Below, one piece after another: positions 1 through 64,000 of a stretch of DNA of 64,000 bases (positions are counted from its first letter, which is position 1; every line of letters starts with the position of its first letter). Location: the sequence record PZ452611.1; one strand, given 5' to 3'. The notes under the pieces are model-generated. The model ran no database searches, was not told where the DNA came from, and was given only the letters and a program-made list of their open reading frames with translations. Source of the stretch: a phage. The position numbers and the translations under genes were made by a program.

Positions 1-39
1 TGTATTGTTGCAGATAACAACTGTTGTATTAACCGTTTA

Positions 40-1701
40 GTGTCAAGAACATATGGAGGTATGGCTGGGTGCATTTGGGAAACAGTTGACAAGTATGACC
101 ATTTCGGTATTGGGTTTGATGATCACTATGAGATGAGAAACACCAAGCTTTGGTTCAGAATGTCAATAACCAATGCCAGCAACTTCTCCACCCCTGAAAA
201 GATGATTATGACTGTAGACCTTGTTGATGGCACAATCATCTATGTTCCTTTAGCTCAATATGCTGTCAGCATCTCAGAGGATAAGAATGTTGCAGAGATT
301 CATATTGATTTCGAGGACTGCGTCGGGATGGATCAGAACAACAACATGATGGGTGTTGATCCTCGACAGGTGAGAAGGATTTTAATACCGCTTATGCCTA
401 AAGACTGGGTAAGTAATAGCACAGACCCGAGAACGGAAAATGTAGAGTGTGAGTTGCGCCTAGATCTGCTCCAGCCAGACACAGGCTGGAAAATGATGCA
501 ACTTAACAATATTCAGGTTAAAGAGCACGACGTTGGGATCTGCACCGCATATGACGATATGTGGAACGTATCTCCTTTAAGGGTGTTGAACAATATCAAG
601 CGTCTGGGCTATACCGGAACCATAAACCATTATGTTGGTATGAGTCATTATTATGACTACACATGGTCAGGAACCCAATGGTCTATAAACAGAACAGGGG
701 CGCTAAACGCTGCAGCTTATAAATGGCACGATGATTTTATGTACAATGCCAAACGACATAACTTCGACGTTATGCAATCTGTAAGTTTTGAGCTTTTCAG
801 CGATGCCTGCCCGTTGGAATGGACCCAAAGAGACTGGAACGATAACTACGCTAAAACAGGGTATACACCCTGTAGCTACCTCCTGTCTCCAACCATTGAA
901 GAGGGTATGAATTTCCTTACTGCAGTATTTAAGAATTTTGCATCAGCCGCTATGAGAAACAACCTGCCAGTGATTATGCAGGTTGGTGAACCGTGGTGGT
1001 GGTACAATACCGATACTCGTAGACCTTGTATTTATGATTACCCTACAAAGCAGGCGTTTTATGATGAGACAGGTGAGTATGCATTAGATATTGGGACTAT
1101 TGACGATCCTAAAACTGGCGGTGTTTACGACAAGTATGTAGCATTTTGTCGTGGTAAGCTTGGCGCCCGTATTGCGGCTATTTCAAAGGCAATAAAGGCA
1201 CACGCTGCATCAGCTCAGATGACAGCTTTACTGTTTTTCCCAACTATTATGGAAACCGAGCTTACGCAAAAGCTGAACCTTGCCGACCAATATAAAAAAG
1301 AAGCAGGTGCTCTTGATTTCTTCTGCACCGAGTGCTACGATTGGGTGATGCAGGGAGGTATTGAAAAGGCAAAAGAGTCTGTAAACATACCTATCGTTAA
1401 GTTAGGTTGGCAACCGTCTGAAATACAATACCTTGCAGGGTTCGTTCCTAGTAAAGAGCTTGCTCCGGTATATGGATACGACCCAACTAGGAATTACCAA
1501 GAATTTTTATGGAGATGTATTTGCGGAAACATGGCAACTATAGAGTATAGATACCCTGAGGTAAAACAGTATGTGTGGGCATACCCGCAAGTAATGTCTG
1601 ACAGCATCACTGTTACCGCTAGAGATTCTACCGTGCTTCATATGGGGCAGGTTGCTCTGAAAGGGTATGTAGAGGATGTTGTCCCGCCAGACTTCTCATA
1701 A
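40..1701 (+). CDS. hypothetical tail-module protein (possibly 5'-truncated by window edge)
   Basis: 553-aa ORF with GTG at 40; frame is open back to position 1, so the true start may lie upstream of the window; contiguous and co-oriented with tail-fibre genes; no catalytic motif recognised. Confidence 0.55.
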   Translation: MSRTYGGMAGCIWETVDKYDHFGIGFDDHYEMRNTKLWFRMSITNASNFSTPEKMIMTVDLVDGTIIYVPLAQYAVSISEDKNVAEIHIDFEDCVGMDQNNNMMGVDPRQVRRILIPLMPKDWVSNSTDPRTENVECELRLDLLQPDTGWKMMQLNNIQVKEHDVGICTAYDDMWNVSPLRVLNNIKRLGYTGTINHYVGMSHYYDYTWSGTQWSINRTGALNAAAYKWHDDFMYNAKRHNFDVMQSVSFELFSDACPLEWTQRDWNDNYAKTGYTPCSYLLSPTIEEGMNFLTAVFKNFASAAMRNNLPVIMQVGEPWWWYNTDTRRPCIYDYPTKQAFYDETGEYALDIGTIDDPKTGGVYDKYVAFCRGKLGARIAAISKAIKAHAASAQMTALLFFPTIMETELTQKLNLADQYKKEAGALDFFCTECYDWVMQGGIEKAKESVNIPIVKLGWQPSEIQYLAGFVPSKELAPVYGYDPTRNYQEFLWRCICGNMATIEYRYPEVKQYVWAYPQVMSDSITVTARDSTVLHMGQVALKGYVEDVVPPDFS

Positions 1702-1713
1702 TCAGGAGATAAA

Positions 1714-2754
1714 ATGTCAAAACCTAGTTTTCCATTAGAGATTTGGGCAGAGGAGGATCAGGTTCTGCCTAACACCCACAGACAGAACAGGCTACGCCCG
1801 ATTGATGATTTGTGGAGAAAAGGTTGGGATCTTGGTCAAAAGCCCTCATGTGAAGAACTTAACTATATTTTCAATATGCTCGGAACTTGGGCAAAATACA
1901 TTGCTGACGAGCAGATCCCCGCTCAAGAAGGCCGTTATCTGGTACGTGATAATAACTTGAGTGATCTTTTGAACATTCCTGTTGCCCGTAGAAACCTTGG
2001 GATTATTACTAAGGAAGAGGCAGACGCCAGGTATGTAAAAGTTACAGGTGATACAATGACAGGCCCATTGGGTTTGCAACGTATCAACTTTAAAGCTGCC
2101 GAGACAGATAAGGCTTGGATAGAGACAACTATTGGCCCGGATAAGACAACTCTCGACTTTGGGTTAAGTGATAATGCTGGGTCGTTTGATGATGGTGGTA
2201 CATCTACGGTAGATGCGTTTCGTTGGAGATTCCAGCCAACTCAGCCGGATATTAATCCAGAGTTCACTTTGATGTACCTTAACGCGATCACGGCTAATCG
2301 TGCGCTGTTGAAAGTGGTAGGCAATGTTGAAGTTGTCGATAACATGAGGTGCAATAACCTTACTATCAGCAATACAGCAACATTCACCAACTGTAATGTG
2401 GCTAGTCAGTTGACGGCTGGGTCAGTATATGTTAATGGTGGTGCAAGTTGTGACAGTATGGTTGTAAGAAGCCAGCACTGTGTTGTCGGTAACAGAAATG
2501 TGGTGCGCTCCGTGAATGGAGTGACGGCTAACGGTAACGGTGATGTAACGATCACTATCCCGCAGACAGGTGTGCAAGACATCAGAATCGGTGCAAGACT
2601 TGTGGACGGCGTTTCTGAATCTCCAATCCGCAACGGCTACGTTGTCACAGGCTGGCATTTCGGTGACAAAAAAGAGATGCGTGGTTCAACCTACTGGGCA
2701 GGACCTTTACAAAAACTTGTAAATGGTCAATGGATCACTGTTAATTATGCATAG
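1714..2754 (+). CDS. tail fibre protein, paralog 1
   Basis: 346-aa ORF, RBS aggag upstream; N-terminal ~130 aa (PLxIWA..., ARxNLG..., GDxMTG) and C-terminal ...QKLVNGQWITVNYA shared with ORF 3769-4812; fibre-like Gly/Asn/Thr/Val-rich middle. Confidence 0.7.
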   Translation: MSKPSFPLEIWAEEDQVLPNTHRQNRLRPIDDLWRKGWDLGQKPSCEELNYIFNMLGTWAKYIADEQIPAQEGRYLVRDNNLSDLLNIPVARRNLGIITKEEADARYVKVTGDTMTGPLGLQRINFKAAETDKAWIETTIGPDKTTLDFGLSDNAGSFDDGGTSTVDAFRWRFQPTQPDINPEFTLMYLNAITANRALLKVVGNVEVVDNMRCNNLTISNTATFTNCNVASQLTAGSVYVNGGASCDSMVVRSQHCVVGNRNVVRSVNGVTANGNGDVTITIPQTGVQDIRIGARLVDGVSESPIRNGYVVTGWHFGDKKEMRGSTYWAGPLQKLVNGQWITVNYA

Positions 2755-2768
2755 ATCGGAGGACTAGC

Positions 2769-3353
2769 ATGAAAATACTTCAAGAGTTTAAACTTTACCA
2801 ACCGGGATCTGGCGAATACCACTCCAACAAGGAAACCAAGGAGCTGACCCCTCAAGAGGTTGAGGATTACACCGCATACACTGGGTATTTTTTACGTAAT
2901 GATGATGGCGATTGGTATGTGCAGTCACGAACATTACGACAAGAAAATCCGGGTTGTATCTTCCTACTTGTTGACGAGAAGGGAATTCTTAAGACATCTA
3001 CAGAAGAACCTGATGCCTTATGGCCTGCTCCAGGTCTTCGTGTGGTTATCGCCAAAAAAGAAGAGGTACCAGAAAACATTATGCTTCACCACGACGCTTT
3101 GCGTTTAGTTGGTGATGAATTTGTCACAGATAATGAATTCTTTGTTCAACAGGCAGAGGGTGTCATAGAGACAGAACTTGCTTGGGCTACTGCTAGAATT
3201 GGTGCCTATCAAGACATGATTGACCTTGAATATGATCTTACTGATGACCAGAAACGTAACATCAGAGATTTGAAAATGTACAGGGTAAAACTTCTTGAAA
3301 TAGATACATCTAAAGCCCCTGACATTTTCTTCCCGGAGCGACCTACCCTCTAA
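2769..3353 (+). CDS. hypothetical protein (possible fibre-associated/assembly protein)
   Basis: 194-aa ORF immediately after fibre paralog 1; RBS ggagga upstream; no recognisable motif. Confidence 0.5.
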   Translation: MKILQEFKLYQPGSGEYHSNKETKELTPQEVEDYTAYTGYFLRNDDGDWYVQSRTLRQENPGCIFLLVDEKGILKTSTEEPDALWPAPGLRVVIAKKEEVPENIMLHHDALRLVGDEFVTDNEFFVQQAEGVIETELAWATARIGAYQDMIDLEYDLTDDQKRNIRDLKMYRVKLLEIDTSKAPDIFFPERPTL

Positions 3354-3364
3354 GAGGAGGTGTT

Positions 3365-3679
3365 GTGGAGTTGGATTTGGCGGCATTGTACGGTATCTGC
3401 ATGGGTACCGTTGTCCCGATCTGTGTATGGGCTTTCAACCAGTGGCACACCAAATGGAAAGGCATTTCCAAGAGGTTGGATGAACTGGAGAAAGACCTCA
3501 TCTTAGTGAAAAACAGCATGGTTACAAAAGATAAACTTGATTCCGTTATCGAGACCCGGTTAAGCAAGCTAGAGGCCGATATTAACGACCTTAAGCAGGA
3601 TGTCAGGACAGATGTCTCCGGTATCCGAGCTGATGTACAAAAGATTTTGCACATGCTCGTAGAGCATAGTAAAAGGTAA
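3365..3679 (+). CDS. small membrane/coiled-coil protein
   Basis: 104-aa ORF, GTG start 5-6 nt after AGGAGG; one hydrophobic helix (ICMGTVVPICVWAF) followed by heptad-like charged segment. Confidence 0.45.
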   Translation: MELDLAALYGICMGTVVPICVWAFNQWHTKWKGISKRLDELEKDLILVKNSMVTKDKLDSVIETRLSKLEADINDLKQDVRTDVSGIRADVQKILHMLVEHSKR

Positions 3680-3688
3680 ACAAAGGTC

Positions 3689-3720
3689 AGAACGGAAAGG
3701 ACTCCGTTCTTGCATTTTGT
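3689..3720 (+). terminator. putative intrinsic terminator
   Basis: stem AGAACGGA / TCCGTTCT with 6-nt loop followed by T-rich tract tgcattttgt, directly after stop of ORF 3365-3679. Confidence 0.5.
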
Positions 3721-3768
3721 TCTCTAAAGTGTTAAAATAGTCCTAAGGAATTTTCTCAGGAGAACGCG

Positions 3769-4812
3769 ATGACTAAACCAGTTATCCCTCTTGATATTTG
3801 GGCCAATCAGGATGTTGTGCTTGAAAATACGGGAGAGTTGAATAAGTCTCAACCAAAAAAAGAAGAGAGATTGAAAGGTTGGGATATGACACAAAGAGTG
3901 GCATGTGAAGTTGTTAACTTTGAACTTCACATGCTTTCTGCGTGGTTAAAGCATCTAACAGAAGATGTTGTCCCAGGATGGGATAATAGATTCTTAAGGG
4001 TCACTAATAATCTAGCAGACGTTCCAGACAAAGCTGCTGCACGTCAAGTTCTCAATGTATACTCGCCTGAAGAAATGGACGATCTGTATGTTGACAAGTC
4101 TGGAGACATAATGACTCAGACTCAAACTTTAGGCCTTCAAAGAATCGAGTTTGCATCTGCGTCAACAGACAATGCGGCAATATATACCACCATAACCTCA
4201 GACAAGACGATGATGGATTTCTGGATTATGGACAACATCGGTGGTGCTGACGGCACAGATCTTGATGATCCTTCTCACCAAATAGACGGGTTCCGTTGGA
4301 GATTTCAGCCTTCTGGTGGGCAGCCTGTGTTTTCGGCTATGAAGCTCAATGCTATAACTGCCAACCGTGCAAGACTGGCTATCCAAGGAAATCTTGAATG
4401 CAACGATGCAAAAAGTTCCTCTGCAAATGCCAATGCAGTTACTATACCAAGAGCCACTGTTAATGGACAACAATCCTGTGGAAGCGCTCAAATAGGTGGA
4501 AGAGTTGATTGTAACGATGAAACAGTCAGGGGTCAATATGCAACAGTTGGTGGAAGAAACGTGGTCCGCAGGGTAAATGGTAACGGCGCAGACAGTAGTG
4601 GTAACCTTACTATCCCTATGCCCAGCAGAGGGGTTGATGATGTAAGGATAGCAAACCGTTTCAAAACCACCTACAGAGAGTCAAGAGTCTACCCTGGACA
4701 TGTGATGTGTTCGGGTAACTACGCTTATAAACACCCTTATCAAGGTGATTACTGGACAGGTGCTATCCAAAAACTTGTAAATGGTCAATGGATCACTATA
4801 TCTTATGCTTAA
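3769..4812 (+). CDS. tail fibre protein, paralog 2
   Basis: 347-aa ORF; same N-terminal architecture as 1714-2754 and C-terminal ...QKLVNGQWITISYA; last ~30 nt of coding sequence identical to paralog 1. Confidence 0.7.
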   Translation: MTKPVIPLDIWANQDVVLENTGELNKSQPKKEERLKGWDMTQRVACEVVNFELHMLSAWLKHLTEDVVPGWDNRFLRVTNNLADVPDKAAARQVLNVYSPEEMDDLYVDKSGDIMTQTQTLGLQRIEFASASTDNAAIYTTITSDKTMMDFWIMDNIGGADGTDLDDPSHQIDGFRWRFQPSGGQPVFSAMKLNAITANRARLAIQGNLECNDAKSSSANANAVTIPRATVNGQQSCGSAQIGGRVDCNDETVRGQYATVGGRNVVRRVNGNGADSSGNLTIPMPSRGVDDVRIANRFKTTYRESRVYPGHVMCSGNYAYKHPYQGDYWTGAIQKLVNGQWITISYA

Positions 4813-4823
4813 AAAGAGGGTAA

Positions 4824-5090
4824 ATGAAACTAACTCAGTTTTTATGGGGACTGGTTGCGGCATCTGATGACCCTACGAAAGTGTCCCAATCTAAGCTATG
4901 GTCAAACATAGGCATGGCGGTGATGACTGGGGTGTTTATTCATATGGGGTACAATGATACGCTTCCTGAGTGGTATGCGTGGATATATGCACCTTCAGTA
5001 GCCTGCCCCCAGCTTATTAGCAAATTCATCTCGCTCCGGTGGGGTTGCCAGCACCCTGACCACGTTAAAAACGAAGAGCAAAAAGCTTAA
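4824..5090 (+). CDS. small membrane protein
   Basis: 88-aa ORF with RBS agaggg; hydrophobic segment NIGMAVMTGVFIHMGY; position after fibre gene. Confidence 0.45.
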   Translation: MKLTQFLWGLVAASDDPTKVSQSKLWSNIGMAVMTGVFIHMGYNDTLPEWYAWIYAPSVACPQLISKFISLRWGCQHPDHVKNEEQKA

Positions 5091-5099
5091 GGAGAAATC

Positions 5100-6845
5100 A
5101 TGGCGCAAGACATGACAAGCTTCGAGCAGGCGGTAGATCAAGTAATTGTTGATTCTGAACGTTTGCACTTGATTGTCAACGGTAACGCTGTGGATGAAGT
5201 TGTCGTAGAGGATGGGACCACTATCCCTACGGTACGAAAAGCCATGCTTGACACCCTTTATTTTAAAACGCCACCAATCCCTTGGGCGTATGGTGCATCC
5301 ACAACAGTTTTTAACCAGTTGTATGAGTTTAAAGGGGATACAGGCACTCAGTGGTGGTACGCCCCAGCAGCATCAAAATCTAACCCGGTTAGAATGCCAG
5401 CAGATCCTTCACAATCTCCAAACTGGAGATTATACACCGACTCTGCAGTAATGGCAAAATACTACGCAAAACTTAACAGCCCAAGGTTCGAAGGTGACCC
5501 GAGAGTACCTACACCTCCAATGGACGATAAGTCAGAGTCCATAGCAAACACAGAGTTTGTTGTTGACTATGTTGATAGCATATTTAAAGCCATGGAGGGG
5601 ATGAAAGTTACTGTAGGATCTTTGGTGGTAAAAGGTCTTACAGAACTCGCTAACACTATAGTTGGTGGCACCCTTACCTTACATGGACCTGTTAATGGGG
5701 CAGATTCTACTGCACGCTTTAGGAATCTAATCCTCACGGCAAATACTTCTACACTTACTTTTGCGTGGAGCGATCCTAAGCATGCAGACTGGAGAAGTAC
5801 AGAGCTGCAACCTCATGAAGTGTCCACCCACAGGGTTATAGCTGACACTATAACTTCTGGGAAACCAGTGGCTAATAATAACGATGTGCATTTTGATGGT
5901 CTGGGTAATAACTTTTTTGACTACGTGTACATTCGTGGTAATGCCATGAAGGCAGCAACCGAACCGACATTGCAGGTCGATGGGACCACCAGGGTTAAGA
6001 ACCTTGAGGTGACAGGTACCGTTACAGGGATAACATACTCTGTCGATGGCACCATGATCTACCCTAGCTATATTGAAAGCACGGGTGATGCATTGATAAA
6101 TGGCGATTTGGAGGTTGGCGGGTCTGTAGTTATTCGAGGTACAGCCTCTATCCAAAATATAGCTCTGAATACTCTAAGAGTCAATGAGCGTGCAACTTTT
6201 GAAGGAGAAGGGCTTACAGCTAATAAAGGTACAATTACCGAGCTGACCACCACCACTTTAACTGCAACAACTGCAAACTCTGAAAACTGCAACATTACCA
6301 GAAACTTACAGGTAAATGGAGATGTTAGTTTAAACGCCGCAGGGACTGGCACCACCTACCTTCACAACCTTGAAATATCCGGCACAGTGACTGGGTGGCT
6401 GCCAGACTTCTCTAATGTCAACTTTGTTTGTAATGGCATCAACTCCAGTGGTAAGATAACCACCTCTCAAGAAATTGAGGCGGGTAAAACCATTACTGCC
6501 CCTACTTTCCACGCAGGAAAGGTAGATTTTGATTTAGAGGAGGTTGACGCGTCCAGTGGGACATGGACACCTAACGGACAGGCCAGTATGTATGTTGTCC
6601 ACGCTAAAGGGGATTTTACAATAGGTCAGTGGCCTGGGACATCAGCGGAAGATAAACCTTATCCATTCACTGCAGTTATCTATGTAATTCAGGATGCTGT
6701 AGGTCACAACGTGACTTTGCACGATAAGTATGCTATCCTGTCGGCAACACCTGTTATTAACAACAAGGCTAACAGTGTTACCCTGCTGCAATTAACATAT
6801 TGTGGTGTTGGTGATATCGTAGACGTAGTAATTGCACAACGTTAA
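5100..6845 (+). CDS. tail fibre / tail spike-like protein
   Basis: 581-aa ORF, RBS aaggag; repeated short beta-strand-like motifs (VTGTVTG, EISGTVTG, LxVNG) and Gly/Thr/Asn-rich composition typical of fibre shafts; located in tail module. Confidence 0.55.
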   Translation: MAQDMTSFEQAVDQVIVDSERLHLIVNGNAVDEVVVEDGTTIPTVRKAMLDTLYFKTPPIPWAYGASTTVFNQLYEFKGDTGTQWWYAPAASKSNPVRMPADPSQSPNWRLYTDSAVMAKYYAKLNSPRFEGDPRVPTPPMDDKSESIANTEFVVDYVDSIFKAMEGMKVTVGSLVVKGLTELANTIVGGTLTLHGPVNGADSTARFRNLILTANTSTLTFAWSDPKHADWRSTELQPHEVSTHRVIADTITSGKPVANNNDVHFDGLGNNFFDYVYIRGNAMKAATEPTLQVDGTTRVKNLEVTGTVTGITYSVDGTMIYPSYIESTGDALINGDLEVGGSVVIRGTASIQNIALNTLRVNERATFEGEGLTANKGTITELTTTTLTATTANSENCNITRNLQVNGDVSLNAAGTGTTYLHNLEISGTVTGWLPDFSNVNFVCNGINSSGKITTSQEIEAGKTITAPTFHAGKVDFDLEEVDASSGTWTPNGQASMYVVHAKGDFTIGQWPGTSAEDKPYPFTAVIYVIQDAVGHNVTLHDKYAILSATPVINNKANSVTLLQLTYCGVGDIVDVVIAQR

Positions 6846-6852
6846 TATATCT

Positions 6853-6882
6853 AACCGCTCCTGACGGGGCGGTTTTCTTATC
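6853..6882 (+). terminator. putative intrinsic terminator
   Basis: AACCGCTCC-tgac-GGGGCGGTT hairpin followed by TTTCTTATCT after stop of ORF 5100-6845. Confidence 0.55.
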
Positions 6883-6893
6883 TGGAGAACACA

Positions 6894-9800
6894 ATGCTTC
6901 CAATCCCTTTGCTAAAACTTGGTCGTCATTTCCTCGATAAGAGGGGTGGAATTAAGGAACTTGCTGTTCTGTCATACCCAATAGACAACAGTGATGGCAC
7001 AAGCAATACAGTATCCTATGTAAATAGCTTAGCTATACTTTTTGATGATGGTCAGCTTAATATTACTGGCTATAATAGGTTCGGAGAGTGTCGGACTGGA
7101 GATCTTGATACAATAAACTATCCTAATGAGGCAGCTTGGAACGTAGACCATGTTTGGAGAGCTGACCGTGCATTTGTAATCCGCACATTCGATAATAAAT
7201 TTTTCTATATTGGTTGCACAGCTGGTCTTATCGGATCGGAGGCAGCAGGTGGAAACGATGTTTGTGTCAGAGAGTGGACACCTTTGCCGGAACAGATCGT
7301 AACAGGGTTGCATTTGGACACCCATCCTGAGAGACTTGTTGAAGTAATGGGTGGCGTAAACAATACCGTGTGGGTAATTGCTGCACCAGAGGCTGATGGT
7401 ATGCTTCACCTGTACGGCTCTGGCAATAATACTTACGGCTCTCTTCATGTTGACAAAAGTCAACACGCTACTCCAGTTAAGATCGGTGAAACATCTGAAA
7501 GTCCAGAGACAGGTCCTTGGAAAAATCCAAGAATTAATTGTGAAGTTCATGACAACTCGGTTATTTTTGGTGGTCCTAACGGATTCTGGATTGCAGGTTA
7601 CGATTTCTTACGAAATAACAGCAAAAACACACTAGTTTATCCAGCCGAGCATGTGACTCTTGACCAGTTTAAAGGCATCCCGGTGGGCGAGACATGGAAA
7701 GGGTTCATGTGTGGACCTAATGGTGCAATTATAGCCACAGAAAGGATGCACAAACCTGATGACCAACAGCTTGTTAATGTGTTTTATGGTCAGGATGTTT
7801 GGGGTGACGACACGTGGAGAAGCCTTAACATCACCTATACCCATGAAGTAATTATGGCTCGCGGGTACGGGACTAGTGGAATTTTCTTCAATAATGGTAC
7901 AAAACAGTACCGTGGTTTCTCCAGAAACCTGTGTAACGATATTGGTGCTCAATCTGCTAATAATAGTCCTAGGGCCAATTTTATTCATTACAGAGCGCTG
8001 GCAACAGCTAAGTTTGTTGAACAGACAGAGCCAGTAAGCTGGACAGAAAGCGTTTATTTTCAAGGGATCCACAGGGAAGGTTTCTTAGGCACATTCTGTG
8101 TGGTAAATGGAAAGCTTTGGTGGTCAGGAATACCACGTGGTAGTTTTTCAGGATCTAATAACCTCTTTGGCGGCAGACTTAACAGCCAAGGGTTCACAGA
8201 GATTCCGGAGAATTGGTATAAAAATGTCCCGGTAGATAGCTGGGGTATCGAAGACATCTTTGATGTCAATGGTGTGAGCAATGTTAGCAACATTTACATC
8301 GGAGATACTGTCAAGATGAAATTGAAACCTCAGCCGGAGGGTGCTACGTTCATTATTGACAAGATTGAGTTGGTAAATGCTGCAGGCACTGTTGTTACAG
8401 ATGCAAACTATCAGTTCTCCACTAACTGGAACCATGGTGGTGCTAACGAAGTTGTGGTCACCCAGTATAACCGTAACATCAACAGACGTGGTTTGTATTC
8501 TATCAAGATCACCTACCATGACAAGCATGGCACTGGAAGAACCTATACGACAAGGACTTTGAACTGGAACACTATAGTTCCTGCGTATCCGTCCAACGGC
8601 AAGTGGCATACTGTCGGTAGAAACAAACAGTTCCATGTTAACGATACTGTATACTTCGGACTGAATGGGACTCAGCCTGCAGTAGAAGGGGATACATCGT
8701 ATATGGTCCGACTCCACAGAATGGATGCTGGATCAGTCACTTATGATGTTACCCAAGAGATTTATGATCAGAGACGAAATACCTACAACAACTTGGTGCA
8801 GACACAGGCCGTATGGGAGTTCAACCCTAACGGCAGAGGTGGTAAAATGTTGCAGGTTAACGAGCAAAACGGAACGTCGTTGACTGTCCACGAACACCCA
8901 GACCCTTGGCCTGATCCTGGAAAACCTCACCCTGGCGCTCGTACACTGAAAATTGTCAGCCATGATGTAGGATATTTCGGAATACGCTGGGAAGCTACAG
9001 TAAGATATGCCGACGGGACAACAAACAACATAGGGATCACTCTTGGTGGCACTAGTGAGGATAACTCACTGAAAATTGCCTACACTCCTAGAGGCATCTC
9101 TATTGACAATATGGATGTTGTTCGCAACGGTTACGGCGATGTGAATGTCAAAGTTACTCTTGGCGAACATCTTGGTGGGGAAAGGATCATCATGTATGCC
9201 TTTGATCATGATCCGCGCACCAATGGGACTTATGCAAATCAGGCATGGAGTTACCTGATAAATGCACCTGAGCCAAATACTAAAGAGTTCTACTATGGTA
9301 TGAAGCGAGATGTGTGCAAGAAAACAGGAACACATGATTGGATTGCTATCTGCGTTAAAGATGAGCGCACAGCTTGGGATGAGCCTGTTAACAGATGGTT
9401 CATAGGTATTCCTACCAGAAGTGATAAGTATGTCGCAGAATATATTGTATGCATGGGCGGTACCAACCTAAACATGTGTTGGAACGAAGATGTAAACAAA
9501 TACTCTGATTATGACTATATGAGGGATTACTCTTGTAATTTGTGGTTTAACCAAACTACAGGTTACCCTCCGCGTCAGGCAAGGGTAAATCCTGCAATCT
9601 TTACAGATACGCAGGTTTTCTTGACAAAACAGGCCAACGAGGTCCAGACCTTCAAGAACAAATACGACCCTAATAAGTGGTTCTATAACTGCTATGGGGC
9701 ATTTTTCTGGGGACCTGGAGAATTACCTGGTGGTGGCTCTTGTTTTGAGGCTGCAACTTACGCCAGTGACAGATTTATGGGCCAGGTCAAGAAATACAAG

Positions 9801-12530
9801 ATAATTCCAGGGCCTGAAACTTTAGGTAACGCTGTCGACCCCTATATCATCATGAGTGATCTAAGATCGAACATGGATGGAACATCCATATCTATGCAAG
9901 TTCCGGTAACAAACGGATACAAGCGTGTTGTGATGATCATTAAGTGCGATCTGATAGGTAAGCAAGTTCTTGCAGAGAACGGAACTTCCACCCACCTATT
10001 TGAGACTGCTCTGCACTATCAGTTTGCTGATTCACCTTTTGCAGGGGATAAGAGAATATCTGACACAGACGCTGTGCGATGCAAGAAATTTATGCTAGGT
10101 GGTGGGTGGTGGTGGTATGAATTTGACTTAACAGACAAATTCACCGACACATCTAAAGTGGTGACAGGACTTCGTCTAGACCTGGGTGAGAACATGCATA
10201 AAAGTGTTTGTGATGGCACCTACGGTGATCCTACGGTATACTTGAAGTATGTTTCTTTTGAGCACCCTGAAGATGTTGTTTATGGTCCAAAACTGAGGCT
10301 GTTTGGCAATTGGATTGCTAAAGACAGAGAAGGGATGGGTAGGAAGGTAAGAGGCTTCCTGGTCGATGCTGGCACAGAGGATATGCTGGTGAATGCGGTG
10401 TGGCCTGAATTACCGGGAACTCAGTGGGACAATTCTGCTAAGTCTATAAACTGGTTCAATATCCACAGAGCTATGTGGGCAACTAACTGCTATCTGTGGA
10501 AAGAGTTGAATGACGGCGCTTTCGGGTTTACTGGTGGCAGAAGAATGGCAATCATTTGCTGGACAACGCTGCAGAGATGTTATGACCATGACTATGAGAT
10601 TGGAGGCAGGGCATGGAAAAATATAAGGGATAGAATCATAACTAACTTTGCAGATCCTAACGGTGGCGGGGCGTATGGTTTCGACTGCAGCAGACTTATC
10701 CATTTGAACGGATCTTCGGCCTATAAGAAAGAAGGCTACTCCGGGTCCATGATTGAATGGGGCTTGGTAAAAGATGCTCGTGTGTTGATGGGTCAGCAAC
10801 TTGCTGCTGCAATAGGACCGAACGCAGTACAATCTGTTAAACCAGCGTGGTTCGATATCCCATTATGGTCCTCTGGAACACCAGGAACTGCTGCAATCAA
10901 CCCTACCACTGGGGATCTGGAAATCTCCTGGGAGGACTTGAAGCAGGTTGGTGGCTGGGATAAGACAGGGTACCAGGTGCAATGGTGGAGAGCTGACGGA
11001 TCTTTAGCCGCTGAGGAGTTTGTTAAGGACAATTTCTACACCATGTCCTCTGCAAAAGCACAGGAATTGTTCGGTCAGGCAGCTCCGTCAACGATCACCA
11101 TGTCTATGTGCTGTAAAGACAACAGGACTGGAGCTTTGGGGCCAAGGGTTGCTAAGGTTTTCTCAGGTATTAAATGGAATCTCCCTGTTCAAAGTGTTTC
11201 ATGGAAGCAAATAGGTGATAACAAGCTGCTGGTTACCCCCGCCTGTCAGTTCAACGCAACTCTTAACGTTGATCCTGCTGTTGCGGCAAACTCAGCTAAA
11301 GCTTCTGACTTCTCTGTGTCTAACACTGCTATGGCAGATGTGAGGAAGATTGACACACTGAACGCCAGAATTACCTGTAAAAACACTTATGGCACATTCC
11401 AGATTATCAACAACTTCACAGATGCTGATTCTAAGGTAGTGAGGACAGCAAGCCAGACTCTGAGTTTAGGAACTCTGGCCTATGCGGCCCTGATCACTGA
11501 ACAGTCGGCAACACTCCAAGGAGGTGGCGTAGGTAAATCTATTGCAACACCAGTATGGAAGCCAAATGAGTGGGTTGTATTTGATCTGGCTGTTGACTTC
11601 TCTAGCGATAATAACTGGACGTGGGTAAGGAATTGCTTACCTCAATTGATGGGTGGTCCAAGCTCTGTCAGCGATAGCCACGATTCTACTGACCCCAGCG
11701 TGTTCCAGGTTGGTAAAACTCACCCAGAGACGGGAGCAACGTTGCCTGACAGGAAGTATGCTTTGGTTTGCATCTCTTACGGAAAAGCAGATGTCACCTT
11801 CTCAGGGACACACACTTATAACGGAACTTACAACTTCTCAAGGAAGTATAGTCTCAAAGCAGGGAACATTATAGACGAGGTTGGTGTGCTGTATAATCCG
11901 GGCAACGGCATAGGGATTGTTGGTGGTAAACTGCAGATGCAGGAACCTTCTATTACCCCTTCCAACGTAGCCGGGATTAGAAAGACTTGGGAAAGTAGTA
12001 ATACCAACATTGCAACAGTGGATGCCACCACAGGACTGGTAACATTTAAAGCTACTGGGAATGTCACCATAAAGTTTGTAGTTACTGATGATGCAGGGCG
12101 CAAAACGTCTTCAACATCTTTTACTGTCAAACAGATGGCACCACAGTGGAGAATGTGGATAGGTACAGCAACAAACGGGGCATACCCTAATCCGGCAGGT
12201 ACTTCTGGTATGAAGACTTTCTCTACAAGCAAACCGATGGAGTACGGCAGCGGTCCTAAGGTAGGGCAGATGGTGTACTTTGGTGCGTATATTCCTGAAA
12301 TTATAGGGCTTCCGAGAAGTCAGCTTCAGTTGCTGTTTGGGGCTGGTGTTGACGATCTTGCCACTTTCGGGTATAGCGACAACATCGAGGCTGCAAGGAG
12401 TTCAGGATGGGTAGGGTTCAGAATGGAGTCTGGAAAGGAAGGCAGGATTCTAGGGACAGCCTCTATAGGTGTTATGTTCCCTGGTGACCAGCAGTATCGT
12501 CTAGAAGCCTACGCAACCTTTTCTCGTTAA
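6894..12530 (+). CDS. large virion-associated protein with Ig-like (Big_2-type) domain; putative tail/adhesin protein
   Basis: 1878-aa ORF; C-terminal segment ...IRKTWESSNTNIATVDATTGLVTFKATGNVTIKFVVTDDAGRKTSSTSFTV matches bacterial Ig-like group 2 pattern; N-terminal region has repeated G-x-x-G beta-propeller-like repeats (tentative); follows fibre genes. Confidence 0.65.
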   Translation: MLPIPLLKLGRHFLDKRGGIKELAVLSYPIDNSDGTSNTVSYVNSLAILFDDGQLNITGYNRFGECRTGDLDTINYPNEAAWNVDHVWRADRAFVIRTFDNKFFYIGCTAGLIGSEAAGGNDVCVREWTPLPEQIVTGLHLDTHPERLVEVMGGVNNTVWVIAAPEADGMLHLYGSGNNTYGSLHVDKSQHATPVKIGETSESPETGPWKNPRINCEVHDNSVIFGGPNGFWIAGYDFLRNNSKNTLVYPAEHVTLDQFKGIPVGETWKGFMCGPNGAIIATERMHKPDDQQLVNVFYGQDVWGDDTWRSLNITYTHEVIMARGYGTSGIFFNNGTKQYRGFSRNLCNDIGAQSANNSPRANFIHYRALATAKFVEQTEPVSWTESVYFQGIHREGFLGTFCVVNGKLWWSGIPRGSFSGSNNLFGGRLNSQGFTEIPENWYKNVPVDSWGIEDIFDVNGVSNVSNIYIGDTVKMKLKPQPEGATFIIDKIELVNAAGTVVTDANYQFSTNWNHGGANEVVVTQYNRNINRRGLYSIKITYHDKHGTGRTYTTRTLNWNTIVPAYPSNGKWHTVGRNKQFHVNDTVYFGLNGTQPAVEGDTSYMVRLHRMDAGSVTYDVTQEIYDQRRNTYNNLVQTQAVWEFNPNGRGGKMLQVNEQNGTSLTVHEHPDPWPDPGKPHPGARTLKIVSHDVGYFGIRWEATVRYADGTTNNIGITLGGTSEDNSLKIAYTPRGISIDNMDVVRNGYGDVNVKVTLGEHLGGERIIMYAFDHDPRTNGTYANQAWSYLINAPEPNTKEFYYGMKRDVCKKTGTHDWIAICVKDERTAWDEPVNRWFIGIPTRSDKYVAEYIVCMGGTNLNMCWNEDVNKYSDYDYMRDYSCNLWFNQTTGYPPRQARVNPAIFTDTQVFLTKQANEVQTFKNKYDPNKWFYNCYGAFFWGPGELPGGGSCFEAATYASDRFMGQVKKYKIIPGPETLGNAVDPYIIMSDLRSNMDGTSISMQVPVTNGYKRVVMIIKCDLIGKQVLAENGTSTHLFETALHYQFADSPFAGDKRISDTDAVRCKKFMLGGGWWWYEFDLTDKFTDTSKVVTGLRLDLGENMHKSVCDGTYGDPTVYLKYVSFEHPEDVVYGPKLRLFGNWIAKDREGMGRKVRGFLVDAGTEDMLVNAVWPELPGTQWDNSAKSINWFNIHRAMWATNCYLWKELNDGAFGFTGGRRMAIICWTTLQRCYDHDYEIGGRAWKNIRDRIITNFADPNGGGAYGFDCSRLIHLNGSSAYKKEGYSGSMIEWGLVKDARVLMGQQLAAAIGPNAVQSVKPAWFDIPLWSSGTPGTAAINPTTGDLEISWEDLKQVGGWDKTGYQVQWWRADGSLAAEEFVKDNFYTMSSAKAQELFGQAAPSTITMSMCCKDNRTGALGPRVAKVFSGIKWNLPVQSVSWKQIGDNKLLVTPACQFNATLNVDPAVAANSAKASDFSVSNTAMADVRKIDTLNARITCKNTYGTFQIINNFTDADSKVVRTASQTLSLGTLAYAALITEQSATLQGGGVGKSIATPVWKPNEWVVFDLAVDFSSDNNWTWVRNCLPQLMGGPSSVSDSHDSTDPSVFQVGKTHPETGATLPDRKYALVCISYGKADVTFSGTHTYNGTYNFSRKYSLKAGNIIDEVGVLYNPGNGIGIVGGKLQMQEPSITPSNVAGIRKTWESSNTNIATVDATTGLVTFKATGNVTIKFVVTDDAGRKTSSTSFTVKQMAPQWRMWIGTATNGAYPNPAGTSGMKTFSTSKPMEYGSGPKVGQMVYFGAYIPEIIGLPRSQLQLLFGAGVDDLATFGYSDNIEAARSSGWVGFRMESGKEGRILGTASIGVMFPGDQQYRLEAYATFSR

Positions 12531-12545
12531 CAAGAGGGGGTAAAT

Positions 12546-12578
12546 AAAAAGGGGCCAAACGGCCCCTTTCTTTTTATA
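12546..12578. terminator. putative bidirectional intrinsic terminator
   Basis: AAAAAGGGGCC-aaac-GGCCCCTTTCTTTTT palindrome flanked by A-tract and T-tract, between convergent ORFs (6894-12530 + and 12580-12780 -). Confidence 0.65.
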
Positions 12579-12579
12579 G

Positions 12580-12780
12580 TTAGTAATACTCCCAACATGC
12601 ACCATCTTCAGACGGCTTGACGCGCTTACCTTTATGGTCAACATAGGTATAGCCACAACCTTCACAAATAACAGGTGCTGCATAGCCTTCCTTCCACTGA
12701 TCCTCAGTGATCAGACCTTCCAAATCTTTGCAGTCAAAGCCAAACAACTCTTCAGAGCAATCTTTACAAAAATCAGCCAT
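12580..12780 (-). CDS. small Cys-rich (zinc-ribbon-like) protein
   Basis: 66-aa ORF with CxxC ... CxxC spacing (CKDC ... CEGC). Confidence 0.45.
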   Translation of the reverse strand: MADFCKDCSEELFGFDCKDLEGLITEDQWKEGYAAPVICEGCGYTYVDHKGKRVKPSEDGACWEYY

Positions 12781-12783
12781 TTC

Positions 12784-13191
12784 TCAGTCCTCGCATTTAA
12801 CAAATTTTTCTACAGATCCACCAAGCACAGCTTGTTGTTTGATGGCACTTTCTTCATCATAGTGGATAGACTTATGTTCCGTACCTCCAAACTTACCTGT
12901 GTGGAAGGTGTGCACCCAAATCTCTTTAGGAAGGGATTTATTCTCTTCTTCCACCAACTCCCACATTCCCCATAAGTGATCTGTGATATCTCTGATGAAA
13001 TATCCCTCGCCGAGGTTTGTATTCACACTATAAGCTGATTCGTGATCTCCACAAATATAACGGAAGGCTGTGTACTCTTTACCTGGTGTGAAGTGGGTAT
13101 CCATTAGTATAGCTGTTAAAGAATAAGGGTCTCGAAAGCCCAAGAACTTTAGTTTAACAATTTCGACATTCACACTTGCAAGATTCTCCAT
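12784..13191 (-). CDS. hypothetical protein
   Basis: 135-aa ORF, tightly packed with neighbours on - strand. Confidence 0.45.
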   Translation of the reverse strand: MENLASVNVEIVKLKFLGFRDPYSLTAILMDTHFTPGKEYTAFRYICGDHESAYSVNTNLGEGYFIRDITDHLWGMWELVEEENKSLPKEIWVHTFHTGKFGGTEHKSIHYDEESAIKQQAVLGGSVEKFVKCED

Positions 13192-13354
13192 GGCAGTCTC
13201 CTCTGTTTGGTTGGTGAGATAATCCTATACAAATCTATTGTTGGTGTCAAGCTTAATTTTAAGAGATCTGAGAGGGTATTTTATTCAGGAAGGTAATCGC
13301 ACAGGGTGGGGCAATTTATGAAGGCACAGGCCTCGTTTGAGGCCTTAAATTCTA

Positions 13355-13735
13355 TTATGACACTTTGACATAGCGCTCTGACAAAGCTGGGAAGCCAAAA
13401 GTAGTGCCTATACTACCATAGGCTATCCACCATTGAAGTTCATCGTGACACCATTTTCCGATCAGGAAGGTGCTGGGATAGCGGGTCAGTATTTTGGCAT
13501 AAGCTTTAGGATCTGCATCTTCTGGGATAATGATGCTTGGAACATCTTTGTTATGACCACAGCAGCAGTTTAGCGTTTTCAAACCTGCTGCCCACAAACT
13601 CATGATAGGCTTAGCCATACACTTATCAAGGCACACACGTTTTTTGCCGTCACGAAGATTTTTAGGCACATCAACGACAACATTTGGGCGCTTGGCACCT
13701 TTAACTTTCCAATTATAAGATTTACACTTGCACAT
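13355..13735 (-). CDS. hypothetical Cys-rich protein
   Basis: 126-aa ORF; multiple Cys clusters (CKCK, NCCCGHN). Confidence 0.45.
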   Translation of the reverse strand: MCKCKSYNWKVKGAKRPNVVVDVPKNLRDGKKRVCLDKCMAKPIMSLWAAGLKTLNCCCGHNKDVPSIIIPEDADPKAYAKILTRYPSTFLIGKWCHDELQWWIAYGSIGTTFGFPALSERYVKVS

Positions 13736-13961
13736 TTAATCAGTCTCCGTCTAGAAAGCCGCACTATACGTTTTTGAGGTATATTTTACTTAAAGTCTTT
13801 ATCACCTGCCACGATTGCATGAATCCACTCATTGTGATGCTCAATAGCGGTGAGATGTAACATGATGTGGTGATCGTCATTGCCAAACATGATATGATAG
13901 GCTTTGGCAGCATTTTGATATAACTTCCACATCAGGTAATGATATCTTCGCCTCATGGCTC

Positions 13962-14432
13962 TTACTCCGGTTCAGGATCTGGGTAATCTTCAATAATAAA
14001 GGGCCATCCGTTCCGCTTAGCCGCAGACTTATACTCTATCTCCTTCATTGCAAACTCTAACTGATTCTTAGCCGGAATACATGCCGGAGAATCATCAATC
14101 CAGATATCTGGGTAGATATCAAACTGCGCCAAGTAGGCTGCCTTCTGCACACCGCCTGTGTAGAACACACCTACGTCCAACTCCTTGCGCCAATACTCAA
14201 TGTCTACGTTGTCTTGAGTGATGAATCGGAAAGTCACAAGGTAGACTGTCCACCCCTCCTTCTTCAGATCCCTGATCAGGCGGGAGAAGATGAAAGGGCT
14301 CGCATTAAACGTTCCATCAAAGTCAATGGCAATGATGTGCGTGCCGTGGCGAGTCTCATACGGATTGCTTGTGGTAAGATTGCTGTAGTTAAAAGGAACT
14401 TCTTCCCCGCAGTAGCTGTAGTCCATATTCAC
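13962..14432 (-). CDS. HAD-superfamily phosphatase-like protein (possible nucleotidase)
   Basis: 156-aa ORF with HAD motif I (IIAIDFDGTF, DxDGT) and C-terminal WIDDSP acidic motif. Confidence 0.55.
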   Translation of the reverse strand: MNMDYSYCGEEVPFNYSNLTTSNPYETRHGTHIIAIDFDGTFNASPFIFSRLIRDLKKEGWTVYLVTFRFITQDNVDIEYWRKELDVGVFYTGGVQKAAYLAQFDIYPDIWIDDSPACIPAKNQLEFAMKEIEYKSAAKRNGWPFIIEDYPDPEPE

Positions 14433-14704
14433 ACCTTCTCGTTGATAAATTTACGGGCGGTTTGGTGAGTTGTTTCTGCCGTCTTCAGAATGATATTAAT
14501 TTTATTGTCAAGATCATTCATCTCTGCAGTTAATTCAGGAATCTCCCCGGCATGCATAGTGAAATCATACATAGACATGCCCAAGATCTCATTGATTCGG
14601 CGGTTGCATTCTGCAGCACGCTGGTTCATTTTCCAAGCTAACACCAAAGCCTCTTGCGTAGCCTCCAGTGCAAAATCTAATACGTCAGCTTCTTCTTTCG
14701 TCAT
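14429..14704 (-). CDS. hypothetical protein
   Basis: 91-aa ORF overlapping stop/start with neighbours (operon-like packing). Confidence 0.4.
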   Translation of the reverse strand: MTKEEADVLDFALEATQEALVLAWKMNQRAAECNRRINEILGMSMYDFTMHAGEIPELTAEMNDLDNKINIILKTAETTHQTARKFINEKV

Positions 14705-14761
14705 CTCAGTCTCTCTTGTTGTATTGTTGGTAGGTGCATGAACACCTTATAACTCACCTTT

Positions 14762-15328
14762 TTATTCAAACTGCAATAGTAAGTCCACCACCGCGCTAGG
14801 TCTGTCAACAAATTCCCCAGGTCCACATGCCCACAGAGGGTATCCGTCCACATACCGCCAAATCCAACCTGCAGTGTGGAGTTCGAGCAGGGCAGTACCG
14901 TCCTTACTGTCAACCACTCTTTCCCACAGTGTTGGGCAGCGAAGCTTGAGAATCGGATCACCTCCCTTATACCCGTCCATGTAGATACCCATTGCAAAGT
15001 TCAGCATCATCTTTTTGTGCACTGATCTCTTACTGAGGGTGCTCATCACTTCCTCTTTGTGAATGTTTGTAAGCTTCTCTTTGGCTACCCGCAGATCGTT
15101 GCAACCATTGTTCAGCAGATCTTCCAGACACTTGATCCGGAGGTCGTGAATGTCTTTGTCGTGTACCGTTGGCACAGGGTCGTAGCGGTATAGCACTGTT
15201 GATACAAGGTTGCTCGGGTGTGGGTCTGACAGCAACCCATAACCCCAATACTCTTCTGTATCTGAAAGGACAAGACACCCAATGTCTCTGTCAAGCTTTC
15301 CTGTGTTGTAAGCCACATTGACCGCCAT
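14762..15328 (-). CDS. hypothetical protein
   Basis: 188-aa ORF on - strand. Confidence 0.45.
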   Translation of the reverse strand: MAVNVAYNTGKLDRDIGCLVLSDTEEYWGYGLLSDPHPSNLVSTVLYRYDPVPTVHDKDIHDLRIKCLEDLLNNGCNDLRVAKEKLTNIHKEEVMSTLSKRSVHKKMMLNFAMGIYMDGYKGGDPILKLRCPTLWERVVDSKDGTALLELHTAGWIWRYVDGYPLWACGPGEFVDRPSAVVDLLLQFE

Positions 15329-15330
15329 GA

Positions 15331-15576
15331 CTATAGCTCCACTAGCAAAGTGCTTTCAAAGTGCCGTTCATGCAGACCGTTGTAAGGGACCACTTCCACA
15401 ACACCATCACGGACATACGGGGCCATCATAGTGGTATAATCTCCAAACGGGTTGGTATTGTCACTAACCACAACCACCTTCTGCCCTTCCTTGGCAGAGT
15501 GCCAAATAGATCTACACTTCATCAGGTGTTCGAGAGCTCCAGGTAAAATTTTGTTACGTTCTTTACGGGTCTTCAT
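15331..15576 (-). CDS. hypothetical protein
   Basis: 81-aa ORF, 4-nt overlap with upstream gene. Confidence 0.4.
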   Translation of the reverse strand: MKTRKERNKILPGALEHLMKCRSIWHSAKEGQKVVVVSDNTNPFGDYTTMMAPYVRDGVVEVVPYNGLHERHFESTLLVEL

Positions 15577-16022
15577 AACAGATATAGCTCCTTATGAAAG
15601 TGGTCTTTTAATTTCTCACTGAGAAACTTCTTGATACCTTCCTCTAAAGTGTTTTCGATGTAGTCCAGCTTAGCTGCTTCGATGGACATATCATAGATTG
15701 CCAGCTCTAAGCTGTCAAGTCCCATCATAGCATGAACCATAAGATTTTCATCTTCAGATACATTCAGGGGACTTCCTATAACATCTGGAGGCAGAATAGT
15801 TTCCCAATTATTCTGGGTGGTAGTTCTCCCGCCATCTACTTTACGGCGCAGTTCGAATGTGTTCTTAGTGTAGAACACTTCATAAGAAACGATACGACTG
15901 TCACTCTCATAATAAACGAAGTTCAGGTAGGAGCCTAGCCGCAGTCGGCAAACTTCCACCCCAAACCATTGTTTCTTATAAGAATTCAGGCTAATGCTGT
16001 CGCATTCACGTTTGCTCAACAC
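15573..16022 (-). CDS. hypothetical protein
   Basis: 149-aa ORF on - strand. Confidence 0.45.
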   Translation of the reverse strand: MLSKRECDSISLNSYKKQWFGVEVCRLRLGSYLNFVYYESDSRIVSYEVFYTKNTFELRRKVDGGRTTTQNNWETILPPDVIGSPLNVSEDENLMVHAMMGLDSLELAIYDMSIEAAKLDYIENTLEEGIKKFLSEKLKDHFHKELYLL

Positions 16023-16038
16023 GGCTATCTCCTTTTTG

Positions 16039-16272
16039 TTAATCTTCGTAAATCAGGATTTCTGCTTTAGGTTTTCGTGCTTTCAGGTCCAGCTCTATCC
16101 AGTGCACCATAGCTGTTTCAAGAAAAACAGCTTGGATGCATCCGTCCTCAGCGTGCCCCACCAACATAACGAGATCTTCACCTTCGTCATCTGCATCACG
16201 AACATAAAGAATCTCTCCAGATTCGAAGTCTTTCACAACCTGATTGCTGGATAATTTACGAATTTTTGCCAT
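16039..16272 (-). CDS. hypothetical protein
   Basis: 77-aa ORF. Confidence 0.4.
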   Translation of the reverse strand: MAKIRKLSSNQVVKDFESGEILYVRDADDEGEDLVMLVGHAEDGCIQAVFLETAMVHWIELDLKARKPKAEILIYED

Positions 16273-16273
16273 A

Positions 16274-16537
16274 TCAGAAACCCTCTAAAAAGCTCTTGTA
16301 GAAAATAATTTCAGTGTCCACACCTGTCACGATCTTATCGTTTCGGATCTCATCTGTGAGGTAGGTATCGAAACGTAGTACTTGTGTGGTATTGTCACAC
16401 ATCCACTCAGCTGTGACCATTGCGAAAATCTTAGCATCTTCATTATCTGGTGTGAATGTTACCACCTCGCCGCACTTAAACTTTTCGATAGGTTGAGTGT
16501 TAGCTTTCGGTTCTGCGATAGTGATTTTCGTGGTCAT
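16274..16537 (-). CDS. hypothetical protein
   Basis: 87-aa ORF. Confidence 0.4.
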   Translation of the reverse strand: MTTKITIAEPKANTQPIEKFKCGEVVTFTPDNEDAKIFAMVTAEWMCDNTTQVLRFDTYLTDEIRNDKIVTGVDTEIIFYKSFLEGF

Positions 16538-16803
16538 TACTCTTCCTCCATAGTTTCACCAAATACTTCGATACGAGCATCGAGCTCGGTTGCTTTCAGC
16601 TCCCCAACAAAATCTTTTAGTTCTTTCTCGTCCAGATCGTAAGCCCACACACAAGAAGAACATGCAGATTTCACAATCAGCAGCGTAGATACACGGCCTG
16701 ACTCTGTGATCATGCTCACAATGGTTCCAACAGGGAACGTGTTGATAGCTTTTTTAACTGGTCGTTCAGCTTTGATTACTACCTCTGTTGCCATAAATAA
16801 CAT
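16537..16803 (-). CDS. hypothetical protein
   Basis: 88-aa ORF. Confidence 0.4.
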   Translation of the reverse strand: MLFMATEVVIKAERPVKKAINTFPVGTIVSMITESGRVSTLLIVKSACSSCVWAYDLDEKELKDFVGELKATELDARIEVFGETMEEE

Positions 16804-16809
16804 CCTCTC

Positions 16810-18291
16810 TTACTTAGCGTACTCAATTAATTCCACAGTTTTCCCAAAGCTCGGGATATAATTTTTATTATACCCCTCGGTGAGAACCCATAAAGTATCG
16901 TACTTTTTCCACTTGTTGTCAACAGCCTTTTGTTCAAAGTTATGCTCAAAGTATAGGTCTGTCAATACGATGACATCTTTTGCATTCGGTATGTTGGCAT
17001 CCAGATACTCGAACACGCAAGCAGCTGTTGTGCCCCATGTTGAGTGGACCTCATAGTTGATCATCTCATCTATGTTACCGCGAGTGTATACTTTAACCTC
17101 TCCAACCTCAGTTGACCAACAGAACATTGTAACCTTAAACTCTTTATACAGATTGCACAATCCGGTGATTTCATTGAACATTTTCTTTAAAGTTCTTTGA
17201 GAGATCGAGCCAGAAACGTCTAAAGCTACCACAATATCTATGGTGTTTTCCGGATTACGACCAGGAACAATAACGTGCTGGTTCTTGTTTATAGCCCCAA
17301 CTTTTCGCATTGTGCTGGTCAAAGACCCAGATCGGCGACCAGGTTTTCTGTAGGTCAGTTCAGCCTTTCGTTTAGACAACATGCGTTGCTTGATGATGTC
17401 TATATAATTGATTACAGGCTTACCTTTATTCTTGACAAACTCACGAACCGCCTCAGGGCAACGGCCTCCGGAAGCTTGCATTGCTGCCTCCAGCATGTCA
17501 CCAGAGTCCTGCATGGCCTGATCTTTATCAGATTGACTGATTACAGGTTGTGGCTGATCATACCCCATAGCCTTTCCAAGATCATCACTGGTGCCACCGT
17601 TACCACTCATGTGATCATCGGTTTGTCGCTTATCTCCTTGAGAGTTCTCACCTTTACCGCTCTTACTTTTACCGTTATTCTGATCTCTTTGCTTATCAAG
17701 AACTGCATAGACGTTCTCAGCAATCCATCCATGAAACTTCATGTCGCAGTAGCAGCTGGCTAAGAATCCAAAAGGCTTACCTTTCACGAACGTAGTGCTT
17801 TTCCCCTTCGGGAAGAAAACACAAGGGGGCTTGCTAAAGTCAACCACAAGACCTGTGTTGATAACGTGATCACAAGCAATATTGAACAGTTCCGGCTCAA
17901 AGCTTTTACCACGGACCAGGTGATCACAGATAATATGTCCCACCTCATGTGACAGAAGGAAGGCCACCTCTTTCACAGATTTTGGGGAATAGAAAACTTC
18001 AGCCATCTCAAACTGCTCGTCAGTTAGAGAAGCCTTAAGAATAGCCTTGCGTTCATCAGCCAATCCCATAATGAACTCAGGACTGTAATAAATGCGTTTA
18101 TGGTCGGTTGCCATGGTGGAGCACCATGTGTGGTTTTCTACGAACTGCAACCCTGACAGTAGTGTGCCATAAAACGGCAGCTTTTCAAGGAGATACATAC
18201 GTGCAGCCTGCAACATTCTCAGGGCATCATCTTTCTGTGAGGCAATAATTTCTGAACTTCTGCTATCCATTAAAACTCCAGAAGGGGCCAT
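16810..18291 (-). CDS. vWA-domain protein with N-terminal HExxH metallopeptidase-like domain
   Basis: 493-aa ORF; HEVGHIICDH (HExxH zinc-binding motif) in N-terminal half; C-terminal VVALDVSGSIS (DxSxS MIDAS motif of von Willebrand A domains). Confidence 0.6.
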   Translation of the reverse strand: MAPSGVLMDSRSSEIIASQKDDALRMLQAARMYLLEKLPFYGTLLSGLQFVENHTWCSTMATDHKRIYYSPEFIMGLADERKAILKASLTDEQFEMAEVFYSPKSVKEVAFLLSHEVGHIICDHLVRGKSFEPELFNIACDHVINTGLVVDFSKPPCVFFPKGKSTTFVKGKPFGFLASCYCDMKFHGWIAENVYAVLDKQRDQNNGKSKSGKGENSQGDKRQTDDHMSGNGGTSDDLGKAMGYDQPQPVISQSDKDQAMQDSGDMLEAAMQASGGRCPEAVREFVKNKGKPVINYIDIIKQRMLSKRKAELTYRKPGRRSGSLTSTMRKVGAINKNQHVIVPGRNPENTIDIVVALDVSGSISQRTLKKMFNEITGLCNLYKEFKVTMFCWSTEVGEVKVYTRGNIDEMINYEVHSTWGTTAACVFEYLDANIPNAKDVIVLTDLYFEHNFEQKAVDNKWKKYDTLWVLTEGYNKNYIPSFGKTVELIEYAK

Positions 18292-18303
18292 TGGCCCCTG
18301 TCA

Positions 18304-19347
18304 TTATTTAACGTGTTTGAAAATACCTGCCAACTCGGTCATTGTCATGCGGGTGGTCTTCATAAGATCTGTCATAGCTTTCTCCATAATTGGAGATACT
18401 ACCATAAAGTTTCCTTTAGTGAAACCTTTATTCCAGTCGGTCACCAACAGTGGTTTAAGTCCAGCTCCGAGACGTTCACCAGTTAAAGCACAGCATTTGC
18501 GAATATACGAACTCTTAAATTGGCTGAACGACAGATCAACTTTCATACCTGCATCGTAGAACGTTTGACAATAGAAAGTGTAAGCCTTAGCAATCTCAAC
18601 ATCATCAGGCAGTGCAGGAACCTCTTCTGCAATCTCCTCTTCAACCTCCTGAGGCTCTTTTTCTTCTTCAGAGGTCTGTTCTTCAATTTCTTCTGTCACA
18701 GTCTCGTTTACGATGTCTGAAATGTGTTTGTTGGCTGCACGATCAGCCATGAAATTTTTAAAATCCTGCATCGGTGACATATCTTCTTCCTCTTCGTCAA
18801 ATAGTGCTAGTTTATCTTCTTCTGTCCCGTATTGCAAGATGAAATCTTCAAAAGTATAATCACCTTTCAATTTCTCCATACGCTCTTCGCTCAGGTGGAG
18901 CATCATCTGCTGGACAATTTTTCGATCAGTTTTGTCTTTAATCAGGATTGCAGTCTTTTTATCTACCAGACAGTCTTTCAGAGCATTGCACCTCAACCCT
19001 ACCACACAACAATTGTCAATTGCGTAAGGACCTTCATCATCTATACGCTCCAAAGATGGGTAGAAAGGATTTCCCAGTCCGTTCTCATCTGTGTGCATGT
19101 CGAAAGGTATAAGGGTGTAGTCGCATACCCCCTCCCCTAAAAGTTTTTTACCAAATAGGAGGTATTCTTCCCACGACAGGTCGAACTCTATATCTCGTTT
19201 CCGTGCGTTATTCTGTTTGCGTCTATATTTTTTGAGCAAGCGCTCTAACTCTTCTGGTGTATAATATTTTTCAAGATTCATGAGTTGTCTCTCGTGCTCT
19301 GTAAGTGAAGAAATCGTATCAATTGTCTCAACAGATGTCAACATCAA
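18304..19347 (-). CDS. HNH_3-like (His-Me finger) homing-endonuclease-like protein with acidic linker
   Basis: 347-aa ORF; SLERIDDEGPYAIDNCCVVGLRCNALK resembles the xRIDxxGxYxxxNxxxxxxxxN core of HNH_3 proteins, and shares RIDD-G-Y-DN with ORF 41963-42586; central poly-Glu stretch; start codon uncertain (TTG/ATG at 19347/19344). Confidence 0.45.
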   Translation of the reverse strand: MMLTSVETIDTISSLTEHERQLMNLEKYYTPEELERLLKKYRRKQNNARKRDIEFDLSWEEYLLFGKKLLGEGVCDYTLIPFDMHTDENGLGNPFYPSLERIDDEGPYAIDNCCVVGLRCNALKDCLVDKKTAILIKDKTDRKIVQQMMLHLSEERMEKLKGDYTFEDFILQYGTEEDKLALFDEEEEDMSPMQDFKNFMADRAANKHISDIVNETVTEEIEEQTSEEEKEPQEVEEEIAEEVPALPDDVEIAKAYTFYCQTFYDAGMKVDLSFSQFKSSYIRKCCALTGERLGAGLKPLLVTDWNKGFTKGNFMVVSPIMEKAMTDLMKTTRMTMTELAGIFKHVK

Positions 19348-19354
19348 AAACGTG

Positions 19355-19383
19355 TTGACTTTACTCTAAATCTCCGATATAGT
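19355..19383 (+). promoter_or_regulatory. sigma70-like promoter for + strand replication-module operon
   Basis: TTGACT - 17 nt - TATAGT about 40 nt upstream of ORF 19424 in a divergent intergenic region. Confidence 0.55.
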
Positions 19384-19423
19384 GCACCCATTCGAAAGAA
19401 AACCAACATAGGAGCACTCACTC

Positions 19424-20323
19424 ATGGCAAATCTTAACAGTTTTAGTACTCGGTGGCAACAGGATATAACAACCAATCTCTCAGCTGGAGACATCCTTTC
19501 TGCAATTTACGAGGCTTTAGATGCTAAAGCTACTTCAAAAGCGGTTTGTACCAACCCACTAATTCCTATAGTGATGAAGGTTATTGAGCGTAGATTGGTA
19601 TCTGGGTCTGATAAGTGGACATATTTAGATAATGAAGGACACACCTATTCCAACGGGTATGTCGATATAAAAGTAGAATACGCGGTATCATACCGCCGGA
19701 GCGGTTCTGTGACTTTCAACTTTTCTGGAGGTTTCCGATCTCTGGCAACTTCACCTTTTGTTTCCTCAGAAGAGAAGTTTGAACTTCCGTTCCTTTGGAT
19801 GATGGCTAACGCGACAGGAAAAACTCCCGTGAGTATTCGCGTAAAATACAACTACAACGGGTCCAGTAAGATCTATGCCGAGAGTATCTCAGCAAGTTTT
19901 TATTTTGTGATGGGAGATGGAATCCTCAAGCATATAAAGATGTGCGATATGCACGATGTTATAAATGAAGTGACTGATAAGAATGTTCTGGTGAAGGACC
20001 TCAACAATTTCTATACACCTGGGGACTATTACGTCAACCTCCCACTGTGCATCTTTAATGCCGCACACCCTTTGGGTGAATACCTGATCGTTAATAGTGA
20101 CATTGCTAACAACATTTTTGAACTGGCAAGAGTACAAAATGAGGTATTGACATCCTGCAAGAGTGGTGATAAATTCACTGATGAAGAGATGGGCGTTTTA
20201 GAAATGATGGGGTATAAATGCAGTCTTTGGGTAGATGAGGTGTTTAATGACTACATTTACGGACAGGATATTTACCCGTTAAAGAAGTATACTGATACAA
20301 GTTTAATTTATGCGGGGATTTGA
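19424..20323 (+). CDS. hypothetical protein
   Basis: 299-aa ORF, RBS aggag 8 nt upstream. Confidence 0.5.
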   Translation: MANLNSFSTRWQQDITTNLSAGDILSAIYEALDAKATSKAVCTNPLIPIVMKVIERRLVSGSDKWTYLDNEGHTYSNGYVDIKVEYAVSYRRSGSVTFNFSGGFRSLATSPFVSSEEKFELPFLWMMANATGKTPVSIRVKYNYNGSSKIYAESISASFYFVMGDGILKHIKMCDMHDVINEVTDKNVLVKDLNNFYTPGDYYVNLPLCIFNAAHPLGEYLIVNSDIANNIFELARVQNEVLTSCKSGDKFTDEEMGVLEMMGYKCSLWVDEVFNDYIYGQDIYPLKKYTDTSLIYAGI

Positions 20324-20598
20324 CTATGATGAAGGCATGTGGTAATGTATATTACGTCGGTGAGCATGTTCAGGCAGACAGTGTGTGGAAATCTATTAAG
20401 TCCACCACTGACGATGCCTTTCTGAGCGGGTTATGTTTTCCCAGCCCAGGGGACACTCTCCCTTACCCTGGAGATTTTGTTGTCAACAAGATGGACGGTT
20501 ATACCGTGTGCCTGATGGTTGAAAAAATCTTTTTAGACACTAGACACAATCACCGTCTTGTGTTAAAATTTCAAGAATGTAAAATGACAATTGCCTAA
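20320..20598 (+). CDS. hypothetical protein
   Basis: 92-aa ORF with ATGA start/stop overlap with upstream gene. Confidence 0.4.
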   Translation: MTMMKACGNVYYVGEHVQADSVWKSIKSTTDDAFLSGLCFPSPGDTLPYPGDFVVNKMDGYTVCLMVEKIFLDTRHNHRLVLKFQECKMTIA

Positions 20599-20611
20599 GG
20601 AGACCTTACCG

Positions 20612-20968
20612 ATGTCTAAAGTTACTTATCGTGCAGCTATTTACTGCAATGAACACCCAATCAATAATGATGGTCACTGCCTTTTTAAAGAAAATCAGTT
20701 GGGCTGTATTGTCCTCCCTGATGAAGGGGAAGGTTATCTGATTGCATTGACAGGGTTTGAGCCTGAAGCTCTGGAAGCCAATCTGGACTACCTGGTAGAA
20801 GAGGGTGCTGCAGACCTGGTTGCCAATGGCCTCCCCGTAAGCCTTGACGAAGTGGAGCGCTTCATGGGTAATTACCGTGTAGTGCGTGAGTTTACTATTG
20901 AGGTTGAAACTCCAGAGTGGGGCAGCCCTGAAACTAATGTCGAAGAAAAAGAAGAGGAGGTAGAATAA
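20612..20968 (+). CDS. hypothetical acidic protein
   Basis: ORF 20591-20968; ATG at 20612 preceded by AAGGAG chosen over the upstream TTG. Confidence 0.45.
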   Translation: MSKVTYRAAIYCNEHPINNDGHCLFKENQLGCIVLPDEGEGYLIALTGFEPEALEANLDYLVEEGAADLVANGLPVSLDEVERFMGNYRVVREFTIEVETPEWGSPETNVEEKEEEVE

Positions 20969-21225
20969 TGAAAGTGCAGATCTTGACTAATGCCGAGAAG
21001 ATGTTTATTGAAGATACACCTTTTGAAGCTGGTGAGCTACAGTTTGTTTATTTTGTTGACTTAGATAAGGTGTTTCCTGCACTGAATCTGGGTCTGGATG
21101 AAGTTCCTCATAAGGTTTTGTGCCAAGTTGTTCGTGCCTTAGCGGCAGATGGAGAGTTCCACACCCTTCAAGATATCCAGACCTACGGGTATCTTGAACT
21201 ACAACGAGAAGAAGAGGTGGACTGA
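20968..21225 (+). CDS. hypothetical protein
   Basis: 85-aa ORF, RBS gaggag upstream. Confidence 0.45.
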   Translation: MKVQILTNAEKMFIEDTPFEAGELQFVYFVDLDKVFPALNLGLDEVPHKVLCQVVRALAADGEFHTLQDIQTYGYLELQREEEVD

Positions 21226-21227
21226 TA

Positions 21228-21608
21228 ATGGCCCGGTGGAAGACAACAGTTGACCTGCATGATCAGTGGTTAGGACGCATCACTGAAGACGGGAAACTAG
21301 TGGAGTGGGACAATAAGCATGTTAGCGAGTTGGCAAGCATTGTGGCTGGCAAGTTACGCTCCAAGTTCCCTGAACAACTGGATCCTGATAGTTCAAAGTT
21401 CGATCCTGAGTTGGAGGATGTTGTATACTACTTCGACACCGTTGATGACTACGACGCGTGGTTTGCAGCACGGGAGCTTTACCCACAAGGCTCTGCTATG
21501 CGTCAGATGGAAGAAGATTATCCTCCGTGTGAGCAATTCAATAGTGCAATGACTTGCCTCTATGATTGGGCAGATAAGAACCTTGTCTGGATTCGGACTG
21601 CATTTTAG
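21228..21608 (+). CDS. hypothetical protein
   Basis: 126-aa ORF. Confidence 0.45.
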   Translation: MARWKTTVDLHDQWLGRITEDGKLVEWDNKHVSELASIVAGKLRSKFPEQLDPDSSKFDPELEDVVYYFDTVDDYDAWFAARELYPQGSAMRQMEEDYPPCEQFNSAMTCLYDWADKNLVWIRTAF

Positions 21609-21652
21609 TGGGCAGGAATGGCGGCAAGGATGCTGCTTAAGGAGTAGTAGAG

Positions 21653-21922
21653 ATGTTATACCAGCAATATGAACTTCGTGCAGAAAAAGAGTTAAATTTT
21701 GACAAAGATATTCACAGATATTATTATGGGAAAGTTAGAGGGCAAGCAAGAAAGTGTACTCCAACACTCTTTTATGCCAGCAGACGACTAGCGCCAGAAG
21801 AGGCAACAGCAGAAAGGGTTGCGTACAACTGGAGAGTCACGTATGATATTGACAGATCCGATGTGATATCTGTTTTGGAAAACTTTGAAAACACTTACAC
21901 ACAAGTAGAGGACTTTTACTAA
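21653..21922 (+). CDS. hypothetical protein
   Basis: 89-aa ORF, RBS aaggag upstream. Confidence 0.45.
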   Translation: MLYQQYELRAEKELNFDKDIHRYYYGKVRGQARKCTPTLFYASRRLAPEEATAERVAYNWRVTYDIDRSDVISVLENFENTYTQVEDFY

Positions 21923-23106
21923 TGTCAAGAAACGTATTCGAAAGTGGTCAAATCACTGTCCGTGAGTTGCCAGCTATTATTCAGTTTGCCCAACGTCATA
22001 GCCGATCTGTCCTAATTTTGGGACCAATGGGTGTGGGTAAAAGCCAGGTGATGAAGCAGATCGCTGATAATATGTTCGGTGAGCGAGATGACAACCTTGT
22101 TGACGTGCGACTGTCAGATAAAGATCCTGCCGACTTATCTGGGCTACCTATCCCTGTAGAAGCGGATGGAACTACACGTACAGTGTTTGCAATTCCAGAA
22201 TTTTGGCCTGCGGATCCTGACTGGAGCGGAATTATCTTTCTGGATGAGCTCACTCATGCAGATAACTACCTGCAAAAGGTTGCAATGCAAATTATGCTTG
22301 ACCACAAGTGCGGTACCTATGCATTCCCTAAGGGTTCTGTTTTTGTGGCTGCTGGTAACCGTTCTACAGATGGTGCGGTTCTTTCGGCGCTCGAAGCCCC
22401 TCTGGCTAACCGTTTTATCATTGTAGAGGTTACAAGCAATGCAGAGGTGTTTATTGAGGACTACGCATTCCTTAATGGGGTGCACTCCTCTGTAATTGGA
22501 TATCTGAAAAGAGTTCCATCAGCTATCGATAATTATGAGGCCATGGCTGAGATTAATTGTCCATCTTTTGCCACACCGCGATCTTGGGTTGCTGCATCTG
22601 ATATCTTGCACGATTTTGACAGCGGTATTATTTCTGACGCTATGGCCCGTGTTCTTCTGCAAGGTGCTATTGGTCACACTGCAGCGGTAGAGATCTGGAC
22701 TTACCACACCAAGAAACGCAACTTACCGGAAATCGGTCGGATTATGGCAGGAGGTTGCAAAGAATACGTAGGTCCTAAACAGCCAGACATCTTGTGGATT
22801 CTTGGATCTGAAGGTTGCATCGCTATTCGTAATATGATGGAAAATGCAAGTATCTCCGACGAAGATCTTGTTAGCTGTGTGGCAAACTTTCTCGATTTCC
22901 TTTGGGAAAACTTCAAGGACGAGAACCGAGATTTTGTATTTTCAGTCTTTATGGCGATGATGAAACCTAATGCCTTAGGAAATGCCTTGCTTATCGGTAA
23001 AGGTCGTGACAAGATCGTTGCTCAGCTGATCAAAGCATACCCAAACCTGATGAAGATTGTAAAAGAGTTTGGTGAAGAGTTTAGCGCCATTTTGGCTAAA
23101 GCTTAA
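21922..23106 (+). CDS. AAA+ ATPase, MoxR/CbbQ-like
   Basis: 394-aa ORF; Walker A LILGPMGVGKSQ, Walker B IIFLDELTHA, downstream sensor/Arg-finger-like region (AAGNRSTDGAVL); size and motif spacing typical of MoxR-class ATPases. Confidence 0.65.
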   Translation: MSRNVFESGQITVRELPAIIQFAQRHSRSVLILGPMGVGKSQVMKQIADNMFGERDDNLVDVRLSDKDPADLSGLPIPVEADGTTRTVFAIPEFWPADPDWSGIIFLDELTHADNYLQKVAMQIMLDHKCGTYAFPKGSVFVAAGNRSTDGAVLSALEAPLANRFIIVEVTSNAEVFIEDYAFLNGVHSSVIGYLKRVPSAIDNYEAMAEINCPSFATPRSWVAASDILHDFDSGIISDAMARVLLQGAIGHTAAVEIWTYHTKKRNLPEIGRIMAGGCKEYVGPKQPDILWILGSEGCIAIRNMMENASISDEDLVSCVANFLDFLWENFKDENRDFVFSVFMAMMKPNALGNALLIGKGRDKIVAQLIKAYPNLMKIVKEFGEEFSAILAKA

Positions 23107-23115
23107 GGAGGTTGT

Positions 23116-23496
23116 ATGGCTAAAGTAGGTAAGCGGGGAAACTACCTGGTGGTATTGACCGAGGAGCCGGAGAAGGAGTACGAATGCAGCTCCACTTGCG
23201 TGATCGATATCCGAGAAAAAGATGTAGATGAAATCTGGTTTAAAATATTGGACGCTTGCGACAGCAGTGATTATTTCTTCATCTATGTCAACGATAAGGC
23301 TGGGTTCTTCCATGACGACGGAGAGTTGCCGTATGAAATCTATGAACTTGTAGAGGCTTGCCATCGTGGAGATGCGGAGTTGTTTGGCTTACGGCTGAAA
23401 AGCGGTAAATTCTTCTATCAAGATGAGTGCATGAATCTTCATAACTTTGTAGAGGGAACTTGCAACGATGGAGAGATTTTGGCACACTACGATTAA
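23116..23496 (+). CDS. hypothetical protein
   Basis: 126-aa ORF, RBS aaggagg upstream. Confidence 0.45.
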   Translation: MAKVGKRGNYLVVLTEEPEKEYECSSTCVIDIREKDVDEIWFKILDACDSSDYFFIYVNDKAGFFHDDGELPYEIYELVEACHRGDAELFGLRLKSGKFFYQDECMNLHNFVEGTCNDGEILAHYD

Positions 23497-23509
23497 TTTC
23501 TAAGACCTC

Positions 23510-23536
23510 CCCCGCTTCGGCGGGGATTTTCTATTT
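23510..23536 (+). terminator. putative intrinsic terminator
   Basis: CCCCGC-ttcg-GCGGGG tetraloop hairpin followed by ATTTTCTATTT. Confidence 0.6.
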
Positions 23537-23545
23537 GGAGTTATT

Positions 23546-24046
23546 GTGAAAATTAAGATCTTTGCTATTATTTTGAGCGCATTTTTATCGCTGCCTGTTG
23601 TTGCAGCACCAAAACAAAAAGTATACCATACTTGCAAGCCATCAGATACTAAGGAAAACATTCTAGCATGCAATATCTACAGGGAAGCTAGAGGGGATGG
23701 CACGATGGGTATGCTGGCATCTGGGTTTGCCACCCTAAACAGGAAATCTCACCCCAAATACCCAGACACCATAAGAAAGATTGTCTACCAACCTAACCAG
23801 TTTTCGTGGACAAACCACGGCAAAACTTTTAAGGTGACAGAAAAAGATTCATGGGATCACGCTAAAAGTCTTGCAAAGATGCTTCTAAAGGTCTATAATA
23901 ACAACCATGTTGCATACATGGCTATGGACATAACAGGTGGAGCAACACACTACCATACAACCAAAGTACGACCGAAATGGGCAAAAAAGATGCAGAGGAC
24001 AGCTCAATTCGGGAGCCATATCTACTACAAGGAGCGCAATAAATGA
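23546..24046 (+). CDS. SleB-like cell-wall hydrolase with N-terminal signal peptide
   Basis: 166-aa ORF (GTG start after ggag); N-terminal MKIKIFAIILSAFLSLPVVAAP signal-like segment; NIYREARGDG...LNRKSHPKYPDTIRKIVYQPNQFSW matches the conserved core of the SleB/Hydrolase_2 family. Confidence 0.55.
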   Translation: MKIKIFAIILSAFLSLPVVAAPKQKVYHTCKPSDTKENILACNIYREARGDGTMGMLASGFATLNRKSHPKYPDTIRKIVYQPNQFSWTNHGKTFKVTEKDSWDHAKSLAKMLLKVYNNNHVAYMAMDITGGATHYHTTKVRPKWAKKMQRTAQFGSHIYYKERNK

Positions 24047-26025
24047 TTGTAAACAGTAATGAAACTAAAGCAGTGCTAACCGGAAATATGGAGGTCACCA
24101 GGGGCTCAATTTCTCTTAACAAAGAGACTTTTGGGCTAATCATTAAAGGGATTTACGAAGATAAGGTGCTGGCAAGCTGCCGTGAACCAATCTTCAATGC
24201 TGTGGACTCTCATGTTGAGTCTGGACGGGGTGATGTGCCGATCATTATTCACTCTCCTACAGACCTTGAACCATACTTCTTTGTGCAGGACGTTGGATTG
24301 GGCATGTCAGAAGAGATGGTCCGCAACACTTTCATGAACCTCGGTGAGTCAACCAAGCGCAACAGCAACGCTCTGGTTGGCAATAAAGGTGTTGGTTCAA
24401 AGGCTCCGTTCAGCATGGTGGACACTTTCGATGTTATCAGTGTGCACAATGGTATTGAAAGCACATATCTATTGTTCTTGGATCAGGGTATCCCAAACGT
24501 TACCAAGATCCGCGAGCGGAAGACTGAAGAGCACAACGGGGTAAAAGTTCAGTTCCATGTTAAGAAAGAGCATGTCCTGAAATATCGCACTGCTATTGCA
24601 TCGTGCTTACGCTATGCGAAGTTTCCGTTCATCGTCACCGATCCCATGACCAGTAAGATGTTAGAAGGTGACAAGGTTGAGGCACAGTATCATTACGAGA
24701 AGGATGGCTGGAAAATGACCATCCTGAAAGGTTATACCAGTTCTGATGAGAGCCGTGTTGTGATGGGTCACCAACCTTACCGCTCCAAGTTCCTGGAGAC
24801 ATTGACCGATTACCCTGCAATCTGCGTGGAAATTCCTATTGGGGATTGCAATATTAACCCTGGGCGTGAATGGACCATAGAGGGCCATGACGACGGTGGA
24901 TTCCAGGATCGCCTGGAGGCATTTGTCAAAGAAGGTATACGTCTTCGCGGGGCAGAAGTTGTTGCAGAACTGGAGACGGCAAAAACCTCCGCAGAAGCAC
25001 GTGAAATGATGAAGAATAGTGGAGTGTTCGGACACATCTTCGGCAAGAACTTTATGTGGAACCGTTGGGAAGAAACAGGGCTTGGCGACTTAGGCGATTG
25101 TGAAATTTTCGCTGGCGGCTTAAATAAAGGCCGCATAGGCTATGCTCGTTACGGAAAGTCGGAGTTCTTACGAGGTGTATACCTTGTATTTAACGACGGA
25201 GACGGCAAATATAACCGGAATAAGTGTAACTACTTAAGCGAGATCACCGGACGCAACGTTTTCTATTGCCGGAACACGGATCTGGTGAAAGAGTTTAAAG
25301 AGGCGGCACACCATCCGTTCTTTGCAGATACGGTCAAATTGTTATCGGAGCTTCCACGCCGACCTGCGAAGAAAGGTGAAACCAAAACTCGTTACGAGCC
25401 AGGCTACTGGGTTAAGAAGCTTAGAGAGGATGGCTACTTCCATCGTGAGCGCCTCACGAAGGCAGAGTTCAAGAAGATTAAGCATTGCATCCCTTATGAG
25501 GGGGATATCCAACGGGGAAGCTGCTGGCTGGGCCAGATGAGTAACATCTACCAGCAAAATTATGACCGTGTGCGTGCTGCACTCCAGATTCCTGAAGGTG
25601 AAGATCTGTACCTGGTATCAGAATCTCGTCTGCTTTGGACTGATCCTGATTGCCAGTATGTTACAGAGAAGAATGTGGAACATTTGTTGAAAGAGGATGC
25701 TTGGAAATTCTTACTGACTCGCGCAGCAAATGAAACTTCATATGACAGCCTGTATAGACAATTAGGGAAAATTATCCCCATGCAGGATTTTGGAAATTAT
25801 CGGCCACATTTCCACAAGTGGGAAGGTAACACCGCGTGGAAGCACAGTGAGCTAAATCATCGTGCCAAAATCTTAATCGCCAACCGGGTTAAGTGCGGGA
25901 AGGCCTATATTGCAAGATTGGAAAAGAAATATCCACTTTTGAAGCATGTGGGCTTGAAATATTGGGACACTCCTGCTATGATTGAATACCGTGAACTGAT
26001 CGATACAAAGAATAACATCAAATAA
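24043..26025 (+). CDS. rIIA: rIIA-like protein
   Basis: 660-aa ORF; N-terminal GHKL/HATPase-like region (REPIFNAVDSH...DVGLGM...GNKGVGSKAPFSMVDTF) with the layout recalled for phage T4 rIIA; immediately followed by an rIIB-like gene. Confidence 0.7.
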   Translation: MIVNSNETKAVLTGNMEVTRGSISLNKETFGLIIKGIYEDKVLASCREPIFNAVDSHVESGRGDVPIIIHSPTDLEPYFFVQDVGLGMSEEMVRNTFMNLGESTKRNSNALVGNKGVGSKAPFSMVDTFDVISVHNGIESTYLLFLDQGIPNVTKIRERKTEEHNGVKVQFHVKKEHVLKYRTAIASCLRYAKFPFIVTDPMTSKMLEGDKVEAQYHYEKDGWKMTILKGYTSSDESRVVMGHQPYRSKFLETLTDYPAICVEIPIGDCNINPGREWTIEGHDDGGFQDRLEAFVKEGIRLRGAEVVAELETAKTSAEAREMMKNSGVFGHIFGKNFMWNRWEETGLGDLGDCEIFAGGLNKGRIGYARYGKSEFLRGVYLVFNDGDGKYNRNKCNYLSEITGRNVFYCRNTDLVKEFKEAAHHPFFADTVKLLSELPRRPAKKGETKTRYEPGYWVKKLREDGYFHRERLTKAEFKKIKHCIPYEGDIQRGSCWLGQMSNIYQQNYDRVRAALQIPEGEDLYLVSESRLLWTDPDCQYVTEKNVEHLLKEDAWKFLLTRAANETSYDSLYRQLGKIIPMQDFGNYRPHFHKWEGNTAWKHSELNHRAKILIANRVKCGKAYIARLEKKYPLLKHVGLKYWDTPAMIEYRELIDTKNNIK

Positions 26026-26035
26026 GGAGACCAAG

Positions 26036-27241
26036 ATGATTTTCATCTACGAACATTTCAAAACCCGTAAAGAAGCACGAGACCGCCGTGCAGAACTTGA
26101 GAAGAAGGGTTTCACATGTGCCATTGAGAAAGGCGACACAACCTGGACACTGGCAGTTGGTGCCCCAGAGTTGTTCGATCCTGACCGTGACAGCGTCTGC
26201 TACACCCGTGAGGATTTTGAAACCCGCGAAGAGGCCCGTTTATTTCGATACGGTCTGGAAGATAACGGTAAGTACGCTATGATCTTAGATTTAGGCGAAG
26301 GTTCCGTTAAACGTTGGGGCGTGGTATACCCACTGTGTGTTGTTCACGGTGTGGGGTTCACTGGGGTAGCAATCAAGTCAGAAGAACCTTTAGTAGAAGT
26401 CAAAGATCCGGTGCTGGAGGTGGTGAGCAGTGTGTCTCAGCAACAGACTCGAAGCATCGAGCCTTTGGTAGTTATTTGTGGTGAACTCCTCCAGATCACC
26501 TGCAACGAAGGCATTTTTGAAATTCGCCGCAGCGAAAGTGAGGAAGTTTACCAGAAAGTCTTCGACCATATCTCTGTTCAGGAATATGATGAGGCAATTG
26601 GTGAAATCCTTGTCTGGCTGGAACGCAAGAATGAGTTCACCACACTTGCAGACAACCTGATCATGAAAGATGGTAAGCTCTACTACTACGGTGTAGAGAT
26701 GCGATCCACCATTGCAAAGAAAATTGAGAAAGATTATGCAGACGGAACGCTGGATGACCGCTATGTGAAATTCCTCGTTCGCCTGCTACGCAATCCTTCT
26801 GCAAAATCTGTAAACATGCTCTACGATTTTATGCAGGCCAACGATATCCAGATTGCAGAAGATGGTCGAATCATTTGCTACAAAGGGGTTCAGTTTAACG
26901 GCAGCAAGTGGGTGGATTGGCACAGTGGTAAAGTTCCACAATACCAGGGTGCTTTTGTATCCATGCCTCGTAACTTTGTAGAGGATGATCCGGAAGCTGC
27001 GTGCTCCTATGGCTTACACTGCGCCAGCAAAGAGTATGCAAAGAGCTACGGCACTGTAATGACTGTTATGGTTGATCCTGCAGATGTGGTTAGTGTGCCA
27101 TACCAACACAATAGCGCTAAGTGCCGTGCATGCCGCTATGAGATTGTGGTAGCTCCGGAAGCACGCAAAGATGGAGACCCTATTGAATATGTAGTTGATC
27201 GTGACGGTAACACTATCGACATTCTTTACGAGGAGGCGTAA
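26036..27241 (+). CDS. rIIB: rIIB-like protein
   Basis: 401-aa ORF; C-terminal segments LYDFMQANDIQIAEDG, GLHCASKEYA and VDPADVVSVPYQHNSAKCRACRYEIV parallel conserved rIIB blocks as recalled from T4 rIIB. Confidence 0.7.
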   Translation: MIFIYEHFKTRKEARDRRAELEKKGFTCAIEKGDTTWTLAVGAPELFDPDRDSVCYTREDFETREEARLFRYGLEDNGKYAMILDLGEGSVKRWGVVYPLCVVHGVGFTGVAIKSEEPLVEVKDPVLEVVSSVSQQQTRSIEPLVVICGELLQITCNEGIFEIRRSESEEVYQKVFDHISVQEYDEAIGEILVWLERKNEFTTLADNLIMKDGKLYYYGVEMRSTIAKKIEKDYADGTLDDRYVKFLVRLLRNPSAKSVNMLYDFMQANDIQIAEDGRIICYKGVQFNGSKWVDWHSGKVPQYQGAFVSMPRNFVEDDPEAACSYGLHCASKEYAKSYGTVMTVMVDPADVVSVPYQHNSAKCRACRYEIVVAPEARKDGDPIEYVVDRDGNTIDILYEEA

Positions 27242-28611
27242 TGGAAAAAGGGCAGTATGATGTAGGCACAGATGCTGCCCTCGTTGCAATCATGAGCGGT
27301 GAGAATGTCTTCGTTTCAGGACCCGCAGGTTGTGGGAAGACGTACCTCATCAACATGATCCAGTCAATGTATGGAGACTCTTGCATAACGGTTGCCCCGA
27401 CAGGGGTAGCCGCTTTAAACGTTAATGGAGCAACAGCACACCGAACCTTCGATCTTGCAGCAGGTGTGAGCATGGAGTCGGACTGGACCGCAATAAGGGC
27501 AAAAACAGCAAAGCCTTTGAAAAGCAAGGCATTTACCATCCTAATTATCGATGAAATCTCTATGATCCGTGCTGATAAGTTTATAGAGATGGATAGGAAA
27601 CTCCGCTTCCTTCGAAAAAATGACAAACCTTTCGGGGGCATACAGGTCATATTGTTTGGCGATTTTTACCAGGCACCTCCTGTTGTCTCTTCTATGGAGA
27701 AGGAAGCCTACTTCAACTTCTACCATACGGACCTGTGTTGCTATACCGAATCTTGGAAAGAGCTTGACCTCCACAACATAGCCCTAATAGATCAGTTCCG
27801 ACAGGAGTCTATTCGATTTGCTACAATGCTCAACTGTGTTCGTGAGGGTCGTCGCATAAAAGAGGTTGTAGCAGAACTTAATGCTCGCTGTTACAAAGGA
27901 GGTGTACCAACAGACGCTCTCACAATTTGCGCCACCAACAAACAAGCAGAGGAAGTGAACAGAAGGTTCTATGATGCCATCAACGCCCCAGAGAAGGTAT
28001 ACACTGGTGAAATGAAGGGTAAGTTTCCCTCCACCCTGCCAGTTGAGCAGGAGATGAAGTTGAAAATTGGCATGAAAGTTATGATAACCGCCAACGATGT
28101 TGACCCGACGCACAAAGTACCTTATTATGTTAACGGAACACGTGCTACAATTGTTAAATTTAAGAACAAGGCGGTGGTGGTAGAGCTTGAAGATGGAACA
28201 CAGGTTGACATAGAGCAGAGGTTGTGGGAGAATAACGAGTATAAGCCATCTCAGAGATACAACATTGCAGAAAGGAAGATGGAGAAGTTTATAGAGAGGG
28301 TAGTGATTGGGTCATACAAGCAACTTCCTCTGAAATCTGGGTACGCCGTAACATCTCATAAAAGTCAAGGACTTACACTAGATTGTTACAACCTAGACCT
28401 TGGAAAGAACGGAGCTTTCTCTCCTGGGATGACGTATGTCGCTTTGAGTAGAGTTAAGACAATACAAGGAATAAACTTGTTGCGTCCACTAAGAGAGGTT
28501 GACATTATTGTTGACCCGCGAGTCGTAGAGTTTTACAATACAACATTCCCTGACTTAGACAAAATTGTCAGGAAAGATTTTGAAACCAGAGCAGAAGAGG
28601 GGGACGTATGA
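27241..28611 (+). CDS. SF1B DNA helicase, Dda/RecD/Pif1-like
   Basis: 456-aa ORF; Walker A GPAGCGKTY, Walker B ILIIDEISMI, helicase motif VTSHKSQGLTLD, C-terminal LSRVKT. Confidence 0.7.
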   Translation: MEKGQYDVGTDAALVAIMSGENVFVSGPAGCGKTYLINMIQSMYGDSCITVAPTGVAALNVNGATAHRTFDLAAGVSMESDWTAIRAKTAKPLKSKAFTILIIDEISMIRADKFIEMDRKLRFLRKNDKPFGGIQVILFGDFYQAPPVVSSMEKEAYFNFYHTDLCCYTESWKELDLHNIALIDQFRQESIRFATMLNCVREGRRIKEVVAELNARCYKGGVPTDALTICATNKQAEEVNRRFYDAINAPEKVYTGEMKGKFPSTLPVEQEMKLKIGMKVMITANDVDPTHKVPYYVNGTRATIVKFKNKAVVVELEDGTQVDIEQRLWENNEYKPSQRYNIAERKMEKFIERVVIGSYKQLPLKSGYAVTSHKSQGLTLDCYNLDLGKNGAFSPGMTYVALSRVKTIQGINLLRPLREVDIIVDPRVVEFYNTTFPDLDKIVRKDFETRAEEGDV

Positions 28612-28949
28612 GTTTGTGGAGAAATATCGTTAACTACGTGTGCGGCAATCCAACTCCTGAAGAGAAGGATGTTGTGATTCACGATTTTACTAAAAGATCT
28701 TGTGAAAAAGATCTACTGCTAACAAAGGTGACTGATAAAGATCCTGCAGTAGGAGACTGGGCAGGTTTTGCGTTTACATCGGACAAATACACCTTTAACA
28801 AAGGTGACTACCTTGTTGTGGATTTTAACGAAGACATTGAGGGTGCTGAACCTTACTATCAAACCCTTATTGTTGCAGGGTGTGTTGATCTCTCTGCAGG
28901 CATGCACAGTTTGATTCTTTTTGAGCTTGACTCTGAAGACCTTGAGTAG
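28608..28949 (+). CDS. hypothetical protein
   Basis: 113-aa ORF overlapping stop of helicase gene. Confidence 0.45.
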   Translation: MSLWRNIVNYVCGNPTPEEKDVVIHDFTKRSCEKDLLLTKVTDKDPAVGDWAGFAFTSDKYTFNKGDYLVVDFNEDIEGAEPYYQTLIVAGCVDLSAGMHSLILFELDSEDLE

Positions 28950-29010
28950 TAAGATGTGAGTATAAAGGGGAGGCACTCCTCCCCACAAAAACTAAGGAGA
29001 GCACCAAACG

Positions 29011-30336
29011 ATGAGTAAAACCAAATTAGAACTTACCTGGATAGGTAAAAACGAGCGCAAAAAGTTAGAGCAGCACATTTTGTTAGAAGATTCTAGCAAG
29101 TCTTACCACAGCCAGAAAGTGACCGAAAACGATATTTTTGATAATAAACTGATTTTTGGAGATAACTTATTAGCATTGAAGGCGCTAGAGCAAGAGTATG
29201 CAGGCAAAGTGAAGTGTGTTTACATAGACCCACCATTCAATACCGGGAGGGCTTTTGAGCACTACGATGATAGCCTGGAGCATTCCGTTTGGCTGGGCTT
29301 AATGAGGGATAGGTTAGAAATAATTCGTAATCTTCTAAGTGATGATGGGGTAATATTCGTTCACTTAGATGATTGCGAAATGGCGTATTTAAAAGTTTTG
29401 ATGGACGAGATTTTTGGTCGTGCAAATCAGTTAAATACCATATCGATGACCACAAATTCCCCTTCGGGATTTAAGGCAACAGGAGCCACAGTTTTCTCCA
29501 CAGCAAACTTTTTGCTTGTATATGCAAAAGATCGCACCCAGAAACCGCTTAACAAAATCTATATACCTAAAGGGTATGATACAGGATATAACAAATACCT
29601 ATTAAACCCGGATGACCATTATAAAAATTGGACGTGGTGCGGTATTGCCGATGCGTTTGCAAAGGCCAATGGCTATAAAGATGCAAAAGAAGCTAAGAAA
29701 AAACTGCCTGACACATTCGATGATGAATTAGCACAATTCGCAATTGATAATGCAGAACGTGTATTTCAATCTGTTGCAATTGGTGGTGGCGCTAAAATAA
29801 AGAGAAAAGAAACTATCGAGAAGTCAAAGAAAGATAGGGATAAGGTTTATGTACATCCGAATGAGGATGTTGAAGGATTTTATATCGCAAATGGTAGGCA
29901 AATGGTCTTTTACTCCAACAGGCTTTTGGAAATTGACGGTGAGATGCAACCTGCGGAACTAATAACTGATGTTTGGACAGACATTAGTTGGAATGGAATA
30001 GCAAATGAAGGCGGCGTTAGTTTCAAAAATGGAAAAAAACCAGAAGCGCTTTTGAAGCGGATTCTCGAAATGTGTACGCGAGAAGGTGATTTGGTATTGG
30101 ATTCATTCGGCGGTTCGGGAACTACTGCTGCTGTAGCCCACAAGATGAAAAGACGTTGGATCTTGATCGAACTGGGTGATCATTGTCATACCCATATTAT
30201 CCCTCGCTTGCAAAAAGTGATTGATGGTGAAGATCAAGGTGGTATTTCTAAGTCTGCAAGCTGGCAAGGTGGCGGTGGCTTCCGCTATTACAAACTTACC
30301 CAGACCTTAATTACGAAAGATAATTCTGATCAATAA
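29011..30336 (+). CDS. DNA methyltransferase, beta-class amino-MTase (N6-adenine or N4-cytosine)
   Basis: 441-aa ORF; catalytic motif IV VYIDPPFNTG precedes AdoMet motif I VLDSFGGSGTT near C-terminus (circular permutation characteristic of beta-class N6A/N4C MTases); RBS aaggag. Confidence 0.7.
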   Translation: MSKTKLELTWIGKNERKKLEQHILLEDSSKSYHSQKVTENDIFDNKLIFGDNLLALKALEQEYAGKVKCVYIDPPFNTGRAFEHYDDSLEHSVWLGLMRDRLEIIRNLLSDDGVIFVHLDDCEMAYLKVLMDEIFGRANQLNTISMTTNSPSGFKATGATVFSTANFLLVYAKDRTQKPLNKIYIPKGYDTGYNKYLLNPDDHYKNWTWCGIADAFAKANGYKDAKEAKKKLPDTFDDELAQFAIDNAERVFQSVAIGGGAKIKRKETIEKSKKDRDKVYVHPNEDVEGFYIANGRQMVFYSNRLLEIDGEMQPAELITDVWTDISWNGIANEGGVSFKNGKKPEALLKRILEMCTREGDLVLDSFGGSGTTAAVAHKMKRRWILIELGDHCHTHIIPRLQKVIDGEDQGGISKSASWQGGGGFRYYKLTQTLITKDNSDQ

Positions 30337-30349
30337 AGAGTACAATCAA

Positions 30350-30655
30350 ATGATGAAACGTTATAAACCATACACTTTTGAAATCGATTTCGAACTTGAC
30401 GATATGTTTACTGTGGAAGCTCAGGCAGTTGTTCAGTTGCCAGATCCGGAGTGCCGGGATTCTGATGTTGACTGTTACGGATTTAGACAAATCACCGATG
30501 TGCATGTTTACCACAACGGTGAAGAGGTGGACTTCCACCAACTGCCAAACGATATGCGCCACTCAATTTACAAACGTGCAGCCCGTGAACTAGAGTCCTA
30601 TCTGGATGCAGCGACGACAGCAGCTGCATTTGCTGAAGAAGTGGGAGGTTTCTGA
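30350..30655 (+). CDS. hypothetical protein
   Basis: 101-aa ORF. Confidence 0.45.
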   Translation: MMKRYKPYTFEIDFELDDMFTVEAQAVVQLPDPECRDSDVDCYGFRQITDVHVYHNGEEVDFHQLPNDMRHSIYKRAARELESYLDAATTAAAFAEEVGGF

Positions 30656-31050
30656 TGATTACAGGTGTGAAGATTATCCAATACCACTTAACCAAATTGG
30701 AAGATGCTGAAAAAGAGCTTGCAGAAGTTCTGAATAGTGGATATACTTTGCTATCATGCGCCTGCTCAGACACATACGCTGTGTGGACACTTATCCGGAA
30801 GGAAGAGCCTGCGGGGATCTTGGTGCCAAACCCTAAGATCATTAGTGAGGTGGATGACTACGCTCAGGACGGCCTGCCAGAAGGCTGGGAAGTATGGGAA
30901 GGTGGTGAAAACCCTGCACCAGGTAAGTGGGTAAAATACAAACTGCGTAGTGGCGCACAGTACGCTGACTATTCTGATGACCTGGACTGGAGTCATTCTT
31001 CACCAGAATCATCTGCAAGTTCCTATGATATCATAGCTTTTAAGGAATAA
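30655..31050 (+). CDS. hypothetical protein
   Basis: 131-aa ORF with ATGA overlap. Confidence 0.45.
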   Translation: MITGVKIIQYHLTKLEDAEKELAEVLNSGYTLLSCACSDTYAVWTLIRKEEPAGILVPNPKIISEVDDYAQDGLPEGWEVWEGGENPAPGKWVKYKLRSGAQYADYSDDLDWSHSSPESSASSYDIIAFKE

Positions 31051-31062
31051 GGAGAAGGTGGT

Positions 31063-31545
31063 ATGTCAGATTTTATGTGGAAAGTTGGTTATTCCTCCCC
31101 TGAAATGTGTAAGGCCTGTTTTGTGAAAATAGGTCGCGAGGATATCGACAAAGTGATTCTTAAGTTTCGTGATGTGGCTGTAATCGGCAACCGAGTGCTT
31201 AAGCACTTAAAGAATCTGAAGCTCACCAAAAAGAAGTTCTTTGGACTTTTCGAAGAGAAGGTTGATGCTTGGACCCATTGCATTCAGGAAGCTAAATCTC
31301 ACTACAGTGCTATCATTACCCCAGAACGGGTAGCCAAGATGGAAGGATTCATCAACAGCACAGAGTTTGAGTGCCTGAAAGCTGCACTTGATAGTTATCC
31401 GAAATGCCTCAAGCACTTGGACAAGTATGTAGAAAAGGATGGGGAAATGTATCTAACCCTGGACGCATATTATGAGATGCAAGAAATTTTAAATTTAGAT
31501 TTGACATTGGTATCCACCGAGTATACAATAGGTATCCGGGTTTAA
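31063..31545 (+). CDS. hypothetical protein
   Basis: 160-aa ORF, RBS aggag upstream. Confidence 0.45.
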   Translation: MSDFMWKVGYSSPEMCKACFVKIGREDIDKVILKFRDVAVIGNRVLKHLKNLKLTKKKFFGLFEEKVDAWTHCIQEAKSHYSAIITPERVAKMEGFINSTEFECLKAALDSYPKCLKHLDKYVEKDGEMYLTLDAYYEMQEILNLDLTLVSTEYTIGIRV

Positions 31546-31551
31546 CACTAG

Positions 31552-31578
31552 GCCCTGCCCGAAAGGGTGGGGCTTTTT
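31552..31578 (+). terminator. putative intrinsic terminator (repeated element, copy 1)
   Basis: GCCCTGCCC-gaaa-GGGTGGGGC hairpin (G-U wobble pairs) followed by TTTTT; identical 22-nt core recurs at 42602-42629. Confidence 0.55.
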
Positions 31579-31596
31579 GCATTAGGAGACAGCAAA

Positions 31597-32361
31597 TTGA
31601 AATTCATCTACAAAGAACACTACCACAAAGGTGTTGTGTGGAGTCTATTTGACGGGTCTGGTGGTGCAGTTATTGACTGGGCAAAAGCTGGGTACCTGTG
31701 CCTGTGCTTTAATGCAGAAGGTGCTGACCACGGCAGTTATGCAGAGGTGATAACCGATCATCCTAACATTCACTATGTGGATTATTGGATTGACCCATGG
31801 TTCCCTCAGGAAACTTTTTGCATGTATCCAGCTCCAGACTTTATTCTTGCATTTCCTCCGTGCACGCATTTAGCGGTATCAGGTGCTGCACATTTTAAGA
31901 AAAAGCTGGCTAAGGATCCTTTGATCCAAATTAATGCTGTAAAGGATGCTCGGGTTGCGGAAGAGTTGGGAGAGATTTACGATTGCCCGTGGCATGTAGA
32001 GAATCCTGTAGGGGTTATGTCCACACTGTGGCGAAAACCTGATTACCGTTTTCATCCTTCGGATTATGGTGGGTATTTACCGGAGGATGATGTAAACCCC
32101 TGGTTTCCTGAATTTATAGCTCCACGTGATGCCTATCCAAAAATAACTTGCGGCTGGATAGGCAATGGATTTATAATCCCGGCCACAAAACCTGTCCCGC
32201 AAATAGTTGACGCGGTTAGCGGGTATTCCATGCAACACGCCAAGCTGGGTGGAAAGAGTGCAAGAACGAAGATGATCCGAAGCCTCACGCCACGTGGCTG
32301 GGCAAAAGCCGTATTCTTAGCAAACGAGCCTGTAGTAAGGAGCAGAATTAATGGGAAGTAA
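31597..32361 (+). CDS. short C5-cytosine-methyltransferase-like protein
   Basis: ORF 31567-32361; TTG at 31597 follows AGGAGA by 7 nt (upstream GTG sits inside the terminator hairpin); motifs LFDGSGG (AdoMet motif I-like), FPPCTHLAVSG (motif IV-like, catalytic Cys), HVENPVG (motif VI ENV-like); only ~255 aa. Confidence 0.5.
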   Translation: MKFIYKEHYHKGVVWSLFDGSGGAVIDWAKAGYLCLCFNAEGADHGSYAEVITDHPNIHYVDYWIDPWFPQETFCMYPAPDFILAFPPCTHLAVSGAAHFKKKLAKDPLIQINAVKDARVAEELGEIYDCPWHVENPVGVMSTLWRKPDYRFHPSDYGGYLPEDDVNPWFPEFIAPRDAYPKITCGWIGNGFIIPATKPVPQIVDAVSGYSMQHAKLGGKSARTKMIRSLTPRGWAKAVFLANEPVVRSRINGK

Positions 32362-34429
32362 ATTTATGGCATCTGCATACAACCGTTTCGGTGAGCCAAA
32401 CCCGAAAGCAACTAAGTATAAAAGTGGGGGAAGTGTGAAACGAGACTATCGTGATGAAAAAGAGGTTGAAACTGTAGAGACTGTTTTAGAAAATACTAAA
32501 ATCGTCCCTGTCCCACAACAAAATATCGGTCTGATGGCTGCACAATATTTTGGTGTGCGATCAGCATTGTCCCAAGAAGACGGTGTGACAGTTACTGCAA
32601 CATATTTCCCATATTACGACCGCTACGGGAATCTGTCCGGTTTCAAAAAGCGTGACTGGACGATCCCCAAAGAGCAACGTGGGCACTTTACGACGGTTGG
32701 GATCGTAAAGGCTAACTCCCAAATGTTTGGGCAAAAGCTGTGTGCATCTTCTAACAACCGTAAGCAGATTAACGTTTGTGAGGGGGAAGGCGATGTTATT
32801 GCAGCATGGCAGGCTGCATATCAGATACAAGTAAAAGGGATTCTCACCAACGCTAAAGCCCCGGCAAAGGTGAAACAGTGGGCTAAAGAGGTCCAGGACG
32901 GGATCGATGCAGTTATCAACGGGGGTGATCTGGCAGGAAAACCCTGCCTGCCTTTTGTTGGAATTAACTGTGGATGTGCAAACGCAGTAGATACTTTTGC
33001 AAACAATGAGAAATTTATCCGTAGCTACGGAACAGTGGTCCTTGCAATGGACAACGATGCAGCTAACGAGGTAGAGAAGCAAAAACACGTTATCAAAGGT
33101 GTTGAAGCCACACATAATATCGCGGCATTTTTGATGGCGGATAACGTTTACCACGTGGAATACCCCAGTGAGGTAAACGACCCTGACGGTGTAAAAGATA
33201 TCCGTGACATGCTGAAGGCTAAAAAGCTGGAAGATATTGTCAACATGTTCCGTCACCCAGTCAAATATGTGCCCGATGCTGTATCTGATTTAGAAGACTT
33301 CTCCATTGAATCTCTTCGTAAGAAGACTTCTAATGGCGTAGATATCAGCGCGGAGTTCCCTAAATTGCAGAAGATGCTGAAAGGACTCCACAAAGGCACC
33401 TTGATGATGCTGACAGGCCCATCTGGCGGTGGTAAAACAACTGTAGCCAAGAAACTAGAACACTGCATTGCAAAATACTTGATGGATCCGACATGCCCTA
33501 AAGCCGATGATTATGAAGAGGATGATCGCCTGTGTCTGATTCACCTTGAAGAGGACCCTGAGGAAGCAATTAACTCTCTATACGCCAACCAGTTGGGGTT
33601 TGATGTTAAAGAGTTTGTTGAAGACCCTAGTCAGTTCCTGACTGATCAGGAGCATGCTGAGATTCACCAATCTTGGGCCAAGGCTGGAAAAATCAAAGTG
33701 TTCAAGCATTTTGGGTCTATTCCTGTAGATGAGTTGATCACTAAGCTTAAACAAATGGTGTGTCTGTATCACTGCCGTTACATTGTGCTGGATCACCTGT
33801 CCATGGTAATTTCAGGGCTTAATGTTAAGGATGAGCGCAAAGAACTTGACATGGCTATGACGCAACTAGCCGCGTTCTGCAAGCAGTTTAATGTATTTAT
33901 CTTGGTGATCGCTCACCTGAAACGCATAGAGATTGTGCCTCCAAAGGACAAGGATGGGAATCCGTTACCTTTCTGGTATCCTGTACGAAAAGAGAACCTT
34001 CGGGGTAGTGCCGGATTGGAGCAACTTAGCTGGGTAGTTGTTGGGGTGGAGGCAGAAGAGATGGTGGATCGTTCCCGTGGACGTGTCCGACTGGTAGGTC
34101 TTAAAAACCGCCCAGCAAAAACGTTAGGCATTGCGGATACCTTAGTTATGGATCCCCACACAGGTAAGTTCCATGATGCCAGCAACTGGTACTGGGACAA
34201 AGAAATGCAGATGTTCACAGACGGCGAAGGTGGGGAGGTTGTTTGGAGACCTCAAGCTATGTTTGAGGATCAAGGGCACGCAGTTGTAGAAACACCTGTA
34301 GGTAGGGTTGTGGCTGATAAGGTTGTAACTCCTACTGTTAACCCTGTTGACACACAAGAAGACCTCCCGTATGATGATCCGTCCTCTGACCATGTTCCCG
34401 GTTTTGAGGATGATGAAACACCTTTTTAA
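32351..34429 (+). CDS. DNA primase-helicase (Toprim domain fused to DnaB/gp4-like helicase)
   Basis: 692-aa ORF; Toprim motifs CEGEGDV and LAMDNDAAN; helicase Walker A LTGPSGGGKTT, Walker B IVLDHLSMV, motif H4-like RGSAGLEQ. Confidence 0.7.
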   Translation: MGSKFMASAYNRFGEPNPKATKYKSGGSVKRDYRDEKEVETVETVLENTKIVPVPQQNIGLMAAQYFGVRSALSQEDGVTVTATYFPYYDRYGNLSGFKKRDWTIPKEQRGHFTTVGIVKANSQMFGQKLCASSNNRKQINVCEGEGDVIAAWQAAYQIQVKGILTNAKAPAKVKQWAKEVQDGIDAVINGGDLAGKPCLPFVGINCGCANAVDTFANNEKFIRSYGTVVLAMDNDAANEVEKQKHVIKGVEATHNIAAFLMADNVYHVEYPSEVNDPDGVKDIRDMLKAKKLEDIVNMFRHPVKYVPDAVSDLEDFSIESLRKKTSNGVDISAEFPKLQKMLKGLHKGTLMMLTGPSGGGKTTVAKKLEHCIAKYLMDPTCPKADDYEEDDRLCLIHLEEDPEEAINSLYANQLGFDVKEFVEDPSQFLTDQEHAEIHQSWAKAGKIKVFKHFGSIPVDELITKLKQMVCLYHCRYIVLDHLSMVISGLNVKDERKELDMAMTQLAAFCKQFNVFILVIAHLKRIEIVPPKDKDGNPLPFWYPVRKENLRGSAGLEQLSWVVVGVEAEEMVDRSRGRVRLVGLKNRPAKTLGIADTLVMDPHTGKFHDASNWYWDKEMQMFTDGEGGEVVWRPQAMFEDQGHAVVETPVGRVVADKVVTPTVNPVDTQEDLPYDDPSSDHVPGFEDDETPF

Positions 34430-34487
34430 TGTTTAACCAAGAGTGGGAGGGGTAGTACAACCGCCTCCCCTTTAAGGAGAACTGTAT

Positions 34488-36917
34488 ATGAGCATGTGGT
34501 CTTTCGATTTTGAGTCATCCGGTTTGCTGGAAGACCCAGATCTTTATTATCACTGCGGCCTGTTTAAAGAGTTGAATAAGAACCGTTTTATGCTGTTCCT
34601 TCCTCTGAATGACCGCACACACTACTCCGAGGAGGATATAGAGAAGGCTAAGAACTTTATTCTGGCAAAGAAAACTCTTTATAAGGATTTTGAAGTTCGC
34701 ATAGCAGATTTTTCAGAGTTGGAAGGTTGGCTTACAGGCAATTCTGACTGGTCACCCACAGCTTTGAACTGCCACAACTGCTACAGCTACGACTTTATGC
34801 TGATGGAGAGATTGTCCGGTATTCATTTTGATATGTTCCGTGATCCTAAGTGCATGGGGACTATCAACGACCACCAGGTTAATCTGTTTGATACGTTGGC
34901 GATGAGCCGAATCTTGTGGCCTGATCGCCCTTTACCAAAAGGTTGTCCGGACTCTGTATTCAACCCGGTTACTAAGAAAATGCAGCCTGTTGGTCCTCAC
35001 GGCCTTATGGCATGGGGCTACGCCCTTGGTAACCAGAAAGTTCAAATTGATGACTGGCGCGATCTTCCGTTGTGGAAGTATGTGGATCGTGTATTCGAGG
35101 ACGTTATCATCCAGGAGCTGCTCTGGAAAGAGCTGGTAGCGGAATCAAAAGGTGTATTCTACGGCAAATCTGACATGCAGAACTTTATGTACGATCCAGC
35201 CAAAGAGAAGCCGAAAGGGTTCAAGAAGATCACCTGGAAGAACGCATTACGTCGAGGCATGCTGCAGCACTTCCTGATGGAGCTGCAGGCCCGTCAGGGT
35301 GTATACTTCGACATAGATGGAGCTATTGCTTTACGTGACCGTTGCGATGCGTGGATGAAAGAAATCGCTGATCGTGTTGAACCACAACTACCTTTAAAAG
35401 AGCTGTCAATGTCTCAGCGGCCCAAGTTCCCTGAAAAGCCGTTTAACCAAGACGGGACAATCTCTAATAATGGTTGGAAATGGTTAAAAGATAAGCTTGG
35501 CTATCCTGTAGACATGAGTGCTTTAGAGTTCAAAGCCCCGCCTAAGCGAGCATTTACCTCTACAGGAGATGTCAGCAAGATGGGGATAAAATGGTGTGAA
35601 GAGATGGGCTGCAAAGACCCCGATAAGATGGCTGATTTCTTGAGAGGCTATATTAAGGGCACCTCCACACCACAACCCTTACCTAAAGAGCTGATGGATC
35701 AGGCAATAAGTGATCTGCAGCAGAAGCGAATGCCTGACTGCAAGATACCTATGAAAATCAGCAATCAGGACGACATCAAGCGATACCTAATCAGTGCTGG
35801 TTGGCTCCCAACAATGTGGAGAACTAAAGATGTAACTAAAGACAGCAAGAAGAAAGCTTTACCTGATGCAGATGTTGATGCACGAGTATATGCATATATG
35901 GACGAGCTTTTGGAGTCAGAGTATTGTGACCTAATTATCAACTTCTGGAACAAAACTGATGCTAAGTTCCAGACAACCGTGCACAAGTTCCGAAGCTTTC
36001 CTAACTCCGAAAGGATTAAAAAGGAAGTATTCGGGAAAATACGTAGAAAAGCCAGGGCACTTATTACTTCTCCGCAACTGAAAGATACGTTTGGACACCT
36101 GTGTCCGAATCTTGAAAAATTGAACGGAGAGATGGCTAAAGATATCGTCTTGTGGTTATCATTGCGAAACCGCAGATCGGTCCTTGATCCAATCAAGGAG
36201 GATAAGGTTGATACTGGTCTTCTTAATCACCCACGTTTGAAGATTGACCATAAGCTTCCTGCTAAAAGCTCTGGATTAACAAACACTTCCAGACAGAAAC
36301 ACAGTATTTGTGCAAACATGCCTAAACCATCTCCTAAAGTGGTTATGGGTAAAGAGATGCGTAGTCTGTGGGGTGTTCCTCCGGGATACTTTGAGATCGG
36401 TATTGACGGGTCCAACTTAGAGCAGCTTATCGGGGCTTGGGGTGCCTTTGAGTTCGACAACGGCTTGTATTATGATGTTGTAAGTAACGGAGACGCACAC
36501 CAAAACAATGCTGAGGCATATACAAAAGTAGCAGGCAGAGAGGTGTCCCGTAACGACGGTAAACCTATCACGTATGGGGTTATGTACGGGGCACAAAAAG
36601 ATAAAGTTGCAGATATGCTGGACATCTCCCCAGAGTTGGGACAAAGGGTAATCGATGCACTCTGGGATGCCAACCCAGGTCTTAAGGGGCGCAAAGAGGA
36701 TCTGGAGAAATTCTGGGAAGCAACAGGTAAGAAGTTTATCTACTCTTTTGATGGTCATGCTATCTGGACCCGATCTAAACACTCTTTACTTAATGCATAC
36801 CAACAAAATGGCGGTGCATCGTTGTGTGACTTAGTTGGAATACTCATGCACCACCAGATGGTGAAGCGTGGGTGGTACGATGAAGGTGTTCGTCGTATTA
36901 TTTATTACCATAAATAA
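34488..36917 (+). CDS. DNA polymerase, family A, with N-terminal 3'-5' exonuclease domain
   Basis: 809-aa ORF, RBS aaggag; Exo I FDFESSG, Exo II HNCYSYDF; Pol motif A IDGSNLEQL, motif B RNDGKPITYGVMYGA (K...YG..YG), C-terminal YDE. Confidence 0.75.
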   Translation: MSMWSFDFESSGLLEDPDLYYHCGLFKELNKNRFMLFLPLNDRTHYSEEDIEKAKNFILAKKTLYKDFEVRIADFSELEGWLTGNSDWSPTALNCHNCYSYDFMLMERLSGIHFDMFRDPKCMGTINDHQVNLFDTLAMSRILWPDRPLPKGCPDSVFNPVTKKMQPVGPHGLMAWGYALGNQKVQIDDWRDLPLWKYVDRVFEDVIIQELLWKELVAESKGVFYGKSDMQNFMYDPAKEKPKGFKKITWKNALRRGMLQHFLMELQARQGVYFDIDGAIALRDRCDAWMKEIADRVEPQLPLKELSMSQRPKFPEKPFNQDGTISNNGWKWLKDKLGYPVDMSALEFKAPPKRAFTSTGDVSKMGIKWCEEMGCKDPDKMADFLRGYIKGTSTPQPLPKELMDQAISDLQQKRMPDCKIPMKISNQDDIKRYLISAGWLPTMWRTKDVTKDSKKKALPDADVDARVYAYMDELLESEYCDLIINFWNKTDAKFQTTVHKFRSFPNSERIKKEVFGKIRRKARALITSPQLKDTFGHLCPNLEKLNGEMAKDIVLWLSLRNRRSVLDPIKEDKVDTGLLNHPRLKIDHKLPAKSSGLTNTSRQKHSICANMPKPSPKVVMGKEMRSLWGVPPGYFEIGIDGSNLEQLIGAWGAFEFDNGLYYDVVSNGDAHQNNAEAYTKVAGREVSRNDGKPITYGVMYGAQKDKVADMLDISPELGQRVIDALWDANPGLKGRKEDLEKFWEATGKKFIYSFDGHAIWTRSKHSLLNAYQQNGGASLCDLVGILMHHQMVKRGWYDEGVRRIIYYHK

Positions 36918-37184
36918 CATTGTGGCTTCATAGAGTAATCTATGTCGAATAACCTCTTTAACTGCGGGAAGCCTAAACCTTATGGCAAGGTAATCCGCAA
37001 CGAAGCGCTCAAAAGAGCGAACGCTCAGAGGCCATTCCGAAAGGAAGTAGACCAGCAAGTGCGGTCGAAATGGGAGGATTCCTGTGGTTGCTTATCATAG
37101 GAATATGAGATGGTCCGATCCTACGTGAAAACGTATGGCTATGCACGTAATGGTGCGGGGTAGCTTAACGACCTACCTGAACTA

Positions 37185-37541
37185 TTGGATGAGTACCAAC
37201 TTCAAGTGCCTGACACACCGAAGTATAAGACTGTGTACACCTTCGACACAATTGAAGAACTGGAAGCATTTAAGGCAGAGCAGGAAGCCAAACTTCATGT
37301 GTTCGACGGTCATAAGTACAAAAAGGCACGCAAGGATGAGGACGGAAACGAAGTGGTTGACAGAGACGGAAACACGGTGTACGATCCTATCCTGAACGAT
37401 AACGGAAAGCTTGAACTTATCTGGAGCCCTGTGGGTGAAATGGTGGTGCATTGCTTCTGGCAAGCTTCTAAAATGATGGGAGTCCCGTTCCAGATCACAG
37501 GTGAATACTTGTGTGGTAGTAACTGGGGTGATTGTCACTAA
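37185..37541 (+). CDS. hypothetical protein
   Basis: 118-aa ORF (TTG start, no clear RBS). Confidence 0.35.
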   Translation: MDEYQLQVPDTPKYKTVYTFDTIEELEAFKAEQEAKLHVFDGHKYKKARKDEDGNEVVDRDGNTVYDPILNDNGKLELIWSPVGEMVVHCFWQASKMMGVPFQITGEYLCGSNWGDCH

Positions 37542-37590
37542 TGTAAACTATCAGCACAAGGAGGTGCTGTTGAGCAAAGAGGAGACTTTT

Positions 37591-37875
37591 ATGGTAGTAG
37601 AGCCAACAAAAACATTTACATCCATGACCATTCCTGTTATTATGCAGGTGGAGTGTGTTCAGGTATCTCAAGTGTGGCCTGGCACCAAAATCCCAACAGG
37701 GCCTGATTTCTTTCAGGTTGGGAAAGTGTACAATGTCTGGAAGGCACCAGATTGTTACCCTTTCATTAAAGATGAACGTGGGATGCTGTGGTATCTTGGA
37801 AATGACTTGACACTGCACCTTGGGAATGCTATTATTGCAGTATTCAGATTTAACAAGAAGGAGACCGATCAATGA
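37591..37875 (+). CDS. hypothetical protein
   Basis: ORF 37501-37875; internal ATG (M31) preceded by GAGGAG chosen as start. Confidence 0.4.
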   Translation: MVVEPTKTFTSMTIPVIMQVECVQVSQVWPGTKIPTGPDFFQVGKVYNVWKAPDCYPFIKDERGMLWYLGNDLTLHLGNAIIAVFRFNKKETDQ

Positions 37876-38099
37876 CGACTTTGGTTAAAGCTACCTTTGT
37901 AGAAGAAAAGATGACAGACATGTCATTCTTTAAAGAAGGAAAGACCTACGAGGTTTATTACGATAAAGCTCGTGCAAACAAAATGATTAAAGACGAGGAA
38001 GGGGTTGACTGGTATATCTCTCACCTGGCAAACGGTGAGTATCATATCTACGGAACCACTTTGCTTGCCAAGTTTGTAGTTGTTGAAGAGGACCTATGA
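37872..38099 (+). CDS. hypothetical protein
   Basis: 75-aa ORF with ATGA overlap. Confidence 0.45.
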   Translation: MTTLVKATFVEEKMTDMSFFKEGKTYEVYYDKARANKMIKDEEGVDWYISHLANGEYHIYGTTLLAKFVVVEEDL

Positions 38100-38290
38100 A
38101 AGTAAAGTATCTTGCTGAAGGTATGAATAGGTATTTTACCCTTGGTGAAGAATATTGGCCCTTTACAAACAACGGCGATGTCTACGTGAAAGATAATTTC
38201 GGCACGCCGTGGTTTCTGCACTCTAATGGGCTGGGATACTCCATTTACTGCGGTGCAGTGAACAACACAACTCTTGCAGAGTTCGTTTAG
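38096..38290 (+). CDS. hypothetical protein
   Basis: 64-aa ORF with ATGA overlap. Confidence 0.4.
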   Translation: MKVKYLAEGMNRYFTLGEEYWPFTNNGDVYVKDNFGTPWFLHSNGLGYSIYCGAVNNTTLAEFV

Positions 38291-38300
38291 AGGAGGTAGG

Positions 38301-38672
38301 ATGTTAGTAAAAGGTACCCACACAGTCAAACAACGTATTGAAGTTGAGATTGATGATTGTGAGCTGAAGCATATTTTACGGTCATGCTCCAACGTTTTGC
38401 TCCTTAGTATTCTTCAGGAGCGAGCGGAGAATGAGTTCTTAAATGCATTGGCAGGCCGTCCCGGTGACTTCTGTGTGCGTAAGCGTGGTGACAACAAGTC
38501 ATGGTTGTGGGAAATCGATGCCGACTGGGATTACCACAAAAATGAGGGTATAGATGAGCCTATTCGTGAACTGACTGAAAACGAAGTTCAGATGTACGAA
38601 GATGTTTGCCAGTGGGCAAAAAGTCAACAAACCTACCTTGATCCTTGGTGGATGATTGAAAATAGTCGTTGA
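38301..38672 (+). CDS. hypothetical protein
   Basis: ORF 38274-38672; ATG at 38301 preceded by GAGGAGG. Confidence 0.45.
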   Translation: MLVKGTHTVKQRIEVEIDDCELKHILRSCSNVLLLSILQERAENEFLNALAGRPGDFCVRKRGDNKSWLWEIDADWDYHKNEGIDEPIRELTENEVQMYEDVCQWAKSQQTYLDPWWMIENSR

Positions 38673-38748
38673 CAAGAAGTAAGGTTAGATGTAAGATACT
38701 CCTCACAAACAGAGTATTGATTGTTAAATAATTAAGGAGACCTCTAAG

Positions 38749-39003
38749 ATGAAAATCATGTTGAAACCAGAATGCGTTGCAAACGACCGAGCTTTTAAAG
38801 ATTGCACACTTGGCGCTACTTATGAAGCAGAGTTTTGTGAGAACCCTTTGGTAAAAGCCCTTTTGGAAGAAGGGGCCCCTCTATCACAAGAAGAGCTTGA
38901 TGAGCTGGAAAACTCAGCACAGTGCCTTACCTTTAAAGATGATGAAGGAGACTCTGTCTGGTGCACTGTTAACGAAGTAGTTTTTGTAAAAACTGAACAT
39001 TAA
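38749..39003 (+). CDS. hypothetical small protein (tandem paralog A)
   Basis: 84-aa ORF, RBS aaggag; shares AF(K/R)DCT ... D(E/N)GD(S/C)V(W/F)CT pattern with next gene. Confidence 0.5.
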   Translation: MKIMLKPECVANDRAFKDCTLGATYEAEFCENPLVKALLEEGAPLSQEELDELENSAQCLTFKDDEGDSVWCTVNEVVFVKTEH

Positions 39004-39006
39004 TAC

Positions 39007-39035
39007 TTGACAACAGCGATAGGACCTAATACAAT
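39007..39035 (+). promoter_or_regulatory. sigma70-like promoter overlapping an inverted repeat
   Basis: TTGACA - 17 nt - TACAAT; spacer/-10 embedded in palindrome TAGGACC...GGTCCTA. Confidence 0.5.
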
Positions 39036-39066
39036 GGTCCTATCAAAACGAAAGGGGACCACAGCA

Positions 39067-39327
39067 ATGACCAAACAATATCAACGAATTAAAGCCAAGG
39101 TTAAGCCAGACTACCTAGAGAAGGACTCTGCTTTTCGGGACTGCACAGCTGACAAAGTTTACACAGGGGCCGTCCTGTTGAACGATGAACTTGAAGTAGA
39201 TATTCTGGGTAAAGAGGCCGTTATCGAGGATGACAACGGTGACTGTGTTTTCTGCACCACACGGGAGCTAGAAGTCTTAGAATACTTCGGTGAAATCTTC
39301 AACTCCTTAGACGACGAGGAAGCGTGA
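39067..39327 (+). CDS. hypothetical small protein (tandem paralog B)
   Basis: ORF 39007-39327; ATG at 39067 (M21) lies downstream of the promoter and an RBS-like aaagggga; paralogous to 38749-39003. Confidence 0.5.
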   Translation: MTKQYQRIKAKVKPDYLEKDSAFRDCTADKVYTGAVLLNDELEVDILGKEAVIEDDNGDCVFCTTRELEVLEYFGEIFNSLDDEEA

Positions 39328-39716
39328 TGAAAAATATTTGGGATATTGATATCTTTGAAGCCTCTAAGCTTGACGGTGCTGATGGAGTGATTATGGTGTC
39401 TGATGGCAAGGCAACACTAACTTCCGGAGACATCATCTATGCCTTGGACGAGCTGGCGCTTCTGAAATCTACCGGTAACACTTTAGAGGAGCGTCTTCAA
39501 GGCTTCGCCTTCAAAGAAGGCACAAATACCGCCATGATGTGCACCACACGGACAGTTCAGGTGGGTAACGGTGTCTATATGATCATTGCTGTGTGTCCTA
39601 AATTCAGCAACGTCAACAAAGATGATACTGACGCTGTCAACGATGTGGTTGTTCTCTTCGTTGGTGACGCTATGGCAGATCTGATGAATGCAGGAGAGGC
39701 AGCAAATGAAGACTGA
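39324..39716 (+). CDS. hypothetical protein
   Basis: 130-aa ORF with ATGA overlap. Confidence 0.45.
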   Translation: MMKNIWDIDIFEASKLDGADGVIMVSDGKATLTSGDIIYALDELALLKSTGNTLEERLQGFAFKEGTNTAMMCTTRTVQVGNGVYMIIAVCPKFSNVNKDDTDAVNDVVVLFVGDAMADLMNAGEAANED

Positions 39717-40008
39717 AAACATCACCCCCGCAGGGTTCTTAAAAGTATACCGTGAACTGCTATACACTACAGAGGACAGTGTTCTAGAGTATCCAGAATA
39801 TCTTTTGCTGTATAAGTATCTGCAGGAGGCTGGTGAAAATCTGCCAGTTAGTGCAGAAGGTGGTCCGAACTGGATATACAGCGCATGGAGAAAGGTTGAC
39901 ATTCTCCCAGACCCAGGTAAAGATATGGTAGTTTGGCAGCTTATCAACAACATCGGGATTCCAATCTTTGATGAAGCTGTTAAAATCTATTTTGAACTTG
40001 ACGATTAA
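39706..40008 (+). CDS. hypothetical protein
   Basis: ORF 39688-40008; ATG at 39706 preceded by aggaga. Confidence 0.4.
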   Translation: MKTENITPAGFLKVYRELLYTTEDSVLEYPEYLLLYKYLQEAGENLPVSAEGGPNWIYSAWRKVDILPDPGKDMVVWQLINNIGIPIFDEAVKIYFELDD

Positions 40009-40025
40009 TATCAGGAGACCTTAAG

Positions 40026-40271
40026 ATGGCTGAAGTAGTTGCTCGCGCAGGACAGAAAGTACGTTGTGTGGAAGTAGGTTTTGGTGGCAAAGGGTGTCAA
40101 AACTTGACTCAAGGTAAGGAATACGCTGTTATTTCTGGTGGTGGCGACGAGAGTATTGTGTTCGAGGGCCACATCCTGGATGCTGAAAACTTTGAAATCT
40201 TTGACGACGATGGAGATCCGATCACCTGCCTGCTGGACGGGAATTGGGGAACTTTCGAAGTGATTGGCTAA
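40026..40271 (+). CDS. hypothetical protein
   Basis: 81-aa ORF, RBS aggaga. Confidence 0.45.
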   Translation: MAEVVARAGQKVRCVEVGFGGKGCQNLTQGKEYAVISGGGDESIVFEGHILDAENFEIFDDDGDPITCLLDGNWGTFEVIG

Positions 40272-40354
40272 CAAATACCTATTGTAATTTACAGAAGGGG
40301 ATGCTAAAATAGTGTCTCCTTCTATGTTGTTCAAATAAAATCGGAGATTCCATA

Positions 40355-40720
40355 ATGGAACAAATGAACGATCAAGCGTCGGTTGCGATGAACGAGCAAG
40401 AACAACCTCAAGAATTTTTCTTAGGGTTAAGTAAAGATCAAGTGTCTCTTCTGCTAGTGCTTTCTTCTTTCATGGGAAGACTTCAGGAGCTCACACAACA
40501 GCCAGAGGCTGAACAATTATTCCAAGCTTTGCGTGAAGAAGAAAAATATCGTCGTTTGGACTATGCCTTAGGTTGGGTAGCTCAACAACGGGATATGCTG
40601 ATGGCCCTCTCTGGGACCACAAGTTTTGCAATGGGCCTGTTGGCTCAAGTTCAGGACAAATTAATTCAAGCAGGGTTCGCACACACGGCAAGCACTAACG
40701 AAGAACAAGGAGACAAATAA
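40355..40720 (+). CDS. hypothetical protein
   Basis: 121-aa ORF, RBS ggaga. Confidence 0.45.
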   Translation: MEQMNDQASVAMNEQEQPQEFFLGLSKDQVSLLLVLSSFMGRLQELTQQPEAEQLFQALREEEKYRRLDYALGWVAQQRDMLMALSGTTSFAMGLLAQVQDKLIQAGFAHTASTNEEQGDK

Positions 40721-41991
40721 TGAGCGTTATTCAACAATTCGCTAACCCAATGAATCCGCGTGAAACTGTTTTACTGGCTCACGGCATGATTAAACGTGTT
40801 AGCATCAAGCCTATCAAAGGTGCTGATCCTACAACAGGTATTAAAACCACTGTGTGGCAAGGTAAGAAAATTGAATCCAGCCACACCATCTCTTTACTGA
40901 TTTCTGAACTGGATTCCTCTGATAACCTGCTTCAAGGTGGTGAAGAGGTCTGGATCAGCATGGGTGATAAGCTGCTTAAACCAGGTCATCAAGACTCTGT
41001 CTCTGTTAAGATTGATGACAAGTGGGAAACCGTAACGCCAGGATGGATCGTAAATATCCCTTTGAAGGCAAACGAGCATAACGGTAAGACCTATTACAAA
41101 GGCTCACTGGCTAAGATGGTTAAGCTGGGCGCAGGAGAGGCTCCAGCAGCGACTCAGCAGCAAAAACAGCAACAAGGTGCACAATCACAAGGCCAGAAGC
41201 AGAAACCTCAGCAGAATGCCAATCAGGACGTTTTACGCATCTATGGCGATGTGACTCAGATTGTTGGCAACGTGGTTACTGTTAATGACCACAAGATTGG
41301 CGAAGGTGCCATGGTTGTCACTGATGAGCAGCTTAAAGACCTGGTGGTAGGTGGTCGTGTTGCAGCCATTGTTGACAAAGACACTGGAAACATTATCAGT
41401 GGTTTCAAAGCCTATCCACCTAAGGCAGAGAACGGCACTCAAGGCTCTGGTGGCAAGCGTAAATCCTCTTACGACCCTATCGGTGTGGAAACGGGGCATA
41501 GCATCAATGCGTTGCAAATCATCCTGGATCGCGGGTTTAAGGTAGACGACCCACTAGGAGTGGCTAAAACACTGCACGTAGTCACCATTGAGCTTAAGAA
41601 AGAGTATGCTCAAGCCACCAACCGAACTGAAGATGAAGTAGGTGCCAGTGTCGGTAATGCGGTGTTGAACGCTTGTCGCCGTATTGACAAGAAAACGAAA
41701 GTTGATGATTTTGCAGCGGCAATTACTGCAGAAGCAAAAGATGTCTTGACTAATCTGGCTGAGCCGTTGTACGATTGGATCAAGAACGGTGCTGGGTCAA
41801 CCGACCATCAAGAACCTCAGGCTGCCAAACAGGAAGCAGCTCCACAGCAAAACACTGTAGACGCTCCTCCTGTAAATGATGAGGAAGATGACCCGATGGA
41901 TCAGAATCCGGCGCAGTATGACTTCTGTGATGACATACCTTTCGCTCCGGTAGGTTTGCAATATGGCAAAAGTAGAATCCACGCATTGTAA
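40720..41991 (+). CDS. putative DNA-binding protein (possibly SSB-like)
   Basis: 423-aa ORF; Gln-rich linker ([20 protein letters not shown]) and near-C-terminal acidic D-F-C-D-D-I-P-F resembling the DDDIPF tip of bacterial SSBs; lies in replication module; assignment tentative. Confidence 0.4.
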
Positions 41992-42586
41992 GAGGTGCAT
42001 CAAGTGCGGGGAGGTGAAAGACCTCTCCGAGTTCTACAAACACCAAAAGATGTCTGACGGTCATCTTAATAAGTGCAAAGAGTGTTGCAAGAAGGCCAGT
42101 AGGGAGGCTGACCAATTTTCCTACGACTCTTCAGAAAAAGGTGTAATACGCGTGCTGTACAAGGCTCAAAAGTGCAACAGCAAGCAAAGAGGTCACCCGC
42201 CTCCGACTTACACCAAAAAAGAGTTTAAGGAGTGGCTATACCTAAACGGTTACAAAGAGTTGTATGATCAATGGGTAGCCAGCGGATACGACAAAAGGAA
42301 AAAGCCTTCTTGTGATAGGATAGATGATTTCAAAGGGTACTCTTTTGATAATATCCGTTTAACTACCTGGGGAGAAAATAAAGACAAGCAGACGGAGGAT
42401 ATTCTGTTGCATAGAAGCACCAGCGGTAGACGGTGTAAAAATGTAAGGAGACTGGACATGAATGGCAACGTTCTTAAAGAATGGGTATCCCACAATTCTT
42501 GTAGAAGAGAAACCGGAATATGTGTTGATTACTACATTCATGAAAAAATTCCAGCTCCCGATGGATACCTCTATGAATACTTTTAG
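41963..42586 (+). CDS. HNH_3-like homing-endonuclease-like protein with N-terminal Cys cluster
   Basis: 207-aa ORF; N-terminal CKRCIKC...CKECC zinc-binding-like cluster; [25 protein letters not shown] matches HNH_3-type core and the motif in ORF 18304-19347. Confidence 0.5.
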
Positions 42587-42601
42587 CACCTAACTGACAT
42601 A

Positions 42602-42629
42602 GCCCTGCCCGAAAGGGTGGGGCATTTTT
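42602..42629 (+). terminator. putative intrinsic terminator (repeated element, copy 2)
   Basis: same GCCCTGCCCGAAAGGGTGGGGC core as 31552-31578, followed by ATTTTTG. Confidence 0.55.
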
Positions 42630-42648
42630 GTATAAGGAGATCTGAAAA

Positions 42649-43065
42649 ATGACATTAGAAGATATCATTGTTAAACCTGAGAACTATGACCAATACAACC
42701 TGTCAACTCAATCTGTAGACCTCGGATGCGCCACAGTCAGTGCATGGCTGGTTAACGGAAAAGAGCTTGACGAGTGCCTGGAAGCACACATGTCGGTGAA
42801 TAAATTTCTTGATGAAAATACCCACTGGCTAGAGGGTGCAGGAGTATATGCTTCATGGTTGGAGAGTATGGGATTCGACTACCAATCTGAAGAGGGGTGG
42901 TGGAGCTATTTAGCTATCTGCCCAGAGACGCTGCAATGCTTCATGAAATATTCTGAAGATTTGGAGTACCGGGCGGTGGTTGATAGTGCCATTGCCCGTT
43001 ATAGCCGTAAACCTTTTTCCCACGACATTAAAACTGTGGAAGAGTTTGTTGAAGTTTTCTGTTGA
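42649..43065 (+). CDS. hypothetical protein
   Basis: 138-aa ORF, RBS aaggaga. Confidence 0.45.
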   Translation: MTLEDIIVKPENYDQYNLSTQSVDLGCATVSAWLVNGKELDECLEAHMSVNKFLDENTHWLEGAGVYASWLESMGFDYQSEEGWWSYLAICPETLQCFMKYSEDLEYRAVVDSAIARYSRKPFSHDIKTVEEFVEVFC

Positions 43066-43161
43066 CACAGGTTGAAAGGTGTGCAATTATAACTTCATAG
43101 AACGGGAGGACGTGATGAACGAAGAAAACTGGGATGTATAACTAACAGGAGGCCACTGCCC

Positions 43162-43359
43162 ATGATTTATCGAATCCGTGTAAGAGAAGATGCACCAGGC
43201 TGTTACTTTGACTGGCGTGGGTGGTGGTTTCTCCACCCGATGGATGGACTCACAGATAGAATGCTGGATGCTGCCCTTTATACAGATACCGACATAGAAT
43301 ATAATCTCTATCTGAAGGACGGTATAGATAACGGTCTATTTGAAGCAATTCCTGTGTAA
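43162..43359 (+). CDS. hypothetical protein
   Basis: 65-aa ORF, RBS aggagg. Confidence 0.45.
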   Translation: MIYRIRVREDAPGCYFDWRGWWFLHPMDGLTDRMLDAALYTDTDIEYNLYLKDGIDNGLFEAIPV

Positions 43360-43427
43360 GAGACTGTGATAGCCATGTTTTATGATCTTCCTGTAGCACC
43401 ACCACCTGTTGAACCTGGAGAACTAAG

Positions 43428-43853
43428 ATGATCTATGAAATTCCAAAACTGATTCGCGACGATGCCCAAAACGCCCACACCTTTATCATGGGCAAGCGCA
43501 TGGATATTATTTGTCATAAAGATTTCTGGGAAAGTAGTTACTTCACAGAGTATTTTGGTAAACTGGACAATGGTCTGCTGATCCAGTTCTACACCGACGA
43601 GGAAAACAATATCTGCTGGGAGTTCGAAACTGAAGATATCCATAAACTTCTCACCTTCCTCGGTATTAAGGTTGAGGCCAAGTTTGAAGAAGGTGAGTGC
43701 GACGATTGTGGATTCTACGAGGTAACAGATTTCTATCTTCCGAGTGGTGAGAACCTTTACTATGAAAGCCACTTCGGTAACTCCAATATGCCACAGTGCT
43801 GGACTGAGTTTTTTGAAATTGCGGAAGAGGAGCTGGCATACCGTGATTATTGA
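43428..43853 (+). CDS. hypothetical acidic protein
   Basis: 141-aa ORF, RBS ggagaa. Confidence 0.45.
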   Translation: MIYEIPKLIRDDAQNAHTFIMGKRMDIICHKDFWESSYFTEYFGKLDNGLLIQFYTDEENNICWEFETEDIHKLLTFLGIKVEAKFEEGECDDCGFYEVTDFYLPSGENLYYESHFGNSNMPQCWTEFFEIAEEELAYRDY

Positions 43854-44301
43854 TACTGTAGAGGGAGATCTAATCTCTCTTTTCAAGAAAGGGTCGGGCC
43901 ACATGATCCACGGTTGTAACTGCTTTCACACAATGGGTGCAGGCATAGCGAAAGATATTGCCCGTGAGTTCCCTCAAGCACTGGCAGCCGACAAAGAGAC
44001 TGCCTATGGTAATCTGGACAAGCTGGGTATGTTTTCTTGTTGGGAGCATTTTGCCAAGAACAGGGTCGTATATGGAATCAACCTGTATACCCAGTTCTAC
44101 CCAGGGCCCAATGCTGAATACTTCTCAATAATGAAAGGTTTTGAGCGAGTCAACGAGGTATTCAAAGGTGTGTCATTGCCGTTCTACATTCCTAAAATTG
44201 GATGCGGTATTGGCGGTCTAAAGTGGGAACATGTAGAAGATGTAATTAATCTTGCAACCACAGATATTGATGTGGTTGTAGTAGAGTACAAAAAGTGTTG
44301 A
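43843..44301 (+). CDS. macrodomain protein (ADP-ribose binding/processing)
   Basis: ORF 43744-44301; GTG at 43843 overlapping upstream stop; VIIDTVEGDLISLFKKGSGHMIHGCNCFHTMGAGIAKDIA and IPKIGCGIGG match macrodomain N-x-x-N ... G-x-G-(I/V)-A and glycine-rich diphosphate-binding loops. Confidence 0.6.
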   Translation: MIIDTVEGDLISLFKKGSGHMIHGCNCFHTMGAGIAKDIAREFPQALAADKETAYGNLDKLGMFSCWEHFAKNRVVYGINLYTQFYPGPNAEYFSIMKGFERVNEVFKGVSLPFYIPKIGCGIGGLKWEHVEDVINLATTDIDVVVVEYKKC

Positions 44302-44522
44302 CGACCATCTTCTGAGGTGATATAGTTTCCACAACAACTAAGAGAGGAGAGCACTGTGGAGACTAAAATCTTAATTCTTGCTGTGGTAGATACAACCGAA
44401 GGAGCTATATTCGAATCTGCAGGAGGGTATTTCTACCTACCCTACGGAAAAAGAACTGCCGAACCGGGTAAAGATTCAATCATCAAAGTGTTCCCGTGTG
44501 CTTTCTGGCTGGAGATTCTGGC

Positions 44523-44735
44523 ATGAAAACCTGCATGTGTGTGTCCACGCAATCGGATAATCAAGGGCTGTTTGAAGAATATCCAGTAATAGATGGGCCT
44601 AGCATATCCTTGTGCGACTTCCTGACTGGGACACGTGGTGGCTGTACAAAAGTGATGAATATTCAGGCTATTACTTTGCAAAAACATTTACCGGAGAGTT
44701 GGTATTTGTTCTGGAGGACTGAGGAGGGCTTATGA
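44523..44735 (+). CDS. hypothetical small Cys-containing protein
   Basis: ORF 44496-44735; internal ATG at 44523 overlaps stop of an unlisted 56-aa ORF (approx. 44356-44526). Confidence 0.35.
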   Translation: MKTCMCVSTQSDNQGLFEEYPVIDGPSISLCDFLTGTRGGCTKVMNIQAITLQKHLPESWYLFWRTEEGL

Positions 44736-44926
44736 GAAACAAGAAAGAACTTTACTCTGGCGAGTGGATCAACGATCAACAGATTGGAGAGGTAACCTGC
44801 TTCCGATGTTTTACCAGGTACAATATTAAAACTGCACCAAAAAGTGTTCCAAAGACTGATGGTTATTACATAAAAGAACCTTATTGCCCAAAATGTAAAT
44901 GCCGATTATATTGGAGTAACCTGTAA
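44732..44926 (+). CDS. small zinc-ribbon-like protein
   Basis: 64-aa ORF, RBS gaggag; CFRC ... CPKCKC pattern. Confidence 0.45.
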   Translation: MRNKKELYSGEWINDQQIGEVTCFRCFTRYNIKTAPKSVPKTDGYYIKEPYCPKCKCRLYWSNL

Positions 44927-44930
44927 AAGA

Positions 44931-44958
44931 TTGACATCTGAAAACTGCAGTGTATAAT
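44931..44958 (+). promoter_or_regulatory. sigma70 consensus promoter
   Basis: TTGACA - 16 nt - TATAAT immediately after stop of ORF 44732-44926. Confidence 0.6.
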
Positions 44959-44989
44959 ATATGCATAAACTAACAGAGAGTGATGTATT

Positions 44990-45181
44990 ATGGTAATTTT
45001 TAACCGGGATGGTATCATAGTTAGACAGCACCCGTTCCTTGAATACTATCAAATTGAGCAATGGTGCTACGGGGATTGCAGTCACTCCTATGGGCAAAGT
45101 TGGGGATATCGTACAGTTTTTGAATCCACAGACCTTGACAAAGTAAGACAGAAAGTTTTAGAACTTATTAACAACAAGTGA
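44990..45181 (+). CDS. hypothetical protein
   Basis: 63-aa ORF downstream of consensus promoter. Confidence 0.4.
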   Translation: MVIFNRDGIIVRQHPFLEYYQIEQWCYGDCSHSYGQSWGYRTVFESTDLDKVRQKVLELINNK

Positions 45182-45188
45182 GTATGAT

Positions 45189-45521
45189 ATGGTAACATTA
45201 GAAAGACGTAAAGCTATCGCCGCCACACTGGCAGACATCTTTTGGGAGTGCAATTTAAAAGATACTAGATATTGTGGCGCATCTGTAGATGCATTGTTCC
45301 CACGGCCCACTATTGTTGCAATGGGGAACCTGTTAAACGTAGTGTATGGAGCGTGGGACAAAGAAGGTGGATTTTATATCTGGCAACCTGACTACGGGAC
45401 CTGGAAAGAGGTAAGGGGTGCGGATGACTTTGGGCCTGCAGTTGCTAAGATGGATGGCTGGGAAATCTATGTTGGAAACGACATGAAGCTGAAGGGCGAG
45501 ATTGTTTACTGGTTACCTTAA
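45189..45521 (+). CDS. hypothetical protein
   Basis: 110-aa ORF. Confidence 0.45.
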   Translation: MVTLERRKAIAATLADIFWECNLKDTRYCGASVDALFPRPTIVAMGNLLNVVYGAWDKEGGFYIWQPDYGTWKEVRGADDFGPAVAKMDGWEIYVGNDMKLKGEIVYWLP

Positions 45522-45541
45522 GAAAGTGCAGGAGATAAAGT

Positions 45542-45787
45542 ATGAACAAAGGGTGGACATTTGTAGACGGCGTTAAAAACATGCCTCTAGGAAAGTATAT
45601 TGTAGCCATGGCTGATGAGGATGGCAATGTAGATTTCGGAGCTTGCGAGGTTGTTCTTGCAGGATCTGGTAACTATGTGAGTAAAACCGGGATAATTAAC
45701 GGTCAGTTCTACTTTGATCACAACCCTGTTGTAGCGTATATGGCTATGCCAGAGTTTAAGTTCCCAAAGGAGGATGCAGATGTTTAA
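45542..45787 (+). CDS. hypothetical protein
   Basis: 81-aa ORF, RBS aggaga. Confidence 0.45.
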   Translation: MNKGWTFVDGVKNMPLGKYIVAMADEDGNVDFGACEVVLAGSGNYVSKTGIINGQFYFDHNPVVAYMAMPEFKFPKEDADV

Positions 45788-45977
45788 GCTTAAATCTGCA
45801 TGGAACATCGCTGTGGGTGATGAGATCCGTATCCCCGGTGGGAAGACCATTATGAAGATATCTCGTATTGAGTACGAAGGTGACCGTGTATTCCACATCT
45901 TCGCAGAAGATGGTCGAGAAATTTATATACAGGCAGGTTCTCACATTTATATCCGTAAGAAAGGGGACGACAAATGA
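45774..45977 (+). CDS. hypothetical protein
   Basis: 67-aa ORF, RBS aaggagg. Confidence 0.45.
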   Translation: MQMFKLKSAWNIAVGDEIRIPGGKTIMKISRIEYEGDRVFHIFAEDGREIYIQAGSHIYIRKKGDDK

Positions 45978-46303
45978 CAGAGATCATCATTTCAACTGCA
46001 GGGTATGTGTTCCTGACAATCATTGCACTGACTATTTTGGTGACAGTGTATGGGTTTGTTATCCTTCCTATCCTTGAGACATTTAGTTTGTGTCGGTGTT
46101 GGAGAAAAGCTTACGGTCCACAACCATGGAAGGACTGGCCCCACCTAGTGCGCTTAGCGTTCTCTTATGCTTACGATCACTCCAGCAGTGCATGCATAAC
46201 CGGATACCACGCCCACAACTGGAGCTGGGAAGGGTTGAGGAAATGGAATGTTACAAAGACCATACCTCTGCGCATGTACAAACCTAAAAACAAAGACAGC
46301 TGA
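45974..46303 (+). CDS. membrane protein
   Basis: 109-aa ORF; N-terminal two hydrophobic helices (IIISTAGYVFLTIIALTILVTVYGFVILPIL). Confidence 0.45.
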   Translation: MTEIIISTAGYVFLTIIALTILVTVYGFVILPILETFSLCRCWRKAYGPQPWKDWPHLVRLAFSYAYDHSSSACITGYHAHNWSWEGLRKWNVTKTIPLRMYKPKNKDS

Positions 46304-46599
46304 TACTTGAAAATTCCTGGCATATCAAGTATAAGGGGGATTTCTAAAATGGATTTCCTCCTTTTGATATTTCACCGGGCTGGATATTTTAAAATTCTTA
46401 GAAAATCAGAAAATGGATCGAAAACTAAAATGGATTTTTTCAGCACAGGCGCGGAAAATTGTGCCAATCTATCTAGCCGTTTGCACCATATTCGAGATCA
46501 CCGTTCCAGATTTCCCACACATACACACCTCTCCACCATACCTTTCTCCACTCACTCTTAGTGATTTATGACGGAAAACCCATCGCTATCAGTGAGTTG

Positions 46600-46800
46600 C
46601 GGTACAATTTTTCCAGTACTCGATCTACTTTTCATCTCATGGCTTGGATTTTCTGAAAATTTTTCTCGATAAATTTCTCAGTACTCGATCTGTTTTTCGT
46701 TTTCTGAATCGGATTTTCTGGAAATCGTTCCGGAGCTCGACCTGAAATTTTTGGGGACGAAATCGATTTTTCGTTTTCAGAAATGGATTTTTAAAATTTC
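46600..46800. repeat. tandem degenerate ~55-bp direct repeats (3 copies)
   Basis: units containing tt(c)cagtactcgatct...ttttc...ggattttctg(g)aaa repeated head-to-tail; no ORF >60 aa with RBS. Confidence 0.6.
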
Positions 46801-46899
46801 TATATGGGAATATTTTATGGGATACTGTTTTATAGGAAATTGTTACGGAGGGTAATTAGCATGCTAACTAAATTTATGAAATGCGAAAAGTTCTCATTT

Positions 46900-47230
46900 A
46901 GAATTTTGAATGATAATCATTCTCGTTTGCAGAATAACGGGCACCCCCGGTGATTGTCTCCCGGCCCCTACTGCCCCGGCTTGTTATTATAGTAACACAC
47001 AGGACAAAGAAAGCAAGAAGTTTTTGCATAAATTTTTAGACGATAATGATAATCGTTCTCATTTTATGCAGCGCCCATCCCCGGTGGTTGTCTCCCCCGT
47101 CACCGGTGCCTGCCGTCCTTTCGATAGGTATATTGTGCCACCTGGCGGGGCCGCTGTCAACACTTTTCAAAAAATTTTTCTAACCTGATGCGCTAACCGC
47201 TGCAACCTGGCGGGGCCAGCCTGGCAGGAC
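46900..47230. repeat. direct repeats in non-coding region
   Basis: two copies of ~70-bp unit (gataatc(g/a)ttctc(g/a)ttt...cccc(c)ggtg(a/g)ttgtctccc) ~130 bp apart, followed by three acctggcggggcc motifs. Confidence 0.5.
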
Positions 47231-47318
47231 CTAACTGACCAGGTAGGAGAGAATGAAGGCTTATAATCTGGTGGGCCTGTGCTATAGGATAGGTAACAAT
47301 TGAAGAGGAGGTACAAAA

Positions 47319-47501
47319 ATGAAAGGTAATATGATCCCCCTGGAAAATGTAGCGATTAATGACGCTGAGGCTATCGCCCTGGTTGAAAAGGCTATGGCGG
47401 GAGCGTTGGAACATAAAGAAGAGTACGAAAAATGGTGGTTAACCTGGCGGGGGCGGCGGCTGGAGAATTCTGCCCAAAAAATAATTTTAACTAATGGTTG
47501 A
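47319..47501 (+). CDS. hypothetical small protein
   Basis: 60-aa ORF, RBS gaggagg 7 nt upstream; first gene of the early-type cassette region. Confidence 0.45.
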   Translation: MKGNMIPLENVAINDAEAIALVEKAMAGALEHKEEYEKWWLTWRGRRLENSAQKIILTNG

Positions 47502-47527
47502 CAGCTCGGACAGTTCTTGTTATTCTT
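47499..47527 (+). promoter_or_regulatory. sigma70-like promoter
   Basis: TTGACA - 17 nt - TATTCT upstream of the 47581 start. Confidence 0.45.
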
Positions 47528-47580
47528 ATCCTCGCAAGGTGAACAACACCACACTAATTAACAGAGAGGATAAAAAAATC

Positions 47581-47778
47581 ATGAACGCCTACGGAATCAA
47601 AGTACGTCGCAGCACTCGCCAGGTGGTCACCGATCAAATGGTTTGCCAGGTGGACGTAACCATCAACAACGGGCAAGGCCTTTATAAATTTCGTCGCGGT
47701 CATAGCTATACCCTGCAACAGCTTAATCGTTGCGCCCTGACAAAAGGTCAGATCAACCACTGGTTTAATAAAAAATAA
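47581..47778 (+). CDS. hypothetical small basic protein
   Basis: ORF 47494-47778; internal ATG (M30) preceded by agagagg and A-rich spacer, downstream of promoter. Confidence 0.45.
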   Translation: MNAYGIKVRRSTRQVVTDQMVCQVDVTINNGQGLYKFRRGHSYTLQQLNRCALTKGQINHWFNKK

Positions 47779-47782
47779 GTAT

Positions 47783-47811
47783 TGACATATAGTCCGACAC
47801 CAAATACACTA
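47783..47811 (+). promoter_or_regulatory. sigma70-like promoter
   Basis: TTGACA - 17 nt - TACACT. Confidence 0.5.
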
Positions 47812-47842
47812 AAAGCACAAAAGACACTAAGAGGATAAAATC

Positions 47843-48241
47843 ATGAAAACCACTACCTTTAATTTTGATAATGCAGACTTTTCTTTTTCTGATGTCAAGA
47901 ACTGCCGCCGTGATCGTGGATTTTACAAGGCTTATAATCTGGTGGGCCTGGACGATGACAATAATTTGCACGAAGTAGCTGAGATCCGGTATTATGCCGC
48001 CGCCAGTGGGAACACTTACTACTGCGTTTTTTGGATACACGACAACAAGAACAATAAGTACGGCTATACTGGCGGCAAGGCAAGCGGTCACGGTTATGAT
48101 AAAGCTAACGCAGCACTTGAGAGCGCATTAAATGCCATGGGGATCACTGCCGACGGCTGGATCTACGAAGAAGAGTTTTTGTCGGCACTTGCTGACCACC
48201 TAGGCTATAAAAAGCACATTGTAACATGCGCCCACGAATAA
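47843..48241 (+). CDS. hypothetical protein
   Basis: 132-aa ORF, conserved UTR context aagaggataaaatcATG. Confidence 0.5.
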   Translation: MKTTTFNFDNADFSFSDVKNCRRDRGFYKAYNLVGLDDDNNLHEVAEIRYYAAASGNTYYCVFWIHDNKNNKYGYTGGKASGHGYDKANAALESALNAMGITADGWIYEEEFLSALADHLGYKKHIVTCAHE

Positions 48242-48247
48242 AAATCA

Positions 48248-48275
48248 TTGACACGCTGCAAAATTTAAGTAAACT
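48248..48275 (+). promoter_or_regulatory. sigma70-like promoter
   Basis: TTGACA - 16 nt - TAAACT, followed by 5'-UTR hairpin GGCGGG-aatgttt-CCCGCC. Confidence 0.5.
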
Positions 48276-48323
48276 AGACACAAAAGGCGGGAATGTTTCC
48301 CGCCAGCACAAAGGAAAAAGATC

Positions 48324-48728
48324 ATGAATAAGAACGTACGCCGCATCATGAACGAGTTGGCAAACGATGAAAAAATTATTGACATGCATTTGATCAACAT
48401 TTGCCGCCGTTGTGTAACATATAACAACCGCGCCGCAAAAGCGCGTGAGATGAACGCAAAAGGCACCTTAAAGCCATTCCAGGTGGTGGTAAAGGCCATT
48501 AAAGATGTAACTAATACGGCAAACCAGGTACAGGGGAACACCAACGAGAGTACCAATATTGATCCGGCTTACATCATGAAACGGATCCGGACCTGCAAGA
48601 ACAAAGAGCAAGTGTATAATGTCATAGACTGGTTGGATTCTATGGGCGATGTGGTTTACAATAGGTTTTCTGCAGCTATCGAGATCCAGCTTGACAGGTT
48701 GGACGGTAAAGTACTAAAAACTTACTAA
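48324..48728 (+). CDS. hypothetical protein
   Basis: 134-aa ORF. Confidence 0.5.
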   Translation: MNKNVRRIMNELANDEKIIDMHLINICRRCVTYNNRAAKAREMNAKGTLKPFQVVVKAIKDVTNTANQVQGNTNESTNIDPAYIMKRIRTCKNKEQVYNVIDWLDSMGDVVYNRFSAAIEIQLDRLDGKVLKTY

Positions 48729-48808
48729 GTTTATTTTTAGATGGCCTTGACTCCAGGGCCATCGATAAAGTAAACTAATCCCAGTTAAGCGAAAAAGGAG
48801 GCTTGAAG

Positions 48809-48928
48809 ATGAGCACTACACGCCAACACACAAAGGTAACGATTATCGTTTGCATCATTGGTTACATCCTGGCGCAAATGTTGATGGGTAGCGCCAATGA
48901 TTTCGCAAAATTTTTCTTAGACTTTTAA
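48809..48928 (+). CDS. small hydrophobic peptide (39 aa)
   Basis: not in >=60-aa ORF track; ATG preceded by aaaaaggagg; sequence MSTTRQHTKVTIIVCIIGYILAQMLMGSANDFAKFFLDF has one predicted TM helix; coordinates +/-1. Confidence 0.3.
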   Translation: MSTTRQHTKVTIIVCIIGYILAQMLMGSANDFAKFFLDF

Positions 48929-48956
48929 TTGACAAGCTAACTTAAATCAGTATAAT
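48929..48956 (+). promoter_or_regulatory. sigma70 consensus promoter
   Basis: TTGACA - 16 nt - TATAAT. Confidence 0.55.
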
Positions 48957-49008
48957 ACTAAGCACATAAACGGGAAAACTTCCCAGAACACCAAAAGGAG
49001 AAAACATT

Positions 49009-49359
49009 ATGAATACTTCCATCACTATGACCGCCGAAGAAAAAGCCCTGCAGATCGCCGCTCTGAAAAAACAGATTGCAGAACTTGAAGACAAGATCGA
49101 CAATTTTGAAATCGACGAAGACAAATACGACGATAAATATGATGAATGGTTGGACGAGATCTACGGCGAAATTATGATCGGAAACATTTCTTTTCTTCCG
49201 TCGCGTATCCTCAAGGAGCTAGATCCTATCGCTTACCGCTGCGGATTTAGCGACTACATCGACAGCCTGGATATTGAGGACGATGAAGAATACCAGGAAT
49301 TACAGACAGAGCTTGAAGAAGTGAAAGAAGAGCTTGCAGAACTGGAAGAAAACGAGTAA
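49009..49359 (+). CDS. highly acidic coiled-coil protein
   Basis: 116-aa ORF; very high Asp/Glu content (EDDEEYQELQTELEEVKEELAELEENE). Confidence 0.5.
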   Translation: MNTSITMTAEEKALQIAALKKQIAELEDKIDNFEIDEDKYDDKYDEWLDEIYGEIMIGNISFLPSRILKELDPIAYRCGFSDYIDSLDIEDDEEYQELQTELEEVKEELAELEENE

Positions 49360-49448
49360 ATTTATTTTTAGATGGCCTTGACTTCAGGGCCATCAATAAA
49401 GTAAACTTTAGACTGTTAACACTTAACCAATACAGAGGAGTTAAAACC

Positions 49449-49694
49449 ATGGCCGCACTAATTACCAAATATTATGCCCCTACCAACACCAAAAGCGCCC
49501 GTATCATGGTAAAAGGCTTCGGACGTAAAAAGGTGTACACCTGGGATTATTCCCTAGACATGGAAGACAACTACACCAACGCGATGACAGATTTTATTAA
49601 TGAGCTGAACACGCGGATCTTGACAAATTATAAAATTACCGATATTGCCTATATAGGGGAAGGCGGGATCTGTTTTGTCGGTATCGTCAAATAA
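49449..49694 (+). CDS. hypothetical protein
   Basis: 81-aa ORF, RBS agaggag. Confidence 0.5.
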   Translation: MAALITKYYAPTNTKSARIMVKGFGRKKVYTWDYSLDMEDNYTNAMTDFINELNTRILTNYKITDIAYIGEGGICFVGIVK

Positions 49695-49770
49695 ACTGTT
49701 TTTTCGGTGGTCCTGGTAGCAGGGCCATCTATAAAGATAGTTTATCAGCACAATGAAAGGAGAAAGTAAC

Positions 49771-50124
49771 ATGATCAGCGGGGCAAGTTTTATTATTGGC
49801 GCTATTGCTACGGCTTTAATTGTAAACAAGATCCAATCCAAAAACGAAAAAGAGAGCAACGCGCTTACAGAATACCCATTTTGGGTATTCAACGACAATG
49901 AAGACTACATTATCAAGTACAAGGATGAGAAAGGGGACCAGGTAACACCGAGACCGATCCCAGCTTACAAGATGCAAGAAACATTATACCGCTTAAAGGC
50001 TGGCGGCGCAAAAATCGTAGACTTTTGGGGATATGATTGCAAGGATCAGGAGACTATAAAACGTCGTATCCGGGCGATTCAGGCAAATATTGAGATCAGT
50101 AAAGGGGGCGTTTATGAAAATTAA
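49771..50124 (+). CDS. membrane-anchored protein
   Basis: ORF 49753-50124; ATG at 49771 preceded by aaaggagaaagtaac; N-terminal TM helix ISGASFIIGAIATALIV. Confidence 0.5.
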   Translation: MISGASFIIGAIATALIVNKIQSKNEKESNALTEYPFWVFNDNEDYIIKYKDEKGDQVTPRPIPAYKMQETLYRLKAGGAKIVDFWGYDCKDQETIKRRIRAIQANIEISKGGVYEN

Positions 50125-50311
50125 TTTCGAAAAAATTGTAAAGCGCCCCCACGATTCCGAAGAGCTGCCGGAACGCCGCCAGCGTAACAATAAACTGAAT
50201 AAACCGAAAAGGTTCGGGAAGATCTGGAGAAATCACTATGATCGCAAATTACCGGGCCTGCTTTTGGAACGTGAACGACAGGCGGAACGATACCGCCACA
50301 AAGACAAATAG
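50114..50311 (+). CDS. small basic protein
   Basis: ORF 50090-50311; ATG at 50114 preceded by aaaggggg; Arg/Lys-rich. Confidence 0.4.
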   Translation: MKINFEKIVKRPHDSEELPERRQRNNKLNKPKRFGKIWRNHYDRKLPGLLLERERQAERYRHKDK

Positions 50312-50319
50312 CAACCAAC

Positions 50320-50350
50320 GCCCCGCCATTGTGCGGGGCTTTTTATTTCT
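50320..50350 (+). terminator. putative intrinsic terminator
   Basis: GCCCCGC-cattgt-GCGGGGC hairpin followed by TTTTTATTTCT. Confidence 0.6.
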
Positions 50351-50492
50351 ATCCCGCCGATAGCGCCCCTGGTTGGCCCTACAAGCGCCATAAAGGCCCC
50401 TACCTATGCAATCCCCTTTCTTAACCTGAAAACAGCGTCTAGGGCCGTTTTATGGCGTTAAAAATATTATTGACAGTAATTCTATTTAAAGC

Positions 50493-50521
50493 TTGACACC
50501 TTGGGATAGTCCGGATATACT
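50493..50521 (+). promoter_or_regulatory. sigma70-like promoter
   Basis: TTGACA - 17 nt - TATACT; a second TTGACA lies 23 nt upstream. Confidence 0.5.
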
Positions 50522-50556
50522 AACCACATCAAAGCAAGAAGGAAGGAGTAAACGCC

Positions 50557-50817
50557 ATGCGTAAATTAAAAAATTTTGATAAAGTAGATGTTGTCCTGAA
50601 TAATTTTTACTACTGCAATAATAAAGCCGTTTGGTGGCGTGATAGTTCCACCGATAAAGTTAAAGCGCGCTTTCTCCAAGGGCACTGGCAAGGCCGCCCA
50701 GTGATTAAAATCTCGGGGCAATTGGTAGCGTTTAAAAATTGCCGCCGTGTTGATGACGTTGAAGAGATTCTAAACATTTTACGCCACAATAATTTAAAAA
50801 ATAGTGTTGACAAGTAA
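50557..50817 (+). CDS. hypothetical protein
   Basis: 86-aa ORF, RBS aaggaagga. Confidence 0.5.
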   Translation: MRKLKNFDKVDVVLNNFYYCNNKAVWWRDSSTDKVKARFLQGHWQGRPVIKISGQLVAFKNCRRVDDVEEILNILRHNNLKNSVDK

Positions 50818-50834
50818 GTCTCAATAAGTATACT
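50807..50834 (+). promoter_or_regulatory. sigma70-like promoter
   Basis: TTGACA - 16 nt - TATACT followed by hairpin GGCGGG-aaaactt-CCCGCC at ~50845-50863. Confidence 0.5.
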
Positions 50835-50891
50835 TAAACACACAGGCGGGAAAACTTCCCGCCACTAACAAAGAAAATAGGAGAAAATATC

Positions 50892-51515
50892 ATGACCACC
50901 GTTAACATTACCACAGGTTACAATTTAGCTTTCGACGTGCTGACCGACGAACAAAAAGAAAAAGCCGTTGAAATGGTCCGAGAAAGAGAAGAACACAGCG
51001 GGGATAACTTTTTTGCAGAAAGTGTAATTGAAGACTATAAAGAATATGTCTTTCCAGAGTATGGCCTTGAAGATACCAAGGTACATTGGTCCGGCTTTTG
51101 GTGCCAGGGTGACGGCGCGTCAATCAGTGCGGAAAACGTGGATTTAGAAAAATTCTTGCGTAAAGTAAAGGCCCTGACCAAGTTCCGATCAATTCGTCAC
51201 TTGTTCGGCACAATGCACGATGGCGAGCTATCCGCAAGTGTTGAGCGTGATCCATATAGCCGCTATAGTCACGAAAACACTGTAAGCGGGTACATCGATA
51301 CTACATGGCTAGACCTGACCGCCAAACAAGAAAATAAAGTGGAAGATCTGGAAGAGCTGATCACCGAGACGGTACGGGAGCTATCCCGCAAGGTTTACGT
51401 AGACCTGGAGGAGGCCTATCTAGAACAGTTCACTACCGAAAACCTGATCGGCCTTATTGAGGCCAATGATTGGCGGTTTGATGTGGATGAATATGGAGAG
51501 ATGAGTTTTTCATAA
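50892..51515 (+). CDS. hypothetical acidic protein
   Basis: 207-aa ORF; acidic; conserved-looking WSGFWCQGDGAS segment; no family recognised. Confidence 0.5.
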   Translation: MTTVNITTGYNLAFDVLTDEQKEKAVEMVREREEHSGDNFFAESVIEDYKEYVFPEYGLEDTKVHWSGFWCQGDGASISAENVDLEKFLRKVKALTKFRSIRHLFGTMHDGELSASVERDPYSRYSHENTVSGYIDTTWLDLTAKQENKVEDLEELITETVRELSRKVYVDLEEAYLEQFTTENLIGLIEANDWRFDVDEYGEMSFS

Positions 51516-51523
51516 ATAAAGTG

Positions 51524-51551
51524 TTGCAATAATCTAAAAACCTGCTATATT
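51524..51551 (+). promoter_or_regulatory. sigma70-like promoter
   Basis: TTGCAA - 16 nt - TATATT followed by hairpin GGGGCAA-gacgtt-TGCCCC. Confidence 0.45.
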
Positions 51552-51604
51552 AAAACTCAAGGGGCAAGACGTTTGCCCCCACACAAAACAAAGAGGAAAA
51601 CATC

Positions 51605-51985
51605 ATGAAAAACACTACCAAAGCTATTTACACCGTTATGTTTAACCTGGTTACCTTTCGCGAGGATATGAAAGATCTTCCGCGTGAAACAGTGTGCGAC
51701 CATATCGAAAACTATCGCAAACTAATCAAAGAGTTGCCTTTAAAACGTGATCAGTATGCGGCTAACGCCATGCTTAATGCCATGATCAAAAAGATGATCC
51801 AGTGTGATTTAATTCTAGCCTATGATTATGCGGGTGGTCGTTTTGCAGTATACAATCAGCCCGTGCCCGGTATGGGCACCATCGAAGAATTGCACGCGCT
51901 CAATCTAAAACAAGATGTGTGGGATAGTATGCCCCGCGTGGTGGTGTGGGCAGAAAGCGGGAAGATTTACGGCGATAGTTTTTAA
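51605..51985 (+). CDS. hypothetical protein
   Basis: 126-aa ORF with conserved UTR context aaagaggaaaacatcATG. Confidence 0.5.
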   Translation: MKNTTKAIYTVMFNLVTFREDMKDLPRETVCDHIENYRKLIKELPLKRDQYAANAMLNAMIKKMIQCDLILAYDYAGGRFAVYNQPVPGMGTIEELHALNLKQDVWDSMPRVVVWAESGKIYGDSF

Positions 51986-52049
51986 TCAGGTAACAGGCGG
52001 CATATTTGCCGCCTTATTGTTAAACAAAACTGCAAAAGAGGTACATAGA

Positions 52050-52421
52050 ATGGAATTTATTATTTTGGCTGTATTGGTTGCCTTGTTTAACGCCTGGATC
52101 GCTGGCAAGATGGGCAGATCCGCCTTTTTATGGTTTATTATATCTATTTTCCTGGGGGTGGTTGCAACTATTGTATTGGTTATCCTTGCAATTGTTGACA
52201 AGGGGAATAATAGAAAGGGTAAAGTATTTTCAGACCTGTACGACGCTCAAACGTTTGTCAACGCCTATTATAGTGATCTTCCAGTCTCCCTACGCTGCAG
52301 CTTGGCACAACAGGTTTTTGATGAGGCTAAAACCAGAGATCAAGCCCATGAGATATGTTTAACTGAGGCGGATCGCCTATTTGAGAGGAATAGAAAATAT
52401 GTGGGCCAACCGTTTAAATAA
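52050..52421 (+). CDS. membrane protein (two TM helices)
   Basis: ORF 51915-52421; ATG at 52050 preceded by aaaagagg; MEFIILAVLVALFNAWIAG and FLWFIISIFLGVVATIVLVILAIV hydrophobic helices. Confidence 0.5.
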   Translation: MEFIILAVLVALFNAWIAGKMGRSAFLWFIISIFLGVVATIVLVILAIVDKGNNRKGKVFSDLYDAQTFVNAYYSDLPVSLRCSLAQQVFDEAKTRDQAHEICLTEADRLFERNRKYVGQPFK

Positions 52422-52644
52422 TGCCACGTTAATTAATCCCTTTAGTGAAGATTTGAAGCCAGCCGCCTGGCGTGACGGATTCAATAACGAACGCTTTATT
52501 TTCAGGCCTGATCTTGAGGAATTTTATAACAATGGATCGAACAACAGCGGAGATAATTTTTCTTGTGGTGTGTGTCGTGATAGGACTCCTGGGGGCCATT
52601 GTAGATCGCGTCACTACTACCAGAAGGAAAGGGGGAGACGATGA
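52399..52644 (+). CDS. hypothetical protein (frame ambiguous)
   Basis: ORF 52381-52644; ATG at 52399 with gagagg RBS; overlaps alternative-frame 41-aa TM peptide 52532-52657; low-complexity composition. Confidence 0.3.
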   Translation: MWANRLNNATLINPFSEDLKPAAWRDGFNNERFIFRPDLEEFYNNGSNNSGDNFSCGVCRDRTPGGHCRSRHYYQKERGRR

Positions 52645-52900
52645 CAACCAAGGATAAGCCATGCACCGATAAGGTGCGCCGCGTTATGGTATGGCTTGAG
52701 ATTATCGCCCTTGAAATATTGCTAGGCGTAGGGATGTACTTTATCGCTGTAAGTAACTAAGAACGGCCCCCGATCATGGGGGCCTATCTTTTAAAAAAAA
52801 ATTTTCTTCCGGGGTGTTGCAATCCGGTCCGGAATGTGGATAATAACAATCAACGGGGAGCTAATCCCCACCACCACAAAAACCAGAAAGGAGAAACAAA

Positions 52901-53101
52901 ATGAGCAACAATATCCGCGTTATTAACTTCAAAAAAGAAGAAAAAATTGCCGTGCTGATTGACGGTCAAGAAATCTTCAAGGGCGACTATGAAGATCATC
53001 AAACGGCGATTAGTATCACTCGCGTGATTGGTTACCATAATTTCTACCCCCAAGGCGCTGAGGCAGCAGTTAAACGAATCAAAGAGATTGTAGGCCTGTA
53101 A
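52901..53101 (+). CDS. hypothetical protein
   Basis: 66-aa ORF, conserved UTR context gaaaggagaaacaaaATG. Confidence 0.5.
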   Translation: MSNNIRVINFKKEEKIAVLIDGQEIFKGDYEDHQTAISITRVIGYHNFYPQGAEAAVKRIKEIVGL

Positions 53102-53192
53102 AATTTATTTTTAGATGGCCTTGACTTCAGGGCCATCAATAAAGTAAATTTAAACCCTGTTAAAATAATCAGTGCAAAAAGGAGTAATGATC

Positions 53193-53492
53193 ATGTTTAT
53201 ACCCGCCAATAATCTTTATTTCTTTGATGGTCAGATCGTAGACGGTGTGGAAGTGGAGATCACTGGGTGCCCTGGTGGTCAGGCTATGACTTTTCGGAAT
53301 AATGCCTTTGATGATTCTCGTATCGTTATGAGAATGGAAGTTACAAAGCTGGACGACAAGAAAACGCTCATTGACTATTCCGTGAAAGATCATCCAGACT
53401 ACCACATGATCTATGGTGATTTGTGTATTGTTGACCGTGACAAGGTGGGCGGCATTGTGATCGCTATTGTGAACGATGTTTTCTCTGAATAA
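53193..53492 (+). CDS. hypothetical protein
   Basis: ORF 53172-53492; ATG at 53193 8 nt after aaaaggag. Confidence 0.5.
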   Translation: MFIPANNLYFFDGQIVDGVEVEITGCPGGQAMTFRNNAFDDSRIVMRMEVTKLDDKKTLIDYSVKDHPDYHMIYGDLCIVDRDKVGGIVIAIVNDVFSE

Positions 53493-53550
53493 TTCCGGCA
53501 AATGATGCAAAATAAGGCCCCTAGCAGGGCCTGCAGCGATATAATCACAT

Positions 53551-53584
53551 AAAGGCTATGCGGTTGCATGGCCTTTATTATTTT
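53551..53584 (+). terminator. putative intrinsic terminator
   Basis: AAAGGCTATGC-ggtt-GCATGGCCTTT hairpin followed by ATTATTTT. Confidence 0.5.
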
Positions 53585-53716
53585 AGCGTTACAGCGTCCC
53601 CAAGGCGCTTAAAAAATTTTTAAAGAAGTACTTGCATCAAGTCCTACAATATGGATAATAGGACGTGTCAGGGGGGCGGCCCCCAATCATTAACCGGATA
53701 GATAGGAGTTAAAATC

Positions 53717-54001
53717 ATGGCTATTGTCACCGTTGGCGATGTAGTGGAAATGGAAGCAAAATACTTAAAAGCGGGTATGCATATCCTACGGAATGATCAA
53801 GAATTGTTATTAACGATGGTAGACTATAATCCCGGCCAGGATTATCCAAGCATCGACATACTTTTTGAGTATGTTGATGAAGAATTGAAAGAGGATGAGG
53901 CTTATCAGGGTGAATTCTGCAATTTCTTTTGCCCTGATGAGGTTGTAAAAGTTATCTATCAACCTGGCGTACCTTTCCCGCTGCACGCTATCAATAAATA
54001 A
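53717..54001 (+). CDS. hypothetical protein
   Basis: 94-aa ORF, RBS ataggag. Confidence 0.5.
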   Translation: MAIVTVGDVVEMEAKYLKAGMHILRNDQELLLTMVDYNPGQDYPSIDILFEYVDEELKEDEAYQGEFCNFFCPDEVVKVIYQPGVPFPLHAINK

Positions 54002-54055
54002 ACCTGGCGGGGCCGAAAAGGCCCCAATTATGAAAATAAAGAGAGGTAAATCATC

Positions 54056-54289
54056 ATGATGGAACAAATTAAACGCGCTGAGGCTATTAATGGCAATGTG
54101 ATCTATTTTGTCAGCAAAAACGAAAAAGGCGTACCATATGCGGCGGTAATAGTACAACCTGACGGCGATTATTGGTTTACTGTATACGGATCTTATTCTT
54201 TCGGGCGTCCGGTTCATGATAGAATTTTGAAAGTAGCGAATCCGACCGGGAAAAATATCACAGCAGAAAAATTTTTTGAAAATAGTTGA
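54056..54289 (+). CDS. hypothetical protein
   Basis: 77-aa ORF, RBS agagagg. Confidence 0.5.
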   Translation: MMEQIKRAEAINGNVIYFVSKNEKGVPYAAVIVQPDGDYWFTVYGSYSFGRPVHDRILKVANPTGKNITAEKFFENS

Positions 54290-54313
54290 CATGACCATAT
54301 AAGACTGTAATAT
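54286..54313 (+). promoter_or_regulatory. sigma70-like promoter
   Basis: TTGACA - 16 nt - TAATAT followed by hairpin GGGGGGC-aacaa-GCCCC. Confidence 0.45.
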
Positions 54314-54365
54314 ATAAATCAAAGGGGGGCAACAAGCCCCACCAACCACAAAGAGGATAAAAATC

Positions 54366-54545
54366 ATGGCTATTATTGCAAAGACTGAGATCGTAGGCTT
54401 AGATTCTATTCTCCTCGCATATGAGGAAGCTATAGAAATGTATGTGGTTTCCTATGGTGAATATATCCGTGAATATAAATCTATTGATCTGGCTTTTGAA
54501 TGTTATATTCGCCAGGTTAATAAAGCGTACGATGATTATCGTTAA
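54366..54545 (+). CDS. hypothetical small protein (59 aa)
   Basis: not in ORF track (just under 60 aa); conserved UTR context aaagaggataaaaatcATG; coordinates +/-1. Confidence 0.4.
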   Translation: MAIIAKTEIVGLDSILLAYEEAIEMYVVSYGEYIREYKSIDLAFECYIRQVNKAYDDYR

Positions 54546-54635
54546 AATAGCTTGACAACAAACAACCATCTAACAAAGCATAATACATAAGGCGGTGGAA
54601 TGGTCCGCCACCTGGAACAAGAAGAGGAAAACAAG

Positions 54636-54740
54636 ATGAAACAGAAATTAATTGATGCGGTGATCCTGGTTATTGCCCTGGGTATTGGCCTGATTGCAAC
54701 CATGTCTAATATGATCTTGTCTTCCAACGGTATCGGGTGA
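54636..54740 (+). CDS. small hydrophobic peptide (34 aa)
   Basis: ATG preceded by agaagaggaaaacaag; MKQKLIDAVILVIALGIGLIATMSNMILSSNGIG; coordinates approximate. Confidence 0.3.
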   Translation: MKQKLIDAVILVIALGIGLIATMSNMILSSNGIG

Positions 54741-54749
54741 GGTTGGCAA

Positions 54750-54965
54750 ATGATCACTAACAAAACAGGCAAAACAGAATTTTTACGCAACTTACAGATC
54801 GGCAAGCCTGAGATCTGGTATTGCACTAAAACACCACGTGACGAAATGAAAGACTTCACCGCCACGCTGCAACGGGTAAAGATATCCATCACGCAGAAAA
54901 AGGCCTTATTAGTGGTGGAAGGTGAGATCCCCCAAACCGTTGTTATAGTTGAGCGTACAGCATAG
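54750..54965 (+). CDS. hypothetical protein
   Basis: 71-aa ORF. Confidence 0.45.
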   Translation: MITNKTGKTEFLRNLQIGKPEIWYCTKTPRDEMKDFTATLQRVKISITQKKALLVVEGEIPQTVVIVERTA

Positions 54966-55056
54966 TTTAATTTATACCGATACCCGAAAATTAACCAACA
55001 AAGCATAAACAGGCGGTTACCGCCGCCTTAAACGTAGCAGAAAGAGGATAGACACA

Positions 55057-55341
55057 ATGAAAAAGATGATCGCAGTGGTTGCCCTGGTTGTTGGACTTAA
55101 TGCGCCTGTAATGGCTAAAGAGCTGGCAAAAGAGGTTAATCTAACGGATATTCATGCCGTCAATCAAATCGGGGTTACTTATCGCTTATGCCTTGCCGCT
55201 AAAACTTTTAATGACGGTACAACAGAGTACTACGGATTCGAGGGTATCCGGTGCGGTGAGCTTGCTCGCGACCTTAAGGAAGATTCAGACCTGGAGGATC
55301 TGCCCATAACCGTGAACGGGAAAACTTACGTGAACCGTTAA
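55057..55341 (+). CDS. secreted/periplasmic small protein (signal peptide)
   Basis: 94-aa ORF; N-terminal MKKMIAVVALVVGLNAPVMA signal-peptide-like segment; RBS aagagga. Confidence 0.5.
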   Translation: MKKMIAVVALVVGLNAPVMAKELAKEVNLTDIHAVNQIGVTYRLCLAAKTFNDGTTEYYGFEGIRCGELARDLKEDSDLEDLPITVNGKTYVNR

Positions 55342-55343
55342 CC

Positions 55344-55478
55344 ATGAAAAAGATAATCATCACCTTGGGGATTGTGGTGGCAATATTGGCGCTCTTCCCC
55401 CTTATGGTTAGGTATGTGCTGATCAGTGTTATTCTAGTGGTCAGCGATCTGGTGTTATATATTAACTCATTGTTTTAG
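55344..55478 (+). CDS. small hydrophobic peptide (44 aa)
   Basis: ATG directly after stop of upstream gene; MKKIIITLGIVVAILALFPLMVRYVLISVILVVSDLVLYINSLF; coordinates approximate. Confidence 0.3.
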   Translation: MKKIIITLGIVVAILALFPLMVRYVLISVILVVSDLVLYINSLF

Positions 55479-55486
55479 GTGCGATA

Positions 55487-55678
55487 ATGACCACTGATGA
55501 AGCTGTAAAAGTGTTGGCGGTATTGAGATATCATAATCAAACAAAGGTTATAAACGATCCTGATTATGTTGACTCAAAGCGTGAAGATGAGACATTGACC
55601 GCAATATGGATTATTCAAGAATTGCTAAAGCGCATGACAGAGAAAAACCGACCGGACTACATAGGCGAAAAAATATAA
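55487..55678 (+). CDS. hypothetical protein
   Basis: 63-aa ORF. Confidence 0.45.
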   Translation: MTTDEAVKVLAVLRYHNQTKVINDPDYVDSKREDETLTAIWIIQELLKRMTEKNRPDYIGEKI

Positions 55679-55694
55679 TATTTATAAACTACAA

Positions 55695-55726
55695 AACAGG
55701 GCTTGCAATGGTCCTGTTTTTTGTTA
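55695..55726 (+). terminator. putative intrinsic terminator
   Basis: AACAGG...CCTGTT hairpin followed by TTTTTTGTT. Confidence 0.45.
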
Positions 55727-55805
55727 TACTTATTCCACGGCAGGCACCTGGCGACGGGGGGAGACAATCACCGGGGGGTGCCTGTCATATAAGAACTATA
55801 AAAAC

Positions 55806-55834
55806 CGTTGACATCTGCCAGGGGGTGGGGTAAC
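55806..55834 (+). promoter_or_regulatory. sigma70-like promoter
   Basis: TTGACA - 17 nt - TAACAT followed by hairpin GGGCA-aaag-TGCCC. Confidence 0.45.
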
Positions 55835-55890
55835 ATTTATCTTGAAGGGGCAAAAGTGCCCACACAACAACCAGAAGAGAGGAAAACATT

Positions 55891-56163
55891 ATGTCAAGCT
55901 GGATTAATCAAGAAGTCGAATCACGTTTTAATGCTATTTGGGATCTCATCGAAAAAGAGGACGGAACATCAAGCCCTTACCTCAATAATCTTGAATTCCA
56001 TTTTGTGGAAGCGATGAACGCAGAACATGATCACGAAGGTGGTGCGGACGAGTTCGCTAAAAGGTATGGCTTCAACAATGCCAACGAAATGATCGAGGCG
56101 GTTGTACTCCAGGCTGAGGAAGATTATCAATTAAAAACGCTTGAATTCTGCCGCCGCAAGTAA
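55891..56163 (+). CDS. hypothetical acidic protein
   Basis: 90-aa ORF, conserved UTR context. Confidence 0.5.
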   Translation: MSSWINQEVESRFNAIWDLIEKEDGTSSPYLNNLEFHFVEAMNAEHDHEGGADEFAKRYGFNNANEMIEAVVLQAEEDYQLKTLEFCRRK

Positions 56164-56223
56164 TAAGATAATGACACGGGCCAAAAGGCCCACTAATCAG
56201 AACCACACAAAGAGAGAAAGAAA

Positions 56224-56442
56224 ATGACAACCCGTAAAATTAAAGTTGTTTGCATTGAATCTACTGGGGGCGCTTTTGTAGTTGGTCAGGAATATAATGC
56301 GGTTTTAATGGGTACGGATTGGAAGGTTAAAGGCCTTAATGGTTACGAGTACGGCACTACTTGCGGCTTGCGTGGTCGAATCGGATACGTGAGTTTAGAC
56401 AATAAAGAAAAATTTGTTTTCGACACCCTTGTGAGTAAATAG
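56224..56442 (+). CDS. hypothetical protein
   Basis: 72-aa ORF preceded by hairpin GGGCC-aaaa-GGCCC and agagagaaagaaaATG. Confidence 0.5.
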   Translation: MTTRKIKVVCIESTGGAFVVGQEYNAVLMGTDWKVKGLNGYEYGTTCGLRGRIGYVSLDNKEKFVFDTLVSK

Positions 56443-56519
56443 CATGAATTGCTAAAGACTGATCTGCGAACTGCTGTATTATCAACTAATCAAAACGAAC
56501 CACATAAAGAGGAAACATC

Positions 56520-56783
56520 ATGAAACGTCTGGATCAGCTTAAATTAGTTCAGTACATGGCCTACAGAATTCTTGAAGTCCAAAAAGGTAGCAAAAAAGAG
56601 GTTTGCGAGAAAGCTTATAAGATCTTTACCCGCAAAAAAGATGACTGGATGCTACGCCAGACCAAAAAGGCTGACATCTTGGGGTACCTGGAAGAAGAGA
56701 TCCGACTTGAAGAGCAAGAAGAGATCCGCCGCAGTGAGGCAGATTATCAGGCAGCTTGGGAAAACTGGATGAGTAACAAATAA
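56520..56783 (+). CDS. hypothetical protein
   Basis: 87-aa ORF, conserved UTR context aaagaggaaacatcATG. Confidence 0.5.
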   Translation: MKRLDQLKLVQYMAYRILEVQKGSKKEVCEKAYKIFTRKKDDWMLRQTKKADILGYLEEEIRLEEQEEIRRSEADYQAAWENWMSNK

Positions 56784-56852
56784 TACAACAAGTTGCACGA
56801 TCAGGGGGGCAATAAAGCCCCTTGATCACATAAAAATTATGCTATCCTTGGT

Positions 56853-56881
56853 TGACAAGGATCGGCAGTTTTGCTATATTC
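56853..56881 (+). promoter_or_regulatory. sigma70-like promoter
   Basis: TTGACA - 17 nt - TATATT upstream of ORF 56930. Confidence 0.5.
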
Positions 56882-56929
56882 TTTTTTGAAGGGAAGTTGT
56901 AAGAAAATTAACTAAGAGGTAAAAACACC

Positions 56930-57349
56930 ATGAACATTAAATCTAATAATCCGGCATATAGCTTTGATAACGCTTTTTGTCACGGTCCGGCGGCGAAAGG
57001 ATTCGAAATCGATGGTAAACTAATTATTGTCAATGTTGACGGGGAAGAGGTTGCAGTATATCCGGTGGCAGACGTTAAAAGCCGTTTGCAATGCCGCATG
57101 GATGTTACCGCCTACCAGCTTGATCCGGTCCGCATAGTTGCCCTGGTCCTGGAGGAAGAGATCAAAGCCATGCATCATAGCAATAAGTTTATCGGTGACG
57201 CGCAAGATAATATGAAGGTATGCCGCTATAAAGTTAATGAAGTGCTTAAAGAATACGGCTTCAAAGATCTGATGATCAAGCGTGATGAAAAATTCCGTTA
57301 TCGTAACGACCTGGCAAATCGAATCTATGAAATATACGAATCATTATAA
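56930..57349 (+). CDS. hypothetical protein
   Basis: 139-aa ORF, RBS aagagg. Confidence 0.5.
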   Translation: MNIKSNNPAYSFDNAFCHGPAAKGFEIDGKLIIVNVDGEEVAVYPVADVKSRLQCRMDVTAYQLDPVRIVALVLEEEIKAMHHSNKFIGDAQDNMKVCRYKVNEVLKEYGFKDLMIKRDEKFRYRNDLANRIYEIYESL

Positions 57350-57367
57350 TTTCTTAACTAAACTATC

Positions 57368-57396
57368 AGGGGCTTTAAAAGGCCCCTTTCTTTTGT
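57368..57396 (+). terminator. putative intrinsic terminator ending the early-type cluster
   Basis: AGGGGC-tttaaaa-GGCCCCT hairpin followed by TTCTTTTG. Confidence 0.6.
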
Positions 57397-58329
57397 CTGT
57401 ATTTCTCCTACCACAAACGGCCCAGCCTGGCAAGTGGAATAATTGACTAGCCAGCAATTACCAACACTGTACAAATATACATATAAAATAACTATTGCAT
57501 AATCTTTCATCTTGTGGTAGCAGGGCCATTTTTACACGTTTTCCTTCCAAAATTGCACGTAATGCAGCTATTGCATAAAATTTAACCTGATGCACATCTT
57601 CAATAGCTTGTCAACAACTAAAAATCTTTATAAGTCATACACTTACATAACCACAAAAGCGTGTTCTACGTGAAAAATCGAGTATAACTATAGCCGCCAG
57701 ATCTCAGAATTTACGTACGCTCACCATTCTATAGTCTGCTAAGTATTTATTCCAACCATAGAATAACAGAATAGTCAATACCTGCATAAAATAATTATTC
57801 GTGTAAACTGCATAACATAAATCAGCCGGGGTGTCAACATTTTTCGTAAACGGCTCGAAATTATCACTGTGAGCTATCATAAACAGAGAAATCTTTAGTC
57901 GTCTAATGTTTACTGTACGTTACTATACTAACTGGAATCATTAGATGACTAATAAAAAGATAAGAAATCATTAACAATGCAATTGTTTTATTCATAACAA
58001 TAAGGCAACTATGCAAACGAATGGCATGGCGCGACGGAGTCGCGACATAATATAAAAGCAGTAACCATCACCCCCGTGATAGTTTGTCTGCAAACTATTA
58101 ATCAGATCATAGTTGCCTTGTATTTAGTTAATCATGACATAAACTCAGGCATAGCCTTCGTCTCGAGGATGTTAACAAGCAAGGCAACTATAGATCTTCT
58201 AATAGTTGCCCTGCTTTTATATTATGTCATAGAAACACCCGAAGGGGTGACCAAAGGTCACCTGGCATAGCCAGTGAAATATTGTAAACAAGTTAATTAT
58301 TATCATGCAAACGAATGGCATGGCTTATC

Positions 58330-58500
58330 ATCTCTGTGTAAATAGTTTGTTTGTAAACAGTTTATACGTGAACAGTTAGCTGTGTAAACTATCAGGCATG
58401 TAAGCTATTGAGCATGTAAACAGTAAAGGTCGTGAACAGTAAGCGAGCGAATAGTAATGGCGTGAACAATGACAGCGTAAACAGTCAGGCATGTCAATTA
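58330..58500. repeat. iteron-like array (about 11 direct repeats, period ~15-16 bp)
   Basis: GT(A/G)AAC(A/T)(G/A)T cores (gtgtaaatagt, ttgtaaacagt, cgtgaacagt, gtgtaaactat, atgtaagctat, atgtaaacagt, cgtgaacagt, gcgaatagt, cgtgaacaat, gcgtaaacagt, atgtcaatta) at regular ~15-16 bp spacing in a non-coding stretch. Confidence 0.65.
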
Positions 58501-59953
58501 TGTTCAGTGTGTCACCATTATGTCATATTGTGTCAGACAAGTTTTTCTCCTCTTTGTCAAGTGCTGCATGAAAAATTTACAATCTGGTATGGTAGCATTT
58601 TTGCGGCCCTGTTTACATTCAGTACTGTATGTATAAGCCTTGTTGTGTGGGCGCTTAGACGTCTAGACGGTTGGAAGTCTGCAGGTCAATATCTAATCTA
58701 TTGGTTGCTAACTATATCCCACACAAATAGTAAGAAATGCAATTGTTATATGCGTAAACTGTAACTCATGTTATCAATCCCTGTATGGATCGCCAGTGGT
58801 GCGCATAATAGGTATTATGTTAAATTGCCAGTAATGATAACTATTCTCACAGTGATAGGTATTCTCATTCAACCCCACAAGATAGGTTGCAAATGTTGTG
58901 CCACTGTGTGAACGGCCTCGCCTATTAATTTGCCTCACTGCCTCGATATTTGAGAATTATTATAAGAATGAGAAGTATTCCCATTTCGTCCGCCTGGCAG
59001 CACTCCTGTAGGTCAGGTCAAAATCGGGAGAGAACTGGACCTGTTCAGATATTTCTGGCTGGCTCTTCAGGTCTGTGTGGGAAAAGCCGACCCCTCCGGC
59101 GGCGGGGAGGGGGTCAATTAAAAAATTTACGGGGCATATGAAGCGCTCTTCAGGTAAGGCATGTATTATGGGATGAAACCCTCTTCAGGAAATGATATTT
59201 GTGGGTGTGATATTTGCTGGAAAGCTAGATATGACTGGACTCCTGGCGGGGCAGGGGTAGTACAGACAGGGGAAATATGGGGGATGTAGTTGGGTAAATT
59301 GATCAGGCAGGTAGAGTATGGAATATGTTACGAGTATGTTAAATATGGAGGGTGAATATCTGCAGGATTTGTGTGTAAAATCAAAGACTTAAGTGGTGTT
59401 GTGGTATTTTCTATAAATAATTCAAGTTTAATAGGTGATATTTGTCCCTATCCACTTTGTGTGGTAAACAGATTCAGATGAGATTGGTTTACGAGTGTAT
59501 ACATAATATACAAATTAAAGATACAAGAAACCCCCCTCCCCCTTCGGCTACCATTCACCTTTTCCTCTGACTGGTACTTAAACACTTATTCAGACTCTTC
59601 AGGTTATCACCCATATATCATATGGCAGTGACTGGTGTCCTCCGGCCCCTCTTTCGTCACCCGTCCGCTTCGCCATGCTAATGCCATAGCCAATGGTTCG
59701 GTTGTTCACCCTGTTCACTCAGGTGTATCTCCATACCCCTTCAAACCGAAGAGAACAGAAAACCCGAATTACTCGGTAAAAGAAAAGAGAAGAACTTAAT
59801 TTTATCAGGATAAGCAAGAATGTCAAGGCATGACTGCTCACTAAACAAGCAAACAGTCATGTGTGGGAGGTAAGTGATTGTGGTGGTAGGAAATTTAGTT
59901 GAAAGATGTGTTATAGGTGCTCCCAGCACTTTAGCCGGGTAGCTAATTGTGTG

Positions 59954-60169
59954 TCAGTCCAGCGGTTCATCCTCTACTTCACTGAAATCAATGTTCATGG
60001 TCTCTTCCCAACCATCGATCTCAGCACAAGAGTGAAGTTCTTTAGGGTTTACTCCCAAAGCCTCAGCAACAGAGTCTATATTTAACACCTCTGGCAGGTA
60101 TGATTCATCGAATTCAAGGTAAATCAGGCCACGAGTGTTGTCAGCCCCACCAAATATTTCTATCTTCAT
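59954..60169 (-). CDS. hypothetical acidic protein
   Basis: ORF 59954-60235; internal ATG (M23) preceded by agaggag chosen as start. Confidence 0.4.
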   Translation of the reverse strand: MKIEIFGGADNTRGLIYLEFDESYLPEVLNIDSVAEALGVNPKELHSCAEIDGWEETMNIDFSEVEDEPLD

Positions 60170-60289
60170 GAAATCTCCTCTGGAAATGAGAGTGTGAACA
60201 GGGTTTATACGTTCCAATGCACTGGAATTATGCACGTTTGCCTCTTCAGGCCATGCTTTAGCATGAGGAACCTGTGTGGGCTCGGTGCT

Positions 60290-60595
60290 TCATAGTCTAC
60301 CACCCCTGAACTCTTCGTGCTCAGGCATAATAGAGAACCAGATATCTACGATGTCCTCCCACGTCAGGTCATCAGCCTCAGGATCTATCTGGAGCGAAGA
60401 TGGAGAATCTTCAGAATCGAAGTTTTCCTCTTTCGCTGGCTCAGCCAAGGGACATATAGTCACTCCTTTGGATGTCTCTTCAGATGCATGTGTGTTTATC
60501 ATGTTCCACCCGTGAGTATTCCTGCAACAGCTGCTATGGACGTAATGATCATCAGGATCACCACCAAAACTTCGGACAATGTTTTCATTGTGCAC
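60290..60595 (-). CDS. hypothetical acidic protein
   Basis: 101-aa ORF on - strand, GTG start with poorly spaced RBS; uncertain. Confidence 0.3.
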   Translation of the reverse strand: MHNENIVRSFGGDPDDHYVHSSCCRNTHGWNMINTHASEETSKGVTICPLAEPAKEENFDSEDSPSSLQIDPEADDLTWEDIVDIWFSIMPEHEEFRGGRL

Positions 60596-60862
60596 TCCAT
60601 ATTCTCTAGACTATGTGTTGATACTATCACTGGAGCGGTAATGTGTCAACAGAAACGCCGCGAGGGTTTGGTTAAAATCCGAGCGTATGGTGATTTGGGT
60701 CAAAACGGACGTGCGTTCTCGCTACGCTCGAAAGAGAGATTTGTTTGTAGACCGTCCTTAAACGCTCTGTAACGAGATTATCTGTCCAAGGTATGCAATC
60801 GTGCACCAGATAAAGAAAAGGACGCCACAGAGCGTCCTAGGTGTCTTAAATTTGATATTTTG

Positions 60863-61174
60863 CTATACCCATGAGGGTTTATCAAGGTTGGAGTAGCTGA
60901 AAGGTGTCAAAAGGTGATTGTCAAAATCTCTCAAACTATCCAGATCTTTTTCCTCGTCCTGGCACCATCTGTGCCTACATTTATTGTTGTAGTGCATAGA
61001 ATGCATAGCGTTCTGCAACTTAACAGGTACAAGTGATTCAGGAGTAGATAGTATTGTTGGGTATGCCAGAACCACCTCAAACAGTGGAAACACATCGAAA
61101 CTAAAGTCTACCTCTGCAGAGGTTGATGGCATATAGGAGTATTTAGCCGCCTTTGTAGACATAATCCACCTCAC
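60863..61174 (-). CDS. hypothetical protein
   Basis: 103-aa ORF with ATGA overlap to upstream gene. Confidence 0.45.
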   Translation of the reverse strand: MRWIMSTKAAKYSYMPSTSAEVDFSFDVFPLFEVVLAYPTILSTPESLVPVKLQNAMHSMHYNNKCRHRWCQDEEKDLDSLRDFDNHLLTPFSYSNLDKPSWV

Positions 61175-61503
61175 ACAGGTTTGATAATACCTTTACCGAA
61201 TAACTCTTCGTATCTAATCCTATCCGGATCCCACTCCTGGATAATTTCGAAGACAATATCCAACCCTGGGATGATCACTTCTCCAGTGTCAAGCTTAGCA
61301 AGAACAAAACCGGAAGGTTGAATGGTTTCCCAGTTACGGCGATCAGAGTAGAGTACTTCGAAAATATCACCAACCTCAACCCGTTTCTGTTGCTCAAGAT
61401 GCTCCAGGTTCTCTTTCATGCGGATGCAGCGGATTTTTCGTGCAGGCCATAGACCGCCTGCATCACGTTCATTTAGCTCTTTTACAGTAATCGGTATACC
61501 CAT
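61171..61503 (-). CDS. hypothetical protein
   Basis: 110-aa ORF, RBS ggagat upstream on - strand. Confidence 0.5.
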   Translation of the reverse strand: MGIPITVKELNERDAGGLWPARKIRCIRMKENLEHLEQQKRVEVGDIFEVLYSDRRNWETIQPSGFVLAKLDTGEVIIPGLDIVFEIIQEWDPDRIRYEELFGKGIIKPV

Positions 61504-61519
61504 CCCAAATCTCCTTCAT

Positions 61520-61552
61520 AGATAGTAAAAAGAGGGGCCCAAGCCCCCCTCT
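61520..61552 (-). terminator. putative intrinsic terminator / attenuator (minus strand)
   Basis: on - strand AGAGGGG...CCCCTCT hairpin followed by TTTTTACT, between ORFs 61559-61864 and 61171-61503. Confidence 0.45.
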
Positions 61553-61558
61553 TTGTCA

Positions 61559-61864
61559 TTATTCTACAGAGCGTTTGAACAGAATGTCTGCCTCGGACAT
61601 GTGCTCAACCTCTTCTTCGATTTTAGCTCGACGTTTTTCAGCCTCATAGCGAATATCGAACTCAGTAGCCACCAGAGATTTGATGAATTTAGGAGAATAC
61701 AGATGATCCTGCTTCTCAACGAGAATGATATCCTTAATGGCATCTTTCAGATCTTTAATCTGAAGTTGGAGTTCCACCAGTTCTTCGATTGTTTTGCGAA
61801 GGCGATCACGCTCTGCAGTGTCAGAAGGAAGAGAGGTGAACAGTTCAACTTTAGATTTAGCCAT
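61559..61864 (-). CDS. hypothetical coiled-coil protein
   Basis: 101-aa ORF, RBS taaggag upstream on - strand. Confidence 0.5.
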   Translation of the reverse strand: MAKSKVELFTSLPSDTAERDRLRKTIEELVELQLQIKDLKDAIKDIILVEKQDHLYSPKFIKSLVATEFDIRYEAEKRRAKIEEEVEHMSEADILFKRSVE

Positions 61865-61892
61865 AGTAAGAGTCTCCTTATGTTGTTTTAAA

Positions 61893-62144
61893 TTAACGTT
61901 CTACAAAAATACCGTTCAGTTCAATAACCAGGAATTTCTGGTCTTCACTATCGTCTCGTGCCAGCACCTCACAGACGTATCGGTCATCTCCATCATCATC
62001 GCAGTCAAATACAAGACTGAGAACTTTATCATGATAAACCTTCGCCACTACCGCCTCGTAAGTATTGCCGATTGTGAATCCAAGATAATCTCCAATGCAT
62101 TTGACAACAACATGATCGCCAGCATTCAAGTCAATCTTCGTCAT
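61893..62144 (-). CDS. hypothetical acidic protein
   Basis: ORF 61893-62210; internal ATG (M23) preceded by aaggag chosen as start. Confidence 0.45.
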   Translation of the reverse strand: MTKIDLNAGDHVVVKCIGDYLGFTIGNTYEAVVAKVYHDKVLSLVFDCDDDGDDRYVCEVLARDDSEDQKFLVIELNGIFVER

Positions 62145-62299
62145 TACTGCGCTCCTTGGGTAATAATATTGTATGTAAAACTTTAACCAGAGATGTGAAT
62201 AACGCCCCAAAACACACCGATAGCGCTAAAACAGACAAGGCCATCATTAAAGCTTCAGTAAAATCAGTCACTCCTCACCTCTTGTTAGTCACTATACTG

Positions 62300-62563
62300 T
62301 CATTTATCCTTGCCGTCAAGAACTTTTTTAAATCTTTCAGGGATATCGCCTGTTCTTAGATAGCTCATGACCTCACAAGGTTCCCACTTGAATTTCTTAC
62401 AAAGCAGGGCGGCTGAGATTGTTTCATTGCGAAAAGAAAGGATATTAATATCCCATTCTGAGAACCCCAACTTCCGAAGGGTAGCTACAGAAATCCTCAC
62501 CGCAACCCAGCAGCAAAAACATGCAACAAACGCCACTGCTATAACCCACATCAGGATGTTCAT
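62300..62563 (-). CDS. membrane protein
   Basis: 87-aa ORF; N-terminal TM helix ILMWVIAVAFVACFCCWVAV; RBS aaggtg. Confidence 0.5.
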   Translation of the reverse strand: MNILMWVIAVAFVACFCCWVAVRISVATLRKLGFSEWDINILSFRNETISAALLCKKFKWEPCEVMSYLRTGDIPERFKKVLDGKDK

Positions 62564-62652
62564 ATAAGCACCTTACTGAAATACAAGACACAGTGTTAAG
62601 GTTACTGACCAGCAAATAATTAATAGTGCCGTTGCAACCTTGGCAAGATTTA

Positions 62653-62940
62653 TCATAGTGCCTCTAAGATTTCATATCCTTCTGGTCGGAATACAAGCCA
62701 CTCCGTGGCTCCGTTTGGTCGATACGCTTTATACAGAACAACCTGATCTCGGCACATGCACATGGCTACATAGTTTTCATCCACACCTGCAGCCTGCATT
62801 GCATCTTCTTCTCCGGCAACTGCTTTGCTTACAACTTCCTTGGTAGGCAGGTGTGCGATCAGCTCGTCACCATCATTAATTCCAAAATGGCGGAGTTCTC
62901 CATTGGTATCTTTAATCTTAATCTTAACCAGATCTTTCAT
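62653..62940 (-). CDS. hypothetical protein
   Basis: 95-aa ORF, RBS ggagga. Confidence 0.5.
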   Translation of the reverse strand: MKDLVKIKIKDTNGELRHFGINDGDELIAHLPTKEVVSKAVAGEEDAMQAAGVDENYVAMCMCRDQVVLYKAYRPNGATEWLVFRPEGYEILEAL

Positions 62941-63269
62941 TAGTCTTCCTCCAGGTTCAAAGGCCCTAAGATTTCATATGCCAGATTAGAAGTTACCAGA
63001 GGGTCTTCTGCATCTTTAGTATTATACCACCCGTGGATAACTAGAGCTCCACCACGCTGCATGTCAAACTGGAACTGTTTTGCCATGTACTCATCAATCT
63101 CTAGGATTTCCATGAGGTATTTAATGTTTGGAAGATACGCAGTCACTACAGTTCCTTCCACCAATCCTTCAGGCCAACCCACGTCCGGATGACAATCTGG
63201 AACTAGAGTGGTCAGCTTAATGGTGTACGCTTTTTCTGCACGAGCCTTCAGTAACGGGTCAATCTTCAT
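62940..63269 (-). CDS. hypothetical protein
   Basis: 109-aa ORF, RBS gaggagg, ATGA overlap. Confidence 0.5.
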   Translation of the reverse strand: MKIDPLLKARAEKAYTIKLTTLVPDCHPDVGWPEGLVEGTVVTAYLPNIKYLMEILEIDEYMAKQFQFDMQRGGALVIHGWYNTKDAEDPLVTSNLAYEILGPLNLEED

Positions 63270-63619
63270 TATTCGTCCTCCTCTTCGGTGCCTGCTTCCA
63301 GTAATAAGTTAAGAATATCTTCTGCACAAGGCTCATAGAACTCTTGACCTTCATTATCGATGATTTTGTAGTCATCCCCGCGAATAATCAGAGGATCACT
63401 CTCAAAATTATCGAGACCTTTAACAACGACAACACGATCGATTGCCATCATTGTAAGAACTTTATCGACATCTTCCTCTGCTACACCATACTGCAGTAGA
63501 ATGTCTTTGGTAGGAGGAACAGCATCTACCACAACACCGTTACCAAAACCTTCCGGCAAGTTAGCTAAAATATCTTCCGGAACCACACTAACATCAAAAC
63601 CAGTAATTTCTACTTTCAT
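63269..63619 (-). CDS. hypothetical acidic protein
   Basis: 116-aa ORF, RBS gaagagg, ATGA overlap. Confidence 0.5.
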   Translation of the reverse strand: MKVEITGFDVSVVPEDILANLPEGFGNGVVVDAVPPTKDILLQYGVAEEDVDKVLTMMAIDRVVVVKGLDNFESDPLIIRGDDYKIIDNEGQEFYEPCAEDILNLLLEAGTEEEDE

Positions 63620-63880
63620 TTACAGCACCTCTTCGTCAACTACTTCATAAAAATGGCCTGGGATTGCAATAGCGTTCTCACCTTCACCTACAAACACAGT
63701 TCCGTCAAGAATCAACATCATAAGAATTTCTGGAATATCCTCTTCCGGAACGTTGCCAAAACCTTTAATCAGTGTGTAGGTTGGAAGATTTACCTCTAAG
63801 ATGTCACCATCTTTAGAGCGGAAATCAACACCATCCTGAATCTCTGCCATTTCAAGGTTTTTCAGTTTAATCTTCATCAA
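63620..63880 (-). CDS. hypothetical protein
   Basis: 86-aa ORF, RBS gggagac upstream on - strand; first gene of a leftward operon. Confidence 0.5.
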   Translation of the reverse strand: MMKIKLKNLEMAEIQDGVDFRSKDGDILEVNLPTYTLIKGFGNVPEEDIPEILMMLILDGTVFVGEGENAIAIPGHFYEVVDEEVL

Positions 63881-63924
63881 TCAGTCTCCCGTCTTGTTAA
63901 GATGAAGGTATTATTTCACACAGG

Positions 63925-63960
63925 GTTGGTGTTGTCAACACCTGTGTGCAAGAAAATTAC
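63925..63960 (-). promoter_or_regulatory. putative promoter with overlapping palindromic operator (minus strand)
   Basis: on - strand TTGACA - 17 nt - AATAAT upstream of ORF 63620-63880; -35 hexamer sits at the centre of palindrome GGTGTTG-T-CAACACC flanked by CACAGG/CCTGTG. Confidence 0.4.
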
Positions 63961-64000
63961 TGAAACAGTGCAGATAAATTACCTTCTGGTGGGAACTTAT

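Follow-up and report, generated by a model that had tools for sequence, protein, structure and literature searches.

Benzer's rII locus of phage T4 is historically important. It consists of two adjoining genes, rIIA followed by rIIB, its products are membrane-associated proteins, and it protects T4 from exclusion by lambda RexAB. Large virulent phages of many kinds carry the two-gene module (N4/Enquatrovirus, SUSP1, Mydovirus, and Seunavirus) with divergent sequences, and rIIAB loci outside the T4-like phages have been described previously (PMC8594841). In phage EdH4 (Vequintavirus murica), CRISPRi-ART knockdown of either RIIA or RIIB lowers plating on Escherichia coli expressing lambda RexAB and leaves plating unaffected when Rex is absent (Adler 2025, Nat Microbiol, PMC11879866).

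Here, we analyzed a 64,000-nucleotide stretch of phage DNA (the window), in which a first-pass annotation had marked an rIIA/rIIB pair. The marked interval coincided exactly with two adjoining plus-strand ORFs, at 24043-26025 (660 aa) and 26036-27241 (401 aa).

Genomic context of the rII pair

The window shared 100% DNA identity with KP869103.1 (E. coli O157 typing phage 5, Vequintavirus V5). The region had 86 near-full-length matches in Vequintavirus records, many of them labeled rIIA/rIIB or "membrane integrity protector," and the rIIA/rIIB junction serves as the numbering origin of the phage V5 reference genome. The pair represents the already known rIIA and rIIB genes of V5, annotated before in dozens of Vequintavirus genomes, and is not new. 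The locus comprises the following features:

23510..23525, plus strand: terminator-like hairpin (intrinsic type), CCCCGCTTCGGCGGGG followed by a T-run, found by terminator scan about 20 nt 5' of the hydrolase start
23546..24046, plus strand: SleB/CwlJ-type cell wall hydrolase, 166 aa, pI 10 (Pfam Hydrolase_2; PHROG 938)
24043..26025, plus strand: rIIA, 660 aa, 75.8 kDa (PHROG 612; BLASTP against T4 rIIA)
24043..25011, plus strand: RIIA residues 1-323, predicted GHKL ATPase and transducer-like second domain, the part conserved with T4 RIIA
26036..27241, plus strand: rIIB, 401 aa, 45.8 kDa, pI 4.9 (PHROG 609; BLASTP against T4 rIIB)
26036..26344, plus strand: RIIB residues 1-103, two beta-alpha-beta-beta repeats conserved across Vequintavirinae-type RIIBs
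26462..27154, plus strand: RIIB residues 143-373, conserved RIIB core, homologous to T4 RIIB residues 86-306
27241..28611, plus strand: PIF1/Dda-like SF1 helicase (Pfam PIF1, E 1e-32; PHROG 325 Dda-like helicase, E 6e-112)

The gap between the hairpin and the hydrolase start is too short for a promoter, and the EdH4 record has a terminator annotated at the equivalent position. The hydrolase and rIIA overlap at ATGA, which holds the stop codon of the former and the start codon of the latter, rIIB has an AGGAG ribosome-binding site 5' of its start, and the rIIB stop overlaps the helicase start (TAATG). The helicase is a translationally coupled neighbor and a member of a conserved hydrolase-rIIA-rIIB-helicase string, outside the rII pair itself. 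This order also occurs in naam, EdH4, and Mydovirus AV124, whereas the T4 rII genes have topoisomerase gene 60 and denB as neighbors. The order of the pair is as in T4, with rIIA 5' of rIIB on one strand in the window (end at 26025, start at 26036), naam, EdH4, AV124, and NINP13076, and the two genes adjoin in every lineage examined. Phage RB43, unlike the window with its two genes, has a natural RIIA-RIIB fusion of 1049 aa in one chain. PHROG 609 (1055 positions) likewise spans both proteins: its N-terminal part matches RIIA, and its C-terminal part RIIB. The constant adjacency, the RB43 fusion, and the two-part PHROG 609 suggest that RIIA and RIIB work together.

The replication module differs from that of T4 in having a family A polymerase and a DnaB-type primase-helicase, as the first-pass annotation had claimed. 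The polymerase encoded from position 34488 onward belongs to family A, and the 692-aa product of 32351-34429 contains a DnaB_C helicase domain and is annotated as a primase/helicase in relatives. The polA gene of the window carries a group I intron without an ORF; the EdH4 polymerase gene lacks this intron.

The upstream gene had been flagged as a wall hydrolase with a signal peptide, and the analysis confirmed the hydrolase and a signal-like N-terminal segment. Pfam Hydrolase_2 matched at 70.4 bits (cut-off 27; E 2.1e-19; profile positions 2-100 of 100), and TIGR02869 SleB matched at an E value of 1e-12, under that family's cut-off. The signal-like N terminus, MKIKIFAIILSAFLSLPVVAAP, is strongly hydrophobic (Kyte-Doolittle 19-residue mean of 2.29 at residues 3-21), and the gene lies directly 5' of rIIA. 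A hydrolase always precedes the rII pair in Vequintavirinae, is translationally coupled to it in Vequintavirus, and is putatively Sec-exported. The hydrolase-rIIA-rIIB order is also kept in Mydovirus and Seunavirus at a protein identity of about 35-40%. The adjacency is a case of conserved synteny, and a functional link to rII is putative. PHROG labels the hydrolase as the endolysin. We rejected this assignment on published evidence: the lysin role in rV5 belongs to gp89, a Phage_lysozyme protein (PMC3606486), and the Bas54 ortholog, with insertions at 32/36 TA sites, is classed as nonessential (HIDEN-SEQ preprint).

Predicted features of RIIA and RIIB

The first-pass annotation had seen a GHKL-type N terminus in RIIA and conserved C-terminal blocks in RIIB, and both assignments held. 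For RIIA, PHROG 612 ("RIIA lysis inhibitor") matched over the full length (E 4.6e-124; residues 1-658 against profile positions 1-724 of 725), Pfam HATPase_c_3 scored 35.5 bits (cut-off 25), and BLASTP against T4 rIIA gave 28% identity across the first 198 aa (E 3e-21). The annotation had also named a profile comparison with T4 as a check. For RIIA, hhalign matched the family alignment to T4 rIIA over residues 1-323 with a probability of 99.95% (E 5.5e-38). T4 RIIA is homologous over its N-terminal approximately 320 residues and has the same GHKL motifs, whereas residues 324-660 of the window's protein did not align to T4 RIIA in pairwise hhalign.

The N-box, G1, and G2 are intact in RIIA, and the GHKL motifs show no variation among 21 homologs. 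The ATP-binding motifs are E48-N52-D55, D83-G85-G87, and G113-G116-G118-K120; R275-E276 is likewise invariant. In the AF2 model (mean pLDDT of 82.9), the fold matched the Hsp90 chaperones TRAP1 and GRP94 and the DNA-acting GHL ATPases MORC2/3, MutL, and topoisomerase II/IV/VI. The GHKL-plus-transducer module is an ATP-driven dimerizing clamp in Hsp90, MutL, MORC, and type II topoisomerases. RIIA residues ~1-320 thus appear, in the model, to form a clamp ATPase of this type with invariant ATP-binding motifs, and from the fold and motifs we infer that RIIA hydrolyzes ATP and dimerizes. Sequence identity to the GHL/GHKL clamp ATPases (Hsp90/TRAP1, MutL, MORC, and GyrB/ParE/topoisomerase VI-B) is only 11-17%, and RIIA lacks their Toprim, endonuclease, CW, or client-binding domains. 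Its C-terminal 340 residues had no match in the searches made. NCBIfam returned only subthreshold Hsp90/sacsin matches for RIIA and nothing for RIIB. In one relative, rIIA is annotated as "putative DNA-binding."

For RIIB, PHROG 609 ("RIIB lysis inhibitor") matched at an E value of 1.3e-61, and PF26926 was precomputed on all RIIB homologs. BLASTP against T4 rIIB gave 37% identity across 204 C-terminal residues (E 4e-39), that is, over the core; whole-protein identity is low. The hhalign probability was 99.9% (E 2.2e-33). For both proteins, similarity of this order lies well outside what chance would produce. Among BFVD matches at E <=0.001, the named ones were all of the rIIB type except for one "Transposase," and the others were unnamed.

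The N termini of the two RIIB proteins differ. Residues 7-50 of T4 RIIB match HTH_7, HTH_28, and HTH_29 (E 6e-5 to 1.5e-4), whereas V5 RIIB had no match to a helix-turn-helix (HTH) and has two beta-alpha-beta-beta repeats in its place, with the pattern F-K/E-T/S-R-x-E/D-A-R ... W. SPOR (PF05036) likewise packs a pair of beta-alpha-beta-beta repeats into about 100 residues, and the RIIB repeats weakly resemble it. The Pfam match to SPOR was borderline in the window's protein only and weak or absent in relatives, and RIIB, which begins MIFIYEHFKTRKEARDRR, has no N-terminal hydrophobic segment that could act as an export signal. With a borderline score in a single protein and no export signal, we downgraded a genuine SPOR domain as a candidate. 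One GenBank record names the RIIB ortholog "SPOR domain-containing protein."

No transmembrane helix was predicted in RIIA (maximum Kyte-Doolittle 19-residue mean of 0.84) or in RIIB (1.69, in a stretch not conserved in relatives), so membrane association of the pair is putative and drawn from the T4 literature. RIIB residues 95-113 were rejected as a membrane anchor because they are not conserved and are modeled as a beta-strand that runs into a low-confidence linker. PDB sequence searches with RIIA (best E 0.12; TRAP1 and topoisomerase 3-beta) and RIIB (best E 0.16; influenza C M1) yielded nothing significant and no solved RII structure.

Functional evidence from near-identical phages

EdH4 belongs to the same genus as the window's phage, with the same gene order and protein lengths. 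RIIA was identical at 652/660 positions (99%; 8 amino acid differences) and RIIB at 391/401 (98%; 10 differences). At the codon level, rIIA had 41 synonymous and 8 nonsynonymous differences and rIIB had 51 and 10; by this comparison of coding sequences, both genes are under purifying selection. The suggested anti-exclusion role outside the T4 lineage, and with it an anti-Rex role of the window's own rIIA and rIIB, is supported by the Rex-dependent defect seen on knockdown of the near-identical EdH4 proteins (PMC11879866). The first-pass annotation had joined anti-exclusion to lysis inhibition, and only the former is supported: the "lysis inhibition/lysis timing" label for rII is historical naming. 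In T4, lysis inhibition is exerted by RI and RIII on the holin T, and rII has its effect "by an otherwise unrelated mechanism" (PMC6832632).

A second close relative, Bas54/MaxBurger, has 98.7% DNA identity to the window. Transposon insertions in Bas54 were tolerated on K-12 at 90/101 sites in rIIA and 56/59 sites in rIIB (HIDEN-SEQ preprint). The rII genes are nonessential in the absence of Rex in T4 and Bas54 alike.

How the rII pair may act

We consider it very probable that the V5 RIIA and RIIB proteins are a counterdefense pair permitting growth in hosts with RexAB-type systems. The pair sits in an early/middle plus-strand gene block, between the secreted SleB-type hydrolase and the PIF1-like helicase, where stop and start codons that overlap or lie close together would couple its translation. 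RIIA would be a soluble or peripheral-membrane protein whose first ~320 residues provide the predicted GHKL ATP-binding and transducer domains, with a lineage-specific C-terminal half. RIIB would place a lineage-specific N-terminal module, possibly an exchangeable adaptor, ahead of the phage-specific RIIB core. RIIA may then work as an ATP-dependent clamp in complex with RIIB, acting at the inner membrane, where its target would be RexA/RexB or the membrane damage that they cause. RexAB-type abortive infection would depolarize the membrane and abort the infection, and the rII pair would let the phage multiply regardless; in a host without such a system, it would be dispensable. Since RIIB lacks the N-terminal HTH of T4, the mechanism may differ in part from that of T4.

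Lambda RexAB restricts very few phages (2-3 in the BASEL collection), there is debate over its primary role, and it may not be the natural target of rII (PMC8594841). In keeping with this, the pair could protect membrane integrity or energy state more generally, countering several abortive-infection or pore-forming systems and not RexAB specifically, with other prophage exclusion systems in O157 or other E. coli as its natural targets and lambda Rex as a laboratory readout. That rII modules with <40% identity all counter the same Rex system suggests a generic effect over specific recognition, the T4 annotation refers to "various lysogenic strains," and rIIA/rIIB of the T-even phage Bas37 have been highlighted for lower fitness in uropathogenic isolates than in K-12. 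However, Bas54 insertions have no significant fitness cost in one clinical isolate, CFE303 (log2FC of -0.01 for rIIA and -0.34 for rIIB), and Rex is the sole defense against which Vequintavirus rII was assayed. We regard a general protective role as a tentative possibility that extends the counter-Rex explanation and is compatible with it.

The other explanations fare worse. It is quite unlikely that rII acts on DNA or transcription, which would make RIIA a MORC- or topoisomerase-like GHL ATPase, RIIB a transcription factor, and the Rex and membrane phenotypes indirect. The fold of RIIA matches MORC2/3, MutL, and topoisomerase II/IV/VI, but TRAP1 and GRP94, Hsp90 chaperones with no action on DNA, are equally among the best structural matches. 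T4 RIIB has its HTH, and rIIB is listed among specific transcription factors by Iyer et al. 2021 (PMC7824862), yet the Vequintavirus RIIB is without one and Rex is still countered by the near-identical EdH4 pair, so the conserved function cannot be DNA binding through the HTH. The genes adjoin a helicase and lie near replication genes, and the "putative DNA-binding" label would fit as well; against this, they are dispensable for growth in Bas54. That rIIA and rIIB are true lysis inhibitors, setting lysis timing together with the neighboring hydrolase, is highly improbable. Both families are filed under "lysis" in PHROG, T4 rII mutants were first isolated as rapid-lysis plaque mutants, and the hydrolase-rIIA order is kept in three Vequintavirinae genera. 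But the genes sit amid early/replication genes rather than in a lysis cassette, the hydrolase is neither the rV5 endolysin nor essential in Bas54, EdH4 knockdown has no plating phenotype when Rex is absent, and the separate route of T4 lysis inhibition described above also speaks against it.

A broader reading is that the rII module was rebuilt in Vequintavirinae as an envelope-directed unit, in which hydrolase, RIIA, and RIIB cooperate, for example, in sensing or repairing the pore damage of abortive infection. The swap of the HTH for a SPOR-like module, the constant position of the hydrolase ahead of the pair, and the fact that this hydrolase is not the endolysin are compatible with such a unit, which we nevertheless consider very unlikely. 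If it were true, the RIIB N terminus and the RIIA C terminus would, more generally, be swappable targeting modules on a constant ATPase-plus-core engine.

Implications for the rII family

The present pair adds little in itself, as dozens of Vequintavirus genomes already carry the annotation and a pair 98-99% identical to it is known to counter RexAB. Its comparison with T4 bears on the rII mechanism. The conserved engine is apparently the GHKL-plus-transducer clamp ATPase (RIIA residues 1-320) together with the RIIB core, and the lineage-variable parts are the RIIA C terminus and the RIIB N terminus (an HTH in T4 and beta-alpha-beta-beta repeats here). Because a V5-type pair counters Rex without an HTH, the HTH of T4 is unlikely to be essential for the anti-Rex function.

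Identity and distribution of the rII locus

The first-pass annotation had placed an rIIA/rIIB pair at 24043-27241, next to a signal-peptide wall hydrolase, and this interval corresponds exactly to two adjoining plus-strand open reading frames (ORFs). The locus and its neighbors are as follows:

21922-23106, plus strand, MoxR-like AAA ATPase, on one flank of the hydrolase-rII block
23510-23525, strong terminator-like hairpin, some 20 nt ahead of the hydrolase gene
23546-24046, plus strand, wall hydrolase of 166 aa with a Hydrolase_2 domain, upstream of rIIA
24043-26025, plus strand, rIIA, 660 aa (PHROG 612, "RIIA lysis inhibitor")
26036-27241, plus strand, rIIB, 401 aa (PHROG 609, "RIIB lysis inhibitor")
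27241-28611, plus strand, PIF1/Dda-like helicase of 456 aa, downstream of rIIB, on the other flank

In profile searches, PHROG 612 spanned the whole of RIIA (E = 4.6e-124), and RIIB matched PHROG 609 (E = 1.3e-61). RIIA also matched Pfam HATPase_c_3 above the gathering score. The suspected resemblance to the T4 proteins (comparison sequences from AF158101) is far beyond chance. BLASTP aligned the first 198 residues of RIIA with T4 rIIA at 28% identity (E = 3e-21) and approximately 200 C-terminal residues of RIIB with T4 rIIB at 37% identity (E = 4e-39). Profile comparisons with hhalign extended over residues 1 to 323 of RIIA (probability, 99.95%; E = 5.5e-38) and residues 150 to 373 of RIIB (probability, 99.9%; E = 2.2e-33).

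The DNA of the locus is 100% identical to that of Escherichia coli O157 typing phage 5 (accession no. KP869103.1; species Vequintavirus V5), and 86 further records share 91 to 99.8% DNA identity with it. Both proteins are labeled "hypothetical" in the typing phage 5 deposit; many relatives (naam, PMBT16, APECc02, FV3, Murica, and the BASEL phages) carry the labels rIIA/rIIB or "membrane integrity protector." The numbering of the phage V5 reference genome starts at the rIIA/rIIB junction, as it does in T4. That rII occurs beyond the T4 lineage is established knowledge: the BASEL paper reports rIIAB loci in "many large myoviruses" and N4-like phages (PMC8594841). The locus is already annotated and has been experimentally characterized in sister phages; there is nothing new in the gene identity.

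Sixteen GenBank records named "Campylobacter phage ..." (MG065635 to MG065690, e.g., L009, MG065659.1) also match the rII locus, with 94 to 99.8% identity among the matches listed and Campylobacter jejuni as the stated host. One of them, flagged UNVERIFIED and without annotation, is assigned to Vequintavirinae. Campylobacter jejuni is probably a mislabeled host; contaminating coliphages would be one explanation.

Gene organization

The genes of the block are tightly packed. The hydrolase stop codon overlaps the rIIA start (ATGA), the rIIA-rIIB gap is 10 nt, with an AGGAG site for rIIB, and rIIB and the helicase gene overlap at their stop and start codons (TAATG). The hairpin lies too close to the hydrolase start for a promoter to fit between them; transcription of the hydrolase-rII block probably reads through from a plus-strand block starting near position 19424. 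Mydovirus and Seunavirus share the order hydrolase-rIIA-rIIB, with roughly 35 to 40% protein identity, and in AV124 (Mydovirus) the helicase follows rIIB as well.

The flanking genes have been studied in Bas54 (phage MaxBurger), whose DNA is 98.7% identical to the window at the rII locus and in which transposon insertions were mapped in the HIDEN-SEQ preprint (10.1101/2025.11.20.689424). There, the orthologs of the MoxR-like ATPase and the PIF1-like helicase were nonessential on K-12 and strongly depleted in the uropathogenic isolate CFE303 (log2 fold change of -7.23 and -6.32, respectively), which makes them conditionally essential in this host. The two genes may serve as host-specific counterdefense or replication-rescue functions.

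A group I intron in the DNA polymerase gene

The first-pass annotation had set the locus apart from a T4-type replication module by a family A DNA polymerase and a fused primase-helicase. Both are present in the window, the latter as a 692-aa protein (32351-34429) with a DnaB-type helicase domain, annotated as primase/helicase in relatives. The polymerase gene (34488-37540) is interrupted:

36912-37187, plus strand, ORF-less group I intron of 276 nt

The intron matches the full Rfam model RF00028 (Intron_gpI) with 64.7 bits (cutoff, 50; E = 4.4e-16). The last nucleotide of exon 1 is U (...TACCAT), and that of the intron is G (...CTATTG); joining 36911 to 37188 restores an ORF of 925 aa, the length of the uninterrupted polymerase of the Vequintavirus EdH4, from whose gene the intron is absent. 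In naam, the polymerase is annotated as a full-length gene of 2,778 nt. Approximately 24 Vequintavirus genomes carry an identical copy of the intron; one of them is the V5 reference, whose polymerase gene is annotated in pieces. JEP1, HMD-6, and SYGMH1 have a variant with 85% identity, and polymerase genes of Vibrio phages contain matches with approximately 67% identity. The rV5 genome paper reports terminase introns only, without mention of one in the polymerase gene (PMC3606486).

Architecture of RIIA and RIIB

We aligned RIIA with homologs down to 18% identity. Across these 21 sequences, the N-box (E48, N52, and D55), the G1 motif (D83, G85, and G87), and the G2 motif (G113, G116, G118, and K120) are invariant, as are S103-T104-K105 and R275-E276. 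Structural matches of the RIIA fold (scores in parentheses) include TRAP1 (18.0), GRP94 (16.3), MORC2 (15.9), T6 topoisomerase II ATPase (15.7), MutL (15.2), ParE (15.1), and SMCHD1 (14.8), as well as topoisomerase VI-B. Given this set, the matched module goes beyond the ATP-binding domain alone and comprises GHKL plus the following transducer-type domain, the architecture of ATP-driven dimerizing clamps. It coincides with residues 1 to 323, the stretch alignable to T4 RIIA, and the two-domain reading is consistent with the account of Iyer et al. (PMC7824862). R275 is a putative transducer-domain residue contacting the gamma-phosphate. We found no convincing transmembrane segment in the sequence of RIIA or RIIB.

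The RIIB core (residues 143 to 373) is very strongly conserved, with approximately 70 invariant columns in 24 sequences. In the RIIB model, block-mean pLDDT ranges from 63 to 85 up to about residue 225 and mostly exceeds 85 thereafter. In the viral structure library BFVD, the 31 significant matches to the core come from very different phages, and all are RIIB or unnamed proteins save one labeled "Transposase." One of the 31, Q56C47 of Escherichia phage RB43, is a single RIIA-RIIB fusion protein of 1,049 aa. The N-terminal part of PHROG 609 (1,055 positions) matches the window RIIA and its C-terminal part matches RIIB. Both the fusion and the profile support the view that the two proteins act as one unit or complex.

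Residues 1 to 103 of RIIB form two beta-alpha-beta-beta repeats with a conserved F-x-S/T-R-x-x-A-R motif, whereas T4 RIIB has a helix-turn-helix (HTH) in this place. The repeats score at the borderline of Pfam SPOR, a peptidoglycan-binding domain (19.3 bits with the full protein and 23.4 bits with the fragment; cutoff, 21), and the match was not reproduced in RIIB relatives. Calling this N terminus "SPOR-like" is an unproven suggestion.

Two database proteins met in the homolog searches have unusual compositions. A metagenomic protein of 330 aa (P0072; 7 member sequences; 38.7-kb contig) joins RIIA residues 1 to 66 in frame to the RIIB core, with nearly all of RIIA, as well as the N-terminal repeats of RIIB, missing. 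Its RIIA part is 98% identical to another RIIA homolog (P0124). Either a V5-related phage with a natural rII deletion, reminiscent of Benzer's T4 r1589 deletion, or an assembly artifact would account for it. An ENA protein of 498 aa (P0005) combines TPR-repeat domains with a segment that corresponds to 55% of the window RIIB at 99% identity; its probable origin is a chimeric assembly or gene call.

Function of the rII pair

Direct experiments exist for near-identical orthologs. dCas13d knockdown of RIIA or RIIB in T4, MM02, EdH4, SUSP1, and N4 reduced plating on E. coli expressing RexAB, the abortive-infection system of lambda, and left plating on Rex-free cells unaffected (Adler et al. 2025, PMC11879866), in line with the anti-exclusion role first proposed for this locus. 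We located the EdH4 rII genes in MK327930; their products are identical to the window proteins at 652 of 660 (RIIA) and 391 of 401 (RIIB) residues. Codon differences are mostly synonymous (41 synonymous versus 8 nonsynonymous in rIIA; 51 versus 10 in rIIB) and thus indicate purifying selection on both genes. On K-12, both genes are nonessential in Bas54 (TA sites hit, 90/101 in rIIA and 56/59 in rIIB), with no significant change in the clinical isolate CFE303 (10.1101/2025.11.20.689424).

Lysis inhibition had also been proposed. In T4, this depends on RI and RIII, which target the holin; the effect of rII comes about "by an otherwise unrelated mechanism" (PMC6832632). The adjacent hydrolase is sound as synteny, an exported-type, early-region hydrolase upstream of rIIA being conserved in three Vequintavirinae genera, but not as evidence of an rII role in lysis. 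The protein has a SleB/CwlJ-type Hydrolase_2 domain (Pfam, E = 2e-19) and a strongly hydrophobic N terminus (MKIKIFAIILSAFLSLPVVAAP), and PHROG labels this signal-peptide hydrolase an endolysin. Despite this label, the protein is unlikely to be the lysis enzyme of the phage, a candidacy we rejected: the rV5 lysin is gp89, a Phage_lysozyme protein (PMC3606486), and the Bas54 ortholog is nonessential on K-12 (32/36 TA sites hit; 10.1101/2025.11.20.689424). A true role of rII in lysis timing is unlikely.

A role in DNA or transcription is weakened by the window RIIB, which lacks the HTH and whose 98% identical ortholog still counters Rex. Broader protection against several systems is plausible and compatible with the anti-Rex explanation. 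As background, T6 RIIB triggers a bacterial gasdermin system, a further abortive-infection defense. The earlier reading was right on gene identity and broadly right on function.

For the anti-Rex explanation, there is good support for gene identity and, through near-identical orthologs, for the Rex phenotype; we infer the ATPase-clamp step, the RIIA-RIIB complex, and where the pair acts. Early in infection, the phage would make RIIA, an ATP-driven GHL-type clamp, together with its partner RIIB. Jointly, they would neutralize RexAB-type abortive infection, which would otherwise depolarize the membrane, and in other hosts the pair would be dispensable.

Follow-up and report, generated by a model that had tools for sequence, protein, structure and literature searches.

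A SleB-like cell wall hydrolase encoded upstream of rIIA in an rV5-like bacteriophage: a likely exported accessory enzyme rather than the endolysin

Background

Bacillus SleB acts specifically on cortex peptidoglycan that contains muramic-delta-lactam. Among phage enzymes that use the export machinery of their hosts, Lys44 of Oenococcus phage fOg44 is a Sec-cleaved endolysin, while P1 Lyz and phage 21 R are SAR endolysins; all three are the lysis enzymes of their phages and are encoded together with a holin or pinholin.

In this work we are presenting an analysis of a small SleB-like gene of E. coli O157 typing phage 5, an rV5-like Vequintavirus. The DNA analysed, further called the window, is a stretch of 64,000 nucleotides (record PZ452611.1). 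An earlier note, made from its letters alone, had described the product as a SleB/Hydrolase_2-type wall hydrolase with a signal-peptide-like N-terminus, and had suggested either a secreted or SAR-type endolysin placed atypically or a wall-remodelling enzyme used during entry or infection. The gene is the already known rV5 gene 2, whose annotation dates from 2013 and which appears in rV5 Table S3 as 'gene 2, cell wall hydrolase, 166 aa, 19052 Da, pI 10.0, PF07486'. The phage group also possesses a lambda-R-like endolysin, LysECP26, with muralytic activity in vitro (PMC9728275).

Results

Catalytic domain

Coordinates of the features are collected in Table 1. The hydrolase reading frame starts with GTG, and all alternative in-frame starts would lose the catalytic residue. 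Residues 51-161 of the product match Pfam Hydrolase_2 (PF07486) over profile positions 2-100 of 100, with E=2.1e-19 and 70.4 bits against a cut-off of 27; PHROG 938, named 'endolysin', is matched with E=1.7e-27. The SleB catalytic domains 4F55 and 4FET are the sole PDB relatives by sequence, and the same two structures were the only significant matches when the AlphaFold (AF2) model (pLDDT 87.8, with low confidence over residues 1-20) was compared with the PDB by Foldseek (probability 1.00, target-normalised TM 0.74-0.79, 24% identity). In alignment A1 Glu47 is invariant, likewise N43, Y45, Q85-T89, D128 and W145. A cysteine pair spaced by 12 residues, C30-C42, a candidate disulphide, is conserved in Vequintavirinae and Stephanstirmvirinae. 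The SleB equivalog model NCBIfam TIGR02869 gave 48.3 bits against a cut-off of 236.5, its match being confined to the catalytic part (model positions 83-201). The N-terminal peptidoglycan-binding domain is absent, and the signal peptide runs straight into the catalytic domain. The Pfam match, the 4F55/4FET relationship and the conserved Glu47 confirm the SleB/Hydrolase_2-type core of the earlier note and show a complete catalytic domain that has kept its catalytic Glu.

Table 1. Features of the hydrolase locus and the annotated holin gene, in positions of the window
Feature	Position	Strand	Basis or remark
Sigma70-type promoter P010 of rV5	19355..19383	+	exact match to rV5 Table S4 sequence
Rho-independent terminator-like hairpin, probable attenuator	23510..23536	+	terminator scan; equals rV5 t003
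Shine-Dalgarno GGAG, 5-nt spacer to GTG	23537..23540	+	read from sequence; conserved in 7 orthologues
SleB-like / Hydrolase_2 wall hydrolase CDS, rV5 gene 2 orthologue	23546..24046	+	166-aa precursor, 19.05 kDa, pI 10.0
Predicted signal peptide, codons 1-20, cleavage between VVA20 and A21	23546..23605	+	sequence anatomy, single candidate -3/-1 site
Glu47 codon, predicted catalytic residue, motif Y-R-E-A-R-G-D	23684..23686	+	aligns with E of YGESRGE in SleB 4F55/4FET
rIIA-like gene	24043..26025	+	phrog_612 E=4.6e-124, Pfam HATPase_c_3
rIIB-like gene, next in same gene run	26036..27241	+	phrog_609 E=1.3e-61
BASEL-type 'putative holin', two N-terminal TMDs	52050..52418	+	tblastn of bas59_0111, 98.4% identity

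Signal peptide

The N-terminus, MKIK-IFAIILSAFLSLPVVA followed by APK behind the predicted cut, is composed of a basic n-region, a 16-residue hydrophobic core (62% L/I/V/F/M, 31% Gly/Ala/Ser/Thr) and a cleavage region with Pro at -5 and only one -3/-1 site, VVA/A; cleavage and likeness to SAR domains were both judged heuristically, by inspection. Removal of the signal peptide would give a mature enzyme of 146 aa, 16.9 kDa and pI 9.95. In comparison with P0002 the mature part is 85% identical, and the faster-diverging signal region 50%. For the collection of homologues a word-indexed search gave 10 proteins, and an exhaustive HMMER search was used instead. An N-terminal export segment was present in 9/9 homologues of six phage lineages, conserved in kind and not in sequence, and in 141 of the 148 full-length database representatives. 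For the Certrevirus homologue CB7_83 both a signal peptide and toxicity upon expression in E. coli ('data not shown') were reported (PMC7344957, 2020).

As judged from sequence features, the hydrolase is probably exported to the periplasm by means of a cleaved Sec signal peptide. The signal-peptide-like character seen in the earlier note is borne out by the tripartite n-h-c anatomy, and its 'secreted' option gains support from the canonical signal peptide and its recurrence among the representatives, while the 'SAR-type' option fits poorly with a strongly hydrophobic core of low G/A/S/T content and a clear signal-peptidase site.

Neighbourhood and expression signals

The gene belongs to the early/middle replication unit, where a MoxR-like ATPase stands on one side of it and rIIA/rIIB on the other; a hypothetical gene and a helicase are further neighbours. 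Promoter P010 opens this rightward unit about 4.2 kb upstream of the hydrolase gene. At 24043-24046 the sequence ATGA joins the ATG of rIIA to the TGA stop of the hydrolase. On the + strand no small membrane-protein ORF was found adjoining or inside the gene. Both the early/middle placement and the absence of an adjacent holin or spanin, claimed before from the letters alone, hold. An antisense ORF (23922-24143) contains two hydrophobic stretches and has no support. A SPOR-like peptidoglycan-binding domain at the N-terminus of rIIB was considered as a link in function to the hydrolase; its Pfam match is marginal (22.5-24 bits for a threshold of 21, over half of the model), no PDB sequence matched, and a single-sequence model had a pLDDT of only 46.

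The hairpin preceding the gene (CCCCGC-TTCG-GCGGGG, then ATTTTCTATTT) stands 10 nt upstream of the start codon and is identical to rV5 terminator t003, for which dG of -16 kcal/mol was given. Its stem is kept in 7 Vequintavirus genomes, and hairpins of other sequence occupy the same position before the homologues of Hena1, KB57, CR9, VivaForever, ETEC-TG, PAK_P4 and Mendera. An extended fold around the hairpin, by which the ribosome binding site could be sequestered, had a z-score of only -1.07. The GTG start is conserved in 7 orthologues, the homologues of Hena1, KB57, VivaForever and ETEC-TG start with TTG, and several homologues have a sigma70-like promoter directly upstream. If the hairpin is an efficient terminator, very little hydrolase may be made. 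A search of the literature for a Vequintavirus transcriptome found none.

Conservation and distribution

The gene is full length in 116/116 Vequintavirus records, with DNA identity of 96-100% across the 116 genomes and dN/dS of 0.00-0.13, which indicates strong purifying selection; this pattern suggests that the hydrolase is still functional in nature and kept by selection. Within Vequintavirinae, rV5 gene 2 and the orthologues CB7_83, CR3_087, Bas54_0065 and FV3_00002 represent the same gene as that of the window. Those of Vequintavirus share with it the length, start codon, upstream terminator and rIIA overlap. The Certrevirus, Henunavirus and Mydovirus versions are about 50% identical and are directly followed by a small membrane-protein gene, which is absent in the window; Certrevirus, unlike the window, also has no rIIA/rIIB. 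Linkage of the hydrolase to rIIA was found within Vequintavirinae only (Vequintavirus, Henunavirus and Mydovirus) and was rejected as a general rule, as it fails in Certrevirus, Stephanstirmvirinae, T5-like, PAK_P, Mendera and Vibrio phages.

More distant homologues, 33-40% identical and none of them linked to rII, are T5.083, PAK_P3 gp151, PAK_P4 gp154 and the proteins of Stephanstirmvirinae, Menderavirus and Vibrio phages. They too are Hydrolase_2 proteins of small size (149-186 aa) that begin with an export segment. Their genes stand among those for early functions, replication or nucleotide metabolism, at a distance from the endolysin gene that is linked to a holin in the respective phage. 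The PAK_P4 protein, unlike the hydrolase of the window, has an uncleaved-looking N-terminal anchor with no canonical cleavage site. The T5 homologue, T5.083, lies in the T5 early region, and transcription of PAK_P3 gp151 is equal early and late (log2FC 0.62, not significant). A conserved two-gene module of the upstream gp3 and the hydrolase, common to T5, was also considered and rejected: gp3 homologues (116 records, all at least 95% identical) come from Vequintavirus only. Table S3 of rV5 puts the T5.083 match on the gp3 row; because T5.083 itself is the hydrolase homologue, that table is probably shifted by one row.

Lysis genes and transposon data

The annotation of the near-identical phage Bas59 contains a separate endolysin (Bas59_0188), a spanin pair located beside the terminase and a putative holin. 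Among these lysis genes only the 'putative holin' falls within the window, approximately 28 kb from the hydrolase gene; the lambda-R-like endolysin gene lies outside it.

Transposon insertion data (HIDEN-SEQ, preprint, two hosts) exist for Bas54 (MZ501093.1), which is 98.4% identical to the window and whose hydrolase differs by 1 amino acid. For the hydrolase gene bas54_0065, with 36 sites, the mean insertion counts were 916 on one host and 499 on the other (adjusted p = 1.0). Zero insertions were recorded in the endolysin gene bas54_0202 (24 sites), the i-spanin gene (29) and the o-spanin gene (18). The 'putative holin' bas54_0115 took insertions on both hosts (mean counts 430 and 602) and is dispensable, and so are both the rIIA-like and rIIB-like genes. 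On the two hosts these data made no role apparent for the hydrolase, an accessory role in lysis included. The small Bas54 genes bas54_0100 to 0102, which are free of insertions and whose positions fall in the window, were considered as the true holin and rejected, having no TMDs; they look non-coding and repeat-rich, and Rfam matches none of them.

In laboratory culture the hydrolase is dispensable for lysis, which is carried out by the separate endolysin. The earlier note had pointed to the rest of the genome as the place where a canonical lysis cassette should be sought, and the lambda-R-like endolysin and the spanins are indeed encoded there. Its proposal of an endolysin placed atypically is not supported, because this separate endolysin is present and the hydrolase gene is freely disrupted on two hosts.

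Discussion

Taken as a whole, the results make it likely that the gene encodes an accessory peptidoglycan-cleaving enzyme which is exported independently of any holin and is not the endolysin of the phage. From the options of the earlier note, a wall-remodelling enzyme acting during infection is the one that survives, as a proposed role. According to the explanation that we propose, host RNA polymerase would transcribe the gene from early in infection, and read-through of the terminator together with the weak start codon would hold its dose low. The precursor would be exported by SecYEG and cut by signal peptidase I behind Ala20, giving in the periplasm a basic enzyme of about 17 kDa, presumably a lytic transglycosylase-like cleaver of glycan strands, which may nick or remodel the sacculus during infection. 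Lysis proper would be left to the lambda-R-like endolysin and the spanin pair encoded elsewhere. As the hydrolase is dispensable in culture and yet kept by selection, its benefit is presumably conditional, and could depend on host physiology or wall chemistry, on how efficiently cells that do not grow are lysed, or on the presence of competing phages.

It is also conceivable, if unlikely, that the hydrolase is no lysis factor at all and acts as an early periplasmic effector altering the wall for another purpose. The purposes considered are the exclusion of superinfecting phages, a disturbance of competing phages or of host responses linked to the wall, and release of wall precursors as a form of auxiliary metabolism. 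The early/middle placement and the early-type promoters of several lineages agree with this, an auxiliary role of the enzyme PAK_P3 gp151 was put forward to account for the build-up of cell-wall precursors in infected cells (PMC4933390), and dispensability in pure culture combined with strong selection is what accessory or conflict genes usually show; disruption of the hydrolase, however, caused no fitness change on the clinical isolate CFE303. Such effector roles are compatible with the accessory-enzyme explanation.

We regard as quite improbable the idea that the gene is a relic or back-up of an ancestral pair of signal-peptide lysin and small membrane protein, made redundant once the lambda-R-type endolysin had been acquired and now contributing marginally. 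In its favour, the gene order hydrolase, small TM protein, rIIA-rIIB, helicase, the middle members being variably present, is a backbone conserved among the genera of Vequintavirinae, and Vequintavirus alone lacks the small TM gene. Members of Certrevirus, moreover, all have the SleB-like gene but differ in their second wall hydrolase, which is an M15 peptidase in some and lysozyme-like in others. The low dN/dS and the retention in every Vequintavirus genome nevertheless speak against decay, and the T5-like, PAK_P-like, Stephanstirmvirinae and Mendera homologues have no adjacent membrane protein.

That the hydrolase is the real or a co-equal lysis enzyme, Sec-secreted or SAR-type and waiting in the periplasm to be unleashed upon depolarisation of the membrane by a holin or pinholin, we hold to be very unlikely, and the transposon data have already largely refuted it: Bas54 with a disrupted hydrolase gene propagates on two hosts, and the endolysin and spanin genes carry no insertions. 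A signal sequence joined to a muralytic fold would suit such an enzyme, the PHROG and many GenBank records name the gene 'endolysin', the annotated Vequintavirus 'putative holin' is dispensable, and the small proteins encoded immediately downstream in Certrevirus (65 aa, 2 TMDs), Henunavirus (77 aa, 2 TMDs) and Mydovirus (51 aa), as beside the hydrolase homologues of CB7, Hena1 and KB57, resemble class II holins or pinholins. In the window, however, no membrane-protein gene is adjacent, the N-terminus is, unlike SAR domains, strongly hydrophobic with a canonical cleavage site, and the gene belongs to an early/middle unit.

A virion-associated lysin digesting the wall at DNA entry is scarcely credible: in other phages, large proteins of the virion or ejected from it can contain Hydrolase_2 domains, and tblastn matches include 'DarB-like antirestriction' proteins, the phrog_938 profile being 2185 positions long, but the gene lies outside the structural module, no hydrolase peptides were among the 19 proteins detected in rV5 virions by mass spectrometry (Table S5), the CB7 paper names CB7_83 in its lysis section only and not in its virion-proteome section, the tail module has lysozyme-like proteins of its own, and use during entry, as the earlier note had offered, is disfavoured because a Sec signal peptide would remove the protein from the cytoplasm, where virions are assembled.

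A broader and more speculative generalisation, which we put forward with considerable doubt, is that large virulent phages of Gram-negative hosts commonly possess a class of early periplasmic effectors made up of small exported Hydrolase_2 enzymes, dose-limited by a terminator hairpin directly upstream and weak start codons and selected for a conditional function. Its proposed members come from Vequintavirinae, Stephanstirmvirinae, T5-like, PAK_P-like, Menderavirus and Vibrio phages. Such a class may make it possible to lyse cells that do not grow or are heavily cross-linked, or may form an envelope-integrity module with the adjacent small membrane protein and rIIA/rIIB.

The case carries a caution for annotation, as the 'endolysin' label used by PHROGs and in many GenBank records stands here on a gene that is not the lysis enzyme. 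Pipelines and enzybiotic screens choosing this hydrolase as "the" endolysin would be misled, because a separate enzyme does lysis. A second wall hydrolase that is secreted, early-expressed, dispensable in culture and yet under strong purifying selection is kept by many large lytic phages with no relation to one another. The reason for its retention is directly testable in a near-identical phage, for which clean genetics and a transposon library are available.

Comparison with known systems

With Bacillus SleB, a germination-specific lytic transglycosylase, the hydrolase shares the catalytic fold and the catalytic Glu motif; it differs in having no N-terminal peptidoglycan-binding domain, no spore or muramic-delta-lactam context, and a Gram-negative host. 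Given the substrate specificity of SleB, it is by homology that the hydrolase is presumed to act on E. coli murein, and by homology that its cleaved bond is predicted. Ladybird PF07486 proteins, which affect B. subtilis, provide the only experimental hint of this fold acting on vegetative walls.

The LysECP26-type endolysin (rV5 gp89, Bas54_0202) is the wall-degrading enzyme that the same genomes also encode, and unlike the hydrolase it has a lysozyme-like fold, is 62% identical to lambda R and has no signal sequence. From a canonical holin-dependent endolysin the hydrolase is set apart by its export signal, by the lack of a lysis cassette around it and by the tolerance of its gene to insertions. 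The rV5 virions yielded no gp2 peptides and the gene stands in a replication unit, which separates it from virion-associated lysins.

Like Lys44 and the SAR endolysins, the hydrolase is a muralytic-type enzyme with predicted Sec export that needs no holin; unlike them, it is dispensable, has a different fold and is encoded in an early/middle unit. The composition of its N-terminus is not that of SAR endolysins, its signal being cleavable in appearance, and no pinholin stands alongside in the window. The type whose features it does display is that of Sec-secreted enzymes, with a tripartite signal peptide which obeys the -3/-1 rule and is conserved in kind among its homologues.

Hydrolase gene and its locus

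The open reading frame with a signal-peptide-like N-terminus and a SleB/Hydrolase_2 core, claimed in the earlier note, was found exactly at 23546..24046, with Pfam, Foldseek and N-terminal composition in agreement. Its orthologue in rV5, gene 2, has the entry 'cell wall hydrolase, 166 aa, 19052 Da, pI 10.0, PF07486' in the 2013 genome paper (PMC3606486 Table S3). The region matches E. coli O157 typing phage 5 (KP869103.1) at 100% identity, and ~120 rV5-like Vequintavirus genomes at 97-99%. Given the position of rV5 promoter P010, the gene lies ~4.2 kb from the start of a rightward unit with sigma70-type promoters, which runs on into primase and DNA polymerase genes. The early/middle-region placement given in the note is correct; the gene stands between a MoxR-like ATPase and rIIA/rIIB. 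An antisense ORF of 73 aa with two hydrophobic segments, within the hydrolase 3' end, is most likely spurious, because every neighbouring gene is read from the + strand and the great majority of substitutions are synonymous in the + frame.

Features of the hydrolase locus, of other parts of the window and of related phages
Feature	Source	Position	Strand	Remarks
Promoter P010 of rV5	window	19355-19383		sigma70-type
MoxR-like ATPase	window	21922-23106	+	
Hypothetical gene	window	23116-23496	+	
Spacer ahead of hydrolase	window			49 nt; contains GC-rich hairpin with T-run
GC-rich hairpin with T-run	window	23510-23536		rV5 terminator t003, dG -16 kcal/mol (PMC3606486 Table S4)
GGAG Shine-Dalgarno	window	5 nt upstream of hydrolase start	+	read from sequence
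Hydrolase CDS	window	23546..24046	+	166 aa, GTG start
Antisense ORF	window	23922-24143	-	
rIIA	window	24043-26025	+	ATG overlaps hydrolase TGA as ATGA
rIIB	window	26036-27241	+	helicase gene next
Imperfect repeats	window	46606-46791		three copies of 47-60-nt unit, spaced 65-74 nt apart
Further repeats	window	within 46341-47217		four copies of TTTCTAAAATGGATTT; further repeat pairs up to 47217
BASEL-type 'putative holin'	window	52050-52418		123 aa, two N-terminal TMDs
Downstream small membrane protein	CB7 (Certrevirus)			65 aa, 2 TMDs
Downstream small membrane protein	Hena1 (Henunavirus), L005	4511-4744		77 aa, 2 TMDs
Downstream ORF, unannotated	KB57 (Mydovirus), L004	4536-4688		51 aa; in hydrolase-rIIA gap at end of linear record
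Downstream ORF	CR9 (Certrevirus), L013	3450-3713		one TM-like segment; internal ATG about at hydrolase stop codon

Catalytic domain and export signal

GTG is the only sensible start, because the next in-frame Met (residue 54) would remove the catalytic residue. The protein matched Pfam Hydrolase_2 (PF07486; E=2.1e-19, 70.4 bits against a cut-off of 27) and PHROG 938 'endolysin' (E=1.7e-27), and by sequence its only solved relatives are the Bacillus SleB catalytic domains (4F55, 4FET). Its motif Y-R-E47-A-R-G-D aligns with YGESRGE of SleB, E47 being the predicted catalytic residue. AlphaFold, run with an alignment of 10 sequences, gave a confident model of mean pLDDT 87.8, with low values over residues 1-20, as expected for a signal peptide, and Foldseek against the PDB returned only SleB 4F55/4FET (probability 1.00, target-normalised TM 0.74-0.79). 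Assignment as a SleB equivalog was rejected, since the TIGR02869 score of 48 bits lies below the 236.5-bit cut-off and the match was confined to the catalytic half of the model. The hydrolase is a Hydrolase_2 member and not a SleB equivalog, canonical endolysin, signal-anchor-release (SAR) endolysin or virion lysin.

The N-terminus reads MKIK / IFAIILSAFLSLPVVA / APK, with a basic n-region, a 16-residue core (62% L/I/V/F/M, just 31% G/A/S/T), Pro at -5 and one site alone fitting the -3/-1 rule, VVA20|A21. Such a composition is consistent with a cleavable Sec signal peptide and not with a SAR domain; the predicted cleavage would give a 146-aa, 16.9-kDa enzyme of pI 9.95. A hydrophobic export segment starts 9/9 homologues from six phage lineages, with AXA-like sites in most. 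An exhaustive HMMER search gave 11,334 clusters at E<=1e-3, and among the 150 closest representatives the segment was present in 141 of the 148 full-length sequences. Compared with an 81%-identical relative, identity was 50% in the signal region and 85% in the mature region; the export feature is conserved in kind, not in sequence. The signal peptide of the Certrevirus homologue CB7_83 was reported independently by Buttimer et al. (PMC7344957).

Role in entry and in lysis

Use during entry, one of the roles proposed in the earlier note, is unlikely, because Sec export takes the protein out of the cytoplasm, the site of virion assembly; none of its tryptic peptides was found in rV5 virion mass spectrometry (19 proteins detected).

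The enzyme is not the phage's lysis enzyme. Bas59, a relative 99.4% identical to the window over 21000-27500, carries annotations for an i-spanin/o-spanin pair beside terminase, an endolysin of 159 aa, a 'putative holin' and two tail-module wall hydrolases; among its lysis genes only the putative holin maps inside the window. LysECP26, purified from an rV5-like phage, is a lambda-R-like lysozyme-fold endolysin without signal sequence which lyses Gram-negative cells (PMC9728275). Saturating transposon mutagenesis (HIDEN-SEQ) was reported in a 2025 preprint for Bas54 (MZ501093.1, phage MaxBurger), in which gene lengths and spacing are the same as in the window, DNA identity over the hydrolase gene plus spacer is 98.4% and the two proteins are alike but for one residue. 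There, zero insertions were obtained in the endolysin (24 sites), i-spanin (29) and o-spanin (18), and the SleB-like hydrolase gene was dispensable (bioRxiv 10.1101/2025.11.20.689424), the very outcome named beforehand as refuting a misplaced endolysin.

The Bas54 counterpart of the putative holin tolerates insertions (mean 430 and 602 over 27 sites; same preprint), and this BASEL-type protein is probably not the sole holin, or not the true one; the candidate of the rV5 paper is a different one, gp129 of 78 aa (PMC3606486). A gene for a small membrane protein stands immediately 3' of the hydrolase homologue in three sister genera, which makes it possible that a 'secreted lysin plus pinholin-like partner' pair existed in an ancestor; the Vequintavirus window holds no counterpart of this gene.

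Conservation and expression

The gene is full-length in 116/116 Vequintavirus records. Over seven orthologues spanning the available divergence dN/dS was 0.00-0.13, and the GTG start, GGAG and hairpin stem were each kept; against the relatives FV3, JEP1 and YP-6 there were 18 synonymous and 0-1 non-synonymous differences. The gene is not junk: it is under purifying selection despite its dispensability in Bas54. Homologues occur in every Vequintavirinae genus (PMC7344957), and also in Stephanstirmvirinae, T5-like Demerecviridae (T5.083, 40% identity, E=6e-25), Pakpunavirus, Menderavirus and Vibrio phages. In all of these phages they are located among early, replication or nucleotide-metabolism genes, apart from their own phage's holin-linked endolysin. 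Transcript levels of the PAK_P3 homologue gp151 were similar 3.5 min and 13 min into infection (log2FC 0.62, not significant), and the study's authors put it forward as an auxiliary enzyme that would account for the build-up of wall precursors.

A GC-rich hairpin with T-run directly 5' of the gene was noticed in Vequintavirus, Henunavirus, Mydovirus, Certrevirus, two Stephanstirmvirinae, PAK_P4 and Mendera, the hairpins of different lineages being unrelated in sequence. In several lineages a sigma70-like promoter follows right after it (TTGCAA-17-TACAAT or TATACT in Stephanstirmvirinae), with similar elements upstream of the homologue in CR9, Mendera and Vibrio phage F95. GTG or TTG starts 5/10 family genes examined, and CB7_83 was reported toxic in E. 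coli (PMC7344957). Taken together, these features suggest that selection favours making a potentially dangerous exported enzyme early but in small amounts. A literature search for a Vequintavirus transcriptome found none.

In some GenBank records, those of JEP1 (L016) and YP-6 (L019), the hydrolase is annotated at locus positions 309-650 from an internal ATG (342 nt, 113 aa), an artefact which loses the conserved GTG start, signal peptide and Glu47 and also explains 111-aa database entries. Sixteen Campylobacter jejuni-labelled 'Campylobacter phage' records (MG0656xx, e.g. MG065659.1) share 97-100% identity with this E. coli Vequintavirus over the region and are probably mislabelled hosts or contaminating coliphages. 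Additional file 3 of the rV5 paper (PMC3606486) places the T5.083 BLAST hit (6e-22) in the row of gene 3, for which T5 has no homologue; T5.083 is homologous to gene 2, the hydrolase, so the table is probably off by one row.

Neighbouring genes and the repeat-rich stretch

In Bas54 the counterparts of the MoxR-like ATPase and of the helicase after rIIB (from 27241) are dispensable on E. coli K-12, yet both become essential on clinical isolate CFE303, their insertion means falling from 148.7 to 0.0 and from 202.2 to 1.5, respectively (bioRxiv 10.1101/2025.11.20.689424), which suggests host-specific, possibly counter-defence, roles for genes flanking the hydrolase-rII block. The first ~130 residues of rIIB (26036-26437, residues 1-134) fall outside PHROG rIIB profiles. 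Residues 8-42 queried alone gave a marginal match to half of the Pfam SPOR (peptidoglycan-binding) model (22.5-24 bits against a threshold of 21), with a similar repeat after it by eye; this N-terminus has no signal peptide and its single-sequence model had pLDDT 46.

The repeat-rich stretch at 46341-47217 maps to bas54_0100 to bas54_0102, three small 'genes' with almost no transposon insertions (bioRxiv 10.1101/2025.11.20.689424), no TMDs and a non-coding appearance. GC skew collapses at 46-48 kb, and an Rfam search of the stretch gave no match. One possibility is that the stretch is essential and acts in cis, for instance as an iteron-bearing origin.

Proposed mechanism and relation to known systems

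What can be read from the sequence is a complete SleB-type domain with its catalytic residue behind a canonical Sec signal, in an early/middle unit, preceded by a terminator and begun by a weak start codon. We infer that the precursor would be exported through SecYEG and its signal cleaved after Ala20. The mature enzyme would then cut periplasmic glycan strands in the manner of a lytic transglycosylase, at a dose tolerated by the cell, so that the sacculus would be nicked or remodelled during infection with no holin needed. For this exported wall hydrolase, which is widely conserved yet dispensable in the laboratory, candidate natural benefits are quicker or more dependable lysis of cells that are non-growing or heavily cross-linked, phage exclusion or competition, and precursor release.

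The finding is real but already known: the homologue's signal peptide, subfamily conservation, unusual position and toxicity were published in 2020 (PMC7344957), and gene-level dispensability data exist too. A phage lysin survey counts Hydrolase_2 among catalytic domains typical for phages of Gram-negative hosts, and the pattern of a 'second SleB-type lysin far from the holin' has already been noted for T5-like and Phapecoctavirus phages.

Follow-up and report, generated by a model that had tools for sequence, protein, structure and literature searches.

Two methyltransferase genes in the replication region of rV5

The window analyzed here, a 64,000-nt stretch of phage DNA, matched Escherichia phage V5/rV5 (DQ832317, NC_011041) and O157 typing phage 5 (KP869103) at 100% identity; it is rV5, a well-known phage of E. 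coli. Two of its genes, rv5_gp230 and rv5_gp226, already appear as methyltransferases in the RefSeq and BASEL annotations. The first-pass annotation, made from the DNA sequence alone, had described both genes as DNA-methyltransferase-like and as orphans in a replication module. When the translations were read directly, the two open reading frames and every motif quoted for them were found at the positions listed in Table 1. Profile matches for both proteins lay far beyond chance, and a check of the neighboring genes agreed with the orphan status and the location. Both are ordinary stand-alone DNA methyltransferases that were annotated previously.

Table 1. Features of the gp230-gp226 region (positions in the window; aa, amino acids).
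Feature	Position	Strand	Description
gp230	29011..30336	+	Orphan beta-class DNA methyltransferase, 441 aa; Pfam, PADLOC and PDB matches
gp230 VYIDPPFNTG	29218-29247	+	Residues 70-79
gp230 motif IV, DPPF	29227..29238	+	Residues 73-76; aligned to DPPY of EcoP15I and 6k0w Mod
gp230 motif I, FGGSGTT	30106..30126	+	Residues 366-372; aligned to F(A)GSGTT of Mod subunits, CcrM and M.MboIIA
Sigma-70-like promoter upstream of gp226	31501..31529	+	TTGACA-17 nt-TACAAT; 11 of 12 consensus positions; consensus match only
Terminator-like GC-rich hairpin, then T run	31550..31575	+	Predicted; between promoter and gp226; 11 pairs, 7 GC
gp226	31597..32361	+	Compact orphan C5-cytosine DNA methyltransferase, phage "Dcm-like" family, 254 aa; TTG start
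gp226 motif I, LFDGSGG	31645..31665	+	Residues 17-23; AdoMet-binding loop past strand beta-1
gp226 motif IV, FPPCTH	31852..31869	+	Residues 86-91; catalytic Cys89; Cys in 145/149 family sequences
gp226 motif VI, VENPVG	31996..32013	+	Residues 134-139; Glu135; aligns to FENVV of DNMT3A
gp226 motif VIII equivalent, YPKITCGWIGNGF	32134..32172	+	Lys182 and Thr184 replacing R-x-R; family conservation, low-stringency hhalign
gp226 hypervariable loop	32176..32244	+	Residues 194-216; presumed miniature target-recognition element (recognition role inferred)
gp226 IRSLTPRG	32275..32298	+	Opens C-terminal helix; candidate motif IX/X equivalent, from conservation
Primase/helicase gene	32351..34429	+	ATG lies within the end of gp226 (11-nt overlap)

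No nuclease or Res gene adjoining gp230 or gp226 was present among the neighbors, as judged by Pfam, PHROG and the rV5 record. Four small ORFs of unknown function (101-160 aa, none with a Pfam match) lie beside them, one upstream of gp230 and three between gp230 and gp226, and the further neighbors encode a PIF1/Dda-like helicase and the primase/helicase. The overlap of gp226 with the latter suggests co-expression with replisome genes, which we take as context only. The TTG start of gp226 is located 7 nt past an AGGAG Shine-Dalgarno sequence. Its open frame reaches further upstream to a GTG at 31567, but RefSeq and BASEL both annotate the TTG at 31597. The promoter-like sequence upstream is annotated as P231 in the rV5 record.

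gp230 and the Type III Mod subunits

gp230 passed the gathering threshold of Pfam PF01555 (E = 6.4e-43; 147.7 bits vs a cutoff of 26.7) and matched PADLOC model MTase_III (PDLC03636) with an E value of 2.3e-200 (665 bits) over model positions 2-443 of 575. The best sequence matches in the PDB were the Mod subunits 6k0w (2.4e-29) and EcoP15I (4zcf, 4.5e-23). Because DPPF lies upstream of the FxGxG motif, the motif order is that of the beta class, the class to which gp230 had been assigned at first reading; the Pfam match agrees with that assignment. As in the Type III Mod subunits of known structure (4zcf and 6k0w), an N-terminal region, DPPY/F, a central variable region and FxGSGTT follow one another in the same order. 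In contrast to these proteins, which are 618-644 aa long, gp230 has 441 residues and the match to the PADLOC model stops at position 443; moreover, gp230 is borne by a phage, is accessory in its genus and lacks the Res partner of a Type III restriction-modification system. Since no Res gene adjoins it, gp230 is an orphan Mod rather than part of such a system.

gp230 is a Type III Mod subunit that no longer has its Res partner or the C-terminal region found in bacteria. By analogy with the Mod subunits, it would act alone, probably as a dimer, with AdoMet as the methyl donor and N6 of a single adenine, within a short asymmetric sequence, as the probable target. N4-cytosine enzymes typically carry Ser where DPPF has Asp, and the DPPF motif together with the Mod homology points to gp230 probably being specific for N6-adenine.

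The gene was cleanly absent from 29 of 117 Vequintavirus records and frameshifted in one; the frameshift in gp230 of Bas49 is a T5-to-T6 change. With gp230 lost or frameshifted in about one quarter of the genus, it is a dispensable accessory cassette within Vequintavirus. Its GC content is 0.400 compared to 0.438 across the window.

Motifs, fold and a characterized homologue of gp226

gp226 matched phrog_757 with an E value of 5e-87 over residues 10-261 of the 264-aa translation from the GTG, which in the 254-aa protein runs from the N-terminus to residue 251. There were 3546 homologues at E ≤ 1e-3, and PHROG 757 members among the matches listed were 219-262 aa long, a range into which gp226 fits. 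Genes of this family also stand as orphans in unrelated phages and prophages. In Vequintavirus, gp226 is retained in essentially all genomes and is a core gene of the genus. Conservation was scored in 149 family sequences, down to about 30% identity. In motif VI, Glu was found in 148, Asn in 140 and Pro in 147 of the 149; Lys182 and Thr184 of the motif VIII region were each kept in 142 and Trp187 in 146; and in the C-terminal IRSLTPRG motif, Arg228, Ser229 and Pro232 were kept in 143, 132 and 139, respectively. The spacing between Lys182 and Arg228 varied (median 42 residues, range 16-82) and the sequence of the loop between them was unconserved.

The protein keeps the C5 motif order I-IV-VI, with FDGSG at residues 18-22, PPC at 87-89 and ENP at 135-137 (Val to Pro). 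LFDGSGG aligned to SLFDGIA of DNMT3A and FAGLGG of HhaI, and FPPCTH to PCND and PCQ, respectively. The canonical Q-x-R-x-R of motif VIII is absent; P-K-(K/I)-T is in its place, and at low stringency hhalign set this segment on AHRARYFWGN of DNMT3A. Compared to M.HhaI and M.HaeIII (PF00145), gp226 has the same fold and the same order of motifs I, IV, VI and VIII. It differs from the canonical Type II enzymes in the spelling of these motifs (PCT, ENP and KxT vs PCQ, ENV and RxR) and in having no partner endonuclease. It also lacks the target-recognition domain of some 80-100 or more residues that canonical enzymes carry between motifs VIII and IX: about 110 residues separate these motifs in HhaI, whereas about 42 lie between the motif VIII equivalent and IRSLTPRG in gp226. 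The first-pass description of a C5-like protein too short for a canonical target-recognition domain was correct. No separate motifs IX and X (GN) were recognizable in gp226, where C-terminal alignments are unreliable.

Divergence from the canonical enzymes was also apparent in profile searches. gp226 reached no threshold in Pfam, NCBIfam or PADLOC and did not match PF00145 even at E ≤ 1. Among 48 relatives, 26 matched PF00145 at E ≤ 1 and three passed its 22-bit gathering cutoff, only over motifs I-IV (profile positions 4-94). The profile-profile alignment of gp226 with HhaI was not significant, although the motif register agrees. Structure prediction, which had been named as a check on the short ORF, returned a methyltransferase fold. 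The AlphaFold model (pLDDT 90.6) has the strand order of a class I methyltransferase and a helix at residues 233-253, and the top 42 PDB matches found with it by Foldseek were all C5 methyltransferases (DNMT3A, DNMT3B and the enzyme of prophage CP-933R).

Motifs I, IV, VI and VIII of gp226 are in register with those of DNMT3A (E = 2e-4 over motifs I-IV). DNMT3A and DNMT3B likewise have a very small target-recognition region and resemble gp226 in spelling (SLFDG, PC-x-DL, ENV/ENP and (F/L)W-x-GN past motif VIII). Identity, however, is only 12-17%; gp226 lacks the regulatory domains and has K-x-T for R-x-R, and motifs IX and X would not align. The resemblance does not attest to any particular evolutionary relationship. 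In the mechanism that we propose for gp226, AdoMet would bind to the Rossmann fold at LFDGSG, Cys89 of PPC would attack C6 of a flipped-out cytosine held by Glu135 of ENP and Lys182, and the methyl group would pass to C5, yielding 5mC. The hypervariable loop, of about 20-45 residues, may stand in for the canonical target-recognition domain of about 100 residues, much as in DNMT3A and DNMT3B.

A homologue of gp226 has been characterized. gp226 is 54% identical to the Dcm of phage KarlJaspers (Bas06) over 235 residues (pairwise E = 2e-86), which in turn is 95% identical to the Dcm of phage K42. K42 Dcm raised 5mC in the msDNA of retron Ec86, as measured by LC-MS against a 5mC standard, and triggered Ec86 defence; a C82A/E128A/K175A/K176A quadruple mutant lost activity (bioRxiv 10.1101/2023.08.16.553469). 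In the pairwise alignment, C82, E128 and K175 correspond to Cys89, Glu135 and Lys182 of gp226, while the second lysine, K176, is Ile183. The K42/KarlJaspers enzymes are of the same length class (236 aa vs 254 aa), share the Cys of PPC, the Glu of ENP and the Lys of YPK with gp226, and are likewise encoded by an orphan gene in an early or replication region. They differ in the loop between the NGF.P strand and LGGKS, which reads SGYSMQHAK in gp226 ("GYSxQH") and DNPGWAK in the K42 type ("NPGW"); the target sequence may therefore differ. The CCWGG site of K42 Dcm was itself assumed from the host Dcm and is backed only by msDNA mutants (bioRxiv 10.1101/2023.08.16.553469). By analogy, 5mC activity likely carries over from K42 Dcm to gp226, but specificity cannot be transferred.

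Biological role and alternative readings

Taken as a whole, the data are in our view very probably best explained by an early replication module that would hold two orphan DNA methyltransferases, gp230 as a Type III-derived Mod and gp226 as a compact C5-cytosine enzyme making 5mC. No methylome of rV5 or of another Vequintavirus was found in the literature searched.

An anti-restriction role for gp230 and gp226 is unproven. In the raw plating data, none of the 12 BASEL rV5-like phages carrying gp226 was protected from EcoRI or EcoRV: EcoRI restricted all 12 about 1000- to 10,000-fold, and EcoRV restricted all 12 to below detection or nearly so. Among the BASEL Vequintavirus phages, the status of gp230 (intact, frameshifted or absent) did not correlate with plating efficiency on EcoCFT_II or EcoPI, the two Type III systems tested in BASEL. 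These results, like the loss of gp230 in part of the genus, are what one would expect if both enzymes are active yet selected for something other than classical anti-restriction, a reading that we consider unlikely, though one to be taken seriously. Possible roles would then include marking of replicated phage DNA, tuning of phage gene expression or packaging, and countering of defences other than restriction-modification, and gp230 may simply be a decaying hitch-hiker. Also in favor of a non-restriction role, Vequintavirinae were described as "exceptionally susceptible" to restriction-modification systems, and in Drexlerviridae the BASEL authors could not tie restriction phenotype to methyltransferase genes in any simple way (PMC8594841). 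Against it, gp226 persists in essentially every Vequintavirus genome despite the cost that a homologue incurs by triggering retron Ec86, which implies a real benefit. Furthermore, only six restriction-modification systems were tested, none of them known to match the site of either enzyme, and the established function of orphan methyltransferases in phages is to shield phage DNA from restriction by methylating it. The role presumed for the rV5 enzymes is self-methylation that would guard against restriction enzymes outside this set of six.

It is improbable, but worth stating, that gp226 is coupled physically or functionally to the phage replicative helicase and methylates DNA at the fork or immediately behind it, its specificity supplied only by the loop of about 20 residues. 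If so, the site read by the "GYSxQH" loop class would differ from CCWGG, the site assumed for the "NPGW" class of K42, and could be very short. Hints of such coupling are the 11-nt overlap with the primase/helicase gene in rV5, the overlap or adjacency of gp226-family genes and helicase genes in Dhillonvirus, Jerseyvirus and T1-like phages, and the occurrence of the gp226 domain, found by Foldseek, inside uncultured-phage proteins of 1397 and 1126 aa, the former named Helicase/UvrB N-terminal. In lambdoid prophages, by contrast, the gene lies in the nin region, away from any helicase gene.

The first-pass annotation had also suggested that the short enzyme might be non-canonical or use a different substrate. 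This was not supported: the 54%-identical homologue makes 5mC, and both the shortness and the PCT and ENP variants characterize a very large family of phage proteins. A specific form of the idea, that gp226 transfers a non-methyl group (e.g., carboxymethyl from Cx-SAM, as the CmoX enzymes of phages do) or has a substrate that is not duplex DNA, is very improbable. E. coli makes Cx-SAM via CmoA, and the variant spellings of gp226 (PCT, ENP and K-x-T) and its invariant Arg228 in the candidate motif X region could be read in this way. The product of the K42 homologue, however, is 5mC by LC-MS. CmoX owes its selectivity to an Arg at the position of the motif X Asn, and CmoX candidates combine SPPC with that Arg and usually adjoin genes for CmoA and an amide ligase (PMC12783734). 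gp226 has FPPC, not SPPC, in a neighborhood without a CmoA or ligase gene, and its residue at the position of HhaI Asn304 was not assignable, C-terminal alignment being unreliable. CmoX itself (PDB 8yf3; PMC12783734) is a protein of 333 aa with a normal recognition domain, which gp226 lacks, and is defined by SPPC, Arg350 and linkage to CmoA and CmoY, none of which is recognizable in rV5. An Arg at motif X would not be diagnostic of CmoX chemistry, since AdoMet-using DNMT3A has GRSW there (the sequence was verified; the assignment to motif X is our own and not that of a tool).

Hardly credible is the reading of gp226, with its missing canonical target-recognition domain, as an RNA (tRNA) C5-cytosine methyltransferase like DNMT2 or as a catalytically dead DNA-binding or regulatory protein: DNMT2 matches ranked lower than those to DNA enzymes, with scores that did not exceed those of generic Rossmann folds; conservation of the catalytic Cys, Glu and Lys in 142-148 of the 149 family sequences argues for retained catalysis; and the K42 homologue methylates DNA.

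Identity and surroundings of the two genes

Across the 28600-32400 interval and the wider 14000-38900 interval, the DNA matched Escherichia phage V5/rV5 (DQ832317, NC_011041) and O157 typing phage 5 (KP869103) with 100% identity, and about 100 other Vequintavirus genomes were 96-99% identical to the same stretch. The feature is not new: the two genes are the annotated methyltransferases of a reference phage whose genome was sequenced long ago. rv5_gp230 is annotated 'methyltransferase', and rv5_gp226 carries the RefSeq label 'DNA methyltransferase'; its BASEL orthologues (99% identity) are named 'Dcm-like C5 cytosine methyltransferase'. With a reference genome, two annotated genes and a short family that occurs widely and includes a member validated by biochemistry, the pair carries little weight as a discovery. 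What the first-pass annotation had observed was confirmed, with both ORFs in place and every quoted motif found in the translations, but its interpretation was only partly supported.

Features of the methyltransferase locus and the nearby DNA polymerase gene (window positions)
Feature	Position	Length	Motifs or setting
gp231	28608-28949		flanks gp230
gp230	29011-30336	441 aa	VYIDPPFNTG at residues 70-79, FGGSGTT at 366-372
gp229 (rv5_gp229)	30350-30655 (+)	101 aa	directly downstream of gp230
gp228	30655-31050		flanks gp230
Strong sigma-70-like promoter	31501-31529		upstream of gp226
Terminator-like hairpin	31550-31575		upstream of gp226
gp226	31597-32361	254 aa	LFDGSGG at residues 17-23, FPPCTH at 86-91, VENPVG at 134-139
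DNA polymerase gene	34488-36917 and ~37188-37541		interrupted by insertion
Insertion in polymerase gene	36902-37187 (+)	276 bp	
Rfam RF00028 match	36902-37137		within insertion

The neighbours of gp230 and gp226 were rIIA, rIIB, a PIF1/Dda-like helicase, the primase/helicase, DNA polymerase and four small ORFs without assigned function, one upstream of gp230 and three between it and gp226. Neither a nuclease nor a Res gene was found among them, which bears out the earlier description of both genes as orphans in a replication module. The small proteins gp231 and gp228, whose function is not assigned, each matched a 'DNA ligase' PHROG weakly (E = 2.4e-4 and 2e-6, respectively) and nothing in Pfam. 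gp229 belongs to PHROG 4240 (function not assigned) and weakly matched PHROG 1573, labelled 'DNA methyltransferase' (E = 2.4e-6). Because gp229 is far too small for a methyltransferase, that label may be a propagated misannotation; the gene is kept in phages that have no gp230.

The insertion in the rV5 polymerase gene is a group I intron by Rfam (64.7 bits, gathering score 50, E = 4e-16). It is missing in Bas59, one of the 12 Vequintavirus phages (Bas48-Bas59) of the BASEL collection, whose 926-aa polymerase is contiguous. RefSeq lists two separate 'DNA polymerase' CDS for rV5, and the rV5 genome paper describes introns in the terminase gene only, treating the polymerase as a 775-aa protein.

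gp230 and the restriction phenotype of Vequintavirus

gp230 scored 147.7 bits on Pfam N6_N4_Mtase (cutoff 26.7) and 665 bits on the PADLOC Type III methyltransferase model (E = 2e-200), covering only positions 2-443 of the 575 in the latter. Its best solved relatives were the Type III Mod subunits 6k0w (E = 2.4e-29) and EcoP15I (E = 4.5e-23), with which it shares the N-terminal region, DPPY/F, FxGSGTT and a central variable region between these motifs. The Mod-like matches, together with model coverage that ends at 443, identify gp230 as a Mod subunit that lacks both Res and the C-terminal part. An Asp in DPPF and Mod homology go with N6-adenine methylation, and their presence in gp230 points to N6-adenine as its likely target base.

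Close homologues of gp230 were confined to Vequintavirus, and the next nearest (38-41% identity) were in true Campylobacter phages (e.g. CP81 and CP8, ~40%). Sixteen MG0656xx GenBank records (e.g. MG065658, MG065677, MG065647) are also named 'Campylobacter phage', host Campylobacter jejuni; over 25 kb these share 96-98% identity with rV5-like phages of E. coli, and they are probably mislabelled or contaminant assemblies. Within the genus gp230 is accessory: 88 Vequintavirus records carry it, while in 29 of the 117 the site is cleanly empty and the upstream intergenic region joins the next gene directly. In Bas49 (EmilHeitz, MZ501062, 2400-6487), a T5-to-T6 change at the equivalent of window position 29135 (near codon 42) shifts the frame before DPPF, so that BASEL annotates the homologue only as a 344-aa C-terminal fragment without DPPF. 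These natural knock-outs, the clean empty sites and the one frameshift, would make methylome mapping easy. The GC content of gp230 (0.400) is lower than the window mean (0.438).

Both enzymes had been read as phage self-modification against restriction. The BASEL authors found Vequintavirinae to be 'exceptionally susceptible' to restriction-modification systems (PMC8594841), and in the plating efficiencies of Bas48-Bas59, extracted raw from BASEL S1 Data, 12/12 phages plated at ~1e-4 to 1e-3 on EcoRI and at or near below-detection levels on EcoRV. On two Type III systems, EcoCFT_II and EcoPI, plating efficiency differed from phage to phage. Bas48 and Bas50-55 have an intact gp230, Bas49 a frameshifted one and Bas56-59 none, and the seven intact alleles differ little (6 or 12-13 amino-acid differences from rV5). 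Partial resistance to EcoCFT_II was seen in Bas48 and Bas51 (both intact) and in the frameshifted Bas49; partial resistance to EcoPI was seen in Bas48, Bas49, Bas56 and Bas57, the last two without gp230. Resistance was uncorrelated with gene presence, and the plating pattern was rejected as evidence for a function of gp230. As far as the plating data reach, then, they do not favor an anti-restriction function: gp230 does not explain the variation on EcoCFT_II and EcoPI, and all 12 phages are restricted by EcoRI and EcoRV. For orphan methyltransferases of phages, protection against enzymes outside the tested set would still be presumed by default. A different biological role is a live possibility, although we consider it rather unlikely, and it has no bearing on what the proteins are.

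Site counts in the 64-kb window revealed no informative restriction-site avoidance and say nothing on the target of either enzyme: observed/expected ratios were 0.82 for CCWGG (126 sites), 1.0 for GATC and ~1 for EcoRI, EcoRV and EcoP1 sites. Literature searches, one of them loosely specified, found no Vequintavirus methylome, and the rV5 genome paper nowhere mentions methylation or restriction.

The compact family of gp226

gp226 starts at a TTG codon with AGGAG 7 nt ahead, and its 3' end overlaps the primase/helicase gene by 11 nt. In Bas49 a putative homing endonuclease gene lies between these two genes, at the equivalent of window position 32351. The gp226 protein had no match in Pfam, NCBIfam or PADLOC and falls in PHROG 757, 'DNA methyltransferase' (E = 5e-87). 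A 90%-clustered database held 3546 homologues, 219-262 aa among the matches listed, and the family comprised 1018 clusters at 50% identity. Of 50,697 phage records, 1504 carried a gene of this type, the carriers including Drexlerviridae, Dhillonvirus, Jerseyvirus, Krischvirus, Seunavirus, Phapecoctavirus and Klebsiella Webervirus, among others. In a representative search, family domains also occurred inside proteins of 292-414 aa. Two very large BFVD proteins of uncultured Caudovirales, A0A6J5SE15_1 (1397 aa) and A0A6J5NPY6_2 (1126 aa), contain the compact C5 methyltransferase domain by Foldseek (23-26% identity, TM 0.56-0.63); one of the two is annotated Helicase/UvrB N-terminal.

Across 149 family sequences (down to ~30% identity), Cys89, Thr90, Glu135, Asn136, Pro137, Tyr180, Lys182, Thr184, Trp187, Arg228, Ser229 and Pro232 were near-invariant. 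Given this conservation and the lengths of the homologues, the shortness and the 'variant' PCT and ENP spellings pointed out in the first-pass annotation are hallmarks of the family and no oddity of gp226. Between the NGF.P strand and LGGKS lies a hypervariable loop that differs in sequence as well as in length; in gp226 it covers residues 194-216. These enzymes are natural minimal C5 methyltransferases, and with a loop of 20-45 residues they hold some interest for work that seeks to explain or engineer specificity without a canonical recognition domain.

Structure prediction, proposed earlier as a check, returned a methyltransferase fold. The AlphaFold2 model (48-sequence alignment; mean pLDDT 90.6, pTM 0.90) has the class I strand order, and its best 42 Foldseek matches in the PDB were all C5-cytosine methyltransferases, namely DNMT3A/3B and the prophage CP-933R enzyme. 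For this predicted model the separation of C5 enzymes from others was modest yet real, and the fold is identified by that separation combined with the motifs, not by separation alone. Pfam PF00145 was touched at E<=1 by 26 of the 48 aligned relatives, three of which passed the gathering score, over motifs I-IV. Using verified DNMT3A and HhaI sequences, hhalign placed the family on DNMT3A over motifs I-IV (E = 2e-4) and, at lower stringency, WHVENPVG on WLFENVVA and YPKITCGWIGN on AHRARYFWGN. Profile-profile alignment to HhaI, run with a single sequence and with a 22-sequence profile, reached no further than motifs I-IV or motif IV alone (probability 2%); the retrieved HhaI homologues were too alike one another, and the DNMT3A comparison worked better. 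Profile alignments gave no reliable match to either enzyme after motif VIII, and a direct PDB sequence search with gp226 or its profile gave a sub-threshold HaeIII match only.

Activity of the K42 homologue

The characterized member of the family is the Dcm of K42, a phage with 95% identity to the BASEL phage KarlJaspers (Bas06). In a preprint on retron Ec86, all four escape mutants isolated in K42 had disrupted the 711-bp 'dcm' gene; LC-MS showed that expressing this gene increased 5mC in msDNA, and its expression was toxic only with Ec86 present. A C82A/E128A/K175A/K176A mutant was inactive, and the authors also noted a fit to DNMT3A (bioRxiv 10.1101/2023.08.16.553469). KarlJaspers bas06_0055 (711 bp) was 54% identical to gp226 (E = 2e-86), and C82, E128 and K175 of K42 Dcm align to C89, E135 and K182 of gp226. 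Through this homologue, the gp226 family is a validated AdoMet-dependent C5-cytosine DNA methyltransferase. Given the K42 data and the conservation pattern, gp226 is unlikely to be an RNA methyltransferase or to have lost its catalytic activity. A match to CmoX, a phage DNA cytosine C5-carboxymethyltransferase defined by SPPC, by Arg in the place of HhaI Asn304 and by genomic linkage with CmoA plus a ligase (PMC12783734), raised carboxymethyl transfer as a further reading, which is very improbable: gp226 has FPPC, neither a CmoA nor a ligase gene adjoins it, and its K42 homologue makes 5mC.

For K42 Dcm, CCWGG was carried over from host Dcm and is backed by msDNA mutants only (bioRxiv 10.1101/2023.08.16.553469). 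Given this origin, and since the K42-type variable loop is DNPGW whereas that of gp226 is GYSMQH, the K42 specificity is not transferable to gp226. Strain MG1655 is dcm+. The preprint experiments were done in this strain, and its empty-vector msDNA was low in 5mC (bioRxiv 10.1101/2023.08.16.553469). Either msDNA is out of reach of host Dcm or the phage site is not simply CCWGG, and the specificity assigned to the family is provisional. The family has a single documented consequence, and it is a cost: retron Ec86 detects it. rV5-like therapeutic phages carrying gp226 may become visible to this retron.
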